Source of the DNA: an uncultured Atopobiaceae bacterium
GTDB taxonomy: Bacteria; Actinomycetota; Coriobacteriia; Coriobacteriales; Atopobiaceae
Direction: 5' to 3'
DNA length: 64,000 nt
NCBI GenBank assembly: GCA_944320975.1
Contig: CALUJM010000009.1
Location: 18,484 to 82,483 of the forward strand
The position numbers and the translations under genes were made by a program. Position 1 is the first letter of the stretch; the number at the start of each line of letters is the position of its first letter. Shown in pieces: positions 1 to 64,000 of the stretch. The notes under the pieces are model-generated. The model did no database searches, was not told the origin of the DNA, and was given only the letters and a program-made list of their open reading frames with translations.

Positions 1-1
1 G

Positions 2-322
2 CAGACCACCTGGCACGTCGTACTCAAGAGCGCCCTGCCCTCGCTCATGACGGCCGTCATCCTGGGTATGACCCGCGCCTTCGGCGAGACGCTCGCCGTC
101 CAGATGGTCATCGGCGGCGTCGAGCGTTCGATGCCCATGGGTCTTCTCGACCCCGCCTCCACGCTCACGGCGGCGCTCACGGCCGGCCTCTCCAACGCGG
201 TCTCCGGCTCGGTCTACTACCACGCGCTGTGGTCGCTCGGCCTGATCCTGCTCGCGATGTCGCTCATCTTCATCTTGATCATCCACCTCATCGGAAGGAA
301 GGGGGCGAAGGCCAATGGCTAG
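2..322 (+). CDS. pstC: Phosphate ABC transporter permease PstC, C-terminal fragment (5' end outside window)
   Basis: The frame is open from the window edge. The translation ...LKSALPSLMTAVILGMTRAFGETLAVQMVIGG... matches the conserved permease loop and last TM helices of PstC. It is followed by pstA/pstB/phoU, and its stop overlaps the pstA start. Confidence 0.85.
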   Translation, partial: QTTWHVVLKSALPSLMTAVILGMTRAFGETLAVQMVIGGVERSMPMGLLDPASTLTAALTAGLSNAVSGSVYYHALWSLGLILLAMSLIFILIIHLIGRKGAKANG

Positions 323-1244
323 CGAGAAGAACGGGCGCTCCGTCGCCCTCGACGCGCACGTTCGCCGCATCGACAGCCAGGACAAGGTCGCGACCGGCGT
401 CCTCACCGTCATCGTGGGCCTGGTCATGCTGCTCGTCGTGGCCATCATCGCCTACATCCTCGTCCGCGGCGCGGGCCGCGCGCTCACGCCGGGGTTCCTC
501 ACCAACCCCTACAACGACGAGGCCGTCCCCGGCATCCTCTACCAGCTGTGGGACTCGTTCTACATGCTGCTCGTGACGCTTATCATCTCGGTGCCCATCT
601 CGCTGGGCGCGGCGATCTTCCTCGTTGAGTACGCGCCCGACAACTGGGTCACCTCCGCGGCCAAGACGGCCATCGAGACGCTCTCCTCGCTCCCGTCGAT
701 CGTCGTGGGCATGTTCGGCTCGCTCTTCTTCGTGGTGACGCTCGGCTGGGGCATCTCGATTCTCGCCGGCGCGTGTGCGCTCACGATGTTCAACATCCCC
801 ATCCTGGTGCGCACCATCCAGCAGGCGCTCGAGGACGTTCCCCGCAGCCAGCGCGACGCCGCGCTCGCCATGGGCCTCACGCGCTGGGAGACCACGATCA
901 ACGTGCTGCTCCCGGCCGCCATGCCCGCCATCGTGACCGGCATCGTGCTCTCCGCCGGCCGCGTCTTCGGCGAGGCCGCCGCGCTCATCTTCACCGCCGG
1001 CTCCGCTCCTGCGCGCCTCAACTTCGCGTCGGTGAACTTCCTGAGCCCCACCAACCCCTTCAACATCTTCCGTCCGGCCTGCTCGCTCGCCGTCTACATC
1101 TGGCGACTCACCTCCGAGCCCACGGCCGGCTCCACGGAGATTGTCTGGGGCACGGCGACCGTCCTTCTCGCCTGCGTGCTCCTGTTCAACGTGCTTGCCC
1201 GCCTGCTCGGCAAGCTCCTCTCGAGGAGGCTGACCGCAGAATGA
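315..1244 (+). CDS. pstA: Phosphate ABC transporter permease PstA
   Basis: 309-aa multi-TM ORF with a MetI-type permease core (ALAMGLTRWETTINVLLPAAMPAIVTGIVL). It sits between pstC and pstB. Confidence 0.9.
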   Translation: MASEKNGRSVALDAHVRRIDSQDKVATGVLTVIVGLVMLLVVAIIAYILVRGAGRALTPGFLTNPYNDEAVPGILYQLWDSFYMLLVTLIISVPISLGAAIFLVEYAPDNWVTSAAKTAIETLSSLPSIVVGMFGSLFFVVTLGWGISILAGACALTMFNIPILVRTIQQALEDVPRSQRDAALAMGLTRWETTINVLLPAAMPAIVTGIVLSAGRVFGEAAALIFTAGSAPARLNFASVNFLSPTNPFNIFRPACSLAVYIWRLTSEPTAGSTEIVWGTATVLLACVLLFNVLARLLGKLLSRRLTAE

Positions 1245-2041
1245 CAGACGCCACCACCCCGCAGGCGACGCCCGCCGAGGGCTCCCTGCTCACCACGCGC
1301 GACGTGACGGTCACCTACGACCTCACGCACGAGGCGCTGCACAAGACCTCGCTCACCTTTGAGAAGGGCCAGGTCACCGCCCTCATCGGTCCGTCCGGTT
1401 GCGGCAAGTCCACGTTCCTGCGCTGCCTCAACCTCATGAACCGCGAGATCCCCCGGTGCTCGATCGGCGGCGAGATCTTCTACCACGGGCACGACATCAA
1501 CACGCCCAAGGAGAACCTCTTCGAGCTGCGCAAGTCCATCGGGATGGTCTTCCAGCAGCCCACGCCCTTCCGCAAGTCCATCCGCGAGAACATCCTCTTT
1601 GCCCCCAAAAAGCACGGTCGCGTGAAGACGCGCGAGGAGGAGGACGAGCTCGTGGAGACGTCGCTCAAGCAGGCGGCGCTCTGGGACGAGGTCAAGGACA
1701 AGCTCAAGCAGTCCGCGCACGCGCTCTCGGGCGGCCAGCAGCAGCGTCTGTGCATCGCGCGCACGCTTGCGATGAAGCCCGACGTGGTGCTCTTCGACGA
1801 GCCGTGCTCCGCGCTCGACCCCATCTCCACCTTTGCCATCGAGGAGACCATCCGCGACATCGCCTCGACCGGCATCTGCGAGATCATCGTCACGCACAAC
1901 ATGGAGCAGGCCACCCGCGTCTCCGACCGCACCGCGTTTTTCTACGTGGGCGACATGGTGGAGACCGGCACCACGCAGCAGATTTTCCGCGATCCGCACG
2001 ACCAGCGCCTGATCGACTACCTGACGGGCCGCTTCGGTTAA
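1241..2041 (+). CDS. pstB: Phosphate ABC transporter ATP-binding protein PstB (copy 1)
   Basis: ATG at 1241 overlaps the pstA stop (ATGA). Walker A is GPSGCGKST, the signature is LSGGQQQRL, and Walker B is VVLFDEP. The long upstream part of track ORF 773..2041 is out of context. Confidence 0.9.
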   Translation: MTDATTPQATPAEGSLLTTRDVTVTYDLTHEALHKTSLTFEKGQVTALIGPSGCGKSTFLRCLNLMNREIPRCSIGGEIFYHGHDINTPKENLFELRKSIGMVFQQPTPFRKSIRENILFAPKKHGRVKTREEEDELVETSLKQAALWDEVKDKLKQSAHALSGGQQQRLCIARTLAMKPDVVLFDEPCSALDPISTFAIEETIRDIASTGICEIIVTHNMEQATRVSDRTAFFYVGDMVETGTTQQIFRDPHDQRLIDYLTGRFG

Positions 2042-2053
2042 AGGGGAGGGACA

Positions 2054-2848
2054 TTGGACACTACGATCATCGACGACTCCCACCGCAGCATCGCCGGGGC
2101 CGAGACGGCCATCACCATCCGCGACTTCGACCTGTGGTACGGGGACTTCCAGGCTCTCAAGAAGGTCAATCTTGAGATTCCGCGCAACCGCGCGACGGCC
2201 TTCATCGGCCCTTCCGGCTGCGGCAAGTCCACGCTGCTGCGCACGTTCAACCGCATGTGCGACTTCGTGGAGTCCGTGCGCACCGAGGGCACGATCGAGT
2301 TCGACGGCAAGGACATCTTCAAAATGGACGCCAACGCCCTGCGCGTGTACGTGGGCATGGTCTTCCAGCACCCCAACCCCTTCCCGATGAGCATCCGCGA
2401 GAACATCCTCTACGGGCCCAAGCGCATGCGTCGCATCTCCAAGTCCGAGGGCGACGAGATCTGCGAGCGCTGCCTCACTCGCGCCGCGCTCTGGGACGAG
2501 GTCAAGGACGACCTCAACAAGAGCGGCCTGGGGCTCTCCGGCGGCCAGCAGCAGCGACTCTGCATCGCGCGCGCCCTTGCCACCGACCCCGAGATCCTGC
2601 TCATGGACGAGCCCACCTCGGCCCTCGACCCCATCTCCACGAGCATGGTCGAGCAGCTCATGTGCGAGCTCGCCGAGGACCACACCGTCGTCGTCGTGAC
2701 CCACAACATGCAGCAGGCCACGCGTGTGGCCGACAAGACCGCCTTCTTCTACCTGGGCGAGCTCGTCGAGGAGGGCCCCACGCGCGAGCTCTTCGGCAAC
2801 CCCAGGCAGAAGCGCACGCAAGAGTACCTATCCGGGAGGTTCAGCTAA
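2054..2848 (+). CDS. pstB: Phosphate ABC transporter ATP-binding protein PstB (copy 2)
   Basis: 264-aa ORF with Walker [19 protein letters not shown] and ILLMDEP. It is a tandem paralogue of the preceding gene. Confidence 0.9.
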
Positions 2849-3543
2849 TGGTCATCAGCACCCGCACCAAGTTCACCGACCAGCTCAACGACGTCGAGGG
2901 CTACATCAGGCGCTTCGGCGAGAAGACCGTGTCCGACATCCGCGCAGCGGGCCTCGCCGCCCGTGGCGACAAGGGGGCGGCCGAGGGCGTCATGGACGGC
3001 CGCAAGGCGGAGGATCGCCTGCGCTCGGCCATCGAGAACACCTGCCTCGACATCATGCTGCTCCAGCAGCCGCTCATCGGAGTGGACCTGCGCTTCGTCT
3101 CGGGCGCCTTCCGCATGGTGAGCGACCTCTCTCACATCGACTCCATGACGCGTGACGCGGTCTTTCTCACCGAGGAGATCCCCGAGAAGGCTTCGGCCAA
3201 GATCGAGGCCGAGATCTCGCGGATGAGCGAGGGTGCTGCGGACATGGTCCAGAAGGCCGTCGACGCCTTCTGCGCCTCTGACGTCGAGGGCGCGCAGCAG
3301 GTCATGGAGGCCGACGCCGCCATCAACGCGCTGTACGTCGAGGTCGAGGAGAAGCTCGTCGCCCTCATCCGCGACGGCAAGTCCTCCGCGCAGTACCTGC
3401 CGGAGCTCCTCATGGTGGCCAAGTACTTCGAGCGCATCGGCGACCTCGCCAAGCGCATCGCCGCGTGGGCGATCTTTCGCGTGACCGGGGAGCACACCAT
3501 CGCCGAGAAGGAGAGCCAGCGACAGGCGCCTGCGGCGGAGTAG
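2848..3543 (+). CDS. phoU: Phosphate signalling regulator PhoU
   Basis: ATG 2848 overlaps the pstB stop (TAATG). The protein has a two-repeat PhoU architecture ending in ...AKYFERIGDLAKRIAAWAIF. Confidence 0.9.
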   Translation: MVISTRTKFTDQLNDVEGYIRRFGEKTVSDIRAAGLAARGDKGAAEGVMDGRKAEDRLRSAIENTCLDIMLLQQPLIGVDLRFVSGAFRMVSDLSHIDSMTRDAVFLTEEIPEKASAKIEAEISRMSEGAADMVQKAVDAFCASDVEGAQQVMEADAAINALYVEVEEKLVALIRDGKSSAQYLPELLMVAKYFERIGDLAKRIAAWAIFRVTGEHTIAEKESQRQAPAAE

Positions 3544-3584
3544 GGTACAGTAGGGTAGGTATCGAGTATCGGGAAGGAACAGCG

Positions 3585-4265
3585 GTGGTCTACTACGTAG
3601 AGGACGACAAGAACATCCGAGAGCTGACGGTCTACGCCCTCGGCCAGGGCGGCATCGAGGCGCGCGGCTGCGCCGACGACGCCGAGTTCCGTCGTGCCTG
3701 CGCCGAGCGCACCCCCGACGCCGTCCTTCTCGACATCATGCTGCCGGATGCGGACGGGCTGGAGATCCTTGCCCGCCTGCGCCGCACCCCCGGGCTCTCC
3801 CACGTCCCCGTCATGATGCTCACCGCCAAGGATACCGAGCTCGACACCGTCAAGGCGCTCGACTCCGGGGCGGACGACTACCTCTCGAAGCCCTTCGGCA
3901 TGATGGAGATGGTGAGCCGCACGCGCGCGCTGCTGCGTCGCTCCGGCCGCGAGACCGCCGTCCAGGAGAAGCCCGCCTCCCTGGTCTCCGGCGACGTGAC
4001 CCTGTGGCCTGACCGCCGCGAGGTCACCGCCGGGGACCGGGAGGTCCAGCTCACGATGCGCGAGTTCGACCTCCTGGAGTTCCTCATGCGCTCGCCGGGC
4101 GTCGTCTTCTCGCGCGAGACGCTGCTCCAGCGCGTCTGGGGCTGGGACTTCGACGGCGGCTCCCGCACCGTCGACGTGCACGTGCAGCAGATCCGAGCCA
4201 AGCTCGGCGACTCGTCGGACCTTATCGAGACCGTGCGCGGCGTCGGTTATCGCGTCCGCGGATAG
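3585..4265 (+). CDS. OmpR/PhoB-family response regulator
   Basis: GTG 3585 is preceded by GGGAAGGA. It has a receiver domain (VYYVEDD...LLDIMLPDADG...MLTAKD) and a winged-helix C-terminus (RTVDVHVQQIRAKL...TVRGVGYRV). Confidence 0.85.
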   Translation: MVYYVEDDKNIRELTVYALGQGGIEARGCADDAEFRRACAERTPDAVLLDIMLPDADGLEILARLRRTPGLSHVPVMMLTAKDTELDTVKALDSGADDYLSKPFGMMEMVSRTRALLRRSGRETAVQEKPASLVSGDVTLWPDRREVTAGDREVQLTMREFDLLEFLMRSPGVVFSRETLLQRVWGWDFDGGSRTVDVHVQQIRAKLGDSSDLIETVRGVGYRVRG

Positions 4266-4269
4266 GTGC

Positions 4270-4378
4270 GTGTGACAATTAGGACTGGTGCGACAATTGG
4301 GACAGGTTGAATTGTCACATAGGTACGATGTGACAATTCAACCTGTCCCAATTGTCGCACCAGTCCTAATTGTCACAC
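4270..4378. repeat. Family A palindrome, copy A1: perfect 50-bp arms, 9-nt loop, between response-regulator and kinase genes
   Basis: GTGTGACAATTAGGACTGGTGCGACAATTGGGACAGGTTGAATTGTCACA, loop TAGGTACGA, then the exact reverse complement. I verified the arms base by base. Confidence 0.95.
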
Positions 4379-4388
4379 CGAGAGGGGG

Positions 4389-5786
4389 ATGTCCATGACC
4401 AGGCAGCCCGGGCGCAAGGGCTCGCTCTCGCACAGGATGTTCGTGGCGTTCGTCGTGGCGTGCGCCAGCGTGGCCGTCGTGGTTACCACGGCGGCCTCCC
4501 TGCTCTATCAGTCCGCCTTCCTCGTCGACGAGCACGAGCAGCTCGCCGCCGAGTGCCGGACCCTCGCGTCGCTTCTCGACCAGACCGACGATGATGCGGC
4601 GGTCCTCTCGGCGCTCGAGCTCGGCGACATCCGCGCGACGCTCATCGACCCCGACGGCTCGGTCACCTTTGACTCGCAGGCCGACGCCGGCACGCTGGAG
4701 AACCACGGCGACCGCCCCGAGGTGGTCGCCGCCTTCGAGACGGGCTCCGGCGCCTCCGAGCGCGCGAGCGACACCGTTGGCTACACCAGCCTCTACGAGG
4801 CTGAGCGCCTCGAGTCGGGCCAAGTCATGCGCCTGTCCGTCGACCGCGCCGGCGTCCTGGCGTTCCTCTTCCAGGACCTCGTCCTTCTCGTCCTGCTCGC
4901 CGTGGTCCTGGTGGCCGCGAGCTGGGTGATCTCGCGCCGGCTCTCGCGGCGCTTCGTGCAGCCGATCCTCGAGATCGATCCGTCCTCCGGCGACGGGGTG
5001 GCGCCCTACGTGGAGCTCGACCCCCTCGTCACGCGCCTGAACGAGCAGCACGAGGAGCTCCTTCACCGCATGCGCGCGGTCCAGGACGCCGCCGACCTGC
5101 GCCGCGAGTTCACGGCAAACGTGACGCACGAGCTCAAGACGCCCATCGCGTCCATACAGGGCGCGGCAGAGCTCATACGCGACGGCATCGCCAAGAAGAA
5201 GGACGTCCCCGAGTTCGCCGGGCGCATCTACGATGACGCGCGACGCCTCTCGGACCTGGTGAGCGACATCCTCACCCTCTCCAAGCTCGACGACTCCGAG
5301 CGCAACGGCGACCAGGAGCTCTTCGAGCCCTCCGAGACCGTCGACCTGCTCTCGGTGGCGCGCGACGTGACCGACCGCCTGGGGCCCAAGGCGCGCAAGG
5401 TCGGCGTCGGCGTGAGCGTGGGCGGCGTTTCGTGCCCCGTGCGCGGCAACGCGCGCCTGATCGACGAGCTCGTGACCAACCTCTGCGACAACGCCATCCG
5501 CTACAACCGCGTGGGCGGCAAGGTCTACGTCTGGGCGCTTCCCGTGGACGGGCGCCCGGCGCTGCGCGTGAGCGACACGGGCATCGGCATCCCCGCCGAG
5601 GCCCAGCCCAAGGTCTTCGAGCGCTTCTACCGCGTGGACAAGGGGCGGAGCCGCGACATGGGCGGGACGGGCCTGGGCCTTGCCATCGTCAAGCACGCGG
5701 CCGCCTATCACGACGCGGAGATCAAGCTCGAGAGCGAGATCGGCAAGGGCACCACGATCACCGTGCTGTTCCCGTCGGCGGCGTGA
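4389..5786 (+). CDS. Sensor histidine kinase (PhoR/SenX3-like partner of the preceding regulator)
   Basis: Contains two TM segments, an H-box (FTANVTHELKTPIASI), an N-box (CDNAIRYN) and G-boxes (DTGIGIP, GGTGLGLAIVKH). Confidence 0.85.
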   Translation: MSMTRQPGRKGSLSHRMFVAFVVACASVAVVVTTAASLLYQSAFLVDEHEQLAAECRTLASLLDQTDDDAAVLSALELGDIRATLIDPDGSVTFDSQADAGTLENHGDRPEVVAAFETGSGASERASDTVGYTSLYEAERLESGQVMRLSVDRAGVLAFLFQDLVLLVLLAVVLVAASWVISRRLSRRFVQPILEIDPSSGDGVAPYVELDPLVTRLNEQHEELLHRMRAVQDAADLRREFTANVTHELKTPIASIQGAAELIRDGIAKKKDVPEFAGRIYDDARRLSDLVSDILTLSKLDDSERNGDQELFEPSETVDLLSVARDVTDRLGPKARKVGVGVSVGGVSCPVRGNARLIDELVTNLCDNAIRYNRVGGKVYVWALPVDGRPALRVSDTGIGIPAEAQPKVFERFYRVDKGRSRDMGGTGLGLAIVKHAAAYHDAEIKLESEIGKGTTITVLFPSAA

Positions 5787-5874
5787 GCGCCTGACGCCGC
5801 GTCCTTCTTAAGAAAACCTGTCAGGTTTCGCCCCTTCGTGCGTATCGTAGGTAGAGACGACGAGGGGAGGGGAC

Positions 5875-6381
5875 ATGCGCGCGAAGAAGCAGGCGGTGAG
5901 GTTGGTCAATGACTACGCCGACCTCATCCTGCGCCTCTCCTACACCTATCTGGGGTCGACTGCCGACGCCGAGGACGTTTGCCAGGAGGTCCTCCTCAAG
6001 CTGCTGGGTCGCGCCGAGGGCTTCGAGGGCCCCGAGCACGAGCGCGCCTGGGTGGTGCGCGTGACGGCCAACCACTGCAAGGACCTGCTGCGCCGCCGCG
6101 CCGCGCGGCCGACCGTCGCGCTCGACGAGGCGCCGGAGCCTGCAGCGCCCGAAACCGTCGATGCTCGCGGGCGCGCCGAGCTCGTCCTGCGCGCCGTCAT
6201 GCGCCTCCCTCTCGAGTACCGGGAGGCCATCTTCCTGCGCTACTACGAGAACTACTCCGTTCGTGACATCGCCCGGGCGTGCGGCTGCGGCGAGGACGCG
6301 GCCGCCGCGCGCCTGAGCCGCGGCCGCGCAAAGCTGAAGGTGCTGCTCAAGGAGGCTGGTTACGATGAAGAAGACCTTTGA
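5875..6381 (+). CDS. ECF-type RNA polymerase sigma-70 family factor
   Basis: 168 aa. It has region 2 (DAEDVCQEVLLKLL...ERAWVVRVTANHCKDLLRRR) and region 4 (LEYREAIFLRYYENYSVRDIARACGCGEDAAAARLSRGRAKL). Confidence 0.85.
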   Translation: MRAKKQAVRLVNDYADLILRLSYTYLGSTADAEDVCQEVLLKLLGRAEGFEGPEHERAWVVRVTANHCKDLLRRRAARPTVALDEAPEPAAPETVDARGRAELVLRAVMRLPLEYREAIFLRYYENYSVRDIARACGCGEDAAAARLSRGRAKLKVLLKEAGYDEEDL

Positions 6382-7405
6382 CGCGTATCGGGAGGGCCTC
6401 GACGCCCTGTCCTTCTCGCCTGCCGAGAAGAACGAGCTGGTCAAGGAGCTGGTTTCCGCGGCTTCGCCGCGCCGGCACCCGTGGACGGCGCGCGCTGCGG
6501 CGGCGGCCGGCATCGCGGTCGTGCTGGGCGCGGGCGCGGTCACCGCCTACGCCACGGGCGCGCTCGGGGCGGCGGCGGAGTTCCTCCAGGACGTCTTTGG
6601 GATGCGGGACGAGCAGGTCGAGGACGTGTCGCGCATGGCCGGCGTCGCCGGCTCGTCGGCGACCGACGGCGGGGTCACGGTCTCCGTCTCCGCCGTGATC
6701 GGCGACGACACGTTCTACGCCGTCGTCTACACGCTAGACCCGGAGGACCCCGCGCTCTTCGACGGCGTCGAGCGCTTCGAGGACGGGAAGGTCGGTCTGG
6801 CGCTGGGGCCCGAGGGGTCGTTCTTCCCGCTCGTCTCCGACAGCGATTCCGGCAGCGCGAGCGCCTACTTCTACGACGCCGACCCCGAGGATCCCGCCCT
6901 GCAGCTCGTGCAGCTGTGCTGGGCCCAGACGGAGGGGGGGCTCGCCGGCCAGACGGCCCACGTGACCCTGCATGACCTCTATGGGTGGGGCGACGAGGGG
7001 CGCTCGGCGGAGCCGATCGCCGCGGGGACCTGGGAGCTCGACGTGCCCCTCGAGTACGAGGACACCTCCGTTGAGCTGGCGAGCGGACTCGAGACGACCT
7101 TCAACGGCTGCGACGTGACGATCGGTCGACTGACGCTCTCCGCGATCGGCGTCCACGTTGAGTACACGCTCTCGGGCGAGCCGCTCGAGGTCAGCCGACA
7201 GGGCTGGGAGTTCAACATTCCGGTCGTGGTTACGCTCAAGGACGGCCCCTCCATCGACGCCACGTGGTCCGGTGGCTCTGGCGAGACGCTCGAGGCGGGC
7301 GGGACGGCTCGGATGAACAAGGGCATGGGCTTCGACCGCATCATCGACGTCGAGGACGTCGCGAGCGTGCGCGTGGGCGACCTCTGGATCGAGCCGGGCG
7401 CGTAG
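6365..7405 (+). CDS. Putative anti-sigma factor (single-pass membrane protein, DUF4179-like)
   Basis: Overlaps the sigma gene by 17 nt. It has a short cytoplasmic N-terminus, one TM helix (AAAAAGIAVVLGAGAVTAYA) and a large extracytoplasmic domain. Confidence 0.6.
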   Translation: MKKTFDAYREGLDALSFSPAEKNELVKELVSAASPRRHPWTARAAAAAGIAVVLGAGAVTAYATGALGAAAEFLQDVFGMRDEQVEDVSRMAGVAGSSATDGGVTVSVSAVIGDDTFYAVVYTLDPEDPALFDGVERFEDGKVGLALGPEGSFFPLVSDSDSGSASAYFYDADPEDPALQLVQLCWAQTEGGLAGQTAHVTLHDLYGWGDEGRSAEPIAAGTWELDVPLEYEDTSVELASGLETTFNGCDVTIGRLTLSAIGVHVEYTLSGEPLEVSRQGWEFNIPVVVTLKDGPSIDATWSGGSGETLEAGGTARMNKGMGFDRIIDVEDVASVRVGDLWIEPGA

Positions 7406-7479
7406 GCGTCTTCTGAGAGCCCCTTCCGCGCGGCGGCCCCGGCGACTCGGGGCCGCCGCTTTGCGTGGTGGGCAAGGAA

Positions 7480-7553
7480 GCGCCGAGTAAGAGTTTCTTG
7501 CAAGAAAAGGTCCGAAATGCGGGCACTTCTCGCAAATAACTCTTACTCGGCGC
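7480..7553. repeat. Family D MITE-like hairpin element, copy D1
   Basis: 14-bp terminal inverted repeats GCGCCGAGTAAGAG / CTCTTACTCGGCGC. The inner inverted repeat is TTGCAAGAAAAG / CACTTCTCGCAA. About 80 percent identical to D2 by eye. Confidence 0.9.
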
Positions 7554-7588
7554 GATCGTGCGTGAAAACGAGAAGAACGCGCGGCGCG

Positions 7589-9079
7589 CTACAGTTCCAG
7601 CTCCCAGAGGTTTGACCAGCCGGGCAGCGGCAGCCCCGGGTAGGGGAGCCAGACCGGGCGGTGACGCGTGAGGCCGCGGCTGGCGTAGAGCGCGTTCGCC
7701 GGCACGTTGGCGACGTTCGTGTTGAGGCGCACGACCTTGGCGTCGAGCTCGCGGGCGGCAAGGGCGCCGGCGCAGATGAGCGCATCGGCGACGCGACGCC
7801 CGCGTGCGGCGGGGTCGACGGCCAGCAGGTGCCAGCACGCCACGGTCTTCTTGGCGCGTCGCTTCCAGCTGGGGCCGCCGAGGCCGGAGCCGTGCCCGGG
7901 GGCGCGGCCGTTGCCCATGTCGGCATTGCGGTCCACCGCTACCGCGCCGAGAAGGGCGGCGTCGTCCGCGGGCCGGCCGTCGCGCACCGCGCCCGACTCG
8001 AATGCGCCCCAGTACGCGCCGGCCGCCAGGAGCTCGCGCGCCATGCCGACGGGCGGCCAGACGTCCTGGACCCAGCCGGACGTCCCGGGTTCGGCGTCCA
8101 CGCGGCGGTAGAGCTCATCGAGCTTCTCGGCCCAGAGGCCCGAGACGGGGATGCGGCAGACGGCGAGGTCGCCGGGCAGCTCAGCCCCACGGCGCCCGTG
8201 ACGGCGATCGTTTCTCGCCACGCAGGCGAGCAGCTCGCGCGCCACGGCGGCAGGTGCCATCTTGGGGAGGTTGTGGTCGACGCCGGGCTCCACGACCTTG
8301 ACCGCCCTGGGGATGGCGGCGACGATCCTATCGGTCTCCTCGGGAAGGATCTCGTCAAACTCGCCGACCATGACGGTGACGGGGCACGAGATGCCCGCGA
8401 GCGACGCGGCGTCGATCTGCGGGTTGTCCACCATCAGCTGCAGGAGCTCGGCGATGCGGGCGGACTCGGCGGGGGAGGGCACGGGCGTGCCGTCCTCGAG
8501 CTCGGCGCCCTCGTGGCCCTCCTCGGCCCAGCGCCGGTTCTCGGCGGCGGCGAAGGCCATCCAGTCAGTGTCCTCCTTCGGCAGGCCCGCGGGTGTGAGG
8601 TTGGCCCCGAGCGCCGTGAGGGAGAGCACGTGCGCGCCCCAGTCGCGGGCGAGGAGAAGACCCAGGATGCCGCCGTCGGAGAAGCCGAGCACGTGGACCT
8701 GCGGAACGCCCAGGCGCGCGCAGACCTCGACGGCGTCGTCGGCCATGAGCTCGTAGGAGAGCGGGGCGGTGCCGCGCGAGGAGGCGCCCTGGGCGCGGGA
8801 GTCCACGGCTATGACGGAGCGGCCGCTTGCGCACACGGCGTCGATGACGGGGCCGAAGATGCCGTGCTCCTCGCCGTTGCCGTGGAGCATGAGCACGGGC
8901 GGCACCGTGAGGTCGATGCCGTAGGGCGTGCCGGGCTCGTCCGTCACGCCGGCGGGCGCATATGTCCAGGCAACGATGGAGGCGCCGTCCGGCATCGGGC
9001 ACTCGACGCGCGCCGCGAGCGGCGTCTGCGGCAGCGCGTAGGGTCTTGGGACGTGTACGGGCGGGAACTCGACAGGCAT
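7589..9079 (-). CDS. Fusion protein: N-terminal alpha/beta hydrolase + C-terminal GNAT acetyltransferase-like domain
   Basis: The N-terminus has the oxyanion region LMLHGNGEEHG and the nucleophile elbow GFSDGG. The C-terminus has a GNAT motif-A-like segment (LLAVDPAARGRRVADALICAG...NALYASRGL). Confidence 0.7.
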   Translation of the reverse strand: MPVEFPPVHVPRPYALPQTPLAARVECPMPDGASIVAWTYAPAGVTDEPGTPYGIDLTVPPVLMLHGNGEEHGIFGPVIDAVCASGRSVIAVDSRAQGASSRGTAPLSYELMADDAVEVCARLGVPQVHVLGFSDGGILGLLLARDWGAHVLSLTALGANLTPAGLPKEDTDWMAFAAAENRRWAEEGHEGAELEDGTPVPSPAESARIAELLQLMVDNPQIDAASLAGISCPVTVMVGEFDEILPEETDRIVAAIPRAVKVVEPGVDHNLPKMAPAAVARELLACVARNDRRHGRRGAELPGDLAVCRIPVSGLWAEKLDELYRRVDAEPGTSGWVQDVWPPVGMARELLAAGAYWGAFESGAVRDGRPADDAALLGAVAVDRNADMGNGRAPGHGSGLGGPSWKRRAKKTVACWHLLAVDPAARGRRVADALICAGALAARELDAKVVRLNTNVANVPANALYASRGLTRHRPVWLPYPGLPLPGWSNLWELEL

Positions 9080-9179
9080 GGCGGATCTCCATCCTCGGGG
9101 TGGCGGGCGTCTCCATCATACCCGCGCGTCGGATGCGCATGCGCGACTCGTGACGGCCGGGCAGGACATCAAACCCTCC

Positions 9180-9201
9180 GACCCAAATCCGGATTTGGGT
9201 C
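9180..9201. repeat. Family B short palindrome (GACCCAAATCC|GGATTTGGGTC), copy B1
   Basis: A perfect 22-nt palindrome. Confidence 0.9.
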
Positions 9202-9292
9202 CGCCGCCGTGGGGGCCGCTGGGGCTGATCGTTTTTATCGATGAACAACTTAGCCCTGGAGTTGACCTCGCAGCCAAGACGCGCTGCGCTGA

Positions 9293-9387
9293 CCGAGAAG
9301 TGCCCACCACTTCGGACCCAAATCTGGATTTGGGTCCGCCCAGAACCCAAATCCTGATTTGAGTCCGAAGCCGAGGGCACTTCTCGG
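9293..9387. repeat. Composite palindromic block: family B copies B2 (9313-38) and degenerate B3 (9342-67), bracketed by the 12-bp inverted repeat CGAGAAGTGCCC / GGGCACTTCTCG
   Basis: CGGACCCAAATCTGGATTTGGGTCCG followed by AGAACCCAAATCCTGATTTGAGTCCG. The outer inverted repeat lies at 9294-9305 / 9375-9386. Confidence 0.85.
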
Positions 9388-9477
9388 CTTGCGGGGCGCC
9401 GCCGGACCGGGGGATAGCCCGCAAGGTTAAGTTCATAACCAAGGGGACGCAACGTCTTCGGTGGCCCCTGCCGGCGC

Positions 9478-9501
9478 GGACCCAAATCCGGATTTGCGTC
9501 C
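9478..9501. repeat. Family B short palindrome, copy B4
   Basis: GGACCCAAATCCGGATTTGCGTCC (1 mismatch). Confidence 0.85.
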
Positions 9502-9558
9502 CGGGCAGGGACATTTCTCGGTTGCCAGGTGCTTCCTTCTGCTATGCAAAACCTCGTT

Positions 9559-9770
9559 TGTGTGCAAACGGGTCGTCGTCGTTCTTCTCGCCCTGTCATT
9601 TCGCACGCATTTGCCGATTGTGTGCAACAGCTTTTATGTCTGAGGGCTCCCCACATAAAACATGTTGCCCACAACCGAGAAGAACATGCGGGTTCGGGAC
9701 GATGTGCGACCGATAGGGGCCCTGCGCCGCCGCAAACCGCCTTCGGGCATCAAAGTTGTTGCACACAATC
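9559..9770. repeat. Family G block G1: three TGTGTGCAA boxes, including a perfect 13-nt inverted repeat GATTGTGTGCAAC (9616-28) / GTTGCACACAATC (9758-70)
   Basis: The boxes lie at 9559-69, 9616-28 (forward) and 9758-70 (reverse), inside a 755-bp gene-free region. Confidence 0.8.
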
Positions 9771-9834
9771 GCCCCGCAGGATTACGGGCCTGCGGGGCGA
9801 CTGAGTCTGGGGCCGGGTCTGGGCTCGGGGCGAG

Positions 9835-11859
9835 CTACTTCCTTACCTGCGACGGGTGCTTCTCGAAGAAGTCAAAGCGCGGGGGCAGGGGAACGATCTT
9901 GTGCTGCTCGGGCGTCTCCCCGCAGGCCGCGGCAAGCTCGATTACGCCGTCGAAGGCGTGCTCCCACGAGAAGAACAGCTCGGGCGAGAAGTTCAGGTGC
10001 TCGCAGATCTTCTCGCACCCAAACGGAACGGCCGGGTGCATGAGCAGCGCGGTCGCGCGCAGCGCCACGAAGGCGTCGGCAAGCGCCTGCTCGTAGGCGG
10101 CGTCGTCGCCCTTGGCGGCCTTGGAGGCGTCGTCCCAGCGCTTGTTGGCGGCGCGGGCGTACTCCTCGGCCACTCCGAGCGCGCCGTGGGCGTCGAACTC
10201 GTAGGCCCGGCGCTCGAACGCGAGCACTGCCTCGCGCGCGGCCTCCACTGCCTCGGCGGCGGGGACGACGGCGGGAAGGTGCGCGTTGCAGACGTTGGCG
10301 GCGCCGTAGAAGCACGAGCGCGCCAGACGGTTGAAGATGTTGGTCAGGAAGGCGCTCTCCTTGAGGGCGGGGTCGACCACGCGCGGGTCGTCGCGGACGA
10401 GCACGTCCTCGCCCGTCTTCTTGTCCTTATGGGAGACCGAGGTGTCGAAGGCCTTGGGGTTGAACGATACCGCCTTCTGGTCGAGGCCCAGGGACAGCCA
10501 GTGCGCGCGCAGCTGCTCGGGCGTGTAGGCGTCAAGCAGCTCCGCGGCCATCGGAGGGGCGATCTTGCCCGAGCTCGAGGCCTTCTTGTTCATGAACAGG
10601 ATGTGGTAGTTGGCCACGGGGACGTCCTGGGTGAGGCCCCAGCCGAGCGCCTCCCACAGGGCCGGCTGCGCCACGCAGTAGAAGTAGATGTTGTCCTGGC
10701 CGATGAACTGGTAGACGCGGGCGTCCTCGGAGCACCACCAGTCGTGCCAGTCGCGGCTGGAGTAGCGACCCTCCGGCGCCAGCGACAGTGCCGTCTGCGT
10801 GAACGAGATCGGCGCCCAGAGGCTCTCGGGCCACACCCACACGGTCAGGCCCTCGGAGCCCTCGAGGTCGGGGGCGGGCACGCCCCACGCGATGTTGCCG
10901 GTGATGCGCAGCGGAAGCAGGCACTTGCCGGTGCGGAAGCGCACGCCGGCGGCGTCGAGCACCTCGCGCGCCTCGTCGCGGGCCTCCCAGCCGGAGAAGG
11001 TGAGCGAGAAGGACTGCTGGCCCTTCTCGGCCTCCGCGAGCGTGTGCTCGGGGAGCTTGTCTGCCACGGCGTCGTAGGCCTCGCGGAACTTGGTCTGGAC
11101 GTAGATCACGGGGTCGACGAGGCTCTCGCGCACGGTCTTGGTGACGACGGCGCGCACCTGCGGGTCGAGGTCCCACTCGTCCATCAGGCGCTCGAGCTCC
11201 TCGCGGAAGGCGGGCAGGTCGAAGTACCAGTTGTCGACCGGGCGCAGCTCGGGCGTGGTGCCGGTGAGCTGGGAGACGGGCGCGATGAGCTCCTCGGGGT
11301 CGAACTGGTGGCCGAGGTCGCACTCGTCGGCGTAGGCCTTCTCGGACTTGCAGCCGCGCACGGGGCAGCGGCCCTGGACCTGGCGGCCGTTGAGGAAGGT
11401 GCCGGCCTCCACGTCAAAGAACTGGCGCGTGGTGCGGCGGTGCAGGTAGCCGCGCTCGTGGAGGCGGCGGATCAGCTCGTCGGAGAGCTTGGCGTGGACG
11501 TCGCGCGCGGGCTCGAGGCCGGAGCCCCCGAAGAGGTCGAGCGAGATCCCGTAGGCGTCGAGCGCCGCCTTCTGGGCGTCATGGTTGACGCGCACGTAGT
11601 CCTCGATCGTGCCGTCGTAGCCCTCGCCCTCGACCTTCTTGCGGAAGCCCTCGGCGATGGGGGAGCCGTAGCAGTCCGTGCCGGAGACGAAGAGCACGTT
11701 CTCGCTCCCGATGCGGTCGCGCAGGAAGCGCGCGAAGAAGTCGGCGGGGACGAAGACGCCTCCGATATGGCCGAAGTGCAGGTTCTTGTTGCCGTAGGGC
11801 ATGCCGCCGGTGATGACTGCGCGGCGGGGGAAGCTCGGGCGAGAGGAGGTCTCGGGCAT
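9835..11859 (-). CDS. metG: Methionine--tRNA ligase
   Basis: ATG at 11859 is preceded by GAAGGAG. A HIGH-like motif (NLHFGHIGG) and class-I MetRS-like sequence run throughout. The upstream 185 codons of track ORF 9835..12414 are non-genic read-through. Confidence 0.9.
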   Translation of the reverse strand: MPETSSRPSFPRRAVITGGMPYGNKNLHFGHIGGVFVPADFFARFLRDRIGSENVLFVSGTDCYGSPIAEGFRKKVEGEGYDGTIEDYVRVNHDAQKAALDAYGISLDLFGGSGLEPARDVHAKLSDELIRRLHERGYLHRRTTRQFFDVEAGTFLNGRQVQGRCPVRGCKSEKAYADECDLGHQFDPEELIAPVSQLTGTTPELRPVDNWYFDLPAFREELERLMDEWDLDPQVRAVVTKTVRESLVDPVIYVQTKFREAYDAVADKLPEHTLAEAEKGQQSFSLTFSGWEARDEAREVLDAAGVRFRTGKCLLPLRITGNIAWGVPAPDLEGSEGLTVWVWPESLWAPISFTQTALSLAPEGRYSSRDWHDWWCSEDARVYQFIGQDNIYFYCVAQPALWEALGWGLTQDVPVANYHILFMNKKASSSGKIAPPMAAELLDAYTPEQLRAHWLSLGLDQKAVSFNPKAFDTSVSHKDKKTGEDVLVRDDPRVVDPALKESAFLTNIFNRLARSCFYGAANVCNAHLPAVVPAAEAVEAAREAVLAFERRAYEFDAHGALGVAEEYARAANKRWDDASKAAKGDDAAYEQALADAFVALRATALLMHPAVPFGCEKICEHLNFSPELFFSWEHAFDGVIELAAACGETPEQHKIVPLPPRFDFFEKHPSQVRK

Positions 11860-11910
11860 GGGTGCTCCTTCGTGTCTGGGTACAGCCCTCCCATTCTCGC
11901 ACTTCTTACG

Positions 11911-12474
11911 ATGGGGTACCATGACCACATGCAAAAGATAGCCTCGCTGGATATTCTGACCGACAAGAACCTGCAGCAGCGGGTGATGCGCCTGTCGCTC
12001 GTCATCGCGGGCGCGACGGCGGCGGCGACCGCGCTCGTCTTCGCGCTCGGCGCGGGCGAGCGGGTCGGCGTGTGGTGGTGGGTCGCGCTCGCGCTCGGCG
12101 CCGTCGTGCCGCTGCCCGTCCATGAGCTCGTCCACGGCGCGGCCTTCAAGCTGCTCTGCCCGGGGTGCCGCGTGAGCTTTGGCTTTCAGGACGCCTTCCT
12201 CTACACCAGGACCGACGACGCGCTCGCGACGCTCGGTCGCATGGTCGCCGTGCTGCTCGCGCCCGCCGCGCTCGTGACCGCCGGCATCCTCGCGGTCTTT
12301 CTTGCCGCCGGCCTCCCCGTGCTCGCCGTTCTCCTCTCCGGACTGCATCTCGCCGGCTGCGCCGGTGACATCACGATGGCCGTCGCCGCCCTTCGCGAGC
12401 CCCACTGCACGCACGTGCGCGACACCGAGACCGGCATCGACCTGCTCTGCGACAGCGAAGGGGACCCGCGATGA
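11911..12474 (+). CDS. DUF3267-like membrane protein with HExxH-type motif (putative zincin peptidase)
   Basis: Several TM helices and the motif VHELVHGAAFK. The start is uncertain (ATG 11911 or 11929). The stop overlaps the queH start (ATGA). Confidence 0.6.
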   Translation: MGYHDHMQKIASLDILTDKNLQQRVMRLSLVIAGATAAATALVFALGAGERVGVWWWVALALGAVVPLPVHELVHGAAFKLLCPGCRVSFGFQDAFLYTRTDDALATLGRMVAVLLAPAALVTAGILAVFLAAGLPVLAVLLSGLHLAGCAGDITMAVAALREPHCTHVRDTETGIDLLCDSEGDPR

Positions 12475-13076
12475 CGCCGCTGCTTCTTCACGCGTGCTGC
12501 GGGCCGTGCTCGCTCGAGCCGGTGCGGCTGCTGCGCGCGGAGGGCTATGAGCCCACGATCTGCTGGACCAATCCCAACATCCAGCCGCTCTCCGAATGGC
12601 AGCGCCGCCTGGACACGCTGTGTGCCTGGGCGGACGAGGTCGCCCACGTAGACGTGATCGTCGCGGGCGACGACCGCGACGCCTGGGAGCGCGCCGCCGC
12701 CCCCGCCGGCTTCGACCGCGAGCGTCGCTGCCGTGCCTGCTACGCGCTGCGGCTCGCCGAGGCGTGCCGCGTCGGGCGCGAGCGCGGCTTCGAGTACGTG
12801 TCCACGACGCTCGTGGTCTCGCCGTATCAGCTCTTCGACGCGTGCGGGGAGATCCTTGCCGCGGTGGCCCCGCGCTTCGGTCTCACGCCCGTGTGGCGCG
12901 ACTTCCGGCCGCACTATCCCGAGGCCACGCGCGAGTCCCGTGAGCTCGGCATGTATCGCCAGAACTACTGCGGGTGCCGCTTCTCCGCGGCGGAGGCGGC
13001 CATCGAGCGCCATGAGGCCCGCGACGCCCGCAAGGCCGCCAAGGCCGCCGCACGTATGTCGCGGATTCGCACCTGA
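12471..13076 (+). CDS. queH: Epoxyqueuosine reductase QueH (DUF208 family)
   Basis: Carries the family-defining Cys motifs: N-terminal LLHACCGPCS, CRACYALRL, and C-terminal YRQNYCGCRFS. Confidence 0.8.
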   Translation: MTPLLLHACCGPCSLEPVRLLRAEGYEPTICWTNPNIQPLSEWQRRLDTLCAWADEVAHVDVIVAGDDRDAWERAAAPAGFDRERRCRACYALRLAEACRVGRERGFEYVSTTLVVSPYQLFDACGEILAAVAPRFGLTPVWRDFRPHYPEATRESRELGMYRQNYCGCRFSAAEAAIERHEARDARKAAKAAARMSRIRT

Positions 13077-13290
13077 CGTCTTGAGAGGTGCGGCTACGCG
13101 ACGGTTCTTCTCGCCAGACCGTCGTCTGCCCGCACATCAACGGGACCGGTGCGGCAACGCGACACTTTCGTCGCCCAAAGCGTCGCGGATTCGCACCCCA
13201 ACGTGAGAGGTGCGGCTACGCGACGGTTCTTCTCGCCAGACCGTCGTCTGCCCGCACATCAACGGGACCGGTGCGGTAACGCGACACCTT
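13058..13290 (+). repeat. Family F array F1: about 122-124-bp direct repeat x2 (= four ~61-nt GGTGCGG...CCGCAC hairpin units)
   Basis: The unit GTCGCGGATTCGCACC..GAGAGGTGCGGCTACGCGACGGTTCTTCTCGCCAGACCGTCGTCTGCCCGCACATCAACGGGACCGGTGCGG(C/T)AACGCGACAC occurs twice. Copy 1 includes the last 6 codons and the stop of queH. Confidence 0.9.
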
Positions 13291-13422
13291 CGGTCCCCGG
13301 GCCGCCGCCCCGTGTTGTAAGGATTTGGCAAGCGCGCCCGCTCGTTCTTCTCGCCCGGCGTCCCATGGGCTACCGTGAGGGGGCCGCAATCACCCCGAGA
13401 GACGAGAAGGACGGTGGTAAAG

Positions 13423-14394
13423 ATGATCGAGTGCCTGCTTACCGGTGCCAACGGAACTGTCGAGAGAGTGGAGGCCCCGTGTCCGGGGTGCTGGGTCAAC
13501 GCCGTGGCCCCGTCCGAGGAGGAACGCGCCTGGCTCGAGACCGAGGTCGGCGTGCTGCCTGAGTTCGTCCTCTCTGCCCTCGACGAGGAGGAGACCTCCC
13601 GCGTCGATTACGACGAGGACGCGCGCCAGATCTTCGTCATCGTGGACTATCCTGTGGTCGACGAGGACGGCACCGTGCGCGCCTCGCTGCCGCTGCAATA
13701 CGACACCATGCCCCTCACCATGGTGTTCCTGCCAGAGAAGAGCCTCTTCGTCACCATCAGCACGCGGGAGAACGAGGTCGTCGCCGACCTGCGCGACGGT
13801 CGCGTGCGCGGCGTCGACACGCGCTACCGCACGCGCTTCCTTCTGCAGACGCTGCTGCACATCAGCCAGCTCTACCTCGTCTACCTGCGCCGCATCGACC
13901 GCATCTCGTCCCACACCGAGGCGCGCCTCCACGCGTCGGTGCGAAACGAGGAGCTCATCCAGATGCTCAACCTCGAGAAGTCCCTCGTGTACTTCTCGAC
14001 CTCGCTCAAGGCGGACGAGGTGACGCTCAACAAGATCGCCCAGGGCCGCATCATCCCGCTCTACGAGGACGACCAGGACCTGCTCGAGGACGTGCTCGTC
14101 GAGGTCCACCAGGCCATCGAGATGGCCAACATCTACTCCAACACGCTCTCCGGCACCATGGACGCCTTCGCGAGCATCATCTCCAACAACCTCAACATCG
14201 TGATGAAGGTGCTCTCCGTCATCACCATCGTCATGGCGATCCCCAACATCGTCTTCGGCTTCTACGGCATGAACGTGGACCTGCCCTTCGACGGCGTGCC
14301 GCTACTCGACAACTGGGCCTTCCCGCTGCTGCTTGCCGCCGTGGGCTGCCTGGTCGCGGCCCTCATCTTCAAGCGCAAGGGCATGTGGCACTAG
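13423..14394 (+). CDS. corA: CorA-family magnesium/cobalt transporter
   Basis: The GMN signature (FGFYGMNVDLP) lies between two C-terminal TM helices. ATG 13423 follows GAAGGACGGTGG. Confidence 0.85.
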   Translation: MIECLLTGANGTVERVEAPCPGCWVNAVAPSEEERAWLETEVGVLPEFVLSALDEEETSRVDYDEDARQIFVIVDYPVVDEDGTVRASLPLQYDTMPLTMVFLPEKSLFVTISTRENEVVADLRDGRVRGVDTRYRTRFLLQTLLHISQLYLVYLRRIDRISSHTEARLHASVRNEELIQMLNLEKSLVYFSTSLKADEVTLNKIAQGRIIPLYEDDQDLLEDVLVEVHQAIEMANIYSNTLSGTMDAFASIISNNLNIVMKVLSVITIVMAIPNIVFGFYGMNVDLPFDGVPLLDNWAFPLLLAAVGCLVAALIFKRKGMWH

Positions 14395-14499
14395 GCGAGA
14401 AGAACCTCGGGTCGCCCGCGCCAGGGGCTGAGCCCGTGGGAGACGCGCCGGCCGGCCGGTGGTATCGTAGTGCGCTGGAAATCTGCCGAAAGGACTCTC

Positions 14500-15666
14500 A
14501 TGCGCACCGACGACTTTGACTACCCGCTGCCCGACGAGCTCATCGCCCAGGCGCCCGCGGAGCCTCGCGATTCGTGCCGGCTCCTCGTGCTGCATCGCGA
14601 GGACGGGTCGGTCGAGCATCGGCGTTTCACCGACGTCATCGACTACCTCGAGCCCGGGGACCTGCTCGTTGCCAACCGCACGCGCGTGATGCCGGCGCGG
14701 CTCGTGGGGCGCAAGCGCGGGACGGGCGGCGTGTGCGAGACTCTGCTGCTCAAGCGCCGCGAGGACGTCGACCCGCTCGGCGGCGTCTGGGAGTGCCTGG
14801 TCAACCCGGGAAAGCGCCTGCGTCAGCCGGGTACCGTCATCGAGTACCGCGCGGGCGGGCTCCATGCGCCGGAGTCGGCGCCGGTCGTGCTCACGGGCGA
14901 GATCGTGGACTTCGTCGAGGGCAGCAAGGGCGGCCGCCTCGTGCGCTTTGCCCCGGCGGGGGAGGGCGAGGGCGGCGCGCCCCGCACGCTCGATGAGGCC
15001 ATCCACGCGGCGGGCCACGTCCCGCTGCCGCCCTACATCACCCAGTACGAGGGCGACCCGGAGAAGTACCAGACCGTCTACGCCATGACCGAGGAGCACT
15101 CCGCCGCGGCGCCCACGGCCGGGCTGCACTTCACGCCCGAGCTCATCGAGCGGATTCGCGAGAAGGGCGTGGGCTGGGCGACGGTCGAGCTCGAGGTGGG
15201 CATCGACACCTTCCGCCTGGTCACTGAGGACGATCCCACCCAGCACGTCATGCACACCGAGCGCTACCACGTGCCCCAGGAGGTCGTCGACGCGGTCCAC
15301 GCCACCAAGGCTGCGGGGCACCGCGTGATAGCGGTGGGGACGACGTCCGTGCGCTCGCTCGAGAGCGCCTGGGAGGCGGGAGCCGCGCCGAGCGAGCCGC
15401 CCGTGGCGGCGCGACGCTTCGAGACCGCCGCCGGCGCCGGCGACATCGTCGCCCGCGAGGACGCGACGACCAACCTCTACCTCATGCCCGGGTCGGACTT
15501 CCACGTGGTCGACGCCATGATCACGAACTTCCACGTGCCCCGCTCGACGCTCATGATGCTCGTCTCGGCCTTCGCCACGCGCGACCAGATCATGGCGGCC
15601 TATTCCGAGGCCATCGAGGAGCGCTACCGCTTCCTCTCCTTCGGCGACGCCATGCTCATCGTGTAG
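14500..15666 (+). CDS. queA: S-adenosylmethionine:tRNA ribosyltransferase-isomerase
   Basis: N-terminus MRTDDFDYPLPDELIAQAPAEPRDSCRLLVL and C-terminus NFHVPRSTLMMLVSAF...YRFLSFGDAMLI are canonical QueA. ATG 14500 follows AAAGGA. Confidence 0.9.
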   Translation: MRTDDFDYPLPDELIAQAPAEPRDSCRLLVLHREDGSVEHRRFTDVIDYLEPGDLLVANRTRVMPARLVGRKRGTGGVCETLLLKRREDVDPLGGVWECLVNPGKRLRQPGTVIEYRAGGLHAPESAPVVLTGEIVDFVEGSKGGRLVRFAPAGEGEGGAPRTLDEAIHAAGHVPLPPYITQYEGDPEKYQTVYAMTEEHSAAAPTAGLHFTPELIERIREKGVGWATVELEVGIDTFRLVTEDDPTQHVMHTERYHVPQEVVDAVHATKAAGHRVIAVGTTSVRSLESAWEAGAAPSEPPVAARRFETAAGAGDIVAREDATTNLYLMPGSDFHVVDAMITNFHVPRSTLMMLVSAFATRDQIMAAYSEAIEERYRFLSFGDAMLIV

Positions 15667-15702
15667 GGCGCCGAGCCCCGCCGCCAGTTCTTCTCGCCGC
15701 GC

Positions 15703-15803
15703 CCAAACGTCACAGCTAGTGGTACGTACCACTAGCTGTGAATTTAGAACGCATAGTAAGGGATAAATATATTTTTTTGAGTTACACTACCTGTGATGTT
15801 TGG
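15703..15803. repeat. Family E AT-rich MITE-like element, copy E1
   Basis: Terminal inverted repeats CCAAACGTCACAGCTAGTG / CACTACCTGTGATGTTTGG. It contains an internal perfect 30-nt palindrome (CACAGCTAGTGGTACGTACCACTAGCTGTG, 15711-40) and an AT-rich interior with a T7 run. Confidence 0.9.
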
Positions 15804-15817
15804 TGCAGGCCCGGCCC

Positions 15818-17035
15818 CTAGCGCGTGGCGATAAGGACGACGATCGCCACGACCAGCGCCACGACGACGAGCGCCGCCGCGAGAAGCGTAAGGCGCGCGC
15901 CGCGCGTCCGGGCGCGCAGGCTCTTCTCGCCCTCTGCGAGCTCCGCGACGACGCCCTTCTGGGCCTGGACCTCGGTGCGCTGCGAGGCGATGCTCGTGCG
16001 CAGACGGGAGGTCTCCTCGGGCGTCGCGTGGACGTCCTCTGCCTCATCGAGCAGGGCCTGGGCCTCGTCGTGGCGCTCCGCCGCCTCGTCATGGGCGGCT
16101 TTGGCCTCGTCCGCCTCGCCGCGAAGGCGCGAGATCTCGTCGGAGAGGTCCTGCTCCTCGTCGCGCGCCCGGGAGAGCTTCTCCTCGTACTCGGACCTGC
16201 GGCGCTCGTGCTCTCGCTTGGCGGCGTCGGCCTCCCGCTGGGCCTCCTCGAGCGACTTCTTCTGGGTCCAGAGGTGGGTCTGCGCCGCCTCGACCGCCGT
16301 CTGCGCGTCGCGGGTCACGGAATCGACCTCGGCCTTCGCCGCCTCGACGCGCGCCAGCTCGGTCGCGATCTCGTTTTGGAGCTGCGAGATGGTTCCCGCG
16401 CCCGCCCGCGCCTCCTGGGCGCGCCGCAGCTCGTCCTGGACCTTGCGGAGCCGGCCCTGCGCGGAGTCGATCGCGCGGTTCACGGACGCGATGGACTGCT
16501 CGCGCTGCTCGGCGGCCTCCTTCGCCTGGCCCTCGGCCGAGCGGACCGCGCGCTTCGCCTCCGAGACGCCGCGCGCCGCCTCCTCGGACCGCCCGCGCGC
16601 CGTCTCCGCCATGCGCTTGAAGGGGCGGAGCTCCTGCTCGTGGTCCGACTTCATCTGCTCGAGGCGCTTCTCGAGCGCGGAGAGCTGGCCCTCGAGCTTC
16701 TCGACGGCCTTGCGTTGGCGCTCGATCTCGGCGGAGGCCTCCGTGACGACGGAGGTCTGCTCGGCGACGATGTCGTCATAGCCCGCCTCGACCTCTTCGC
16801 GCCGCGCGAGGGCCGCTTCGTCCGCCTCGAGCCGGTCGCGCATCTCGCGCAGCGCCGCCTTCGCCGAGGAGTGCCTGCGCGAGGCGTCACGGACGTCGCG
16901 CACCGCGGACACGCCGCTTCTGAGCCTCTCTGCGGCCTTGCGGGCGGCCCCGCGCGTCATCGCGAGGGCCTTGTCGCCCTGCTCGGGGAGCCCCGTGCCC
17001 GGGGTCTTTCCCGTGGCGTCTCCGTGCTCTTCCAT
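15818..17035 (-). CDS. Coiled-coil protein with C-terminal membrane anchor (function unknown)
   Basis: About 405 aa with Ala/Glu/Arg-rich heptad-like sequence. It ends in a hydrophobic tail (LTLLAAALVVVALVVAIVVLIA). The start is taken at MEEHGD; the track ORF starts 28 codons upstream at TTG. Confidence 0.6.
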   Translation of the reverse strand: MEEHGDATGKTPGTGLPEQGDKALAMTRGAARKAAERLRSGVSAVRDVRDASRRHSSAKAALREMRDRLEADEAALARREEVEAGYDDIVAEQTSVVTEASAEIERQRKAVEKLEGQLSALEKRLEQMKSDHEQELRPFKRMAETARGRSEEAARGVSEAKRAVRSAEGQAKEAAEQREQSIASVNRAIDSAQGRLRKVQDELRRAQEARAGAGTISQLQNEIATELARVEAAKAEVDSVTRDAQTAVEAAQTHLWTQKKSLEEAQREADAAKREHERRRSEYEEKLSRARDEEQDLSDEISRLRGEADEAKAAHDEAAERHDEAQALLDEAEDVHATPEETSRLRTSIASQRTEVQAQKGVVAELAEGEKSLRARTRGARLTLLAAALVVVALVVAIVVLIATR

Positions 17036-17265
17036 GGCGTGCTCCCTTCGCAGCGGGCCGATCGTGGCGATCCATCGCATACTGTTCCATTGTGCCCCAT
17101 CTACCGCGCACCCCGTCAAAACAATCCGCTCATCCCCTCACTTTGTAACCTTGGCAGACAATGCCCGCCCAATCGACGAGACGTTTGCTAAGATGTGTCC
17201 TGTGTTTTCGGGGGTATCACAGATAGTCCCCGTTCGTTGGGAAATCTGGAAAGGGAGTTCACAGC

Positions 17266-17538
17266 ATGGTTTCTAAGCAGACGAGCATCATCAACGCCAC
17301 CGGTCTTCACGCGCGTCCCGCGTCCGTCTTCGTGACCGAGGCCAAGAAGTATCAGTGCAACGTCACCATCAAGAACGTCGACAAGGACTCTGCTCCTGTC
17401 AACGCCAAGTCCATCATGATGATTCTCGCCGCCGGCCTCGGCACCGGCACCAAGGTCGAGGTCGCGTGCGACGGCGCTGACGAGCAGGAGGCCCTCGACG
17501 CCCTCATCGCCCTCATCGACTCCGGCTTCGGCGAGTAG
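17266..17538 (+). CDS. ptsH: Phosphocarrier protein HPr
   Basis: 90 aa, with the His-15 region (NATGLHARPAS) and the Ser-46 region (VNAKSIMMIL). Confidence 0.9.
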   Translation: MVSKQTSIINATGLHARPASVFVTEAKKYQCNVTIKNVDKDSAPVNAKSIMMILAAGLGTGTKVEVACDGADEQEALDALIALIDSGFGE

Positions 17539-17570
17539 TCAAGGGCGATACCCATCCTTTCTCGATGGCT

Positions 17571-17606
17571 CGGCCCGGCGTCCCAGCGGCGCCGGGCCGA
17601 TTTTTG
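17571..17606 (+). terminator. Rho-independent terminator after ptsH
   Basis: The stem CGGCCCGGCG (17571-80) / CGCCGGGCCG (17590-99) is followed by TTTTT (17601-05). Confidence 0.75.
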
Positions 17607-17755
17607 TGTAGGATGGGTCATTGTTTCGACCATGGGGCTGGCGAGAAGGACGACGAGGTCCGCCGCGAGTTCTCGCCGCGCTCCCTGCGGCAAGCTGTTT
17701 GAGCGCCGGACCTCGCCGTCCTTCTCGCCAGCCTTCCACGCGAGCGGAGGAAACC

Positions 17756-18895
17756 GTGGATACCAGCCTCTTCACCTACGACATCGTCGCCGAGGACCCG
17801 ACGACGCACGCGCGCGCCGGCGTCCTGCACACCCCGCACGGCGACGTTCCCACGCCCATCTTCATGCCGGTGGGGACCAAGGCCACGGTGAAGGGGATCC
17901 TTCCCTCGACGCTCGAGCAGCTCGGCACCAAGATCCTGCTCGCCAACACCTACCACCTCTCCATGCGTCCCGGGGCGGACCTCGTCGCCGAGATGGGCGG
18001 CCTGCACGACTTCATGGGCTGGCACGGCCCCATCCTCACGGACTCCGGCGGCTTCCAGGTCTTCTCGCACGAGGAGTTCTTCAAGCTCTCCCGCGACGGC
18101 GTGCGCTTCCGCGCCGTGGACTACGACGGCCGCTGGGTCACCTGGACGCCCGAGGAGAACATGGCCATCGCCCAGAAGCTCGGCGCCGACATCGTGATGC
18201 AGCTCGACCAGTGCGTGGGCTATCCGGCCCCTCGCTCTAAGGTCGAGCGCTCCGTCGAGCTCTCGAGCCTGTGGGCAGAGCGCTGCTATCGCGCCCATAC
18301 CCGACCCGACCAGGCGCTCTTTGGAATCGTGCAGGGCGGGATGCACCTCGACCTGCGCCTTCGCTCCCTGCGCCACCTCGAGGAGATCGGCGACTTCCCG
18401 GGCTACGGCATCGGAGGCTACTCGGTGGGGGAGGACCACGAGACCATGTTCGAGACGCTCGCCCCGCTGGCGAGCGAGCACATGCCGCGCAGCAAGCCCC
18501 GCTACCTCATGGGCGTGGGCAATCCCACCACGCTCGTGCGCGCTGTCGCCTGCGGCGTCGACATGTTCGACTGCGTGCTGCCCACGCGAACGGCGCGCAC
18601 CGGCTCCGCCTTCTCGAGCGAGGGCCGCCTCAACTTCCGCCATGCCCGCTTCGCCCACGACCACGGTCCGCTCGACCCGGCCTGCTCCTGCCCCACCTGC
18701 ACCGGCGGCTTCACGCGCGCCTACCTGCACCACCTTGTGCGCCAGAAGGAGATGCTCGGCTCGATCCTGATCTCGCAGCACAACATCTTCTACCTGCTCG
18801 ACCTCATGCGCCGCGCGCGCGAGGCCGTTGCAGCCGGCGCCTACGCGAGCTTCCTCGACGACTGGATGGCCTCGCCCGCCGCGCGGGACTGGTAG
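17756..18895 (+). CDS. tgt: Queuine tRNA-ribosyltransferase (tRNA-guanine transglycosylase)
   Basis: GTG 17756 follows GGAGG. The sequence VLHTPHGDVPTPIFMPVGT...LLANTYHL...TDSGGFQV...CSCPTC (zinc site) is canonical Tgt. Confidence 0.9.
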   Translation: MDTSLFTYDIVAEDPTTHARAGVLHTPHGDVPTPIFMPVGTKATVKGILPSTLEQLGTKILLANTYHLSMRPGADLVAEMGGLHDFMGWHGPILTDSGGFQVFSHEEFFKLSRDGVRFRAVDYDGRWVTWTPEENMAIAQKLGADIVMQLDQCVGYPAPRSKVERSVELSSLWAERCYRAHTRPDQALFGIVQGGMHLDLRLRSLRHLEEIGDFPGYGIGGYSVGEDHETMFETLAPLASEHMPRSKPRYLMGVGNPTTLVRAVACGVDMFDCVLPTRTARTGSAFSSEGRLNFRHARFAHDHGPLDPACSCPTCTGGFTRAYLHHLVRQKEMLGSILISQHNIFYLLDLMRRAREAVAAGAYASFLDDWMASPAARDW

Positions 18896-18938
18896 CGCCG
18901 GGCCGGCCCTGCGCTGCCGGCGGCGAGCCGGTCTTGCT

Positions 18939-19010
18939 CGCCGAGTAAGAGTTTCTTGCGAGAAGGACGTCAAATCCGAGGCGCTTCTCGCACATTTCTC
19001 TTACTCGGCG
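18939..19010. repeat. Family D MITE-like hairpin element, copy D2
   Basis: CGCCGAGTAAGAGTTTCTTGCGAGAAGG...GCTTCTCGCACATTTCTCTTACTCGGCG. It lies between tgt and recJ. Confidence 0.9.
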
Positions 19011-19184
19011 CGGGCGGTCGGCGGCTCGGCGCGTTGTCGGCGGCGAAACCGGGGCCCTTCTCGCATGGGGTATCATGGAGTCGATCAAATTCGGCGCCCG
19101 GCGCCCTCCGAGAAGAGGCTCATCATGAACATGACGCAGCGAGAAGAGCGCGCGGCTCGCGGCCGCGCGGGGAGTGAGCGCTAG

Positions 19185-22100
19185 ATGGCGGGGCTCTCCG
19201 ACAGTCGTCTCTGGTCGGTCCTGCCGCACGACCCGGTCGCCGAGAGGAGGCTCGCGGCAGAGCTCGGCCTGCCGCCCGTCGTGGCGCGCGTTCTGTCCGC
19301 CCGCGGCATCACGGATGTCCGGGAGGCGCGCGCCTTCCTCTCTCCGTCCCTCGAGCGCGACTGGGTCGACCCCCTGTGCATCCCGGGGATGGCCGATGCC
19401 GTCGAGCGCGTGGGTCGGGCCCTCGACGACCACGAGACCATCGCCGTCTTCGGCGACTTCGACGTCGACGGCATGAGCTCGACCTGCCTGCTCACGCTCG
19501 CCCTTCGACGCATGGGCGCCGAGGTCCACCCCTTCATCCCGCGGCGCTTCGGCGAGGGCTACGGCCTCTCCCGCGAGGCGCTCGCCCGCGTGCGCGAGAC
19601 CTGCGAGCCCGACCTCGTGGTGACCGTGGACAACGGCATCGCCGCGGCGCGCGAGGTGGCGTGGCTCAAGGAGCAGGGGGTCGATGTGGTGGTGACCGAC
19701 CACCACGAGCCTGCCGACCTCGTGCCCGTGGGCGTGCCCGTGACCGACCCCAAGCTCGCTCGCGACTGCCCGTCGCGCGAGCTGGCGGGCGTGGGCGTGG
19801 CCCTCAAGCTCGTGTGCGAGCTCGGCGGGCGGCGGGGGATGCCGGAGCTCTGGCGCGAGTTCCTCGACGTCGCCGCGCTCGGGACGCTTTCCGACATGAT
19901 GCAGCTCACGGGCGAGAACCGCGCGCTGGTCGCGGAGGGTATCTCCTTGATGCGGCGCTCGGCGCGCCCCGGCCTGGTGGCGCTCGCCGCGACGGCGGGG
20001 CTCGACCTCTCCCAGGCGAGCGCCGACTCCCTGCCCTTCTCGATCATCCCGCGGCTCAACGCCGCCGGTCGCATGGACTCCACCGACGTGGGCCTTGAGC
20101 TGCTCCTCACCGACGACGTCTCGGATGCCACGATCCTTGCCGGTCGCCTCGAGGCGATCAACGCCGAGCGGAAGGAGACCGAGGCCGCCCTGGCCGAGGC
20201 CGCCCTCGCCGAGGCGGAGCGCACCTATCGCGGGGAACGCGCCGTCGTCGTCGGCGGACGGGGCTGGCACGAGGGCGTCAAGGGCATCGTGGCATCCCGC
20301 CTGGTGAGCCGCTACCACGTCCCTTCCATCGTCTTCACCATCGCCGAGGACGGCGTCGCCCGCGGGTCGGGCCGCTCCGTCGGCTCCGTCGACCTCTTCC
20401 ACGCCGTCGAGCAGTGCTCGGACGTACTGGTGCGCTTCGGTGGCCACGCCGGCGCCGTGGGCGTCACCTGCGAGGCTTCGCGCATCGACGAGTTCCGCGA
20501 GCGTCTCGGCGGGGTGCTCGACGCGCTGCCCGCCGAGCAGTTCGACGACGTCGGCGAGGTGACGGCCGTCTGCGCGCTGGGGGAGCTCACCGTGGAGTCG
20601 CTCGACGCGCTCGAGATGCTCCAGCCCTTCGGGCAGGGCAACAAGAAGCCCCTGCTCGCAGCCTGCGGCGTGAGCATGCGCAACCGCGCCCTCGTGGGCG
20701 CCGACGGGTCGCACCTGCGCTTCGTCGCGACCGACGGCGCGAGCTCGGTCTCGGCCATCATGTTCCGCGTCCCGGACCCCGCCCGCGCGGCATCGTGGGA
20801 CGGCGTGTGCGACCTCGTGTTCGAGGCTGTCAACGAGACCTGGCAGGGTAGGACCAAGCCCAAGCTCATGGTGAAGGACATCCTCCTGCGCGACGGCGCG
20901 GGGGAAGGGGGCGGCGCCCGGCCGGGCCCCGAGGCGCCGGGAGCGCCCTCGGGCGACGAGGCGCCCGCACGCGGCTCGCGCGACGAGCTCTCCCGCCTCG
21001 ACGCGCCCGCTCTCGACGCGGCGCTGCTGCGCCTGCTCATCGGCGACGGCAGCCTGCTTCCCGCGCAGGCCGCCGCGCTCGACCTGCTGTCCCGCGGGCG
21101 CTCGTGCCTCGCCGTCATGGCGACGGGCCGGGGCAAGTCGCTCGTCTTCCACCTCCACGCCGCCCGCGAGGCCATCGCGCGCGGGCGAGCCAGCGTCTTC
21201 GTCTACCCGCTGAGGGCCCTTGTCGCCGACCAGGCGTTCCACCTGCGCGAGACGCTCTCCCGGGCGGGGCTGGGCGTCGAGGTCCTCACCGGCGAGACGT
21301 CGAGCGCCGAGCGCGACCGCATCTTCGCCGGCCTCGCCTCGGGGTCGGTCGACGTCGTCCTCACCACGCCCGAGTTCCTCGCCATCCACCGTGTGCGTTT
21401 CGCGGAGTCCGGCAGGATCGGCTTCCTCGTGGTCGACGAGGCCCATCACGCCGGGCTCGCCGCACCCGGCGCGCGCGACGCCTACCTCGAGCTACCGTCG
21501 ATTCTCGCCGACTTGGGTCGCCCCGTCGCCCTGGCCGTCACCGCGACGGCCGCCCCGGAGGTCGCCCACTCGATCTGCGGGCTGCTCTCCATCGACGAGG
21601 GCGACGTCGTCGTGGACGAGTCCGTGCGCGGCAACCTCGTCCTCGACGACCTTCGTTCATCCGGGGACCGGGACGCGGCCCTCGCATCGATCGTCGCGCG
21701 CGGCGAGAAGTGCGTGGTCTACGTGCCCTCCCGCGACCGAGCGGTCTCGCTCGTGCGCATGCTGCGCCATCGCGTGCCCGAGCTCGCCGCCCGCGTCTCG
21801 TACTATCACGCCGGGCTCTCCCGTGAGACGCGCCTCAGGGTCGAGCGCGCCTTCCGCGGGGACGAGCTCTCCTGCATCGTCTCCACGAGTGCCTTCGGCG
21901 AGGGTGTCAACCTCCCGGGCATCCGCCACGTGGTGCTCTACGGCCTACCGCTCGGCCAGGTCGAGTTCAACCAGATGAGCGGCAGGGCGGGCCGCGACGG
22001 GGCGCCGGCCACCGTTCACCTGCTCTTCGGTTCCGAGGACGTCCGCTCAGGCGAGGTCATCCTCGGATCTGCCGCCCCCGCCCGAGACGACCTCGTCTGC

Positions 22101-22490
22101 CTCTACCGCACCCTCGGCGCGCTCTTCCGCTCCGGCGGCCCGATCTCGCTCGACGACGAGGCCATCGCCGCCGCGTCCCGCGAGCGCGACCCGCTGACCG
22201 CACTCGACGCCCGGGAGGTGTCCTGCGGCCTCTCGATCTTCTCGGAGCTCGGATTCTGCGCGGTGACGGGCTGGGGAGAGGGGAGGCGCGTCCGCATGGC
22301 GAGCGCCCCCGCCCGCATGGAGCTCACCCAGTCGGCCTGCTATCTGGAGGGGCTGAGGCTCCAGCGCGCGTTCGCGGAGTTCTGCCGCTGGGCGCTCGAC
22401 GCGCCGCCGGACGTTCTTCTCGCCCGCGTGAACCGCCCCATCACGCCCAACTTCGGTATCATCGTCTCGGAGGGGAGTGAGGGGCTATGA
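19185..22490 (+). CDS. recJ: Fusion protein: RecJ-type ssDNA exonuclease (DHH/DHHA1) + C-terminal RecQ-like SF2 helicase
   Basis: Residues ~1-560 are RecJ-like (AVFGDFDVDGMSS, VVTVDNGI, VVVTDHH, GGHAGAVG). Residues ~600-1101 carry helicase motifs I (MATGRGKS), II (VVDEAHH), III (TATA) and VI (QMSGRAGRDG). Confidence 0.85.
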   Translation: MAGLSDSRLWSVLPHDPVAERRLAAELGLPPVVARVLSARGITDVREARAFLSPSLERDWVDPLCIPGMADAVERVGRALDDHETIAVFGDFDVDGMSSTCLLTLALRRMGAEVHPFIPRRFGEGYGLSREALARVRETCEPDLVVTVDNGIAAAREVAWLKEQGVDVVVTDHHEPADLVPVGVPVTDPKLARDCPSRELAGVGVALKLVCELGGRRGMPELWREFLDVAALGTLSDMMQLTGENRALVAEGISLMRRSARPGLVALAATAGLDLSQASADSLPFSIIPRLNAAGRMDSTDVGLELLLTDDVSDATILAGRLEAINAERKETEAALAEAALAEAERTYRGERAVVVGGRGWHEGVKGIVASRLVSRYHVPSIVFTIAEDGVARGSGRSVGSVDLFHAVEQCSDVLVRFGGHAGAVGVTCEASRIDEFRERLGGVLDALPAEQFDDVGEVTAVCALGELTVESLDALEMLQPFGQGNKKPLLAACGVSMRNRALVGADGSHLRFVATDGASSVSAIMFRVPDPARAASWDGVCDLVFEAVNETWQGRTKPKLMVKDILLRDGAGEGGGARPGPEAPGAPSGDEAPARGSRDELSRLDAPALDAALLRLLIGDGSLLPAQAAALDLLSRGRSCLAVMATGRGKSLVFHLHAAREAIARGRASVFVYPLRALVADQAFHLRETLSRAGLGVEVLTGETSSAERDRIFAGLASGSVDVVLTTPEFLAIHRVRFAESGRIGFLVVDEAHHAGLAAPGARDAYLELPSILADLGRPVALAVTATAAPEVAHSICGLLSIDEGDVVVDESVRGNLVLDDLRSSGDRDAALASIVARGEKCVVYVPSRDRAVSLVRMLRHRVPELAARVSYYHAGLSRETRLRVERAFRGDELSCIVSTSAFGEGVNLPGIRHVVLYGLPLGQVEFNQMSGRAGRDGAPATVHLLFGSEDVRSGEVILGSAAPARDDLVCLYRTLGALFRSGGPISLDDEAIAAASRERDPLTALDAREVSCGLSIFSELGFCAVTGWGEGRRVRMASAPARMELTQSACYLEGLRLQRAFAEFCRWALDAPPDVLLARVNRPITPNFGIIVSEGSEGL

Positions 22491-24883
22491 GCGACAACGT
22501 GACCAAGCACGAGAAGGCTGCGGAGGCTGCACCGACGCAGACGGCTCCCGTCGCGCCGGCCAAGCCCAAGAAGAGCGTGCCCGGCGCCGCGAACTACCGC
22601 CTGCTTCAGGCGGCCTGCGAGGCGTATCTGGACGAGGAGGGGTGCGAGAAGGTCGAGCGCGCGTACCGCTTTGCCGCGGACTACCACCGCGACCAGCGCC
22701 GTCGCTCCGGAGAGCCCTACATCAACCATCCCGTCGAGGTGGCCCTCATCCTGGCGCACGACCTGCGCATGGACGAGGACACCATCTGCGCCGCCCTTCT
22801 GCATGATACGGTCGAGGACACGCCCGCCACGCTCGGCGAGCTCACGGACCTCTTTGGCGAGACGGTGACCGACCTCGTGGACGGCGTGACCAAGCTCACC
22901 TCCATCCAGGTCTCCTCCATGGACGCCAAGCAGGCGTGGAACCTGCGCAAGATGTTCCTCGCCATGAGCCGCGACATCCGCGTGGTCATCATCAAGCTGG
23001 CCGACCGCCTGCACAACATGCGCACGCTCGCGGCGCTGCCGCCCGACCGGCGCCAGTTCAAGGCGCGCGAGACCATGGACGTGTACGCCCCGCTCGCCGA
23101 CCGCCTGGGCATCTCGTCGGTCAAGTGGGAGCTCGAGGACCTCGCCTTCTTCTGGCTCGAGCCCGAGGAGTACCAGCGGGTCGCCCGCATGGTCCAGGAC
23201 TCCCGCGCGCAGCGCGAGGACGACACCGAGGCGGCCATCAAGACGCTCGACGACGAGCTCAAGGCGGCAGGGCTCAAGAACTACCAGATCACCGGGCGTC
23301 CCAAGCACCTCTGGAGCATCTACCAGAAGATGACGCGCAAGGGCCGCGAGTTCTCCGACATCTACGACCTCATCGCCCTGCGCGTGATCACCCAGACGGT
23401 GGGGGACTGCTACTCGGCGCTCGGCGCCGTGCACTCGCTGTGGAACCCCATGCCCGGGCGCTTCAAGGACTACATCGCCACGCCCAAGGCAAACCTCTAC
23501 CAGAGCCTGCACACGACGGTCGTGGGCCCCGACGGCAAGCCCATCGAGATCCAGATCCGCACCGCGGAGATGCACGAGGCCTCCGAGTACGGCATCGCCG
23601 CGCACTGGCTCTACAAGAAGGAGGGCAACTCCCGCGGCCGCATGAGCGCCGAGGACCGCGCCATCGACTCCACGATCAACTGGATCCGCAAGACGCTTGA
23701 CTGGGCCACCGAGGACGACATCGACGACCCGCACGAGTTCCTCGACAACCTGCGCGTGGACCTCTTCGAGCACGAGATCTTCGTCTTCACGCCCAAGGGC
23801 GAGGTAATGAGCCTGAGGCGAGATGCGACGCCGCTCGACTTCGCCTACGCGGTCCACACCGAGGTGGGCAACCACTGCGTCGGGGCAAAGGTCAACGGCG
23901 CCGTGGTGCCGCTGTCCTACACGCTTAGCATGGGTGACCGCGTGGAGATCCTCACCAACAAGAACGCCAAGCCCAGCCGCGACTGGATGAGCCTGGTCGT
24001 GATGCCGTCCACGCGCGCCAAGATCCGCAAGTTCTTCTCGACCCAGAACCGCAACGACGACGCCGAGGCGGGTCGAACCGAGCTGGCCCACGAGCTGCGC
24101 AAGCGCGGCTACGGCATCTCGACCAAGCGCACGGTCAAGGCGATCGCGCGCGTGTGCGAGTCCTTCGAGCTGCGCTCGCCGGACGACCTGTTCGCGGGCG
24201 TCCACACCGGCAAGGTCTCGCTCAAGCAGGCCGCCAACCGCATCGAGGAGATCCTCGAGGAGGGCTCGCCCGAGCAGCTCGCGGCGGCCGCCGCCGAGGC
24301 GGAGCGCCGCGCCGAGCACGAGCGCGCCATGGCGTCGGGCACGCCGGTCATGAAGTCCTACGCGCTCACGCAGGCCGCGCGCGGCAAGCGCAAGCGCAGC
24401 AACTGCGGCGTGGTGGTCAAGGGCGACCCCGACCTTCTCGTCCACCTCGCGCACTGCTGCAACCCCGTCGCCGGCGACGAGATCGTGGGCTTTATCACCC
24501 GCGGCAGGGGCGTCTCGGTGCACCGCGCCAACTGCCCCAACGTCACCGACCTGATGCGCAACCCCGACCGCATGATCGAGGTCGCCTGGGACACCTCGGG
24601 CGCCACGGAGTTTCGCGTGGAGATCGTCGTCGAGGCCACCGACCGCATGGGCCTGCTCAAGGACATCACCGTGGCCATCGGCGACGCCGGCGCCAACATC
24701 CTCTCGGCCGCCACGCAGACGAGCGCCCAGGGCGTCGCGCGCCTGCGCTTCCTCGTGGCGATCTCCGACGCGAGCCTGCTCGACGTCCTGCTCTCCGCCG
24801 TGAGCCGCGTGCCCTCGGTCTACGACGCGCGCCGCATCATGCCCGGCGAGGGAGCGAACCAGATGAAGCAGCGCGTGCGATGA
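22487..24883 (+). CDS. rel: Bifunctional (p)ppGpp synthetase/hydrolase, RelA/SpoT family
   Basis: 798 aa with an HD domain (HPVEVALIL...LLHDTVEDT), a synthetase domain (GRPKHLWSIYQKM...DLIALRVI), TGS (FVFTPKGEV) and a C-terminal ACT-like domain. Confidence 0.9.
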   Translation: MSDNVTKHEKAAEAAPTQTAPVAPAKPKKSVPGAANYRLLQAACEAYLDEEGCEKVERAYRFAADYHRDQRRRSGEPYINHPVEVALILAHDLRMDEDTICAALLHDTVEDTPATLGELTDLFGETVTDLVDGVTKLTSIQVSSMDAKQAWNLRKMFLAMSRDIRVVIIKLADRLHNMRTLAALPPDRRQFKARETMDVYAPLADRLGISSVKWELEDLAFFWLEPEEYQRVARMVQDSRAQREDDTEAAIKTLDDELKAAGLKNYQITGRPKHLWSIYQKMTRKGREFSDIYDLIALRVITQTVGDCYSALGAVHSLWNPMPGRFKDYIATPKANLYQSLHTTVVGPDGKPIEIQIRTAEMHEASEYGIAAHWLYKKEGNSRGRMSAEDRAIDSTINWIRKTLDWATEDDIDDPHEFLDNLRVDLFEHEIFVFTPKGEVMSLRRDATPLDFAYAVHTEVGNHCVGAKVNGAVVPLSYTLSMGDRVEILTNKNAKPSRDWMSLVVMPSTRAKIRKFFSTQNRNDDAEAGRTELAHELRKRGYGISTKRTVKAIARVCESFELRSPDDLFAGVHTGKVSLKQAANRIEEILEEGSPEQLAAAAAEAERRAEHERAMASGTPVMKSYALTQAARGKRKRSNCGVVVKGDPDLLVHLAHCCNPVAGDEIVGFITRGRGVSVHRANCPNVTDLMRNPDRMIEVAWDTSGATEFRVEIVVEATDRMGLLKDITVAIGDAGANILSAATQTSAQGVARLRFLVAISDASLLDVLLSAVSRVPSVYDARRIMPGEGANQMKQRVR

Positions 24884-24924
24884 CGTGATGTTTGGGGCGG
24901 CGCGACCCGTGCGGGCGCATCGTC

Positions 24925-25027
24925 CCAAACGTCACAGGTAGTGGTTACTACCACATCTTGCGCGTTAAACGATTGGTCTATTGGGTTGTTTTTTTTTTGA
25001 GTTCACACTACCTGTGACGTTTCTGGG
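24925..25027. repeat. Family E AT-rich MITE-like element, copy E2
   Basis: Terminal inverted repeats CCAAACGTCACAGGTAGTG / CACTACCTGTGACGTTT, and an interior with a T10 run. A solo right-end-like fragment (GTGATGTTTGGGG) lies at 24886-97, just after the rel stop. Confidence 0.9.
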
Positions 25028-25029
25028 CG

Positions 25030-25677
25030 ATGGGAGGCCTCATGGCCGAGAAGAGAGACGAGCTGCGGCGGTTCACGGTGACGCCGCTCCAGACCAACTG
25101 CTACGCCTATGTGAGCGCGGGGGAGTGCCTGGTGGTGGACCCGGGCGGCTCGGGCGCCGCGGTGGCGGAGCACCTTTCTGATGTGCGCGTGACCTGCGTC
25201 GCGGCGACGCACGGCCATGGCGACCACGTCGGCGGCGTCGCGGCGCTCTGCCGCGCGACCGGTGCCCCCTTTGCGATCCATGCTGCCGACGCCGAGCTCG
25301 CGCGCCACGCGGGCGAGATGAGCGAGGTGGGCCGCAGCTACGACGAGAACGCCCCGGCGGCGGACCGCCTGCTCGCAGAGGGCGATGTCATCGAGGTGGG
25401 CACGGCCACCTTCACCGTGATGGAGACGCCGGGCCACACGCCCGGTGGCATCGTGCTCGTGGGCGGGGGCAGCGCTGAGGGCCTTGCCTTCGTGGGCGAC
25501 ACGCTCTTTCCCGGAAGCCACGGTCGCACGGACCTCACCGGCGGCGACGAGCGCGCCATCCTGAACTCGCTTCGCCGCATGGCGGCGGAGATCGCGCCCG
25601 AGACGATGCTGCTGTGCGGCCACGGCCCTGCCACGTCTATGGCCGTCGAGCTCGCAAGAAACCCGTTCCTGAGGTAG
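25030..25677 (+). CDS. MBL-fold metallo-hydrolase (glyoxalase II-like)
   Basis: HxHxDH motif (ATHGHGDHVGG), plus TPGHTPGG and GDTLF...GRTDL. The start could alternatively be ATG 25042. Confidence 0.8.
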   Translation: MGGLMAEKRDELRRFTVTPLQTNCYAYVSAGECLVVDPGGSGAAVAEHLSDVRVTCVAATHGHGDHVGGVAALCRATGAPFAIHAADAELARHAGEMSEVGRSYDENAPAADRLLAEGDVIEVGTATFTVMETPGHTPGGIVLVGGGSAEGLAFVGDTLFPGSHGRTDLTGGDERAILNSLRRMAAEIAPETMLLCGHGPATSMAVELARNPFLR

Positions 25678-25797
25678 GCGGTCTGGGGCGCGCGTCCTTC
25701 TCGTCAGGGGCGCCGCACTTCTCCTTATCTGCCAAGAGAGCGCCCGCACTCGATGAGCGGGCGTCGAATCTCGCTTGGATTGAGGGGGGGAAGGAGC

Positions 25798-25882
25798 TGG
25801 TGCCCGAGGCGGGGCTCGAACCCGCACGAGTTGCCTCAACGGTTTTTGAGACCGTCGCGTCTGCCAATTCCGCCACTCGGGC
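25798..25882 (-). tRNA. tRNA-Leu (anticodon CAA), CCA encoded
   Basis: The reverse complement is GCCCGAGTGGCGGAATTGGCAGACGCGACGGTCTCAAAAACCGTTGAGGCAACTCGTGCGGGTTCGAGCCCCGCCTCGGGCACCA. It has a 7-bp acceptor stem, anticodon loop CTCAAAA, a long variable arm and a GGTTCGAGC T-loop. Confidence 0.95.
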
Positions 25883-25921
25883 CCTTCCGTCACGCGTCCA
25901 CGCGCGACGCGGCGAGAAGAA

Positions 25922-26452
25922 CTATACCAGACCGTCGTCCTTCCCGTTCTCGTCTTGCCCGAGCGTCTCGAGGTACGCGATGGCGTCAGCTAGGCCGAGC
26001 GCCGCGACGGGGGCATGCTTGAGCAGCTGCTCGTCGCTGGTCACAAGAAGGTCGGCGTGAGAGCGCTCGGCCGCTGCGAGCACGAGGTTGTCCTCGTAGT
26101 CCGCGTGAAGGCGCTTTCTCTTGCAGGCAATCCACACGTCCGAGACGTCGCAGCCCACCGCCGTGGCAATCTGCGTCATGTTGTCCAGGCATCCCCAGGC
26201 CATCTCAGTTGCAGCGGCAGCCTGCTCGTGAGTGAGCCTGCCGCCGCACCGCCTTCTCGTCCATGCCTTGAAGTCAGACGAGATGAGATAGAAAAGGTCC
26301 TTTGAGGTCGGGATGGCGTAGAGGAGGTCTGCCCCAGCTTGCGCCGCGAGTTCTACGAGGCCGACGGCGTCGGCATGCCCCTCACGCGCGCTCGAGTAGT
26401 AGTCAACCCAGATGTTGGTGTCGAGAAGAACCTTGAGGGTGCCCGCGCTCAT
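25922..26452 (-). CDS. PIN-domain ribonuclease toxin (VapC-like)
   Basis: N-terminal VLLDTNIWVDY, conserved acidic residues, and a C-terminal LLVTSDEQLL motif. It lies 1 nt downstream of an antitoxin-like gene. Confidence 0.75.
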   Translation of the reverse strand: MSAGTLKVLLDTNIWVDYYSSAREGHADAVGLVELAAQAGADLLYAIPTSKDLFYLISSDFKAWTRRRCGGRLTHEQAAAATEMAWGCLDNMTQIATAVGCDVSDVWIACKRKRLHADYEDNLVLAAAERSHADLLVTSDEQLLKHAPVAALGLADAIAYLETLGQDENGKDDGLV

Positions 26453-26453
26453 G

Positions 26454-26840
26454 TCAGCGCCCCCAATCGAAGTCGGGGAACTGCTCGCGGTAGGCGAGCT
26501 GCCTTAGCTCCTCATAGGAGATGTCGAGGTGCTCGTGCGGGGCCGGTGGCGTGACTCCCTGCGCCAGAAGGGCCTTGTTCATGATGCCCGCCCCCTCCCG
26601 AACAAGCTGGAGGCGGCGCCTTGTCCTGTCATCAAGCGCGCGCTCCCTCTCTGCGTGCTCTTCGGGGAAAAGGGTCTCGTGCAGCTTTTCGGGCTTGTCG
26701 GCCAGGCGTGACGCAAGGCTCCAGAGCGCGCGAACCGCTTGCGTGGGAGTAAGCCCCGCAGCTGCCATCGCCGCGTCCCCGGAGCGTTTGAGCTCCGCGT
26801 CTATGCGCGCGTTGACCTGTGAGGTAATGGCAGTCGACAT
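26454..26840 (-). CDS. Type II antitoxin, RelB/DinJ-like N-terminus
   Basis: 128 aa. The N-terminus (ITSQVNARIDAELKRSGDAAMAAAGLTPTQAVRALW) resembles a RelB/DinJ ribbon-helix-helix. Its stop abuts the PIN gene start. Confidence 0.65.
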   Translation of the reverse strand: MSTAITSQVNARIDAELKRSGDAAMAAAGLTPTQAVRALWSLASRLADKPEKLHETLFPEEHAERERALDDRTRRRLQLVREGAGIMNKALLAQGVTPPAPHEHLDISYEELRQLAYREQFPDFDWGR

Positions 26841-26993
26841 AGTGTTCCTCCTTTGATTGAGTTTACCCCACGCAGGTGAAGACGTAAAGCACGTAAAGCA
26901 GCTTAGATTCGGGCGGTTGAACGGAGTGTATTACTGTCCCGCCGACGGGGTATGATGGGCATGGAACGACAAGCCTCAGAGAAAGGAACTGCC

Positions 26994-27512
26994 ATGGCAC
27001 TTTCCGCCGAAGTCACCGCCGTCCTCAACGAGCAGATCAACAAGGAGATGTACTCCGCCTACCTCTACCTCACCTTTGCCGATTACTACGACGACCGCGG
27101 CCTCAAGGGCTTTGCCAACTGGTACGAGATCCAGGCCAAGGAGGAGATGGACCACGCCCTGGCCATCCGCCGCTACCTGCTCGATAACGACTTCCGCCCT
27201 GCGATGGAGGCCATCGCCAAGCCCGACAAGACCTTCGAGAGCGACCTCGCGCCGCTGGAGGCCGGCCTCGAGCACGAGGAGTACGTCACGAGCCTCATCC
27301 ATCACTGCTACGAGGTCGCTCATGCCGCCCACGATGTCCGCACGATGAAGTTCCTGGACTGGTTCGTGGAGGAGCAGGGCGAGGAGGAGACCAACGCCCG
27401 CGACATGATCACCAACATGAAGCTCTTCGGTTGCGACCCCAAGGGGCTCTACGACCTCGATCGCGAGTACCAGGCGCGCACCTACGTGCAGTCCGCCTCC
27501 CTCAAGCTCTAG
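26994..27512 (+). CDS. ftn: Ferritin (non-haem, FtnA-like)
   Basis: Ferroxidase-centre residues occur in LNEQINKEMYSAYLYL...EEMDHA...EHEEYV...EEQGEEE. ATG 26994 follows GAGAAAGGAA. Confidence 0.85.
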   Translation: MALSAEVTAVLNEQINKEMYSAYLYLTFADYYDDRGLKGFANWYEIQAKEEMDHALAIRRYLLDNDFRPAMEAIAKPDKTFESDLAPLEAGLEHEEYVTSLIHHCYEVAHAAHDVRTMKFLDWFVEEQGEEETNARDMITNMKLFGCDPKGLYDLDREYQARTYVQSASLKL

Positions 27513-27537
27513 CTGTCAAAAGGGGACGTGACGGGCT

Positions 27538-27582
27538 GTGACAATTAGGGCAGGTGACAATTTAACCTGTCCTAATTGTCAC
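27538..27582. repeat. Family A palindrome, copy A2 (short form)
   Basis: GTGACAATTAGGGCAGGT, loop GACAATTTA, then ACCTGTCCTAATTGTCAC (1 mismatch). It lies after the ferritin gene. Confidence 0.85.
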
Positions 27583-27635
27583 GCCCCAACTGTCACGCCC
27601 GCCGCTTGTGGAGATAATCTGGCGAGAAAAACCCG

Positions 27636-27664
27636 TTGCCGCGGCGCCATCCGCGTGCTATTCT
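27636..27664 (+). promoter_or_regulatory. Candidate sigma-70-type promoter of the infC-rpmI-rplT operon
   Basis: TTGCCG (27636-41), a 17-nt spacer, then TATTCT (27659-64), about 190 nt upstream of infC. Confidence 0.4.
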
Positions 27665-27779
27665 CGTCAAGTGTGCTTTTGCGAAGTGGGATCGAAAGCG
27701 GGTCCCCACCTACACGGCGCCTCACGGCTGCTGTCTGGTCAGACAACGTATGCTCTTCTCGCCTTCGGGCGAGCGATGT

Positions 27780-27817
27780 CTCCCGGACGCCGCTGCTTGG
27801 TGTCGGGAGCTTTTTTG
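27780..27817 (+). terminator. Leader attenuator terminator upstream of infC (L20-leader-like arrangement)
   Basis: The stem CTCCCGGAC / GTCGGGAG (one bulge) is followed by TTTTTT (27811-16), 38 nt before the infC start. It is preceded by the small hairpins GTCTGgtCAGAC and CTCGCCttcgGGCGAG. Confidence 0.55.
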
Positions 27818-27854
27818 TGGCGCAAGCCGCAGATGTGAGAGGAAGGGGTTCGAC

Positions 27855-28430
27855 ATAGCCAGGAACGATGGTCCTCGCATCAACGAGGAGATTACGTCCC
27901 GCACGTGCCGTCTGATTGGCATCGACGGCTCCCAGATGGGTCTGTTCGGCGTTCGCGACGCGCTTCGCATCGCCCGCGACCAGGGCCTCGATCTCGTCGA
28001 GATCGCCCCCAACGCGGAGCCGCCCGTCTGCAAGATGCTCGACTACCGCAAGTTCAAGTACGAGCAGGACCGCAAGGCCAAGGCCGCCCGCAAGAACCAG
28101 GCCAGGGTCGAGGTCAAGGAGATGAAGTTCCGTCCCAAGATCGACGTGGGCGACTACGAGACCAAGAAGGGTCACGTCATCCGCTTCCTCAAGAAGGGCG
28201 CTCGCGTCAAGATCACGATCATGTTCCGCGGTCGTGAGATGGCGCATCCGGAGCAGGGGCGCATGGTGCTCGATCGCCTTGCCGAGGACCTGAAGGACGT
28301 CGCGACCGTCGAGCAGAAGCCCCTCATGGAGGGTCGCAACATGCACATGACCATCGTCCCGATCAAGGGCGCCTTTGACGAGAAGCCCAAGACCGAAGAC
28401 GAGAATGTCACTACGGAGAAGGAGAACTAG
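27855..28430 (+). CDS. infC: Translation initiation factor IF-3
   Basis: Canonical IF-3 sequence ([21 protein letters not shown]...[24 protein letters not shown]...). No ATG/GTG/TTG lies at the conserved N-terminus. An in-frame ATA at 27855 follows GAGGAAGGGG, consistent with the unusual infC start codons known in bacteria. Confidence 0.85.
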
Positions 28431-28431
28431 C

Positions 28432-28629
28432 ATGCCCAAGATGAAGACGCACAAGGGTACGGCAAAGCGCTTCCGCCGCACCGGCTCTGGCAAGATCATG
28501 CGCGCCAAGGCGTTCAAGAGCCACATCCTCACCAAGAAGTCGCCCAAGCGCATCCGCGGCTTCCGCCAGGAGACCGTCATCTCTCCTGCCGACGTCAAGA
28601 CCGTCTCCCAGCGTATGGGTTCCAACTAG
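28432..28629 (+). CDS. rpmI: 50S ribosomal protein L35
   Basis: [37 protein letters not shown]... The ATG is 1 nt after the infC stop. Confidence 0.95.
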
Positions 28630-28677
28630 GCGCGCGAGCGTCCCGAGAAGTACTTTCCAACGAGGAGTTGATTAGAT

Positions 28678-29037
28678 ATGGCACGAGTCAAGCGCGCCGT
28701 CGCCGGCCGTAAGAAGCGTCAGACGCTCGTCGAGCGCACCAAGGGTTACTACGGAGTCCGCTCCCGCACCTTCCGCGGCATGAAGGAGCAGGCTCAGCAC
28801 TCCGGTCAGTACGCCTACCGCGATCGTCGCAACAAGAAGCGCGACTTCCGCGCCCTGTGGATCCAGCGTATCAACGCCGCTGCCCGCATGAACGGCCTCT
28901 CCTACAGCCAGTTCATGCACGGTCTCAAGCTCGCCGGCGTCGAGCTTGACCGCAAGGTCCTCGCCGAGATCGCCTACAGCGACGAGGCCACCTTCGCCGA
29001 CATCGCCGAGGTCGCCAAGAAGGCCCTCGCGGAGTAG
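28678..29037 (+). CDS. rplT: 50S ribosomal protein L20
   Basis: [33 protein letters not shown]...; 119 aa. Confidence 0.95.
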
Positions 29038-29067
29038 GTGACAAAGGGACATTCCCTTCGCCGCATC

Positions 29068-29100
29068 GCGCCCCGGGTTACGACCCGGGGCGCATTTTGT
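29068..29100 (+). terminator. Rho-independent terminator after rplT
   Basis: The 11-bp stem GCGCCCCGGGT (29068-78) / ACCCGGGGCGC (29083-93) has loop TACG and is followed by ATTTTGT. Confidence 0.85.
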
Positions 29101-29239
29101 CTAGGTCATATGCCGTTTACCACCAAATTGGTGCCGTCTACGAAAGACATGACGACGATTGCTTAAACTCTGGCTACACGGGAACAAAGACTATGACGTC
29201 GGCAATCGTCGCTACCCACAAAGCGACCGACAGAGGAGG

Positions 29240-29488
29240 CGAGTCCAGTGAACAGCGATCAGATAGCGGGGTTTGGACCCGCCTTCCGCGCGACCGAGAC
29301 CCTGTAGCTTCGGGCGAGCGCACTCGCCAACGTCTTCCGACGCGTTGTTCGGATTGGGTCGTTGACAGAAGCTGCGGAGCGGGTCCAGACATTGAATCGC
29401 TAGCTGTCCTACATACACCGCAGAGGCACGGGCGATTCCAGAGTTTAGATGAGGCGGGGCGGCGCAATGGGGCGCCGCCCCTGTTTTA
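29240..29488 (+). ncRNA. Candidate structured non-coding RNA of unknown family (5' end undefined), ending in an intrinsic terminator
   Basis: Three nested long-range helices: 29254-59/29396-401, 29271-82/29379-90 and 29302-11/29368-77. The latter two contain G-U pairs possible only in a plus-strand transcript. They enclose the local hairpins GGCGAGcgcaCTCGCC and CGTCttccGACG. A terminator lies at 29456-88. No plausible CDS is present. Confidence 0.4.
29456..29488 (+). terminator. Rho-independent terminator closing the candidate ncRNA region
   Basis: The stem GGGGCGGCGC (29456-65) / GCGCCGCCCC (29472-81) has loop AATGGG and is followed by TGTTTT. Confidence 0.75.
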
Positions 29489-29556
29489 TGCGTGACGCCG
29501 CTATGCCATGGTAGGGCCCGGTACCGCGGGGGTGGCGGCACCGGGCCAGATCATGT

Positions 29557-29580
29557 GTCGAGAAGAACGTTCTTCTCGAC
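29557..29580 (-). terminator. Perfect 24-nt palindrome immediately after the CAP-domain gene stop (possible terminator hairpin; made of two copies of the dispersed GAGAAGAAC motif)
   Basis: GTCGAGAAGAAC|GTTCTTCTCGAC lies 2 nt from the stop codon at 29583-85. There is no clear U-run on the minus strand. Confidence 0.45.
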
Positions 29581-29582
29581 GC

Positions 29583-30983
29583 TTACTTACATCCGTACCA
29601 GCCTATGCCCTCGTCCTTCCATCCGAGGGAGACGAGCATGTCGCGCTCGCCGGCGTTAGCCGTGTAGTTGTGGGTGCCCGTGACGGCGTTGGGATTGTAC
29701 TGGCGGTAGAGGGGCATGCCGTCCGAGCCAGCAGAATACCAGCCGATTCCCTCGCCGGTCCAGCCGAGGCTCACAAGCCAGTCGTACTCGTCCTTGTCCA
29801 TCGTGTAGTGGTGGTCGCCACCGACGACATGCGAGTTGTAGAGGCGGTAGACGGGGTCTCCGGTGACCGGTGCGACCCAGCCCGCGCCTTCGTTCTTCCA
29901 TCCGAGCGAGATGAGGTTCGCGCGCTCGTCGGAGTTGCTGGTGTAGAAGTGCTCCCCGGTGTTGGGGTTGTAGAGGCGCCACATGATCTGCGTCTGTCCC
30001 GGGATGGCCTCCGGCAGGTCGACCGAGCCTCCGCCCGGGTTGGCGGCGCTTCCGCCGCTCACCACGAAAGCGCGGGTCCACGTGTGGCCGCCCTGAGAGG
30101 TGGCGGTCACCGTCGCGGTTCCATTCGAGACTGCGGTGACGACGCCGTGTTCACTCACCGTGGCAACGTTCTCGTTCGAGGACTTCCATGTGTAGAAGTC
30201 AGGGTCGGCAGGGCAGAAGACGTAGTCCCAGCCGGGATTGGGGATCCCGACGCGCAGCTCGTAGGTGTCTCCCGCGGAGAGGGAGACGGTGTCCTCCTGG
30301 GCCTGGTTGAGGTTGAATCCGGATTGGGAGAGGGGAACCGTTGCGTAGCTGAAGCCGATCGTCGCCTGCCCGTAGACGGACCCCGACTGAACGGTGCCCG
30401 TTGCCGCGCCCCGCCCGAAGAGCTGGGTCCAATATGTGACGCCGCCCACGGTGAAGCAACCGACGCCGATCGAGTTCCAGGAACCCATGATGTTGGACCT
30501 GTGCCCCGGGCTGTTCATCCACTGGCTCATCGTCGCCGCGGGCGTGCTGGAGCCTGCGGCGATGTTCTCACCGGATGCCTTGCCGGAGATGGTGAAGCAG
30601 CTGGAGCCGTCGGGGCGGGTATGGCTGAAGTTGAGGGCGCACTCGGCGGAGCGAACCATTGCGGCCTCTGTCAGGTCCTCGTCCATGGAGAGGGGGCTCA
30701 GGCCCTGTGCCGCGCGCTCCTGGTTGACGAGGTCGACGATCTGCCGTGCATAGTCGTAGTTGAGGAGCCCCGTCATGCCCGTGACGTCGTCGACGGATGC
30801 CATCAGATCGATGCTGTCTTGATCTTGGCGGACGGCGGCGTCGATTGAGGGCGCCGTCAGGGCCGATGCCTCGCGGGGATACGCCGTGAAGGAGAGAAGC
30901 ACGGCGAAGAGCGCTGTCGCGAGCAGGCTTGCCGTCGCGCGCCGTCCTGCGGTCGGCATTGTCTTTCTGTTAGACATGGGCAC
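29583..30983 (-). CDS. Secreted multidomain protein: signal peptide + CAP/SCP (YkwD-like) domain + Ig-like (Big_2-like) domain + three C-terminal ~45-aa repeats
   Basis: Signal peptide (ATASLLATALFAVLLSFTAYPREASA). CAP motifs (VNQERAAQGLSPL...HTRPDGS...GENIA...WMNSPGHRSNI). Ig-like segment (VATVSEHGVVTAVSNGTATVTATS). Three repeats of the type YRLYNPNTGEHFYT..E...L.SLGW..EG.GW. Confidence 0.8.
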   Translation of the reverse strand: MPMSNRKTMPTAGRRATASLLATALFAVLLSFTAYPREASALTAPSIDAAVRQDQDSIDLMASVDDVTGMTGLLNYDYARQIVDLVNQERAAQGLSPLSMDEDLTEAAMVRSAECALNFSHTRPDGSSCFTISGKASGENIAAGSSTPAATMSQWMNSPGHRSNIMGSWNSIGVGCFTVGGVTYWTQLFGRGAATGTVQSGSVYGQATIGFSYATVPLSQSGFNLNQAQEDTVSLSAGDTYELRVGIPNPGWDYVFCPADPDFYTWKSSNENVATVSEHGVVTAVSNGTATVTATSQGGHTWTRAFVVSGGSAANPGGGSVDLPEAIPGQTQIMWRLYNPNTGEHFYTSNSDERANLISLGWKNEGAGWVAPVTGDPVYRLYNSHVVGGDHHYTMDKDEYDWLVSLGWTGEGIGWYSAGSDGMPLYRQYNPNAVTGTHNYTANAGERDMLVSLGWKDEGIGWYGCK

Positions 30984-31200
30984 ACCCTTCTTCTGGGCGG
31001 CGGCCGGAACCGCCGCGTTGGGTCGTTAGGCGTAGTATAGGCGCGCTGACCGGCGAATTCTTTGCGCAAATCCCGAAGCTTCCGCCTGCGGCGATACTGT
31101 TGGGCGGGCGGTATAAGGAGACGCGGCTGCCAGGGGCGTCAAACGAAGGACCCGGCACCGCAGGGGGCGGCACCGGGTCCACATCAAACTTTTGTGTGAA

Positions 31201-31217
31201 TTGGGGACTGTCCCCAA
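31201..31217. repeat. Family H hairpin (TTGGGGAC-T-GTCCCCAA) just downstream of the ilvC stop
   Basis: A perfect 8-bp-arm palindrome, 11 nt from the ilvC stop codon. Confidence 0.85.
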
Positions 31218-31227
31218 CTAACAGACG

Positions 31228-32223
31228 CTACTTCTTAATCCAGCTGAACATGGAGCGGATCTTCTCGCCGGTCTTCTCGATGGGGTGGGAGTTGATGGCC
31301 TCGCGCTGCTCGAGGAGCCACTTGTGGCCGTTGTTGCAGTCGTCGACGAACTCCTGCGCGAAGCTGCCGTCCTGGATGCGGGCCAGGATGCGCTTCATCG
31401 CCTCGCGGGACTCGGCATTGATGACCTGCGGGCCGGCGTAGTACTCGCCGTACTCGGCGGTGTTGGAGATCGAGTAGTTCATGAAGTGGATGCCGGACTC
31501 GTACATGAGGTCGACGATCATCTTCATCTCGTGGTAGACCTCGAAGTAGGCCAGCTCCTCGGGGTAGCCCGCCTCGGTCAGGGTCTCGAAGCCGGCCTTG
31601 ACCAGCTCGACGAGGCCGCCGCAGAGCACGGCCTGCTCGCCGAAGAGGTCTTCCTCGGTCTCCTCCTTGAAGGTGGCCTTGATGATGCCGGAGCGGGCGC
31701 CGCCGACGCCCCAGCAGTAGGAGAGCGCGATGTCCCAGGCGTCGCCGGTGGCGTCCTGCGCCACGCACGCGAGGTCGGGCACGCCGGAGCCCTCGGTGTA
31801 CTGACGGCGGACGATGTGGCCCGGGCCCTTGGGCGCGCACATGATGACGTTGACGTCCTCGGGCGCCTTGATGTAGCCGTAGTGGATGTTGAAGCCGTGT
31901 GCGAAGGCGAGGGTGTCGCCGGCCTTGAGGTGGTCCTTGACGTGCTCCTCGTAGACCTTGGGCTGGATCTCGTCGGGGACGAGCATCATGATGACGTCGG
32001 CCTCCTCCGCCGCGTCGTCCATGCTCATGACCTTGAGGCCGGCCTCCTGCGCCGCCTGGGCGGACTTGGAGCCCTCGCGCAGGCCAACGCGGACGTCCAC
32101 GCCGGAGTCCATGAGGTTGAGCGCGTGGGCGTGGCCCTGGGAGCCGTAGCCGATGATGGCGACCTTCTTGCCCAGGATCACCTCGGGGTTGACGTCGTTC
32201 TCGTAGTAGATGGTGACGGCCAT
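31228..32223 (-). CDS. ilvC: Ketol-acid reductoisomerase
   Basis: [11 protein letters not shown]...[17 protein letters not shown]... is canonical class I KARI. ATG 32223 follows TAAGGAGAAAAGC. Confidence 0.95.
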
Positions 32224-32299
32224 GCTTTTCTCCTTAGTCTTGCCGTTCGTTGCTATGCTCATCCGCCGAGAAGGACGGCGGGTGGTGCCGGGTGGGGCA

Positions 32300-32336
32300 A
32301 ATGATTCAAAAGGGGACTGTCCCCAATTGAATCATT
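32300..32336. repeat. Family H hairpin spanning the ilvN stop / ilvN-ilvC spacer
   Basis: AATGATTCAAAAGGGGAC-T-GTCCCCAATTGAATCATT (2 internal mismatches). It has the same GGGGACTGTCCCC core as 31201-17. Confidence 0.85.
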
Positions 32337-32820
32337 GCTCGTGTGCGCCGCGGGCCATGGCGATCTTGCCCGTGCGCGTGAGCTGCTTGATGCCGTAGCC
32401 GCGGAAGAGGTCCTCCATCGCGTCGAGCTTGCTCGCGGTGCCGGTGGCCTCGATTGTGAGCGAGTTCTTGCCCACGTCGACGACCTTGGCGCGGAAGACG
32501 TTGGCAATCTCGATGACCTCGTGGCGGCGCTCCGGGGATGCCTGCACCTTGAAGAGGACGAGCTCGCGCTCGACGGCCTCCTCGTAGGTGAGGTCTGAGA
32601 TCTTGTAGACCGAGACGAGCTTGTGGAGCTGCTTGGTGATCTGCTCGAAGCCTACCTCGTCTGCCTCAACGATGATGGTCATGCGCGAGAGGCTCTCGTC
32701 CTCCGTGGGGGCGACGGTGAGCGACTCGATGTTGAAGCCTCGGCGGCTGATGAGGCCCGTGACGCGGGAGAGCACGCCCGGCTTGTTCTCAACGAGAACG
32801 GAGAGCAGGTAGTTCATCAC
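32332..32820 (-). CDS. ilvN: Acetolactate synthase small (regulatory) subunit
   Basis: 162 aa with an ACT domain (LSVLVENKPGVLSRVTGLISRRGFNIESLTV). Overlaps the ilvB stop. Confidence 0.9.
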   Translation of the reverse strand: MMNYLLSVLVENKPGVLSRVTGLISRRGFNIESLTVAPTEDESLSRMTIIVEADEVGFEQITKQLHKLVSVYKISDLTYEEAVERELVLFKVQASPERRHEVIEIANVFRAKVVDVGKNSLTIEATGTASKLDAMEDLFRGYGIKQLTRTGKIAMARGAHEQ

Positions 32821-34691
32821 TCATCAACTCCTTCGTGGGACGGGCGCGGGCGTCCGGCCTCGCCGAAGCCCTTCTCGGTCACGCGGACGCCGCCGAGGGT
32901 CACGTCGAGCGCGCCGATGATGTCGTCGATCGGGGCGCCGGGGGCGACCATCGGGTAGACGGTCTGCGCGGCCGGGATGACCACGTCGAGCAGGTACGGG
33001 CCGTCGGCGGCGAGCATCTCGTCGAGCGCGGCGTCGACCTCGTCGGGATGCGAGATGCGGGCGGCCTGCCAGCCGTAGGCGTCGGCGAGCTTGACGAAGT
33101 CGGGGTTGTCCGCGAGCTCGGTGAACGAGAAGCGGTCGTTGTAGAAGAGGTGCTGCCACTGGTGGACCATGCCGAGGGCGCGGTTGTCGATGATGACCAC
33201 CTTGACGTTCACGCCGTTGATCTTGGCGGTGGCCATCTCCTGGCTGTTCATCTGGAACGAGCCGTCGCCGGCGATGCAGACGACCTGCTCGTCAGGGCAG
33301 CCGATCTTGGCGCCGATGGCGGCGGGGAAGCCGAAGCCCATCGTGCCGAGGCCGCCCGAGGAGATGAAGGTGCGCGCGTGCTCGCGGTGGATGTTCTGCA
33401 GCGCCCACATCTGGTGCTGGCCGACCTCGGTGGTGACGATGGAGGCGTGCGGGTCGAGCTTGTCGGAGAGCGTCTCGAGAAGGACCTCGGGGGCGATCTT
33501 GTCGGGGTAGTCCGCGAAGTCGGAGGTGTAGAACGGCCAGCGCTCGCGCCAGCTGAACACCTCGTCGCGCCAGGCCTCTGCGACCGGCGCGGCGCCCATC
33601 TTCTCGAGGCGCTCGTTGATCGCGGCGAGGACCACCTTGACGTCGCCCACGATGGGCACGGCGGGGTTCACGATCTTGCCGATCTCGGCCGGGTCGATGT
33701 CGATGTGGATGATCTTGGCGTGCGGGGCGAACTCCGACACCTTGCCGGTCACGCGGTCCGAGAAGCGCGCGCCGCAGGCGATGATGAGGTCGGACTCCGT
33801 TACGGCCATGTTGGCGTACTTGGAGCCGTGCATGCCCACGGGGCCGAGGTTGAGCGGGTTGGAGCAGGGGATGGCGGCCTTGCCCATGAGCGTGGTGACC
33901 ACCGGGATCTGCATGCGCTCGGCGAGCTCCACGAGCTCGGGGCAGGCGTGGGAGGCGACGATGCCGCCGCCGGCCATGATGAGCGGGCGCTTGGCCTCGG
34001 AGATGAGCTGCGCCGCCTGCTTGACCTGCTTGGCGTTGCCCTTGTAGGTGGGACGGTAGCTCGGGATGTTGACGGTGTCGGGATAGTGGAAGACCATCTC
34101 CGAGCCGGAGAGGTCGCTCGGGATGTCGATGAGCACGGGTCCCGGGCGGCCGGTCGAGGCGATGTAGAACGCCTCGCGGAAGGTGCGCGTGAGGTCGTCG
34201 GTTGACTGGAGCAGGAAGCTGTGCTTGACGATGGGCATGGTGATGCCCACGATGTCGGACTCCTGGAAGGCGTCCGTGCCGATGACGCCGCGCGTGACCT
34301 GGCCCGTGATGACGACCATGGGCACGGAGTCCATGTAGGCGGTGGCGATGCCGGTGACGGTGTTGGTGGCGCCGGGGCCCGACGTCACGAGGACCACGCC
34401 GACCTTGCCCGTGGCGCGCGCGTAGCCGTCGGCCATGTGCGTGGCGCCCTGCTCGTGGCGGGCGAGGACGTGATGGATCTTCTTGGAGTCGTAGAGCGCG
34501 TCGTAGATCTTGATGGCCTGGCCGCCGGGGTAGCCGAAGATGGTGTCCACGCCCTCGGCCTCGAGGCTGGCGATGATGGCCTGCGCCCCGGTCATGGTCT
34601 TGCCCTCGTGCTCGGTGCGGCTGCCCGGGCCGAACGGGCGCCCCTCGATGGCGCGCTGGCGCCGGGCGATCTTCTCCTCGGTGGTGATCAT
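32817..34691 (-). CDS. ilvB: Acetolactate synthase large (catalytic) subunit
   Basis: 624 aa. A ThDP enzyme with the GDG motif ([13 protein letters not shown]) and an AHAS-like N-terminus ([23 protein letters not shown]). Confidence 0.9.
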
Positions 34692-36352
34692 GACAGGTAT
34701 GCCCCCTTATCTGCGCTCGTGACCAGCTTTGCGTAGCGGGAGAGGACTCCCGTGGTGTACTTGGGTGCGGGCGGCTCCCACTGGGCGCGCCGCGCGGCGA
34801 GCTCGTCGGCGCTCACGCGCAGCTCGAGCGTGCCCGCCTGGATGTCGATGTCGATGACGTCGCCCTCGCGCACGAGCGCGATCGGGCCGCCGGCGGCCGC
34901 CTCGGGGGAGACGTGGCCGATGCACGGGCCCTTGGAGGCGCCGGAGAAGCGCCCGTCGGTGATGAGGGCCACGGAGCTCGCGAGCCCCATGCCGCAGATG
35001 GCCGAGGTCGGCGTGAGCATCTCGCGCATGCCGGGGCCGCCCGCCGGGCCCTCGTAGCGGATGACGACGACGTCGCCCGGGCTGATCTCGCCGCCGAAGA
35101 TGGCCTTGCAGGCCGCCTCCTCGGAGTCGAAGACGCGCGCGGGGCCGGAGTGGCGCCACATGCCCGGGTCGACGGCGCTCTTCTTGACGACGCCGCAGTC
35201 CGGCGCGAGGCTGCCGCGCATGACCTTGAGGCCGCCGTCGGGGGAGTAGGCGTTGTCGACGGAGCGGACGACCTCGCCGTCCACGGGCGGGCAGGCGTCG
35301 ACCCACTCGGCCATGGTGCCGTGGCAGGTGAGGGCGGTAAGGTCGAGGTGCCCGGTGCGGCCGAGCTCGCCGATGATGGCGGAGACGCCGCCGACATCGT
35401 TGAGATCCTGGATGTGCAGCGGGCCCGCGGGGGCGATGCGCACGATGTTGGGGGTCTCGGCGCTCGCGCGGTCCCAGTCGTCCATCGTGACGGGGCAGCC
35501 GGCGGCCTGCGCGATTGCGGTGAGGTGGAGCATGGTGTTGGTGGAGCCGCCGAAGGCCATGTCGAGCACAATGCCGTTGTGGATGGCCGCCGAGGTGAGG
35601 ATCTGGCGCGCGGTGAGGTTCTTCTCGACCAGCTCCATGACCTTCATGCCGGCCTGCTTGGCGAGGCGGATGCGCTCGGAGTAGACGGCCGGCACGGTGC
35701 CGTTGCCGGGAAGGGCGATGCCCAGGGCCTCGGCGAGGCAGCAGATGGAGTTGGCGGTGAACATGCCCGAGCAGCTGCCGCAGGTGGGGCAGGCCGTCCC
35801 CTCGAGCCAGTGGCACTCCTCCTCGGTCATGGTGCCGGCGGTGACCTGGCCCACGGCGTCGAAGAGGGAGTTGAGGTCGGTCTGGGAGCCGTCGCGTCCG
35901 CGGCCGGCGAGCATGGGGCCGCCGGAGACGAGGACGGTCGGGATGTCCAGGCGAGCCGCGGCGATGAGCATGCCGGGGACAATCTTGTCGCAGGAGGGGA
36001 TGAGGACCATCGCGTCGAACTGGTGGCCCTGGACCGCGCACTCCACGGAGTCCGCGATGACCTCGCGGCTCGTGAGGCTGTAGTGCATGCCCTCGTGGTT
36101 CATGGCGATGCCGTCGCACACGCCGATGGTGTTGACCTGCAGCGGGGTGCCGCCGGCCATACGGACGCCGGCTTTGACGGCGTCGGCGATCTGCTGGAGG
36201 TGGAGGTGCCCGGGGATGACCTCGTTCTGGGCGGAGATGACGGCCACGAGCGGGCGGTCGAGCTCCTCGTCGGTGAGGCCGTCGGCCTTGAGGAGGCTCC
36301 GGTGCGGCGCGCGCGCCAGGCCTCGCTTGATCATGTCGCTTCTCAGCTGCAT
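34688..36352 (-). CDS. ilvD: Dihydroxy-acid dehydratase
   Basis: 554 aa with the IlvD/Edd signatures [11 protein letters not shown] and [10 protein letters not shown]-like ([14 protein letters not shown]). Confidence 0.95.
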
Positions 36353-36600
36353 GCTGTCCTCGCTTTCTCTTGTCAGGTGCGAGAAATGCGAGGTGCAGCC
36401 TCGAAGCCGTCACGGTGGCCGCCGGCACGCGGTACTTCTCGGCGCGTCGGCGGGGTTGTCCCGGCGGCCGCGCGGAGGTTCTCGCGAGCTGCTCGAGGGA
36501 GTCTTCGGAGCCGTCCGGCGCGGGTTCTCACGCTGCCCGCTCGCTGTGGGACGGATGCGGCCCGTACTGGCCCTGTCATCGCATTTGCTCGTGGCTCGTT
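36353..36600 (-). promoter_or_regulatory. Candidate T-box-like leader of the ilvD-ilvB-ilvN-ilvC operon
   Basis: On the minus strand, a Stem-I-like module spans 36490-36583. It reads TGCGATGA(7 nt)AGTA...CCGTCC-cacAGCGA-GCGGG-cagcGTGAGAA-CCCGC-gcc-GGACGG...GAAGACTCCCTCGAGCA (K-turn halves, AGTA box, AGVGA bulge, distal loop, specifier-like loop). An AGTACCGCG match to part of the T-box sequence lies at 36428-36. The UGGN bulge is not evident. Confidence 0.4.
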
Positions 36601-36660
36601 ACTCTACGCGCGCCGTGTTTCCGGGGCGTAATCGCCCGCGAACGGCAACGTTTCGCCTCC

Positions 36661-36786
36661 GAGCGGTGAGACGGTGGGGACCCAAGTGACCCAAATGGGG
36701 ACAGGATACTTTTGGGACATCTGCTCGGATGTCCCAAAAGTATCCTGTCCCCATTTGGGTCACTTGGGTCACACTGTCTCACCGCT
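36661..36786. repeat. Long palindromic element (family C, left flank of the Y1 transposase)
   Basis: Outer stem GAGCGGTGAGAC / GTCTCACCGCTC. Inner arms are GACCCAAGTGACCCAAATGGGGACAGGATACTTTTGGGACATC and its complement, around loop TGCTCG. Confidence 0.9.
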
Positions 36787-36847
36787 CGACGTGTACGCCC
36801 TTCCCTCTTTTGGGTATCAGGAAAGGACCGGGGGGAGAGGAGGCGGC

Positions 36848-37588
36848 ATGCGTACGGCGCGGGCGATTTCTAAAAGCGGGTACTATCACGTCATCCTGCG
36901 GGGCGACGGCAAGCGGCAAATCTTCGAGGATGACTTCGACAGGAGGGCGTTTCTCGGCCTCGTGGAGAGCTGCCTCGTCGCTCGCGGGGTCGACGTTGTC
37001 GCCTGGTGCCTCATGAGCAACCACGTGCATCTTGTGGTCTGCGACACTGAGGAGAACCTGAGCGAGGCCGTCGGCTCGCTCGCCATGCGCTACGCGCGGC
37101 GCTTCAACGCGCGGACCGGTCACGTCGGGCACGTATTTCAAGAGCGGTTCAAAAGCTCTCCCATCGAGAGCGACGCATATCTTCTCGAGGCTGTCCGCTA
37201 TGTTCACAACAACCCTGAGAAGAGCGGCATCTGCCGTGCCGAGGAGTACCCCTGGAGCAGCTACTCGGAATATGTCGCGGGTCCAAAGATCTGTGATACG
37301 GAAGTCATTCTTGACATGCTTGGCGGGGTGGAAGGCTTCAAGGAGTTCTGCTCCGCTGCGCCCTCGACTATCTATAGGTTCACGGGTCATGTGAGGATTC
37401 CCGACGACGAGATGGGGGAAGTGGCGAGGTCTGCGCTCGGAGACGTCTCCGTTTACGACGTGAGGGCGCTCCCGGCGGGCGAGAGAAACGAGAAGCTTCG
37501 CGCTCTTCGCGAATGCGGGCTCTCTGTCCGTCAAATTGAGCGGCTTACGGGGATTGGGGCCAAGACCATCACGCGAGCGACAACGTGA
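36848..37588 (+). CDS. IS200-like Y1 (HUH) tyrosine transposase, REP-associated (RAYT-like), with C-terminal HTH-like tail
   Basis: HUH motif in CLMSNHVHLVVC. Catalytic Tyr motif in AVRYVHNNPEKSG. N-terminus YYHVILRGDGKRQIFEDD. ATG 36848 follows GAGAGGAGG. The stop TGA lies inside the right hairpin. Confidence 0.85.
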   Translation: MRTARAISKSGYYHVILRGDGKRQIFEDDFDRRAFLGLVESCLVARGVDVVAWCLMSNHVHLVVCDTEENLSEAVGSLAMRYARRFNARTGHVGHVFQERFKSSPIESDAYLLEAVRYVHNNPEKSGICRAEEYPWSSYSEYVAGPKICDTEVILDMLGGVEGFKEFCSAAPSTIYRFTGHVRIPDDEMGEVARSALGDVSVYDVRALPAGERNEKLRALRECGLSVRQIERLTGIGAKTITRATT

Positions 37589-37691
37589 CCCAAATGACCC
37601 AAATGGGGACAGGATACTTTTGGGACATCCGAGCAGATGTCCCAAAAGTATCCTGTCCCCATTTGGGTCCCCATTTGGGTCATTTGGGTCA
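37585..37691. repeat. Long palindromic element (family C, right flank of the Y1 transposase)
   Basis: TGACCCAAATGACCCAAATGGGGACAGGATACTTTTGGGACATC, loop CGAGCA, then the complement with one extra CCCCATTTGGGT unit. Confidence 0.9.
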
Positions 37692-37703
37692 GTCCTCACT
37701 GTC

Positions 37704-38924
37704 TCACAGGGAGGTCTGGACGAGGGTGGGGGAGAAGCCCGCGGCCTCGAGGGCGCCCACGATCTGCGCCTTGTGGTCGCTTCCGAAGGCCTCGATCGTC
37801 ACGCGCAGCTCCACGGCGGCGTTGCGGTTGGTCGAGACGAACTGGTTGTGCTCGAGCTTGATGACGTTGCCGTTCTGCTCCGCGACGGCCTGCGCGACGC
37901 GCACGAGCATGCCGGGGCGGTCGGGCAGCAGCACGCTCACGGTGAAGATACGGTCGCGCATGATCAGCCCGTGCTGCACCACGGAGCTCATCGTGATGAC
38001 GTCCATGTTGCCGCCTGAGAGGATCGAGACCACGCGCTTGTTCTCGGCGGGCAGGTGCTTGAGCGCCGCCACGGTGAGCAGGCCCGAGTTCTCGACAATC
38101 ATCTTGTGGTTCTCGACCATGTCGAGAAACGCAACCACGAGCTCGTCGTCCGGCACGGTCATGACGTCGTCGAGGTTGTCGCGCAGGTACGGGAAGACCC
38201 GGTCGCCCACCTCGAGCACCGCGGTGCCGTCGGCGATGGTGTTGGCGCTCGGCAGCTTCACGGGGGAGCCCGCCTCAAGCGCGGCGGTAAGCGAGGGCGC
38301 GCCCGCCGGCTCAACGCCGATGACTCGGATTTTGGGGTTGTAGAGCTTGGCGAAGGTGGCGACGCCGCACGCGAGGCCGCCGCCGCCCACCGGGACCAGG
38401 ATCGTGTCGACGAGCGGCAGCTCCTGCACGACCTCCATCGCGATCGTCCCCTGGCCCGTGGCGACCGTCGGGTCGTTGAAGGGGTGGATGAAGGTGTACC
38501 CCTCGCGCTCGGCGAGCTCGAGGGCATGGTCGCACGCCTCGTCGTAGACGTCGCCGTGCAGCACGACCTCGGCGCCGTAGTGCTTGGTCCTCTCGACCTT
38601 GATGAGCGGCGTCGTCTCGGGCATGACCACGACCGAGCGCGCGCCGGCGCGGGTGGCGGCAAAGGCGACGCCCTGGGCGTGGTTGCCCGCGCTCGCGGTG
38701 ATGATGCCGCGCCCGAGCTCCTCGGGGGAGAGGGTCGAGATCTTGTAGTAGGCGCCGCGCACCTTGTAGGCCCCGGTGCGCTGGAGGTTCTCGGGCTTGA
38801 GCCAGACGCGGTTCCCCGTCTGGGCCGAGAAGTGCGGGCTCTCCACGAGCTTGGTCTCGAGCGTGACCTCGCGGACCTTCTCGGAGGCCTCCTCAAACGC
38901 CTCGAGCGTGAGCATCTCTGCCAT
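37704..38924 (-). CDS. ilvA: Threonine ammonia-lyase (threonine dehydratase) with C-terminal ACT-like domain
   Basis: PLP-site sequence (ENLQRTGAYKVRGAYYK, ASAGNHAQGVA, GGGGL). ATG 38924 follows GAGGGGGA. The track ORF extends spuriously to 40052 across a tRNA gene. Confidence 0.9.
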   Translation of the reverse strand: MAEMLTLEAFEEASEKVREVTLETKLVESPHFSAQTGNRVWLKPENLQRTGAYKVRGAYYKISTLSPEELGRGIITASAGNHAQGVAFAATRAGARSVVVMPETTPLIKVERTKHYGAEVVLHGDVYDEACDHALELAEREGYTFIHPFNDPTVATGQGTIAMEVVQELPLVDTILVPVGGGGLACGVATFAKLYNPKIRVIGVEPAGAPSLTAALEAGSPVKLPSANTIADGTAVLEVGDRVFPYLRDNLDDVMTVPDDELVVAFLDMVENHKMIVENSGLLTVAALKHLPAENKRVVSILSGGNMDVITMSSVVQHGLIMRDRIFTVSVLLPDRPGMLVRVAQAVAEQNGNVIKLEHNQFVSTNRNAAVELRVTIEAFGSDHKAQIVGALEAAGFSPTLVQTSL

Positions 38925-39038
38925 GACATCCCCCTCATAAAGTAGACGGCGCGTTACGGCCCCGTCACCGGTTTTTCGTTTGCCTATAGTAGACCTGCCG
39001 GGGCGGGGGCGCCGCGGCGCGAGGCGAAGGGGCATCAA

Positions 39039-39872
39039 ATGGAAACCATCGAGAAGAACCGCGCGGCCGGCGCCGCACAGGGGACTCCGCTCTTCCAGAT
39101 TCACGACGCGAGCGTGGTTCGCGGAGGCAAGACCATCCTCCACGTCGCGGACTTCTCGCTTGCCGAGGGCGAGCACGTCGCCCTTCTCGGCCCCAACGGG
39201 GCGGGAAAGTCCACCTTCATCCAGCTCCTCACCCGAGAGGTCTTCCCCCTGTGGCGCGAGGAGCCGCCGGTGCTCTTCCGCGGCCAGGCCCGGCCCCAGC
39301 TCGCCGACATCAAGCGGACCCTCGGAATCGTGAGCTCGACGATGCACGACCAGGTGCGCGTCCACCTGCCGGTCATCGACATCGTGGTGGGCGGCATCTT
39401 TGGCACGCTCGGCGTGCCGCTGCGCGGAAAGGTGGGCGAGAAGGACCGCGCGCTCGCGTTGGACGCCCTTGGCCGCCTCGGCATCGCCGAGCTCGCCGAC
39501 CGCGACGTCATGACGCTCTCCACGGGCCAGGTGCGCCGCGTGCTCGTCGCGCGCGAGCTCGTGCGCGACCCCCAGGTCCTCATCTTCGACGAGCCCTGCA
39601 CCGGGCTCGACCCCCAGGGCATGTACCACGTCCGCCAGACCATGGGCACGCTCGCCGCCGAGGGGCGCTCGGTGGTGCTCGTGACGCACTACCCCGAGGA
39701 CATCATCCCGGAGATCCGCCGCGTCCTTCTCATCAAGGACGCCGAGGTCTTCGCTGACGGTCCCAAGGAGGATCTGCTCACCGGGGAGGTCATGAGCGGG
39801 CTCTTTGACGTCCCGCTCGTGGTGGGGGAGGCCGACGGGTGGTACTCCCTGCGCGGCACGTACGAGGCGTGA
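39039..39872 (+). CDS. ABC transporter ATP-binding protein (orphan ATPase, ModF-like)
   Basis: Walker A GPNGAGKST, signature LSTGQVRR, Walker B VLIFDEP. There is no adjacent permease gene. Confidence 0.8.
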   Translation: METIEKNRAAGAAQGTPLFQIHDASVVRGGKTILHVADFSLAEGEHVALLGPNGAGKSTFIQLLTREVFPLWREEPPVLFRGQARPQLADIKRTLGIVSSTMHDQVRVHLPVIDIVVGGIFGTLGVPLRGKVGEKDRALALDALGRLGIAELADRDVMTLSTGQVRRVLVARELVRDPQVLIFDEPCTGLDPQGMYHVRQTMGTLAAEGRSVVLVTHYPEDIIPEIRRVLLIKDAEVFADGPKEDLLTGEVMSGLFDVPLVVGEADGWYSLRGTYEA

Positions 39873-39927
39873 GTCCGAAGTCATGAGAAAAGCCGCCGGG
39901 CACGGGTCCCGACGGCTTGAACGATCA

Positions 39928-40003
39928 TGGTGGAGACGAGGGGATTCGAACCCCCGGCCTCTGCCTTGCGAAGGCAGCGCTCTCCCAGCTGAGCTACGTC
40001 CCC
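39928..40003 (-). tRNA. tRNA-Ala (anticodon CGC), CCA encoded
   Basis: The reverse complement is GGGGACGTAGCTCAGCTGGGAGAGCGCTGCCTTCGCAAGGCAGAGGCCGGGGGTTCGAATCCCCTCGTCTCCACCA. It has the G3:U70 identity pair and anticodon loop TTCGCAA. Confidence 0.95.
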
Positions 40004-40232
40004 AGGCGCATCGCGCGTTGAGTATTCTGACGGTTTGCCCCGCGGCTGTCAACCAGAATCTTGCACTGCGGGCACTTCGGGCGGCCCCTGCCGACGCCTG
40101 CGGTCCTCACGTCCAGGGCGGCGATGTTCCCAGACTCCGCATCTGCCTCCCGCCACCCGCCACCCATAACCGAGCTTGTGAGTAAACGGCGCGCCTGCGC
40201 ATCGGGACGTCCTTCCCGCGAGGGCAAAGTCG

Positions 40233-40408
40233 AGATTGTGTGCAAACAATTTGATGTAGATTCTGGACCGGGTCGCCTCCGCCTCGTTTTGGGGCGGGAA
40301 AATGCGGACAAAATGTCGAGAAGAACCTGTTGTGTGCAACAAGATTGATGGAAAGGTGGCCAGGCGGGCGGAGGCGAAGGCGGCTATATCAAAGATTTTG
40401 CACACAAC
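40233..40408. repeat. Family G block G2: three TGTGTGCAA boxes, including an 11-nt inverted repeat GTTGTGTGCAA (40329-39) / TTGCACACAAC (40398-408)
   Basis: The boxes lie at 40233-46, 40329-40 (forward) and 40398-408 (reverse). It shares (C/T)ATCAAAG(T/A)T(G/T)TTGCACACAA with G1. It sits inside an 833-bp gene-free region. Confidence 0.8.
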
Positions 40409-40836
40409 TGCGAATCGCAATCGCGCATCGCGGCCCCGCGGTGCGCCGGCGCGAGAAGAACCGGCGGCACAAAGACGCCCCCTGCGGCGAATAATGAACC
40501 CACCTCTCATAAGGTGGGCGTCCCCATCGCGCGTTCCGGCTTCCTCATCAACGGAGGATACCCGTACTGAACACGAGATATCGGACTCCCTCGTAACGCT
40601 TGTCGGTTCACCCAGTTTGACCGCAGGGGGACGACATCACCTACTATAGGGAAGCCGTATGGAGATACCAGTCTTGACTTACGGCCCCTTCTCGGCAAAA
40701 GTGATTCTGTACGTGCGCTTTTTCGCGCTCGCAAGCTCTCGTCCAGCCTCTTTTTCCCCGCCTTCGACCCTCCGGGGGGCCGTTTCGGCTATCATGGCAG
40801 GGCAGCAGGGGCCGGACCGAGCGACGAGGAGGCGAG

Positions 40837-42021
40837 TTGGTACCAAATCTTATTCCGTACCTGTGCCTCTTCTCCGCGGCGCTCGCAGTGAGCCTCCTGG
40901 CGACCCCGCTCGCCCGAAAGATCGCGATCTGGTGCGGAGCGGTCGACTACCCCAACTCCCGGAGGATCAACAAGAAGCCCATTCCCCGCATGGGCGGCAT
41001 AGCCATCTTCCTCGGGATCGTCGCCGCCTTCGTCGTCCAGTACGTCGGCACCATGAACTTCGGGTGGCCGGTCGTCCTCGTGCCGTCCCCCAAGCTCGAC
41101 GTCAACTACGCCATGCTCGTCCTCGCGTTTCTCGTCATCTTCGCCACGGGCCTGCTCGACGACCGCTTCTCGCTCAGCCCGCGCCAGAAGCTCGCGGGCC
41201 AGATCGCCGCCGCCGTCATCGCCGTCGCGGGGGGCCTGGTCATCGGCGACATCTCGAATCCGTTCGAGCCCGGCGGGTTCGTTCACCTCGGTTGGCTGAC
41301 GTACCCGCTCACGGTCGTCTACCTCGTCGCCTACACCAACATCATCAACCTCATCGACGGCCTCGACGGCCTGGCGGCGGGCATCTCCGCGATCGCGAGC
41401 TTCACCATGTTCGTCCTCTCCGTGTGGGCGGGCAGACTCGACGCCGCCGCTCTCTCCATCGCGGTGGCGGGGTCCTCGCTGGGCTTTTTGAGGTACAACT
41501 TCCACCCCGCGTCGATCTTCATGGGGGACTCCGGCGCACTCACGCTCGGCTTCGCCCTCGGCGCGGTGTCGCTGCTCTCGGTGACGCGCTTCGCGGGCCT
41601 CACCACGATCATCGTCCCGCTCGTGATCGCCGCCGTTCCCATCATCGACACGTTCTCCGCCATCGTCCGCCGGATGCGCGGGCACGTGAGCATCAGCCAT
41701 GCCGACCGCGGCCACATCCATCACCGCCTGATCGACGAGGGCTACGACCAGCGCCAGGCGGTGCTGGTCATGTACGCGTGGACCGTGCTGCTCTGCGTTG
41801 GCTCGCTCGTCATGACCCAGGTCGAGACGGTCCCGCGCATCGTCATCTTCTGCCTGCTGCTTGTGGCCTCGATGGCCTTCGCTCGGCACCTGCACCTCTT
41901 CGAGCCCGTCCTTCTCCACCATTACAACCCCAAGACGGGTGCTGACGAGCTCGTCGGCCCGGACGACGAGGCCTTTGAAGAGGAGGCCGAGAAGGTGCAC
42001 CGCCACGGGAAGGGGGCGTAG
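40837..42021 (+). CDS. Glycosyltransferase family 4 polyprenyl-phosphate GlcNAc-1-phosphate transferase (WecA/TagO-like)
   Basis: 394 aa and about 11 TM helices. Motifs: DYPNSRRINKKPIPRMGG, LLDDRFSLSP, NLIDGLDGLAAG, FMGDSG. TTG 40837 follows GAGGAGG. Confidence 0.85.
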   Translation: MVPNLIPYLCLFSAALAVSLLATPLARKIAIWCGAVDYPNSRRINKKPIPRMGGIAIFLGIVAAFVVQYVGTMNFGWPVVLVPSPKLDVNYAMLVLAFLVIFATGLLDDRFSLSPRQKLAGQIAAAVIAVAGGLVIGDISNPFEPGGFVHLGWLTYPLTVVYLVAYTNIINLIDGLDGLAAGISAIASFTMFVLSVWAGRLDAAALSIAVAGSSLGFLRYNFHPASIFMGDSGALTLGFALGAVSLLSVTRFAGLTTIIVPLVIAAVPIIDTFSAIVRRMRGHVSISHADRGHIHHRLIDEGYDQRQAVLVMYAWTVLLCVGSLVMTQVETVPRIVIFCLLLVASMAFARHLHLFEPVLLHHYNPKTGADELVGPDDEAFEEEAEKVHRHGKGA

Positions 42022-42022
42022 C

Positions 42023-42988
42023 GTGGGCGAGAAGGACGTGCTCTCGCCGTCTGCCTACGACGCGTGCTCCCTCTGCCCGCGCCGCTGCGGGGCGCGCCGC
42101 GCCGCCGGCCGCCCGGGTCGCTGCGGTATGACCGCGGAGCTGCGCGTCGCGCGCAGCGCGCTGCACTTCTGGGAGGAGCCGCCCATCTCGGGCGAGACGG
42201 GCTCCGGGGCGATCTTCTTCTCCGGGTGCCCGCTGCGCTGCGTTTTCTGCCAGAACCACGAGATCTCGAGCGGCGGCTTCGGCCTCTCCGTCACGACGGC
42301 GCGCCTCGCCGAGATGATGCTCGAGCTCGAGGCCGCCGGTGCCCTCAACATCAACCTCGTCACGGCGCTGCACTTCGCGCCGCAGGTGCGGGAGGCGGTC
42401 CTTCTCGCCCGCGAGGCGGGGCTTGCCGTCCCCGTCGTGTGCAACACGTCCGGCTACGAGCTCGCAGAGGTCGTCCGCTCCCTCGGCGACGTCGTCGACG
42501 TCTGGCTCACCGACTTCAAGTACGCCGACCCCGCCCTCGCCGGAGAGCTCTCCGGGGCCCCTGACTATCCCGACGTGGCGGCCGCCGCGCTCGAGGAGAT
42601 GGCGGCCTCCGTGCGGCGCGCGGGGGGCCGCGCCGTTGACGACGGCGGCGCCATGCGACGCGGCGTCATCGTGCGCCACCTCGTGCTTCCCGGGCACGTC
42701 GACGACTCCTGCGGCGTGCTCGACCGCGTGTGGGAGCTCGTTGGCAACGATGCGGACCTCTCGCTGATGAACCAGTACACGCCCAACGAGGCATGTCGGC
42801 GCACCGGGGGCGACCTGGCGCGCGGCGTGACCGAGGAGGAGTACGAGCTCGCGCTCTGCCACGCCGACGACCTCGGGTTCGAGCGCATCTGGTGGCAGGA
42901 GGGCGGCACGGTCTCCGAGAGCTTCGTCCCCGCCTTCGACGCCACGGGCGTCGAGGGGCCCGAGCTCGGCGCGTCGGGGCGGCCTTAA
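42023..42988 (+). CDS. Radical SAM protein (PflX/pyruvate formate-lyase activase-related family)
   Basis: A CxxxCxxC-type cluster (FFSGCPLRCVFCQN), preceded by CSLCPRRCGARR...GRCG. GTG 42023. Confidence 0.75.
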   Translation: MGEKDVLSPSAYDACSLCPRRCGARRAAGRPGRCGMTAELRVARSALHFWEEPPISGETGSGAIFFSGCPLRCVFCQNHEISSGGFGLSVTTARLAEMMLELEAAGALNINLVTALHFAPQVREAVLLAREAGLAVPVVCNTSGYELAEVVRSLGDVVDVWLTDFKYADPALAGELSGAPDYPDVAAAALEEMAASVRRAGGRAVDDGGAMRRGVIVRHLVLPGHVDDSCGVLDRVWELVGNDADLSLMNQYTPNEACRRTGGDLARGVTEEEYELALCHADDLGFERIWWQEGGTVSESFVPAFDATGVEGPELGASGRP

Positions 42989-43029
42989 GGGTATACACTG
43001 TTGCCACAACGCCGGACGACGGAGGGCAC

Positions 43030-43341
43030 ATGGCTGAGAGAAACGGTCTCACCGACGAGGAGCGCGCCGAGCTCGAGCAGCTGCGCGCGGAGAAGGCCGC
43101 GCGGGAGCGCGCCGCGCGTGACGCCGCCGAGCGGGCGGAGCTCGAGCACCTGCGCAGGCAGAAGGCCCGCGGCGCCGCGGAGCGCGCCCAGGCCAGGCGC
43201 GACGCCGAGGCCCGCGAGCGCGGCCGCGCCCTCATGGAGCCCGACGAGGACGACCTCAAGATGCCCCTCGGGCAGAAGGTCGTGATTCTCGCCGTGGTCG
43301 GCATCGCCCTGGTCTGGCTCGCCGTCACGGTCCTGGCATAG
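43030..43341 (+). CDS. Small tail-anchored membrane protein with Arg/Glu-rich coiled-coil (unknown function)
   Basis: 103 aa. It has an ERAELEQLRAEKAARERAARDAAERAELEHLRRQKARG repeat-like helix and a C-terminal TM (VVILAVVGIALVWLAVTVLA). GC3 bias is consistent with coding. Confidence 0.5.
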   Translation: MAERNGLTDEERAELEQLRAEKAARERAARDAAERAELEHLRRQKARGAAERAQARRDAEARERGRALMEPDEDDLKMPLGQKVVILAVVGIALVWLAVTVLA

Positions 43342-43350
43342 GAGACTGAC

Positions 43351-44841
43351 ATGTCGCTCACCGATCGCACCAAGCCCGCGGACGTCTCGCTCAACACCGA
43401 CCTCTACGAGCTCACCATGGCCCAGGGCTTCTGGGAGGCGGGCCTCGCCGAGGGCCAGGCCTGCTTCAACGCCTTCTTCCGCGACAACCCCTTCGACGGC
43501 GGGTACGCCGTGTGCTGCGGCACAGGGCAGCTCGCCGACCTCGTGGAGAACTTCGTCTTCGAGGACGATGCCATCGACTACCTCGCGAGCCTCGACGCGC
43601 CCGGCGGCGGCCCCATGTTCAAGCCCGGGTTCCTCGAGTACCTGCGCAACCATCGCCTCGACCTCACCATCCACGCCGTCCCCGAGGGCCAGCTGGTCTT
43701 CGGCCGCGAGCCGATGGTGCGCGTGGAGGGTCCGGTCATCGACTGCCAGCTCATCGAGACCGCCCTGCTCAACCTCGTGAACTTCCAGACGCTCGTGGCC
43801 ACCAAGACCGCGCGCGTGGTCCGCGCCGCCGAGGGGCATCCCGTCTCCGACTTCGGTCTGCGCCGCGCCCAGGGACCCGACGGCGGCCTCGCGGTGGCCC
43901 GAGCCTCCTACATCGCGGGCGCCTCGTCCACGTCCAACGTGCTCGCCGGCAAGATCTACGGCATCCCCGTCTTCGGCACGCACGCGCACTCCTGGGTCAT
44001 GGCGTTCCCGAGCGAGCTCGAGGCCTTCCGCGCCTTCGCCAAGTCCAGCCCCAAGAACTGCGTGCTGCTGCTCGACACCTATGATGTCCACCAGGGCATC
44101 CGCAACGCCATCACCGTTGCCAAGGAGATGGAGGCCGCCGGCGAGCGCCTCTCCGCCGTTCGCCTGGACTCCGGCGACCTTGCGCGCCTCTCCAAGGAGG
44201 CCCGTGCCGCCTTCGACGAGGCCGGCCTTCCCTACGTGAAGGTCTCCGTCTCCAACGACCTCGACGAGTACACCATCCAGTCGCTCTTCGCCCAGGGCGC
44301 GCCCATCGACTCCTTCGGCGTGGGAACCAAGCTCGCCACGTGCGACCCGCAGCCCTCGCTGGGCGGCGTGTACAAGCTCTCTGCCGTGCGTCGCTCCGCG
44401 GACGAGCCCTGGACGCCGGTGATCAAGCTCTCCGAGCAGTCCTACAAGCGCACGGTCCCGGGCGTGCAGCGCGTCCTGCGCTACTACGACCCCGCCGGCC
44501 GCCCGACGGCCGACATGCTCGTCGTCGACGAGGTCGCGCGCCCCGGTGTCGCGCGCAGGATGTTCGACATCCTCGACCCGTACACCACCTACGCGCTCGA
44601 GGGCGAGCCGGAGGAGCTGCTCGTGAAGCTCGTCGAGCACGGCCGGCGCGTCGGCGAGCCCGAGGGGATCGAGGTCGCGCGCGAGCGCTGCAAGGACGCC
44701 CTGATGCGCCTCGACCCCGCGGTCGCCCGCTTCCTCAACCCGCAGACCTATCCCGTGGGCCTCGAGCAGGGCCTCGAGGAGCTCCGCAGCCGCTTGGCGC
44801 GTGAGGAGCTCGAGGAGTCCGGCCGCCCCACGGTGGACTAG
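43351..44841 (+). CDS. pncB: Nicotinate phosphoribosyltransferase
   Basis: 496 aa. The sequence TDLYELTMAQGFW...FGLRRAQGPDG...GTHAHSWVM...LLLDTYD is canonical NAPRTase. Confidence 0.9.
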   Translation: MSLTDRTKPADVSLNTDLYELTMAQGFWEAGLAEGQACFNAFFRDNPFDGGYAVCCGTGQLADLVENFVFEDDAIDYLASLDAPGGGPMFKPGFLEYLRNHRLDLTIHAVPEGQLVFGREPMVRVEGPVIDCQLIETALLNLVNFQTLVATKTARVVRAAEGHPVSDFGLRRAQGPDGGLAVARASYIAGASSTSNVLAGKIYGIPVFGTHAHSWVMAFPSELEAFRAFAKSSPKNCVLLLDTYDVHQGIRNAITVAKEMEAAGERLSAVRLDSGDLARLSKEARAAFDEAGLPYVKVSVSNDLDEYTIQSLFAQGAPIDSFGVGTKLATCDPQPSLGGVYKLSAVRRSADEPWTPVIKLSEQSYKRTVPGVQRVLRYYDPAGRPTADMLVVDEVARPGVARRMFDILDPYTTYALEGEPEELLVKLVEHGRRVGEPEGIEVARERCKDALMRLDPAVARFLNPQTYPVGLEQGLEELRSRLAREELEESGRPTVD

Positions 44842-44892
44842 ACCTGCCGGCCCAGCGTCCTTCTCGGCAAACCCGGATCCAGTGCTGTGTTC

Positions 44893-44925
44893 GCCGCGGA
44901 CCCAAATCCGCATTTGGGTCCGCGG
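44893..44925. repeat. Family B palindrome, copy B5 (15-bp stem, loop CCGC)
   Basis: GCCGCGGACCCAAAT-CCGC-ATTTGGGTCCGCGGC. Confidence 0.9.
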
Positions 44926-45028
44926 CGGCAGTGGCTTTCGAGGTTGCTAATTCGTTTAGATTACGGACTTAATTTTGCGGACTGTCCTCAGGTCCAGGGG
45001 CGCCTCGCTAGCCGAGAAATGACCTCGA

Positions 45029-45060
45029 CTCCGGACCCAAATCCGCATTTGGGTCCGGAG
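45029..45060. repeat. Family B palindrome, copy B6 (14-bp stem, loop CCGC)
   Basis: CTCCGGACCCAAAT-CCGC-ATTTGGGTCCGGAG. Confidence 0.9.
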
Positions 45061-45167
45061 CAGCGGGCACTTCTCGTCAAGCGGGGCGTTCCTCAGCCGA
45101 GAGGTTAACCCCGGGTTCAAGTTCTTCATCGACAAGAACGTTTGGGCCCAACGGCCGCCACGGTACG

Positions 45168-45221
45168 GGACCCAAATCCGGATTTGGGTCCGCCGAGAAC
45201 GCAAATGAGGATTTGGGTCCC
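45168..45221. repeat. Family B palindromes, copies B7 (45168-91) and degenerate B8 (45195-221)
   Basis: GGACCCAAATCCGGATTTGGGTCC followed by GAGAACGCAAATGAGGATTTGGGTCCC. This is the same intact-plus-degenerate doublet layout seen at 9313-9367. Confidence 0.85.
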
Positions 45222-45303
45222 GGGCTGGGGAGGCCATCTGTGCCGCCGCGGCTCTGTTACACTCAACAGGTTGCCAACAATGACTACCCACGGGGGAGAC
45301 ACA

Positions 45304-47148
45304 ATGCCCGAGAAGATCGAGGAGCTCGTACACGCCGCCATCGCCGCCGCCCAGCAGTCCGGGGATCTCCCCGAGTTCGAGGTGGGCGAGCTCGGCTTCG
45401 AGCGCCCGGCCGACTCGGCCAACGGCGACTGGAGCTCCACGGTGGCGCTGCGCTCCGCGAAGCTCGCGCACCGCTCGCCGCGCCAGATCGCCGACGCCAT
45501 CGTCTCCCACCTGCCGTCCGACCCCTCTGTCGACCGCGTCGAGGTCGCCGGCCCCGGCTTCATCAACTTCTATCTCGCCACCGCCTCCGCCAACGAGGTC
45601 TTCCGCACCGTGCGCGAGCAGGGACGCGACTATGCCCGTTCGCAGGCGGGCGCCGGCACCAAGGTGCAGGTTGAGTTTGTCTCGGCCAACCCCGTGGGGC
45701 CGCTGCACATCGGGCACGGCCGCTGGGCCGCCTTGGGCGACTCGCTCTGCCGCGTGCTCGAGCACGCCGGCTACGAGGTCGAGCGCGAGTACTACATCAA
45801 CGACCACGGCTCTCAGATGGACGTCTTCGGGCGCTCCGTCTCCATGCGCTACCGGCAGCTCCTCGAAGCGATGGCCCAGGGCGAGAAGGACCTCGATGCG
45901 GCGCGCGCCGCCCTTCTCGCCGACCGCGAGGCCTATGTCGCCGACGAGGACGACTCCGCCCCCGAGACCCACCCGCTCACCGACGCCTTCAACCGGGCCC
46001 TCGGCGGCAACGCGTACGGCGGCGACTACATCGTGGACATCGCCTGCCGCTTCGTCCGCGAGGATGGCGAGCGCTGGGCGGATGCCCCCGAGGAAGAGCG
46101 CATGGCGGAGTTCCGCGAGCGCGGCTACCGCTGGATGCTCGACTCCATCCGCGAGACCTGCCACGAGGCCCGCTGCGACTTCGACGTCTGGTTCTCCGAG
46201 CGCAGCCTCTACGTGAAGGACGAGTCCGGCACCTCCGCCGTCGACCGCGCCCTCTCGGCCCTCGACGAGATGGGCCACCTCTATCGCGACGAGGCGGGCG
46301 CCCTGTGGTTCCGCTCCACGACCTTCGGGGACGACAAGGACCGCGTGCTCATCAAGACCAACGGCGAGTACACCTACTTCGCCTCCGACGTCGCCTACCA
46401 CTGGAACAAGTTCCAGCGCGTCGACCACGTGATCGACATCTGGGGCGCCGACCACCACGGCTACATCCAGCGCGTGCAGTCCGCGTGCGAGGCGCTCGGC
46501 TACCCCACGCAGTTCGAGGTCCTTCTCGGCCAGCTGGTGAACCTCCTGCGCGACGGCAACCCCGTGCGCATGTCCAAGCGCAAGGGCACGATGGTCACCT
46601 TCGACGAGCTCCTCGCCGAGGTGGGCGCCGATGCCACGCGCTACACGCTCATCTCCAAGTCGTCCAACCAGATGATCGACTTCGACATCGAGCGCGTGAA
46701 GAAGCAGGACAACACCAACCCCGTCTACTACGTCCAGTACGCGCATGCGCGCATCTGCTCGATCCTGCGCCGCGGTGCCGACGTCACGCTCGAGGAGGCC
46801 GCCGCTCTGGGGATGGACGAGGTCGCGCGCCGCGCCGTGGGGGAGGGCTATGACCTCGGTCTGCTCTCCGACCCCGCCGAGGCCGCGCTCGCCCGCAAGC
46901 TCTCCGAGCTCCCCGGCCTGGTCGAGAGCTGCGCCCGCGACCGCGCGCCCTTCCGCCTCACGCACTACGCCGAGGAGCTCGCGGCTGAGTTCCACTCGTT
47001 CTACGCCGCGTGCCAGGTGCTTCCCGGCAAGGGGCGCCCGATCGACGCCGCGCTCTCGCACGCGCGCCTCGCCGCGGTGGATGCGACGCGGCGCGTGCTC
47101 GCCCTCACGCTCGAGCTGATCGGCGTGAGCGCCCCGCAGAGCATGTGA
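45304..47148 (+). CDS. argS: Arginine--tRNA ligase
   Basis: HIGH motif (SANPVGPLHIGHGR), an MSKRKG (KMSKS-like) motif, and a DALR anticodon-binding C-terminus. ATG 45304 follows GGGGGAGA. Confidence 0.9.
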   Translation: MPEKIEELVHAAIAAAQQSGDLPEFEVGELGFERPADSANGDWSSTVALRSAKLAHRSPRQIADAIVSHLPSDPSVDRVEVAGPGFINFYLATASANEVFRTVREQGRDYARSQAGAGTKVQVEFVSANPVGPLHIGHGRWAALGDSLCRVLEHAGYEVEREYYINDHGSQMDVFGRSVSMRYRQLLEAMAQGEKDLDAARAALLADREAYVADEDDSAPETHPLTDAFNRALGGNAYGGDYIVDIACRFVREDGERWADAPEEERMAEFRERGYRWMLDSIRETCHEARCDFDVWFSERSLYVKDESGTSAVDRALSALDEMGHLYRDEAGALWFRSTTFGDDKDRVLIKTNGEYTYFASDVAYHWNKFQRVDHVIDIWGADHHGYIQRVQSACEALGYPTQFEVLLGQLVNLLRDGNPVRMSKRKGTMVTFDELLAEVGADATRYTLISKSSNQMIDFDIERVKKQDNTNPVYYVQYAHARICSILRRGADVTLEEAAALGMDEVARRAVGEGYDLGLLSDPAEAALARKLSELPGLVESCARDRAPFRLTHYAEELAAEFHSFYAACQVLPGKGRPIDAALSHARLAAVDATRRVLALTLELIGVSAPQSM

Positions 47149-47269
47149 TCGCTTCGCGAAAAATGTCGAAAAGAAAAACTTCGTATACGATTGCGGGCCA
47201 CGTATCCTGACTTGACCGTATGATGGAGCGTGTACGAACCGCGCGTCAGAGATCGGGAGGCATCGGAGC

Positions 47270-47965
47270 GTGGACCTCAGGGAATACATGTCCGTCAGGA
47301 GGGCATACAACATCGTCAGGCAGTCCGTCGAGCCCGCCGAGCGCCTGACGTTTGAGGAGTTCGCGATCTTGTGCCGCCTCGACTTCGCCGGAACGCCGAT
47401 GAAGACCTCCGCGATCGCCGAGTACCAGGGCGCCCTGAGGCCCACCATGACGCACCGCACCAACCACCTCGCGAGCCTGGGGCTGATCGAGCGGGCCGAG
47501 GGCGAGAACGACCGCAGAAACGTCGTCTGCTCCATATCCGACGCGGGCAGGGAGCGCGCCGCCGAGCTCGCCGAGCTCACGCGGACGCAGATCCCCTCTG
47601 GCCGGTCGCTCTCGAGGACCTCGGCGGATCGCATCAGGAAGTACGTCGACGCCATGGGCTCGTTCTTCTGCAAGGCCGGGGACCTCGTCCTTCTCGGCCT
47701 GCTCTCCGCGGAGGGGGAGGCCCTCTCCATCATGAAGCTCGTCGACCAGCTCGGTCTTCTTCAGCCGACGGTCTCCATGTCGGTCTCGTCCCTCGTCGAG
47801 GAGGGCCTCGTCACGCGCTTCCAGGACGCCTCCAGCGCGAGGACCTCGAGCGTCTCGCTCACCGAGAAGGGCGAGGCCGCGGCGCGCGAGCTCTCCGAGC
47901 GGATCGAGTCCATCATCGTCCGCCGCAAGCTGCGCGGGTCGCGTAAGGCTGCAGATCAGGACTAG
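47270..47965 (+). CDS. Transcriptional regulator with two tandem MarR-like winged-helix domains
   Basis: Two copies of the pattern (...SAIAEYQGALRPTMTHRTNHLASLGLIERAEGENDRRNV... and ...MKLVDQLGLLQPTVSMSVSSLVEEGLVTRFQDASSARTS...). Confidence 0.7.
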   Translation: MDLREYMSVRRAYNIVRQSVEPAERLTFEEFAILCRLDFAGTPMKTSAIAEYQGALRPTMTHRTNHLASLGLIERAEGENDRRNVVCSISDAGRERAAELAELTRTQIPSGRSLSRTSADRIRKYVDAMGSFFCKAGDLVLLGLLSAEGEALSIMKLVDQLGLLQPTVSMSVSSLVEEGLVTRFQDASSARTSSVSLTEKGEAAARELSERIESIIVRRKLRGSRKAADQD

Positions 47966-47986
47966 ATGCGCCTCGTCGCGGGGTTG

Positions 47987-47995
47987 TGCTATAAT
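47987..47995 (+). promoter_or_regulatory. Extended -10 promoter element (TGcTATAAT) upstream of rho
   Basis: TGCTATAAT lies at 47987-95, about 140 nt upstream of the rho ATG. It sits in a locally AT-rich stretch. The long 5' leader is compatible with known Rho autoregulation. Confidence 0.5.
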
Positions 47996-48133
47996 TTTTA
48001 AAGCATGCGCTCATGAGTCGCAGCTGAGAGAGCTGCGATGGCTCGCATGACTTCATCTCACGGATATTGGGCATTGCCCCGCGACCGCTCGTCGGCTCAT
48101 GTGCCGAGCGGGCATCATAAGAGAGGTTGACAT

Positions 48134-50053
48134 ATGTCGGAAGCCGAGACGCCCGTTTCCGGGACCGCCCCTGCAGACTCCGGGTCCGTCATTCCCGAGG
48201 AGGCGCCCGCCAAGCCTCGTCGCCGCCGTCGCACCAAGGCGGAGATGGAGGCCGCGCGCGCCGCCGAGGCTGCCGCCAAGGCCGCCGCCGAGGCTGCCGG
48301 GGAGCCCTGGCCGCCCAAGCGCCGCCGCGGCCGGCCGCGCAAGGCCGATGCCGCCGAGCTGGCCGATGCCCAGGTGCAGCCCGCTGCCGACGCGCAGCCG
48401 GCAGACGCCCCCAAGTCCGAGGCAGACGCCGTGCCGCAGCCCAAGCGCCGCCGCGGCCGCCCGCGCAAGTCGGAGACGGCAGACGCAGCCGTCGCCCCGG
48501 CGCAGGGAGAGTCGGCTCCCGAGGCGGCCCCCGCCCCGGACACCGCGCCCGCCGTCGATGCCCCCGACCAGGCCCCCGCCCCCGCCGGAGACCAGCGCGA
48601 GCAGCAGCCCGCCAAGGACGAGGCCCCCAAGCAGGGCCGCAAGCGCCGCCACTCCAATGGCGCCGAGCACGCCGGCGCGAAGGGCCCCAACGACGCGTCC
48701 TCCCAGGATCGCAGGAAGAACGGACAGGGGCAGGGGCAGGGCAGAAGGCGCAATCGTCGTCAGCAGGAGGCGGCCGAGCCCTCGCTCTCGCGTGACGAGC
48801 TGCTCGCCATGAAGGTTGCGGAGCTTCGCTCCAAGGCGGCCGAGCTCGGCGTCGACTACGTCGGCGTCCGCAAGTCCGAGCTCGTCGACGCCGTCTACGA
48901 GGCCGCCGCCCGTGCCGAGGGCTTCCGTCCCGTCGAGGGCATCCTCGAGATCGGCAATGAGGGCTACGGCTGGGTCCGCACCGGCAACTACATGGAGGGC
49001 GACGACGATGCCTTCGTCCACCAACAGCTCATTCGCTCCCTCGGGCTTCGCCCCGGGGACCGCGTCGCCGGCACGGTCGGTCCGGGCCGCGCCAACAGCA
49101 AGTACCCGCCGCTCCAGAAGGTGACGTCGGTCAACGGAGGCGCTCCCGAGAACCTCAAGGCGCGCCCGCGCTTCCGCGACCTCACGCCCGTCTACCCCAA
49201 CGAGCGCCTCGTCATGGAGTGCGGCAAGGACTCGATCACCGGCCGCGCGATCGACCTGGTGTCGCCCATCGGCAAGGGCCAGCGAGGGCTCATCGTCTCG
49301 CCGCCCAAGGCCGGCAAGACCACCGTGCTCAAGAAGATCTGCCAGTCCATCGCCGCCAACAACCCCGAGGTGCACCTGTTCTGCCTGCTCGTGGACGAGC
49401 GTCCGGAGGAGGTCACGGACATGGAGCGCTCCATTCGCGGCGAGGTCGTGGCGTCGACCTTCGACATGCCCGCCGAGAACCACACGCGCGTCTCGGAGCT
49501 CGTCATCGAGCACGCCAAGCGTCTTGTCGAGATGGGCGAGGACGTCGTCGTCGTGCTCGACTCGATCACGCGCCTCGCGCGCGCCTACAACCTCGCCCAG
49601 CCCGCGAGCGGGCGCATCCTCTCCGGCGGCGTCGACTCCGCGGCGCTCTACCCGCCCAAGAAGTTCCTCGGCGCCGCCCGCAACATCGAGAACGGCGGCT
49701 CGCTCACGATCATCGCCTCCGCTCTCGTGGACACGGGCTCCAAGATGGACGAGGTGATCTTCGAGGAGTTCAAGGGAACGGGCAACATGGAGCTCAAGCT
49801 CGACCGGGACCTCGCCGACAAGCGCATCTTCCCCGCCATCGACCCGGTGGCGTCCGGCACGCGCAACGAGGACCTGCTCATCTCGCCCGAGTACCAGCCG
49901 CTCGTCTGGGGCATTCGCCGCATCCTCGCCAACATGAACAACGTCGAGCGCGCCGCCAACGCGCTCGTCCGCGGCCTCAAGGAGACCGACTCCAACAGCG
50001 AGTTCCTCATCAAGAGCGCCAAGAAGGCGGCCCAGTCCGGCTACATCGCGTAG
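48134..50053 (+). CDS. rho: Transcription termination factor Rho with ~215-aa Arg/Ala/Pro-rich N-terminal extension
   Basis: The C-terminal 420 aa are canonical Rho (Rho_N LAMKVAELRSKAAELGV, RNA-binding, Walker A PPKAGKT, VVLDSITRLARAYN). The N-terminal extension is low-complexity with two KRRRGRPRK motifs. Confidence 0.9.
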   Translation: MSEAETPVSGTAPADSGSVIPEEAPAKPRRRRRTKAEMEAARAAEAAAKAAAEAAGEPWPPKRRRGRPRKADAAELADAQVQPAADAQPADAPKSEADAVPQPKRRRGRPRKSETADAAVAPAQGESAPEAAPAPDTAPAVDAPDQAPAPAGDQREQQPAKDEAPKQGRKRRHSNGAEHAGAKGPNDASSQDRRKNGQGQGQGRRRNRRQQEAAEPSLSRDELLAMKVAELRSKAAELGVDYVGVRKSELVDAVYEAAARAEGFRPVEGILEIGNEGYGWVRTGNYMEGDDDAFVHQQLIRSLGLRPGDRVAGTVGPGRANSKYPPLQKVTSVNGGAPENLKARPRFRDLTPVYPNERLVMECGKDSITGRAIDLVSPIGKGQRGLIVSPPKAGKTTVLKKICQSIAANNPEVHLFCLLVDERPEEVTDMERSIRGEVVASTFDMPAENHTRVSELVIEHAKRLVEMGEDVVVVLDSITRLARAYNLAQPASGRILSGGVDSAALYPPKKFLGAARNIENGGSLTIIASALVDTGSKMDEVIFEEFKGTGNMELKLDRDLADKRIFPAIDPVASGTRNEDLLISPEYQPLVWGIRRILANMNNVERAANALVRGLKETDSNSEFLIKSAKKAAQSGYIA

Positions 50054-50322
50054 CGGGTACCGACCGCGGAGTTCGAGACTCCCGTCGCTTCATGCGGCGG
50101 GCGTCTTCTTGCATGCGGCCTCATGTGCTCGCAGGGCCTCAATCGCAGTTCGCGCCCTTGCGCAGGCGCCGGTCAAAAGGTTATATTCTTATGGGTCGCA
50201 CTGCGGCCTGTCACGGTACACGAAGATGAAACGCAGCCCAAACCGTTGACGTCGGCCCGCCTGAGGCGGTGCCAGGTTTGAAGCTCGTCTCGTCTTCCCA
50301 TTTTGGGAGGAGCGAGAAGCAC

Positions 50323-51558
50323 ATGGGCGTGAGAAGGAACTCCGCCGTCTATGCCGGACTCATCGGCACGATTGCGCTCGGCGCGCCACTGCCCGCCGTC
50401 GCCCTTTCTGCCCGCGAGGTCGTCGACGCGTTCGACGCCGCCTTCGCGTCACCTTCGCTCGCTTTTGCCGTCGGCCTTGCCGGGGGAGCCCTCATCACCG
50501 GCGCCATCGCCGGTACCGCCGCGCTCGTCGCTCGCCGCCGTCGCGCCCGCGTCGAGGAGACGCCCCTCGAGAGCACGGCAACCGATCTCCCCGTCGTCGA
50601 GGCCCCTGCGCTCATTCCGCTCGAGCACCCTGCCAACGACCTCTCGACCCCGGCGCCCAAGGCGCCGCGGCACATGCGCGCGGAGGCGCCCGTCCCCGAG
50701 CAGGCTCCCGTCGAGGCCCCGGCCGCCGTCGAGCCGCAGCATCATGGCCCGAGCCACGCCGCGACCGACTACGAGGACATCGCCGAGAACTACGTCGGCC
50801 GCATGACCTTCCGCAGCCGCATGGCCCGTCGGGCAGAGGGCGTCGCCGCGACGCTTCGCGACCGCCTCGGCGCCAACATGATGGACGGCGTCCCGGTCAT
50901 CGAGCGCGCGGACGGCTCTGTCGGCGACGTGGGGACGTCGTGGTGGAAGCAGGCGGTGGGGGAGCAGTCGATCATCTCCGACGCCGGCTTTGCCGCCGAT
51001 GACGTCGAGCTCGCCATCCCCTCCGACTTCACCGACCCGGGTGCGCGACTGTTCGGCTCCGCTCCGCTCCCCGTCCTCGTCCCCAACAGCTCGGGCGACA
51101 TCTCGATGCGCGTCGCGCAGATCGACGAGGGTGCCTATCCGGAGCGCCGCACGGTCGAGGACCTCGACCGTGAGGACGAGTGGGACCTTGCGCTGCGCTC
51201 CCTCGACGAGCGCATCGCCGCTGACGCCGCCGCGCAGCCCCCCGCTCCGTTCGTCGACCTCGTCGGCGGCGAGGACTCCCTCGACGAGCCGGACAACCTC
51301 GAGCTCCAGACGTCTTTCATCCCGTTCAGGACGCCCGCCGGCCATCCCGAGGTCGTCGACACGGAGTCCTACGTCGACTACCTGATCGAGGACGAGCTCT
51401 CTCGCAACTCCTCCAAGGCCGTCCGCCGCCACTCCCGCCGCTTCCTGCGCGTCCTGGAGGGCGGCACCCAGTCGAGCCCGCGCCTCTCCGACACGTCGTC
51501 AAGCCGTCCCATCTACATCCCCAAGCACTTCGCCATGCCTCAGGCGGCTGAGGCGTGA
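50323..51558 (+). CDS. Membrane-anchored hypothetical protein (two N-terminal hydrophobic segments, acidic C-terminal region)
   Basis: ATG 50323 follows GGGAGGAG. GC3-rich frame. The stop overlaps the downstream VanZ-like gene (ATGA-type overlap, GTGA). Confidence 0.55.
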   Translation: MGVRRNSAVYAGLIGTIALGAPLPAVALSAREVVDAFDAAFASPSLAFAVGLAGGALITGAIAGTAALVARRRRARVEETPLESTATDLPVVEAPALIPLEHPANDLSTPAPKAPRHMRAEAPVPEQAPVEAPAAVEPQHHGPSHAATDYEDIAENYVGRMTFRSRMARRAEGVAATLRDRLGANMMDGVPVIERADGSVGDVGTSWWKQAVGEQSIISDAGFAADDVELAIPSDFTDPGARLFGSAPLPVLVPNSSGDISMRVAQIDEGAYPERRTVEDLDREDEWDLALRSLDERIAADAAAQPPAPFVDLVGGEDSLDEPDNLELQTSFIPFRTPAGHPEVVDTESYVDYLIEDELSRNSSKAVRRHSRRFLRVLEGGTQSSPRLSDTSSSRPIYIPKHFAMPQAAEA

Positions 51559-52010
51559 CGGGCGAGAACAGCCACGACTCGGCGCGACGGTCTGCACGCT
51601 GGGCCGTCGCGTTTGCGTGCTGGGTGGCGTTCGTCTGGTGCCACTCCCTCGTCCAGGGCCCTCAGTCCTCGCTCGAGAGCGGGCTTGTCGTCACGCTCGT
51701 ACGCCCCGTCTTCGAGATGCTCGGCGTCCATGACGCAGACCTCATGTCGCTTCTCGTCCGCAAGGCCGCGCACTTCTCGGAGTACGCGGTGCTCGGCGTG
51801 CTTGCACGCGGCCTGTTCTCGACGCTGCGTTCCGAGAAGGGAGTGCGGCCGTTTCCGGCGGCGCTGCTCGTCGCCCTCGTGCCGATCGTCGACGAGTGCA
51901 TCCAGCTCTTCGTCCCCGGGCGTTCAGGACAGCTGACGGACGTCCTTCTCGATCTCTCCGGCGTCGTTGCGGGCGCCCTGCTCGCACATCTCGTCGCGCG
52001 TGACGATTAG
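51555..52010 (+). CDS. VanZ-family membrane protein
   Basis: 151 aa with 4 TM helices and a typical VanZ core (RKAAHFSEYAVLGVL...DECIQLFVPGRSGQLTDVLLD). The last codons and the stop lie inside palindromic repeat A3. Confidence 0.75.
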   Translation: MTGENSHDSARRSARWAVAFACWVAFVWCHSLVQGPQSSLESGLVVTLVRPVFEMLGVHDADLMSLLVRKAAHFSEYAVLGVLARGLFSTLRSEKGVRPFPAALLVALVPIVDECIQLFVPGRSGQLTDVLLDLSGVVAGALLAHLVARDD

Positions 52011-52068
52011 GACAGGTTGGATTGTCACGCGCTCTCGGTGTGACAATCCAACCTGTCCTAATCGTCAC
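52000..52068. repeat. Family A palindrome, copy A3: perfect 29-bp arms
   Basis: GTGACGATTAGGACAGGTTGGATTGTCAC, an 11-nt loop, then GTGACAATCCAACCTGTCCTAATCGTCAC. The left arm contains the VanZ stop codon. Confidence 0.95.
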
Positions 52069-52206
52069 ATTCCAGATTGTTTCAGACTTGTTAGAAGCGT
52101 CACGTCTCGGTTAACAAACCCTCCCCATCGCCAATAACTGTCCGGCGTCGGGCGTACGGTAGCCCCACGCTTTAGGCTTCACTCGAAGCGACGGGAGGAG
52201 AAAGAC

Positions 52207-53412
52207 ATGTTTGAGAACGTTTCTAGGCGCAACTTCCTGCAGGTCTCCGCGGCGGGCGTGGCTCTGCTCGGCCTTGCGGGCTGCAACGGCAGCAACTACT
52301 CCGCCGGCGGCAGCGAGGGCGGCTCCGGCTCCATCAAGGTCGGTATCATGGGCCCGCACACCGGCGACAACTCGTCCTACGGCCTGGCCTGCCTGAACGG
52401 CGCCCAGCTCTACTTCAAGCAGCTCAACGAGGACGGCGGCGTCAACGGCAAGCAGATCGAGCCGGTCGTCTATGACGAGAAGGGCGACGCCACCGAGGCC
52501 GTCAACGCCTACAACCGCCTCGTCCAGGAGGACGGCGTTACCGGCATCGTCGGCGACGTCACCACCGGCCCGACCATCGCCGTGGCCCAGGCCTCCGTTG
52601 CCGACAACATGCCCTGCGTGACCCCCTCCGCCACCGCGGCAGACGTCGTCACCTACGGCTCCAACTACTTCCGCGCCTGCGTGACCGACCCGGAGCAGGG
52701 CCGCGTCATGGCGAACTTCGCCTCCGAGCAGGGCTACAAGAACGTGGCCACGCTCTACCTCTCCGGCTCCGACTACTCCGAGGGCGTCAACGCCGCCTTC
52801 TGCGAGGAGGCCGAGGCCCTGGGCATCACGATCACCTCTCAGCAGTCCTACGCCGAGGGCGACGTCGACTTCAAGGCCCAGCTCACCAACATCATCGCCA
52901 CCAACCCCGACGCCATCCTCGTCCCCAACTACTACCAGGACGACGGCATGATCGTGAACCAGGCGCGCACCCAGGGCTATGACAAGGTCTTCCTCGGCGT
53001 CGACGGCTGGTCCGGCATCTACGGCGGCTCCGAGAACTACGCCGAGGCGGCCAACCTCCACGACTGCTACTACTGCTGCGCCTTCAGCTCCTCCAACGAG
53101 TCCGAGACCGCGACCGCGTTCGTCGAGGCCTACGAGGCCGAGTACGGCGAGGCGCCGACGAACTTCTGCGCCCTGGGCTACGATGCCGCCATGGTGCTCG
53201 CGAACGGCCTTGCCGCCGCTGAGGAGGCCGGCCTCGAGCCCGGCTCCGAGGATTACAAGCAGGCCGTGATCGACGGCATCGCCTCCGGCACCGTCGAGGG
53301 CGTCACGGGCTCCATCTCCTACGAGGGCACCGGCGACCCGATCAAGTCCTCGCTCATCATCACCTTCGCCGAGGATGGTACCGAGGAGACCTTCGAGGTC
53401 CTCGAGGCCTAG
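52207..53412 (+). CDS. Branched-chain amino-acid ABC transporter substrate-binding lipoprotein (LivJ/K-like)
   Basis: Lipobox (LLGLAGCNG) and a periplasmic-binding type I fold (IKVGIMGPHTGDNSSYG...). Followed by livHMGF-like genes. Confidence 0.85.
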   Translation: MFENVSRRNFLQVSAAGVALLGLAGCNGSNYSAGGSEGGSGSIKVGIMGPHTGDNSSYGLACLNGAQLYFKQLNEDGGVNGKQIEPVVYDEKGDATEAVNAYNRLVQEDGVTGIVGDVTTGPTIAVAQASVADNMPCVTPSATAADVVTYGSNYFRACVTDPEQGRVMANFASEQGYKNVATLYLSGSDYSEGVNAAFCEEAEALGITITSQQSYAEGDVDFKAQLTNIIATNPDAILVPNYYQDDGMIVNQARTQGYDKVFLGVDGWSGIYGGSENYAEAANLHDCYYCCAFSSSNESETATAFVEAYEAEYGEAPTNFCALGYDAAMVLANGLAAAEEAGLEPGSEDYKQAVIDGIASGTVEGVTGSISYEGTGDPIKSSLIITFAEDGTEETFEVLEA

Positions 53413-53438
53413 TCGCGCGTTCTTCTCGCCTCGACTTC

Positions 53439-53470
53439 GGGGCATCGGGTGCGCCCGATGCCCCTCTTTG
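53439..53470 (+). terminator. Intra-operon hairpin/terminator between the binding-protein gene and livH
   Basis: The stem GGGGCATCGGG (53439-49) / CCCGATGCCCC (53454-64) has loop TGCG and is followed by TCTTTG. Confidence 0.6.
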
Positions 53471-53512
53471 CTAGGGCGCGGTTTCCGCGCGATCCCTGAG
53501 AGGAGTTCTCCC

Positions 53513-54385
53513 TTGTTCTTCACGCAGGTGCTCAACGGCCTGCAGCTCGGCAGCATCTACGCGCTCGTGGCCCTGGGCTACACGATGGTGTACGGCATCA
53601 TCTTGCTGCTCAACTTCGCCCACGGCGACATCATCATGGTGGGCGCGTACGTGTCGTGGCTGGTCATGGCCCAGCTGGGGCTTCACCCCGTGCTCGCGAT
53701 CATCCTATCGGTCGCGGCGTGCACGCTCATGGGCGTGCTCATCGACAAGGTGGCCTACGCGCCGCTGAGAAACGCGCCGAGGCTCTCGATCCTCATCACG
53801 GCCATCGGCGTCTCGTACTTCCTCGAGAACGGCGCGCAGCTCGTCTTTGGCGCCGACGCCAAGGTGGTCCCCGCCTACACGGACATCCAGACCATCCAGC
53901 TCGGCGGCCTGGCGCTGTCGTTCCCCTCGGTGCTCACCGTCCTGGTGACCATCGTGGCGACGGTCGCCCTCACGATCGTGGTCCAGAAGACAAAGCTCGG
54001 CAAGGCCATGCGCGCCGTGTCCGAGGACATGGGCGCCGCCCGCCTCATGGGCATCAACGTCAACACCACGATCTCGTTCACCTTCGCCGTCGGCTCGGCG
54101 CTCGCCGGAATCGGCGCGGTGCTCTACGCCATGGCCTACACCCAGGCCAACCCGACCATGGGCATGATGCTCGGCACCAAGGCCTTCGTCGCGGCGGTCC
54201 TGGGCGGCATCGGCTCGATCCCGGGCGCCGTCGTGGGCGGCCTGCTCGTAGGCTTCGCCGAGGTCATCGTCACGGCGCTCAACCTCTCCGTGTGGAAGGA
54301 CGCCGTGGTCTTCCTCCTGCTCATCATCGTCCTCGTGGTGCGGCCCACCGGCATCTTCGGCCGCACGATGAACGAGAAGGTCTAG
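53513..54385 (+). CDS. livH: Branched-chain amino-acid ABC transporter permease (LivH-like)
   Basis: TTG 53513 follows GAGAGGAG. The N-terminus FTQVLNGLQLGSIYALVALGYTMVYG is canonical LivH. Confidence 0.85.
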   Translation: MFFTQVLNGLQLGSIYALVALGYTMVYGIILLLNFAHGDIIMVGAYVSWLVMAQLGLHPVLAIILSVAACTLMGVLIDKVAYAPLRNAPRLSILITAIGVSYFLENGAQLVFGADAKVVPAYTDIQTIQLGGLALSFPSVLTVLVTIVATVALTIVVQKTKLGKAMRAVSEDMGAARLMGINVNTTISFTFAVGSALAGIGAVLYAMAYTQANPTMGMMLGTKAFVAAVLGGIGSIPGAVVGGLLVGFAEVIVTALNLSVWKDAVVFLLLIIVLVVRPTGIFGRTMNEKV

Positions 54386-54396
54386 GGGGTGCGAAC

Positions 54397-55554
54397 ATGG
54401 AAGAAGAGGTCATGACCGAGAAGCGCCCCATCATCTCCGCCGGCGGCGGCCCGCGCCTCGAGGGAGCCGCGCGCAAGACGCTCCCGATGCCCGTGCGCTA
54501 CGCCATCAACGCCGTGGTCGTTCTCGTCCTTCTCGTCCTGGGCGAGCTCATGATCGACGGCGGCGTGGTCAACCGCTACCAGTCCACGGTGCTCGAGCAG
54601 GTGGGCATCTACATCATCCTGGCAGTCTCGCTCAACATCGCCACGGGCTACCTGGGCCAGCTGCCGCTCGGCCACGCCGGCTTCATGTCGATGGGCGCGT
54701 ACGGCTGCTCGATCTTCATCATCCGCATGAGCGAGGCCCTCGGCGTCGGCGCGCGCGACTTCGTGACCGGCACGCCGCTCGCCCTTGCGCTCGTGCTCGG
54801 CGGCCTGGTCGTCGGCGGCATCTGCGCCTCTATCGCCGGCATCATCATCGGCATTCCGGCACTGCGCCTCAAGGGCGACTACCTCGCCATCATCACGCTC
54901 GCCTTCGCCGAGATCATCCGCGTCGTCATGCTCAACATCGACGACGTGGTGGGCTTCGACCTCACCGGCGGCGCCGCGGGCCTCACCGGCATCCCCGGCT
55001 ACTCGAGCTTCCTGCTGGTCTTTGGCTGCGTCGCGGTGGTGTGCTTCCTCACCCACACGATGATGAAGTCCCGTCACGGCCGCGCCATCCTCGCCATCCG
55101 CGACAACGAGATCGCGGCCGAGGCCACCGGCGTCAACACCACCTACTACAAGACGCTCGCCTTCGTGGTCTCCGCGTTCTTCGCGGGCGTCGCAGGCGGC
55201 CTCTATGCCGGGTGCGTCGGCGTTCTCCAGCCTGCCGTCTTCGGCTTCATGAAGTCCATCGAGATCCTCGTCATGGTGGTTCTCGGCGGCATGGGATCGA
55301 TGCTCGGCTCGGCGCTCTCCGCCACCGTCCTCACGATCCTGCCCGAGGCGCTGCGCGCGTTCTCCGAGTACCGCATGATCGCCTACGCCATCGTCCTCAT
55401 CCTTGTTATGATCTTCCGTCCCCAGGGTCTTCTCGGCTCCTATGACTTCTCGCTCTCCCGCATCATCGAGCGCGTCATGAACCGCGACTTCCCGTGGGCG
55501 CGCCGCGCCGAGAAGGGCGACGAGGCCGCAAAGGAGGTGGGCGCCGATGCCTAG
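54397..55554 (+). CDS. livM: Branched-chain amino-acid ABC transporter permease (LivM-like)
   Basis: ATG 54397. The core LNIATGYLGQLPLGHAGFMSMGAY is typical of LivM. Confidence 0.85.
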   Translation: MEEEVMTEKRPIISAGGGPRLEGAARKTLPMPVRYAINAVVVLVLLVLGELMIDGGVVNRYQSTVLEQVGIYIILAVSLNIATGYLGQLPLGHAGFMSMGAYGCSIFIIRMSEALGVGARDFVTGTPLALALVLGGLVVGGICASIAGIIIGIPALRLKGDYLAIITLAFAEIIRVVMLNIDDVVGFDLTGGAAGLTGIPGYSSFLLVFGCVAVVCFLTHTMMKSRHGRAILAIRDNEIAAEATGVNTTYYKTLAFVVSAFFAGVAGGLYAGCVGVLQPAVFGFMKSIEILVMVVLGGMGSMLGSALSATVLTILPEALRAFSEYRMIAYAIVLILVMIFRPQGLLGSYDFSLSRIIERVMNRDFPWARRAEKGDEAAKEVGADA

Positions 55555-56407
55555 CGAGAAGAGCGCCAAGAAGCGCCGTCCCGTCCTCGTCCAGGTCGAG
55601 ACCCCCAACCTCATCCCCGAGCGCGACCTCGGCACCATCCCGGTGCTGCAGGCCGAGCACCTGGGCATCGACTTCGGCGGACTCACCGCCGTGGACGACT
55701 TCAACATCGCGATGGGCCGCACGGAGATCTCCGGCCTGATCGGCCCCAACGGCGCCGGCAAGACCACGATCTTCAACCTGTTGACCAACGTGTACCGCCC
55801 CACGCGCGGCACCGTGCTCATCGACGGCTACGACACGGCCGGCAAGTCCGTCGCCGAGGTCAACCGCATGGGCATCGCCCGCACGTTCCAGAACATCCGC
55901 CTCTTCTCCAAGATGACGGTCGAGGAGAACGTGCTCGTGGGCTTCGGCAACACCATGAAGACGCACCTGATCAGCGACATGCTGCGCCTCCCCGGCCACT
56001 GGAAGCAGGAGGCCGAGTTCCACGACCGCGCGCTCGAGCTTCTCGACATCTTCGACATGCGCAAGTTCGCGGACACGCAGGCGGGCAACCTCCCGTACGG
56101 CGCCCAGCGCCGCCTCGAGATCCTGCGCGCGCTGGCCACCGGCCCCAAGGTGCTGCTGCTCGACGAGCCCGCCGCCGGCATGAACCCGGCCGAGACCGAG
56201 GAGCTGATGGAGAACATCCAGAAGATCCGCGACGAGCTCCAGATCGCCATCCTGCTCATCGAGCACGACATGTCGCTCGTCATGGGCGTCTGCGAGGTCG
56301 TCGGCGTGCTCGACTACGGCAAGATCATCGCCAAGGGAACCCCCGAGCAGATCCAGAACGACCCGCGCGTCATCGAGGCCTATCTCGGCAAGCAGGAGGT
56401 GAAGTAG
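55547..56407 (+). CDS. livG: Branched-chain amino-acid ABC transporter ATP-binding protein (LivG-like)
   Basis: Walker A GPNGAGKTT, signature LPYGAQRRLEI, Walker B LLLDEPAAG, and a C-terminal BCA_ABC_TP_C-like tail. Confidence 0.9.
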   Translation: MPSEKSAKKRRPVLVQVETPNLIPERDLGTIPVLQAEHLGIDFGGLTAVDDFNIAMGRTEISGLIGPNGAGKTTIFNLLTNVYRPTRGTVLIDGYDTAGKSVAEVNRMGIARTFQNIRLFSKMTVEENVLVGFGNTMKTHLISDMLRLPGHWKQEAEFHDRALELLDIFDMRKFADTQAGNLPYGAQRRLEILRALATGPKVLLLDEPAAGMNPAETEELMENIQKIRDELQIAILLIEHDMSLVMGVCEVVGVLDYGKIIAKGTPEQIQNDPRVIEAYLGKQEVK

Positions 56408-56408
56408 C

Positions 56409-57116
56409 ATGGCACTTCTCTCCGTCAAGGACCTGCACGTCTCCTATGGCGCCATCAAGGCGGTCCGCGGCATCTCGTTTGACATCAACGAGGGCGAGAT
56501 CGTCACGCTGATCGGCGCCAACGGCGCCGGCAAGTCCACGACGCTCAACACCGTGGCGGGGCTGATCAAGCCCGAGAGCGGCTCGATCGAGCTCGAGGGG
56601 CAGTCCATCGTCGGGCTGCACGCCCACAAGGTCGTCCAGCGCGGGCTCGCCCTGTGCCCCGAGGGAAGGCGCGTGTTCACGCAGATGAGCGTCGCCGAGA
56701 ACCTCGAGATGGGCGGCTACACCCGCTCCGACGCCGAGAACAAGGAGACGCTCGAGAAGGTCTACGCGCACTTCCCGCGCCTCAAGGAGCGCCGCGGCCA
56801 GGTTGCCGGCACGCTCTCCGGCGGCGAGCAGCAGATGCTCGCTATGGGGCGCGCACTCATGAGCAAGCCGCGCCTGCTCATGCTCGACGAGCCGTCGATG
56901 GGCCTCGCGCCGATCCTGGTGCAGGAGATCTTCGACATCGTCAAGCAGCTCAACGCCGCGGGCACCACGATTCTTCTCGTGGAGCAGAACGCCAACATGG
57001 CGCTTTCCGTTGCCGATCGCGCCTACGTGCTGGAGATCGGCACCATCAAGAAGACCGGCACCGGCGCCGAGCTTCTCGTGGACGACGACGTCCGCAAGGC
57101 CTACCTCGGCGGGTAG
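56409..57116 (+). CDS. livF: Branched-chain amino-acid ABC transporter ATP-binding protein (LivF-like)
   Basis: Walker A GANGAGKST, signature LSGGEQQML, Walker B LLMLDEPS. Confidence 0.9.
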   Translation: MALLSVKDLHVSYGAIKAVRGISFDINEGEIVTLIGANGAGKSTTLNTVAGLIKPESGSIELEGQSIVGLHAHKVVQRGLALCPEGRRVFTQMSVAENLEMGGYTRSDAENKETLEKVYAHFPRLKERRGQVAGTLSGGEQQMLAMGRALMSKPRLLMLDEPSMGLAPILVQEIFDIVKQLNAAGTTILLVEQNANMALSVADRAYVLEIGTIKKTGTGAELLVDDDVRKAYLGG

Positions 57117-57227
57117 GGGAGCGCTCCGCGGGGCGCCATCACATCGTGTACCTGGGCGGCGGCATGCCGTCGCCCTCGTCTCAGGCGGCGGGCCACCCTC
57201 CCGGGCCCGCCGCCTCTCTTGTCTCGA

Positions 57228-57410
57228 TTTGAGGTGCGGGAGATGGACGTTTTCAAGGCGCAGGCCGTCCATCTCCCGCACCTTAACGGTTGGGGTGCGG
57301 GAGATGGACGGCCTGGGAGGGAAAAGTGTCGCGCAGCCGCACCTTTCCCCTTGAGGTGCGGAAACTGGACGATTTGATGGGGAAAAACGTCGCGCGGCCG
57401 CACCTCAACG
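57228..57410 (+). repeat. Family F array F2: three tandem ~61-nt hairpin units
   Basis: The units begin (G)AGGTGCGG and end CCGCACCT(C/T)AACGG. Unit 1 has a perfect 17-bp stem GGTGCGGGAGATGGACG / CGTCCATCTCCCGCACC. Confidence 0.9.
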
Positions 57411-57426
57411 GGCGAGAAGAACCTTG

Positions 57427-58308
57427 CTAGTGCACCTCTACGGTGGTGCCCAGGGTGTTGGCGGGCAGGGCCTGCAGCCAGAAGCCGGGGCGCGCGGCCC
57501 TCAGCGCGCCGGCCACACGCGCGGCAGCCTCGTCCCCGTCGGCGACGGCGAGCATCGTGGACCCCGAGCCCGAGATCATGTACGCGCACGCACCCGCCGC
57601 GAAGGCGGCCTCGCGCAGCGCGTCGTAGTCGGGGATGAGCTTCGCGCGGTAGGGCTCATGGAGCCTGTCGTGGCAGGCCGCACCGAGCAGCCCGGCGTCG
57701 CCGAGCTCGAGCGCGCGCACCACGGCGACGCAGCGGCCCATCTGCCACACGGCCGTCTCGCGCGACACCTCGGTCGGCAGCACCCGGCGCGCCTCGGCGG
57801 TCCTCACCTCGTAGGGGGGCGCCACGGCAACAAAGCGCAGGTTGTCGGCGACGTCCATGCGCGTCGACGTGGTCTGGCCACCCTCGTCGACAAACGAGCT
57901 CACCAGGCCGCCGAGAAGCGCGGGGGCGACGTTGTCGGGATGCCCCTCGATGGCCACGGCGAGCTCGAGGGCCCGGGCGCGGTCGAAGCCGTCCGGCGAG
58001 AGCGCCATGGCGGCACCGATCCCGGCGATGACGCACGCCGAGCTCGAGCCCAGGCCGCCCGAGAGCGGGATGGGGGAGAGAATTGTGATGTGGAGCGGCT
58101 GCGCCTGCGTGCCGAGGCGCGCGCACGCGTCGAGGTAGCTCTGCCACACGAGGTTGTCCTCGCCGCGGAAGCGCTGCTCGCACCCCTCGATCTCAAGGCG
58201 ATCGGAGGGCGTCATGAGGAAGGTCGCCGTGAGGTCGAGCGCGATGCCCAGACAGTCAAAGCCCACGCCCACGTTGGCGCTCGTCGCCGGCACGCGGACG
58301 ATGACCAT
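57427..58308 (-). CDS. thrB: Homoserine kinase
   Basis: MVIVRVPATSANVGVGFDCLG... and the GHMP motif (PLSGGLGSSSA). The track ORF extends upstream spuriously to 58710. Confidence 0.9.
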   Translation of the reverse strand: MVIVRVPATSANVGVGFDCLGIALDLTATFLMTPSDRLEIEGCEQRFRGEDNLVWQSYLDACARLGTQAQPLHITILSPIPLSGGLGSSSACVIAGIGAAMALSPDGFDRARALELAVAIEGHPDNVAPALLGGLVSSFVDEGGQTTSTRMDVADNLRFVAVAPPYEVRTAEARRVLPTEVSRETAVWQMGRCVAVVRALELGDAGLLGAACHDRLHEPYRAKLIPDYDALREAAFAAGACAYMISGSGSTMLAVADGDEAAARVAGALRAARPGFWLQALPANTLGTTVEVH

Positions 58309-58334
58309 GGGCCGCTCGCGGCCGTCGGCCCCTA

Positions 58335-59819
58335 TCACAGGAACACCCGCGCGCAGGCGGACTCCACGAAGGCGCCCATGCGCTCGCGGTCGCAGACGTC
58401 GTCGTGAAGCACGTCGCCTGCGCGCAGGCCGGAGAGCTGCGGCGGCGCCACGGTGGAGGTGCGCTGCTCGAGGGCGTCCATGCACGCGAAGTCGTTCATG
58501 CCGTCCGCGGCGACGCCGAGGGCGCCGAGCACGTCGGAGCAGAACTTGTAGGGGCTCGCGGTGGAGAGGCACACGCGCTCGGTGCCGTCCGACGGCACCT
58601 CGTCGAGGACGTGCTTGGCGACCGCGGTGTGCGGGTCGATAAGGACGTCGAGCTCGCGCCAGGTGTCGAGGATGGTCCGGCGCGTGTCCTCGTCGGTGGC
58701 GCTGCCGCACGAGAAGAGCGAGCGGATTTCGTCCATCACGCGGTCGGGCACGGTGTAGACGCCCTTCTCGGCAAGCTCCGCCATGAGGGACGAGACGAGC
58801 TCGCAGTCGCCGTCGGAGGCGAAATAGAGCAGGCGCTCAAGGTTGGAGGACACGAGGATGTCCATCGAGGGCGAGATGGTCTTGTGGAAGTCGCGGCGGC
58901 GGTCGTAGGTGCCGGTGGTGAGGAAGTCCGTGAGGACGTCGTTGGCGTTTGAGGCCACGACGAGGCGGCGGACGGGCAGGCCGAGCCTCTTGGCGTAATA
59001 GCCCGCGAGCACGTCGCCGAAGTTGCCGGTGGGCACGCAGAAGGTGACCTCGTCGCCCATCTTGATGGCGTCGCGGCGCACGAGCTGGGCATAGGAGTCA
59101 AAGTAGTAGGTGACCTGCGGGGCGAGGCGGCCGACGTTGATGGAGTTCGCGCTCGAGAGGACAACGTCGCGCGCGGCGAGGCGCTCTGCGAGGGCGCGGT
59201 CGGCGAAGATGCGCTTGACCTCGCCCTGGCAGTCGTCGAAGGTGCCGCGCACGGCGCACACAGCGACGTTGCCGCCGAGCTGCGTCACCATCTGGAGCCG
59301 CTGGATGTCGGACACCTTGCCGTGCGGGTAGAAGACCGTGACGCCGGTGCCCTCCACGCCCGCGAAGCCGTCGAGGGCGGCCTTGCCGGTGTCGCCGGAG
59401 GTGGCCGTGACGATCATGATCTTGCGGCCGTCACCGGCTCGTGCGACGCTCATGAGCTGCGGTAGCATCTGCAGGGCGACGTCCTTGAAGGCGCAGGTGG
59501 GCCCGTGGTAGAGCTCGAGCAGCCAGTCTGTGCCGAGCGGGGTCACGGGGCAGACGGCCTCTGTGTCCCACTGAGCGCCGTAGGCGGCGCCGACGCAGGA
59601 GGCGAGCTCGTCGGCCGTGTAGTCGGGCAGGAGCGTGCCGAGGACGAGGCGCGCGGTGTCATGGAAGCCCTGTGCGCACACGGTCGCGAGGTCCAGGGTC
59701 TTCTCGCCGAGCCCGTCGCTCACGTAGAGGCCGCCGTCCGGTGCGATGCCGGTGAGAATTGCTTGCTTGCTTGTTACGGAATCATCCGCCGAGCGCGTGC
59801 TGTGGTAGAACGTGGTCAC
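58335..59819 (-). CDS. thrC: Threonine synthase
   Basis: GTG 59819 follows AAGGAG. The N-terminus TTFYHSTRS and the PLP-lysine region (HGPTCAFKDVALQ) are canonical long-form ThrC. Confidence 0.9.
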   Translation of the reverse strand: MTTFYHSTRSADDSVTSKQAILTGIAPDGGLYVSDGLGEKTLDLATVCAQGFHDTARLVLGTLLPDYTADELASCVGAAYGAQWDTEAVCPVTPLGTDWLLELYHGPTCAFKDVALQMLPQLMSVARAGDGRKIMIVTATSGDTGKAALDGFAGVEGTGVTVFYPHGKVSDIQRLQMVTQLGGNVAVCAVRGTFDDCQGEVKRIFADRALAERLAARDVVLSSANSINVGRLAPQVTYYFDSYAQLVRRDAIKMGDEVTFCVPTGNFGDVLAGYYAKRLGLPVRRLVVASNANDVLTDFLTTGTYDRRRDFHKTISPSMDILVSSNLERLLYFASDGDCELVSSLMAELAEKGVYTVPDRVMDEIRSLFSCGSATDEDTRRTILDTWRELDVLIDPHTAVAKHVLDEVPSDGTERVCLSTASPYKFCSDVLGALGVAADGMNDFACMDALEQRTSTVAPPQLSGLRAGDVLHDDVCDRERMGAFVESACARVFL

Positions 59820-59929
59820 GGTTGCTCCTTGCGTCCGGAACAAGGGCCTGGGCCCTCCTGACGCAAGTATCATAAGCCGAGGTCGCCTCCTCGCGGCCGC
59901 CTGACACATACTCGAAAGATTGGACGCAC

Positions 59930-61051
59930 ATGAAGATCGCCCTTCTCGGCTACGGCACGGTCGGCCGCGGCGTGGACGAGATCATCTCCTCGCGCGTGCC
60001 TCAGGTGGAGGTCGCCCGGATCCTCGAGCTGCCCGACCGCATCACGGACGCCCGCATGACCGCGAGCTTTGACGACATCGTGGCCGACCCCGAGGTCGAG
60101 CTCGTCGTCGAGTGCATGGGGGGCGTCGAGCCCGCGCGCACCTACATCATGTCCGCGCTGCAGGCCGGCAAGCACGTGGTCACCTCCAACAAGGCCGTCG
60201 TCGCCGCGCACTTCGCCGAGTTCGCGGCCGCGGCGCAGATGGCGGGCGTGGGCCTCTACATCGAGGCGTCGGTCGGCGGCGGCATCCCCTGGATCGCCGG
60301 CATCGAGAAGGCGCGCCGCGTCGACGAGGTCACCTCGTTCATGGGCATCATGAACGGCACCACTAACTACATCGTCGACGCCATGCGCCGCGACGGCGCG
60401 GACTTCGGCGCCGTTCTCGCCCGCGCCCAGGAGCTCGGCTACGCGGAGCGCGACCCCTCGGCCGACGTCGACGGCATCGACGTCCTCAACAAGACCATTA
60501 TCACGGCCTCCGTGGCCTTTGACGTCGCGTGCGAGAAGAACCTCCCCGCGTCGGGCATCCGCAACCTGCGCCTCGCAGACCTCGAGCTCTTCTCCACGCG
60601 CGGCCGCACGGTGAAGCTCCTCGGCCGCGGCGTCTCGCGGGACGGCCGCTACGCCGCCGCCGTCGAGCCGGTTGCCGTGCCCGCGGAGTCGCTCGAGGCG
60701 AACGTCCCCTCCAACTTCAACCTCGTGACGCTCGACGCCACGACGGTGGGGGAGCTCAAGTTCTACGGACAGGGCGCGGGAAGCCTGCCCACCGGCAACG
60801 CCATCGTCCAGGACGTGCTCGACTGCGCCACGGGCGCCCGCCGGCCCGCCTACGACTTCTCGCGCGGCCTGGCGTACGACCCGTCGCTCCTGCGCTCCGA
60901 CTACGTCTACCGCACCTCCGCCGCCATCGGCGGGGAGCCGTACGCGCCGGGCGCCGTGCTGGTCTGCGACCTCACGTCCGAGGCCGCGCGCGCCCTTCTC
61001 GCCGAGGCGCTCGAGTCCGACCCGTCCACGTTCATGGCCGCCCTGAGCTAG
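59930..61051 (+). CDS. hom: Homoserine dehydrogenase
   Basis: The sequence MKIALLGYGTVGRGV...VTSNKAVVA...GIMNGTTNYI...ERDPSADVDGIDV is canonical. No C-terminal ACT domain is evident. Confidence 0.9.
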   Translation: MKIALLGYGTVGRGVDEIISSRVPQVEVARILELPDRITDARMTASFDDIVADPEVELVVECMGGVEPARTYIMSALQAGKHVVTSNKAVVAAHFAEFAAAAQMAGVGLYIEASVGGGIPWIAGIEKARRVDEVTSFMGIMNGTTNYIVDAMRRDGADFGAVLARAQELGYAERDPSADVDGIDVLNKTIITASVAFDVACEKNLPASGIRNLRLADLELFSTRGRTVKLLGRGVSRDGRYAAAVEPVAVPAESLEANVPSNFNLVTLDATTVGELKFYGQGAGSLPTGNAIVQDVLDCATGARRPAYDFSRGLAYDPSLLRSDYVYRTSAAIGGEPYAPGAVLVCDLTSEAARALLAEALESDPSTFMAALS

Positions 61052-61060
61052 CGTCGATCG

Positions 61061-61142
61061 CGCGTGACAATTAGGACAGGTTCCATTGTCACGCGCGGCG
61101 CGCAGCGCCCGTGACAATGGAACCTGTCCTAATTGTCACGCG
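61061..61142. repeat. Family A palindrome, copy A4: perfect 29-bp arms (32 with flanks)
   Basis: cgcGTGACAATTAGGACAGGTTCCATTGTCAC, an 18-nt GC loop, then GTGACAATGGAACCTGTCCTAATTGTCACgcg. It lies between hom and ask. Confidence 0.95.
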
Positions 61143-61179
61143 CGGAACCTCTCACCCCAGGAAGACAAGGATTTCTCGC

Positions 61180-62511
61180 ATGATCAAGATCGCAAAGTTC
61201 GGCGGCTCTTCCGTCGCGTCCGCCGAGCAGTTCCGCAAGGTCAAGGCCATCGTCGAGGCCGACCCCGACCGCCGCTTCGTCGTGGTGTCCGCGGCGGGCA
61301 AGCGCTTCTCGGCCGACAACAAGATCACCGATCTGCTGCTTCTCGTGAACGCGCACATCCAGTACCACGTCGACTGCACGTCGCTTCTCGCCGACATCGA
61401 GCAGCGCTTCGTCGAGATCGCCGAGGAGCTGGGCCTCAAGTGGCCGGTGCGCGAGAAGTTCGAGCTGTTCGCCAAGAACATCAAGAAGCACTCCCCCGAG
61501 TACATCGTCGCCCGCGGCGAGTGGTTCACCGCCCACCTCATGGCCGAGTACCTCGGCATGCCCTTCGTCGACGCGGCTGACGTCGTGGTGTTTCACCACA
61601 ACGGCGAGGTCGACATGGAGCGCACGGCCGCGCGCCTCAAGGACGTCATGGTGCGCCAGGGCTCGTTCGTCCTGCCCGGCTTCTACGGGGCGACCGTGGA
61701 CGGGCAGATCAAGCTCTTCCAGCGCGGCGGCGGCGACATCACGGGCGCCATCCTCGCTCGCTGCATCGACGCCGGGCTCTACGAGAACTGGACCGACGTC
61801 TCGGGCTTCCTCTCGGCAGACCCGCGCATCGTCGAGAACCCGCGCTCCATCCGCCGCATCACCTTCGACGAGATGCGCGAGCTCTCCTACATGGGCGCCT
61901 CGGTCCTGCAGGAGGAGGCCATCTTCCCCGTGCGCGAGGTCAACATCCCCATCCAGATCAAGAACACCAACCGCCCGCAGGACGAGGGCACGATCATCCG
62001 CGAGAAGGCGCGCCTCGGCGAGGACGAGCACCTCATCACCGGCATCGCCGGCAAGCGCGACTTCATCTCGGTGCACGTGAAGAAGGCGCACATGTCCGGC
62101 GAGGTCGGGTTTGTGCGCAAGGCGCTCTCGGTCTTCGAGCGCTACGGCATCTCCGTGGAGCACATCCCCACGGGCGTGGACTCGTTCTCCGTGGTGGTCA
62201 ACGGCGCCGACGTGCGCGACTCCATCTACTCCATCGTGACGGACATCCGCCGCGAGCTCGAGCCCGACGACATCACGATGGTCGACAAGCTCGCGCTGAT
62301 CTCCGTCGTCGGCCGCAACATGTCCAAGCGCTCCGGCACCTCCGGCAAGATCTTCGGGGCGCTCGGCGAGGCGGGCGTCAACATCCGCATGATCACGCAG
62401 AGCTCGCAGGAGATCTCGATCATCATGGGTGTCAACAACGACGACTTCGAGCGCGCCATCCAAGTGATCTACAACCGCTTTGTCCGCGACGAGATGGTCA
62501 CCGCCAGCTGA
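61180..62511 (+). CDS. lysC: Aspartate kinase
   Basis: MIKIAKFGGSSVASAEQ..., an amino-acid kinase fold, and C-terminal ACT domains (ALISVVGRNM...INIRMITQSSQEISI). Confidence 0.9.
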   Translation: MIKIAKFGGSSVASAEQFRKVKAIVEADPDRRFVVVSAAGKRFSADNKITDLLLLVNAHIQYHVDCTSLLADIEQRFVEIAEELGLKWPVREKFELFAKNIKKHSPEYIVARGEWFTAHLMAEYLGMPFVDAADVVVFHHNGEVDMERTAARLKDVMVRQGSFVLPGFYGATVDGQIKLFQRGGGDITGAILARCIDAGLYENWTDVSGFLSADPRIVENPRSIRRITFDEMRELSYMGASVLQEEAIFPVREVNIPIQIKNTNRPQDEGTIIREKARLGEDEHLITGIAGKRDFISVHVKKAHMSGEVGFVRKALSVFERYGISVEHIPTGVDSFSVVVNGADVRDSIYSIVTDIRRELEPDDITMVDKLALISVVGRNMSKRSGTSGKIFGALGEAGVNIRMITQSSQEISIIMGVNNDDFERAIQVIYNRFVRDEMVTAS

Positions 62512-62536
62512 TGAAAAGGAACTGTCCCTTTTCATC
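62510..62536. repeat. Family H-like hairpin in the ask-asd spacer
   Basis: GATGAAAAGG-AACTGTC-CCTTTTCATC, overlapping the ask stop codon. Confidence 0.7.
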
Positions 62537-62558
62537 ATCCGACAGAAAGGAAACGCCA

Positions 62559-63575
62559 ATGAGCGAGAAGAACGTAGCCATCCTCGGCGCCACCGGCGTC
62601 GTGGGCCAGCAGATGCTCCAGTGCCTCGAGGAGCGCGACTTCCCCGTCTCGAGCCTCGTCCCGCTCGCGAGCGAGCGCTCCGTCGCCGCCGGCCGCACCG
62701 TTACCTTCCGCGGCGAGGAGGTCCCCGTGCGCCTCGCCGAGCCGGACGCCTTCGAGGGCGTCGATATCGTCCTCGGCGCCGCCGACGACGCCACGGCCCG
62801 CGCCCTGCTGCCCGAGGCCGTCCGCCGCGGCGCCGTGTGCGTGGACAACTCGCACGCCTTCCGCCTCGAGCCCGACGTGCCGCTCGTGGTGCCCGAGGTC
62901 AACGCCGGTGACATCGCCTCCCATAACGGCATCATCGCCAACCCCAACTGCGCCACGATCATCGGCCTCGTGCCGGTGTGGCCGCTCCACCAGGCCGCGG
63001 GCCTCACGCGCCTCGTCGTGTCCACCTACCAGGCCGCCTCGGGCGCGGGCCTTCCCGGCCTGCTCGAGCTCGAGCGCGAGATCCGCTGCGTCGCCGCCGG
63101 CGAGGAGGTGGGGGAGAGCAAGCCCTTCCAGTATCAGCTCGCGGAGAACCTCATCCCGCAGATCGGCGGCTTCAACGAGGTCGGCTACACCTCGGAGGAG
63201 ATGAAGATGCAGAACGAGGGGCGCAAGATCATGCACCTGCCCGAGCTGCGCGTCAACTGCACCTGCGTGCGCGTCCCGGTGGTGCGCTCGCACTCCGAGT
63301 CCATCACCGCCGAGTTCGAGCGCCCGCTCTCGGTCGACGAGGCCCGCGCCCTTCTCGAGGCCGCGCCGGGCGTGAAGGTCGTCGACGACCCGGCCGCGAG
63401 CCGCTATCCCATGCCGCTCGAGACCTCCGACCAGGACCTCGTGTGGGTGGGCCGCCTGAGGCGCGACCTCTCGGCCCCGGACGGCGTGAGCTCGCTCACG
63501 TTCTGGTGCTGCGGCGACCAGATCCGCAAGGGCGCGGCGACCAACGCAGTCCAGATCGCGGAGTACCTGGTGTAG
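62559..63575 (+). CDS. asd: Aspartate-semialdehyde dehydrogenase
   Basis: MSEKNVAILGATGVVGQ, the active-site sequence IIANPNCATI, and SGAG...RVPVVRSHS. Confidence 0.9.
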   Translation: MSEKNVAILGATGVVGQQMLQCLEERDFPVSSLVPLASERSVAAGRTVTFRGEEVPVRLAEPDAFEGVDIVLGAADDATARALLPEAVRRGAVCVDNSHAFRLEPDVPLVVPEVNAGDIASHNGIIANPNCATIIGLVPVWPLHQAAGLTRLVVSTYQAASGAGLPGLLELEREIRCVAAGEEVGESKPFQYQLAENLIPQIGGFNEVGYTSEEMKMQNEGRKIMHLPELRVNCTCVRVPVVRSHSESITAEFERPLSVDEARALLEAAPGVKVVDDPAASRYPMPLETSDQDLVWVGRLRRDLSAPDGVSSLTFWCCGDQIRKGAATNAVQIAEYLV

Positions 63576-63612
63576 GGCGCGCGGGAAGGACGCGGTTGCC
63601 GATAAGGACGAC

Positions 63613-63650
63613 GCGGGGGCCGAGGTTCTTCTCGGCCCCCGCGCTCTTTT
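63613..63650 (+). terminator. Rho-independent terminator after asd
   Basis: The 12-bp stem GCGGGGGCCGAG / CTCGGCCCCCGC has loop GTTCTT and is followed by GCTCTTTT. The loop plus the 3' arm spell the dispersed GTTCTTCTCGG motif. Confidence 0.8.
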
Positions 63651-63755
63651 GCTCGCCGCCTTGTTCGCTCCGCGGCCTGAGTGGGAAAATTCTTTGAAGT
63701 AACTCCCGCGCTTTCGTCGAGTGGGCGGCGATTCCGCAGGTGAATTCTCAATTGA

Positions 63756-63803
63756 CTGCTTGAGTGGGCAGCGATAGTTCAAGATGTTTGCCCACTCAAG
63801 CAG
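63756..63803. repeat. Hairpin with perfect 15-bp stem in the asd / M42-peptidase convergent spacer
   Basis: CTGCTTGAGTGGGCA (63756-70), an 18-nt loop, then TGCCCACTCAAGCAG (63789-803). A third partial copy (GAGTGGGCGG) lies at about 63717. Confidence 0.8.
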
Positions 63804-63833
63804 GGGGTCGCGCATGGCCGATAAGAACGCGCG

Positions 63834-64000
63834 CTAGAGGCTCGCCAGCACCTCGCCGGTCATCCGCTCCGCGACCGCCGCGGCGATCTGCGCCGCCGCG
63901 CGCACGTCATCGAGGCGGCAGACCGAGGTCCCCGCGTGGATGTAGCGGCACGGGACGCCCGCCACCACGCTCGGGACGTCCAGCTGGTGGATGATGCCGC
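63834..64000 (-). CDS. M42-family metallopeptidase (FrvX/endoglucanase-like), C-terminal fragment; gene continues beyond window
   Basis: The minus-strand translation ...GIIHQLDVPSVVAGVPCRYIHAGTSVCRLDDVRAAAQIAAAVAERMTGEVLASL* resembles the M42 C-terminus (IPxRYxH motif). Confidence 0.55.
   Translation of the reverse strand, partial: GIIHQLDVPSVVAGVPCRYIHAGTSVCRLDDVRAAAQIAAAVAERMTGEVLASL

Follow-up and report, generated by a model that had tools for sequence, protein, structure and literature searches.

The ilvA/ilvD spacer in the 64,000-nt stretch of Atopobiaceae DNA analyzed here (the window) probably houses a resident TIRtron, that is, a TIR-associated tyrosine transposase (TIRYT; TnpAY1 class 2, most like subclass 2.1, with the subclass assigned by features only) together with its cognate end repeats. 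TIRtrons and TIRYTs were described by Di Nocera, De Gregorio and Rocco (2013; PMC3733652) and equated with TnpAY1 subclass 2.1 by Quentin et al. (2018; PMC6006769). In the literature searched, no activity has been demonstrated for any TIRYT.

The Transposase-Like Gene and Its Neighbors

The gene is encoded on the plus strand, antisense to both ilvA and ilvD as an earlier note on this DNA had stated (Table 1). The 64-kb window contains no other Y1 gene, and no tnpB partner was found in it. A purine-rich GGAGG stretch comparable to its ribosome-binding site lies 5′ of the start codon in the related locus L004, and the homologs of the neighboring ilvA are annotated as threonine ammonia-lyase. The structure of the locus recurs in three independent metagenome assemblies and one HiFi MAG and is not an assembly artifact.

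Table 1. Coordinates of the features at the ilvA/ilvD locus (positions in the window).
Feature	Position	Strand	Remarks
ilvD (dihydroxy-acid dehydratase)	34688..36352	-	ILVD_EDD Pfam domains in L004 and L007
ilvD leader	36353 to ~36660	-	between ilvD and left palindrome; conserved in L004, L007 and L147
Left end, nested palindrome	36660..36788	.	129 nt; repeat finder
Ribosome-binding site GGAGAGGAGG	36834..36843	+	5′ of ATG, seen in the sequence
TIRYT-type HUH/Y1 tyrosine transposase-like CDS	36848..37588	+	246 aa; ATG at 36848, TGA 37586-37588
HuH motif H59-V-H61 (NHVHLVV)	37022-37030	+	sequence
Catalytic Tyr Y118 in Y-x-x-x-N-P (RYVHNNP)	37199-37216	+	sequence
Predicted C-terminal helix-turn-helix LSVRQIERLTGIGAKTITRAT	37520..37582	+	residues 225-245; predicted recognition helix 238-245
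Right end, palindrome	37586..37691	.	106 nt; repeat finder
CACTGTCTCAC, orphan 3′ half-stem module of right end unit	37697..37707	.	overlaps ilvA stop codon (tca, 37704-37706 on +)
ilvA (threonine ammonia-lyase)	37704..38924	-	convergent with transposase-like gene; PALP and ACT Pfam domains on identical gene in L001

The Pfam profile Y1_Tnp (PF01797), against which the earlier note had proposed checking the protein, matches residues 10-122 with 50.5 bits (cut-off 23, E 2.7e-13). Both catalytic motifs named in the note are present and in register with TnpA_REP of E. coli (4er8_A), where NHVHL aligns with EHMHC and RYVHNNP with DYIYINP. The same structure was the top PDB fold match found with Foldseek (E 1.2e-7, target TM 0.68) for the AlphaFold model of the 246-aa protein (pLDDT 90.4), followed by IS608 TnpA and ISDra2 TnpA. 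None of the 55 aligned homologs deviates at H59, H61, Y118, N122, or P123. A Tyr motif of the form Y-x-x-x-N-P and a HuH-to-Tyr distance of ~58–67 residues are the criteria given for TnpAY1 class 2 (PMC6006769). The spacing from H61 to Y118 is 57 residues and a WSS motif is seen at residues 136-138, and judged by its motifs the protein belongs to class 2.

PADLOC and PHROGs returned zero matches and thus no link to a defense system or phage, and Rfam at the gathering threshold found only two tRNAs in the whole window. At an E-value threshold, the hairpins matched only generic miRNA-precursor models, far under the cut-offs and without meaning. A promoter and terminator scan of positions 36300-37900 gave nothing exceeding shuffled sequences.

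The C-terminal domain was modeled with five helices (pLDDT 86–96), and the helix-turn-helix (HTH)-like tail pointed out in the earlier note is recognizable as two of these, at residues 227-234 and 238-245. Profile and fold comparisons were less clear: all Pfam HTH matches are sub-threshold (HTH_31 and HTH_7 for the window protein, HTH_23 for P0035), the best fold match of the domain, the DnaA DNA-binding domain 3pvp, is non-significant (E 0.84), and the C-terminal profile had no significant match among PDB sequences. A helix-hairpin-helix reading of the LTGIG sequence, suggested by weak Pol beta and AlkA-type sequence matches, was set aside because distant homologs display the usual HTH pattern (LGISRxTVxR-like) and the fold search favors, non-significantly, a DnaA/ParB-type HTH. 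Proteins of TnpAY1 subclass 2.1.2 have been described with a C-terminal HTH (PMC6006769). The extension expected of a TIRYT is of HTH type and resembles Bac_DnaA_C, HTH_23, or HTH_28.

Flanking Palindromes

As the earlier note had seen, two long palindromes with a common core flank the gene; the 25-nt core has four exact occurrences in the window vs. none expected. The inner part of the left end is a perfect palindrome (36679-36770) with 43-nt arms (36679-36721 and 36728-36770), each composed of GACCCAAGT-GACCCAAAT-GGGGACAGGATACTTTTGGGACATC, around the loop TGCTCG (36722-36727). A further 17-nt outer stem (36660-36676 and 36772-36788) contains GTGAGACGGTG and CACTGTCTCAC, and corresponds to the simple end unit of L007. 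The right end has perfect 34-nt arms (37596-37629 and 37636-37669) around the loop CGAGCA (37630-37635). The extra sub-unit noted earlier in this copy was confirmed as slipped GACCCAAAT/ATTTGGGTC units, two on the 5′ side and three on the 3′ side, which extend the palindrome to its full length; the first of them contains the TGA stop of the gene, and a tandem 12-nt slip lies at 37655-37681. As single-stranded DNA the left palindrome folds with −78.2 kcal/mol (z = −20.8) and the right with −55.1 kcal/mol (z = −12.7), whereas a single arm alone gives no significant folding (z = −0.48).

In the window one loop is the reverse complement of the other, as had been noted, but this arrangement is not fixed, since both loops read TGCTCG in OZ006999.1, a genome of the same species. 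All four palindrome arms contain GGGGACAG, which fits the consensus GGGGWSAS, the TIRYT/TIRtron signature (PMC3733652; PMC6006769). The feet of the flanking and the dispersed hairpins are GTGACCC or GTGTCCC, and a conserved GTAG or GTGG is absent from them.

The basic end unit consists of one half of a variable stem, GGGGACAGG, ~5 nt and the other stem half, and in the lineage of the window it takes the form G(A/T)CCCAAAn-GGGGACAGGAnnnnn-TTGGGAC. Each end here is a head-to-head dimer of this unit, giving a long perfect palindrome. An ancestral end unit GTGAGAC...GGGGACAGG...GTCTCAC is intact in Thermophilibacter (L007) and in the dispersed copy L040, and inverted ends with a single arm are found in L007 and on the left side of L004.

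This unit also bears on the 11-nt direct repeat CACTGTCTCAC reported in the earlier note. Both copies exist (36772-82 and 37697-707), but a reading as target-site duplication was rejected, since the 11-mer is the 3′ half-stem GTCTCAC of the end unit as seen in L007 and L040. Taken alone the repeat is not beyond chance: with at most one mismatch there are 3 matches vs. 1.1 expected, a count reached in 10 of 100 shuffles. At the ilvA stop, GTCTCACAG is conserved in L004 and L007.

Comparison of the stems between loci indicates that the palindromes evolve in a mirrored (compensated) fashion. Nearly all differences in the compared pairs are mirrored, the exception being an ambiguous inner-stem position, 4 nt from the loop, between L039 and L056.

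Related Loci and Selection

The homolog search gave 725 clusters at 50% identity (E ≤ 1e-30). In Olsenella, Thermophilibacter, and Collinsella, too, the gene is located in the ilvA/ilvD spacer, and homologs between ilvA and ilvD or adjacent to ilvD have 80% (L004), 78% (L052), 65% (L150, Collinsella), 62% (L025), 60% (L007), and 53% (L063) identity. Sufficient flanking sequence was available for ~85 related loci, with identities as low as 32%; most of these have inverted end repeats with GGGGAC(A/G)G or GGGAC(A/G)G, while a convincing inverted repeat was not seen in ~20. Homologs at unrelated loci, for example between hisS and macB (L058), whiA and gap (L011), and tsaD and nadE (L061), have the same two-sided repeats.

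The dN/dS of the transposase-like gene (0.18–0.29) indicates that it is under purifying selection. Because its synonymous divergence is 3–4 times that of its neighbors and its GC content is lower, replacement by recombination instead of strict vertical descent is possible. The gene looks domesticated in its behavior: the window has no second Y1 gene, several genera have it at this locus, and its sequence is under purifying selection. A clean empty site, for which the earlier note had proposed comparing the spacer in related genomes, was not found; the sole gene-less lineage (L147-149) has a gene for a 539-aa membrane protein in the spacer. In the L147 lineage the motif GGGGACNG is absent from this spacer together with the gene.

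Dispersed Hairpins

A collection of genomes was scanned for paired inverted arms, including OZ006999.1 (96.7% identity to the window). OZ006999.1 has nine such loci, so that the hairpin dimers occur at no fewer than eight places beyond the gene locus, in line with the earlier expectation that the hairpin core would be found elsewhere in the genome. Ca. Olsenella avicola has six (five beyond the gene locus) and two further Atopobiaceae MAGs have eight loci; paired arms were also found in O. uli and Collinsella. The variant flanking the gene, GATACTTTT, is also more frequent than any other among the dispersed copies of OZ006999.1 (four of eight loci). The dispersed copies are gene-less hairpins and not full elements. 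They mostly lie 8–36 nt past the 3′ ends of genes, often between convergent genes. No T-runs, as expected of intrinsic terminators, were seen after the hairpins. Found as dimers at a handful of intergenic sites, the dispersed copies could be REPIN-like, non-autonomous partners of the gene. With ~10 copies in 2.77 Mb (exact pattern), they are far less numerous than classical REP/REPIN populations. We found no insertion polymorphism of the hairpins; the dispersed copies compared are orthologous between species, and recent mobility is therefore unproven.

The earlier note had suggested a domesticated transposase with genome-wide substrates. The dispersed partners of the gene are the long hairpins, and not the short palindromes that the note had named. 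The sequence GACCCAAAT, with at most one mismatch, occurs 25 times in the window vs. 5.4 expected, and its exact copies are confined to the flanks of the gene and to 9.18–9.50 kb and 44.90–45.22 kb. The short palindromes at the two latter sites had been equated with the outer stem of the hairpins. They share only the 9-mer with them and are part of a separate composite palindromic repeat of ~320 nt. These short palindromes are absent from ~72 kb of further sequence from this species and from ~200 kb of related loci, and their role as substrates of the enzyme is unsupported.

Alternatively, the gene and the hairpins, as left and right ends, might constitute an insertion sequence of the IS200/IS605 type, active and autonomous, that chanced to land between ilvA and ilvD. 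The Y1 HUH fold and catalytic residues are shared with IS608 and ISDra2 TnpA, as presumably is the chemistry on single-stranded DNA hairpins, and there are hairpins at both ends of the gene. Many homologs are found on contigs of ~1 kb, as repeated elements often are; these short contigs are explained equally well by assembly breaks at long palindromes. We consider such an element very unlikely, since the NCBIfam model for the IS200 type (NF033573) gives 16 bits against a cut-off of 55, the Tyr motif is the Y-x-x-x-N-P of class 2 and not Y-x-x-x-Q, and the ends are symmetric inverted repeats and not distinct left and right ends. Furthermore, the gene has a single copy in the window and no tnpB, no fewer than three genera share its location, and what is dispersed is the gene-less hairpin and not multiple full copies.

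Co-variation of the Recognition Helix and the Repeat Stem

Across 36 loci the predicted recognition helix was found to co-vary with the variable stem that adjoins the conserved GGGGAC motif (partial Mantel r for helix and stem given N-terminal identity = 0.35, p = 0.0002), in a type of test that shared ancestry can inflate. When 8-residue windows were slid along the protein (n = 238), the recognition helix ranked first and the top eight windows all fell within residues 231-245; this control lessens the concern about shared ancestry but does not remove it. No earlier report of such helix/stem co-variation was found in the literature searched.

The co-variation speaks against the hairpins being ordinary intergenic palindromes or terminators that stand beside a stray transposase gene by chance. 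The terminator-like positions of the dispersed copies and the 11-mer, which alone is within chance, would agree with such a coincidence, yet homologs at unrelated loci (among them L058, L011, and L061) have the same architecture on both sides, and the gene and GGGGACNG are missing together from the spacer of the L147 lineage. We regard a chance neighborhood as extremely improbable.

An unlikely, though less remote, explanation is that the protein has been fully domesticated for DNA binding or processing, either of hairpins or cruciforms at replication forks or as an HTH regulator, and no longer moves the repeats, which would be host elements (terminators or mRNA stabilizers) that it merely binds. 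Long-term residency next to ilvD under purifying selection, a low and stable copy number with copies orthologous between species, and the location of these at gene 3′ ends would all fit, and co-variation of helix and stem indicates that protein-DNA recognition is maintained. On the other hand, the invariance of H59, H61, Y118, and N122 in 55 of 55 homologs argues for a continuing need to cleave and join strands, the gene-flanking variant is the commonest in OZ006999.1, as expected if the gene's own ends still seed copies, and T-runs are absent after the hairpins.

For the TIRtron favored here, we infer the following mode of action. In single-stranded DNA, such as the lagging-strand template, the palindromes would extrude as hairpins. 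The HUH/Tyr core would recognize GGGGAC(A/G)G and cut and rejoin one strand, like TnpA_REP and IS608 TnpA, and the C-terminal HTH would read the lineage-specific stem and thereby set the repeat family acted upon. Cleavage and mobilization by the protein would follow this scheme, and a benefit to the host might come from 3′-end hairpins serving as terminators or mRNA stabilizers. More tentatively, recognition could be divided into these two parts to the extent that a few substitutions in residues 238-245 re-target the enzyme to another repeat family by way of the stem, often built of tandem 9-nt boxes, with the symmetry of the palindromes kept by the enzyme's copy mechanism or by hairpin-templated repair; we hold this full model to be possible but somewhat short of even odds.

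Comparison With Known Systems

The locus shares several features with the described TIRtrons: an HUH/Y1 protein that is RAYT-like but longer than classical RAYTs, with a C-terminal extension of HTH type (predicted here); inverted repeats with GGGGWSAS on both sides of the gene (here GGGGACAG); ends of which some are self-complementary or doubled; a low copy number of the gene; and end repeats that in some genomes form modest dispersed families of singles, dimers, and clusters. It differs in its host, which belongs to the Coriobacteriia, a class that the text and supplements of PMC3733652 and PMC6006769, as far as examined, do not mention. It also differs in its ends, which are near-perfect palindromes of 92–129 nt made of head-to-head dimers and tandem 9-nt stem modules. 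REP-like sequences were not found beside subclass 2.1 genes by Quentin et al. (PMC6006769), whereas a dispersed repeat family is clear here.

The earlier note had compared the locus to a REPtron. This system of RAYT (TnpA_REP) with REPs and REPINs was reportedly worked out by Nunvar (2010), Bertels and Rainey (2011), and Ton-Hoang (2012), with 4ER8 as the structure. The likeness holds in that a Y1 gene, single in the 64-kb window, is bracketed by one palindromic family with further members scattered in extragenic space, the repeats are hairpin-forming inverted doublets as in the REPIN concept, and TnpA_REP has the closest solved fold. The locus is also syntenic across related genera, which is compatible with vertical descent. 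What does not fit is the identity of a classical GTAG-REP RAYT, because the protein scores only 63 bits with the NCBIfam model NF047646 (REP_Tyr_transpos; cut-off 80), the feet of the hairpins are GTG(A/T)CCC and not the tetranucleotide GT[AG]G, and the arms contain GGGGACAG. There are also ~10 copies here vs. hundreds, the protein has a predicted extra HTH domain, and the arms abut with a loop of only 4–14 nt. Likewise, the doublet hairpins have the structure of REPINs (Bertels and Rainey, 2011), but in ~10 copies and not in a population of tens to hundreds.

TIRYTs, or subclass 2.1, are the second largest branch of the RAYT-like enzymes, and one survey found no repeats associated with them. 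The locus and its relatives offer a compact system from gut Coriobacteriia in which one can see the gene together with its end repeats and a small dispersed family. With them a known kind gains a new lineage, and nothing is overturned. The co-variation of helix and stem provides a testable specificity rule for these enzymes and points to a binding experiment.

Classification of the transposase-like protein

The transposase-like gene between ilvA and ilvD, together with the repeats at its ends, is a genuine REPtron-like unit and is best classified as a new TIRtron/TIRYT member, from Coriobacteriia. The earlier note had described a REPtron-like unit; this stands in that one dispersed repeat family brackets the gene, but the unit is best placed with the TIRtrons/TIRYTs and is not a classical GTAG-REP RAYT. 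Analysis with the Pfam Y1_Tnp profile gave 50.5 bits (cut-off 23), and a weak alignment to 4ER8 (E. coli TnpA_REP) pairs NHVHL with its HuH motif and RYVHNNP with the motif of its catalytic tyrosine, which bears out the HUH/Y1 assignment of CDS 36848-37588 made from these motifs. The NCBI RAYT model NF047646 reached 63 bits, under its cut-off of 80, and a classical GTAG-REP RAYT was rejected on this score. An IS200/IS605 insertion sequence was likewise rejected, as the IS200 model gave only 16 bits.

Quentin et al., 2018 (PMC6006769) divided Y1 proteins into classes, of which class 2 has the motif Y-x-x-x-N-P; the proteins of its subclass 2.1 are long, and these authors equate them with the TIRYTs described by Di Nocera et al., 2013. 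TIRYTs are RAYT-like genes located between terminal inverted repeats with the common motif GGGGWSAS; among these repeats are self-complementary or double palindromic ones, and some form modest dispersed families of singles, dimers and clusters (Di Nocera et al., 2013, PMC3733652). All arms in the window carry GGGGACAG, an exact fit to this consensus. What sets the locus apart is that its ends are unusually long palindromic dimers, with a small dispersed family of those dimers.

An AlphaFold model built from 55 homologs had a mean pLDDT of 90.4, and its top PDB match was 4er8_A (E 1.2e-7), ahead of the IS608 and ISDra2 transposases. H59, H61, Y118, N122, P123 and W136-S137-S138 are invariant (55/55 homologs), and the full-length architecture is a common one, found in 725 clusters (50% identity) at E ≤ 1e-30. 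Residues ~186–245 form a helical domain with a terminal helix-turn-helix (HTH; LSVRQIERLTGIGAKTITRA). Pfam HTH matches to this domain were all sub-threshold; modeled separately (pLDDT 86), its top fold match was the DNA-binding domain of M. tuberculosis DnaA, which was non-significant, with ParB/Spo0J next.

Palindromic ends of the gene

Table. Positions of the gene, its flanking palindromes and other repeats in the window.
Feature	Position	Strand	Details
Transposase-like ORF	ATG 36848 to TGA 37586-37588	+	246 residues
Ribosome-binding site	5' of ATG 36848		GGAGAGGAGG
Left palindrome, perfect 43-nt arms	36679-36721 / 36728-36770		loop TGCTCG
Left palindrome, enclosing outer 17-nt stem	36660-36676 / 36772-36788
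Right palindrome, perfect 34-nt arms	37596-37629 / 37636-37669		loop CGAGCA
Right palindrome, extension	out to 37586-37691		slipped GACCCAAAT/ATTTGGGTC units
GGACCCAAATCCGGATTTGGGTCC-type palindromes, 9-kb cluster	9180-9201, 9315-9336; 9479-9500		exact; the last a one-mismatch copy
GGACCCAAATCCGGATTTGGGTCC-type palindromes, 45-kb cluster	44899-44920, 45034-45055, 45169-45190		exact
Composite elements P-X-P-X'-P	9170-9500, 44890-45220		~320 nt each
61-nt-period arrays (Tandem Repeats Finder)	13087-13285, 57276-57411		3.3 and 2.2 copies, about 70% matches

As single-stranded DNA, the left palindrome folds with -78.2 kcal/mol (z = -20.8) and the right with -55.1 kcal/mol (z = -12.7). Four copies of the 25-nt palindrome core are present in the window, where none is expected, and the extra sub-units noticed earlier on the right hairpin are present as slipped units. 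Gene and palindromes were found in three independent metagenome assemblies and one HiFi MAG and are therefore no assembly artefact. The window is 99.99% identical to the ENA contig L002 and 96.7% identical to the chromosome OZ006999.1 from an uncultured Atopobiaceae MAG of the same species.

Compared with OZ006999.1, the protein differs in one residue while the ends diverge much more. The 9-nt units differ in count and spelling, and the left palindrome has largely compensated changes in its outer stem. The right loop in OZ006999.1 reads TGCTCG like the left one, whereas window positions 37630-37635 read CGAGCA. The loops in the window are thus reverse complements, as the earlier note had it, but the inverted orientation deduced from them is strain-specific.

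The end structure can be explained from relatives. Simple inverted repeats (GTGAGACgttGGGGACAGGTTCATTTGTCTCAT and its complement) flank the gene at the same locus in Thermophilibacter (L007, 60% identity), and Ca. Olsenella avicola (L004, 80%) has a single arm at the left end and a full hairpin at the right. This plan of inverted end repeats recurs at unrelated loci, namely Arabiibacter L011 (whiA/gap), L058 (hisS/macB) and L061 (tsaD/nadE). In a survey of 80 metagenome loci with identities down to 32%, most adequately flanked genes had inverted ends in which GGGGAC(A/G)G follows one stem half and precedes the other. In the left palindrome, the outer stem (GTGAGACGGTG / CACTGTCTCAC) is that of the L007-type unit, and the interior is a head-to-head dimer of G(A/T)CCCAAAn-GGGGACAGGAnnnnn-TTGGGAC.

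The 11-nt direct repeat thought to bracket the gene proved, on the same comparison, to be GTCTCAC, the 3' half-stem that the left and right units have in common, seen also in L007, L004 and the dispersed copy L040. Since the GTGAGAC module is the outer layer of L040 too, a target-site duplication was ruled out. The right-side half-stem overlaps the last codon and stop of ilvA (CTG TGA GAC), an overlap kept in L004 and L007, which accounts for its lone survival.

A further motif, CGACGTGTACG (36789-36798), is found past the left end repeat and ahead of the start codon; Arabiibacter L011, with 55% identity and at a different locus, has it in the corresponding place (~5978-5990). It could serve the unit as a conserved promoter, operator or site of cleavage.

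Dispersed copies and the short palindromes

A single scan of a species-representative genome collection for GGGGACAGGANNNNNTTGGGAC returned 46 stretches. About 20 were single matches in unrelated taxa, the chance expectation for 17 specified bases; the remainder came from Atopobiaceae or Collinsella, mostly as two inverted arms 10–14 nt apart. OZ006999.1 has nine loci including the gene locus, Ca. O. avicola six, two further Atopobiaceae MAGs three and five, and O. uli one. With eight dispersed loci in OZ006999.1, the hairpin family indeed exists elsewhere in that same-species genome, and the gene-flanking variant GATACTTTT is the commonest there (4/8 loci).

Dispersed copies form near-perfect palindromes (GTG(A/T)CCCAAAnGGGGACAGGAnnnnnTTGGGACAy-loop-complement) and lie 8–36 nt past stop codons, often between convergent genes, according to a crude ORF analysis. 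Their inner five nucleotides vary, and the opposite arm compensates in almost every copy. Orthologous copies from different species differ almost entirely by mirrored substitution pairs, as at positions 43 and 101 of L019/L027 and in L039/L056 (apart from one ambiguous inner-stem position in the latter pair); the non-orthologous L018/L043 do so as well. Symmetry of the palindromes is therefore maintained, either by selection or by a templated mechanism. A single arm (TCCCAAAAGGGGACAGGAGCAAATTGGGACAT) inside a long high-GC3 ORF (L051 4497-4518, OZ006979.1) may be an in-frame intragenic repeat insertion.

The short palindromes near 9 and 45 kb, previously taken to share the outer stem of the hairpins, have only a 9-mer in common with the gene ends. 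Neither ~72 kb of further OZ006999.1 sequence nor ~130 kb taken from related genomes yielded any. They belong to two composite elements (about 68% mean column identity), each of which holds three to four palindromes of the GGACCCAAATCCGGATTTGGGTCC type and is itself a large, imperfect palindrome (fold z = -8.6); the first interval is 135 nt in both clusters and the second 164 nt (9 kb) or 135 nt (45 kb). A link to the enzyme is possible from the identical stem spelling. In a 97.9%-identical strain (L001 8352-8633), a different palindrome (GAGAATGCCATATGGGACGG...CCGTCCCATATGGCATTCTC) replaces the 45-kb composite (window 44868-45198), a hypervariable intergenic spot upstream of argS.

Residency and divergence at the ilvA/ilvD spacer

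The spacer also holds the gene in L004, L007, L025, O. uli (L052) and Collinsella tanakaei (L150; 65% identity, with GGGGCCAGG hairpins). In L063 (53% identity) the gene still adjoins ilvD, while the segment from ilvA to an ABC transporter (L063 3001-6099) is inverted relative to the window, with the breakpoint at the right end of the gene. A clean empty site was not found: one Atopobiaceae lineage with 94% identical IlvA (L147-149) lacks the gene and any GGGGACNG motif in the spacer, which instead contains a gene for a 539-aa multi-pass membrane protein with no Pfam match (L147 5218-6837). Host homology on the ilvD side stops near 36660-36666, which puts the element's left edge at about 36667.

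The gene has a dN/dS of 0.18 against L004 and 0.29 against L007 and is therefore functional. Its dS (0.85 and 1.19, respectively) is 3–4 times that of ilvA, ilvD and ilvB (0.20–0.37), and its GC content is 60.5%, lower than the 67.8% of the window (55.5% to 69% across lineages). Both could stem from weak codon bias or from recombination that replaced the allele.

Identity to Ca. O. avicola is 93.8% at ~31147-36668 (ilvC-ilvD side) and 84% at 36811-39864 (from the gene rightwards). As this shift coincides with the left palindrome, it suggests a recombination boundary there. The ilvD leader (36353-36660, - strand) is strongly conserved in L004, L007 and L147 and contains the T-box-core-like GAGAAGTACCGCG; its positions 36485-36588 give a weak partial T-box match (E 4e-4; 28.7 bits, gathering score 93). 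The leader may regulate the ilvD-ilvBNC operon, either as a T-box of an atypical actinobacterial type or as some other leader RNA.

Co-variation of recognition helix and stem

Both the stem adjoining GGGGAC and the predicted recognition helix vary between lineages. The helix GIGAKTITR occurs with the stem xCCCAAA (window, L004, L025, L052 and L058, the last at another locus and with only 52% overall identity), G(I/V)GRN with a small residue (A/S/C) two before the RA end occurs with GAGAC (L007, L068, L069, L072, L086), and GINRG with GTGTCAG (L077, L084, L089). The G(I/V)GRN helices of L108, L112 and L116 (GRNIVQ/L) have other stems (AAGACAC, GTGTCAAA and GAAGTCAA), so the rule involves more than GRN alone.

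Across 36 dereplicated loci, helix identity correlated with stem similarity when catalytic-domain identity was controlled (partial Mantel 0.35, p = 0.0002), against 0.08 for the reverse partial correlation of catalytic domain and stem with the helix controlled. As a control for shared ancestry, an 8-residue window was slid along the whole protein: the position starting at residue 237 (GAKTITRA) ranked first of 238 (partial r = 0.30; mean of all -0.003, sd 0.082), and the best eight all lay inside residues 231–245. This statistical hint points to a division of labor in which the HTH would read the variable stem and the HUH core the conserved GGGGAC element.

No TIRYT activity has been reported in the literature searched. 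Judging from its fold, conserved residues and co-variation, the enzyme would cleave and join single strands where hairpins are extruded, and its HTH would determine the repeat specificity.
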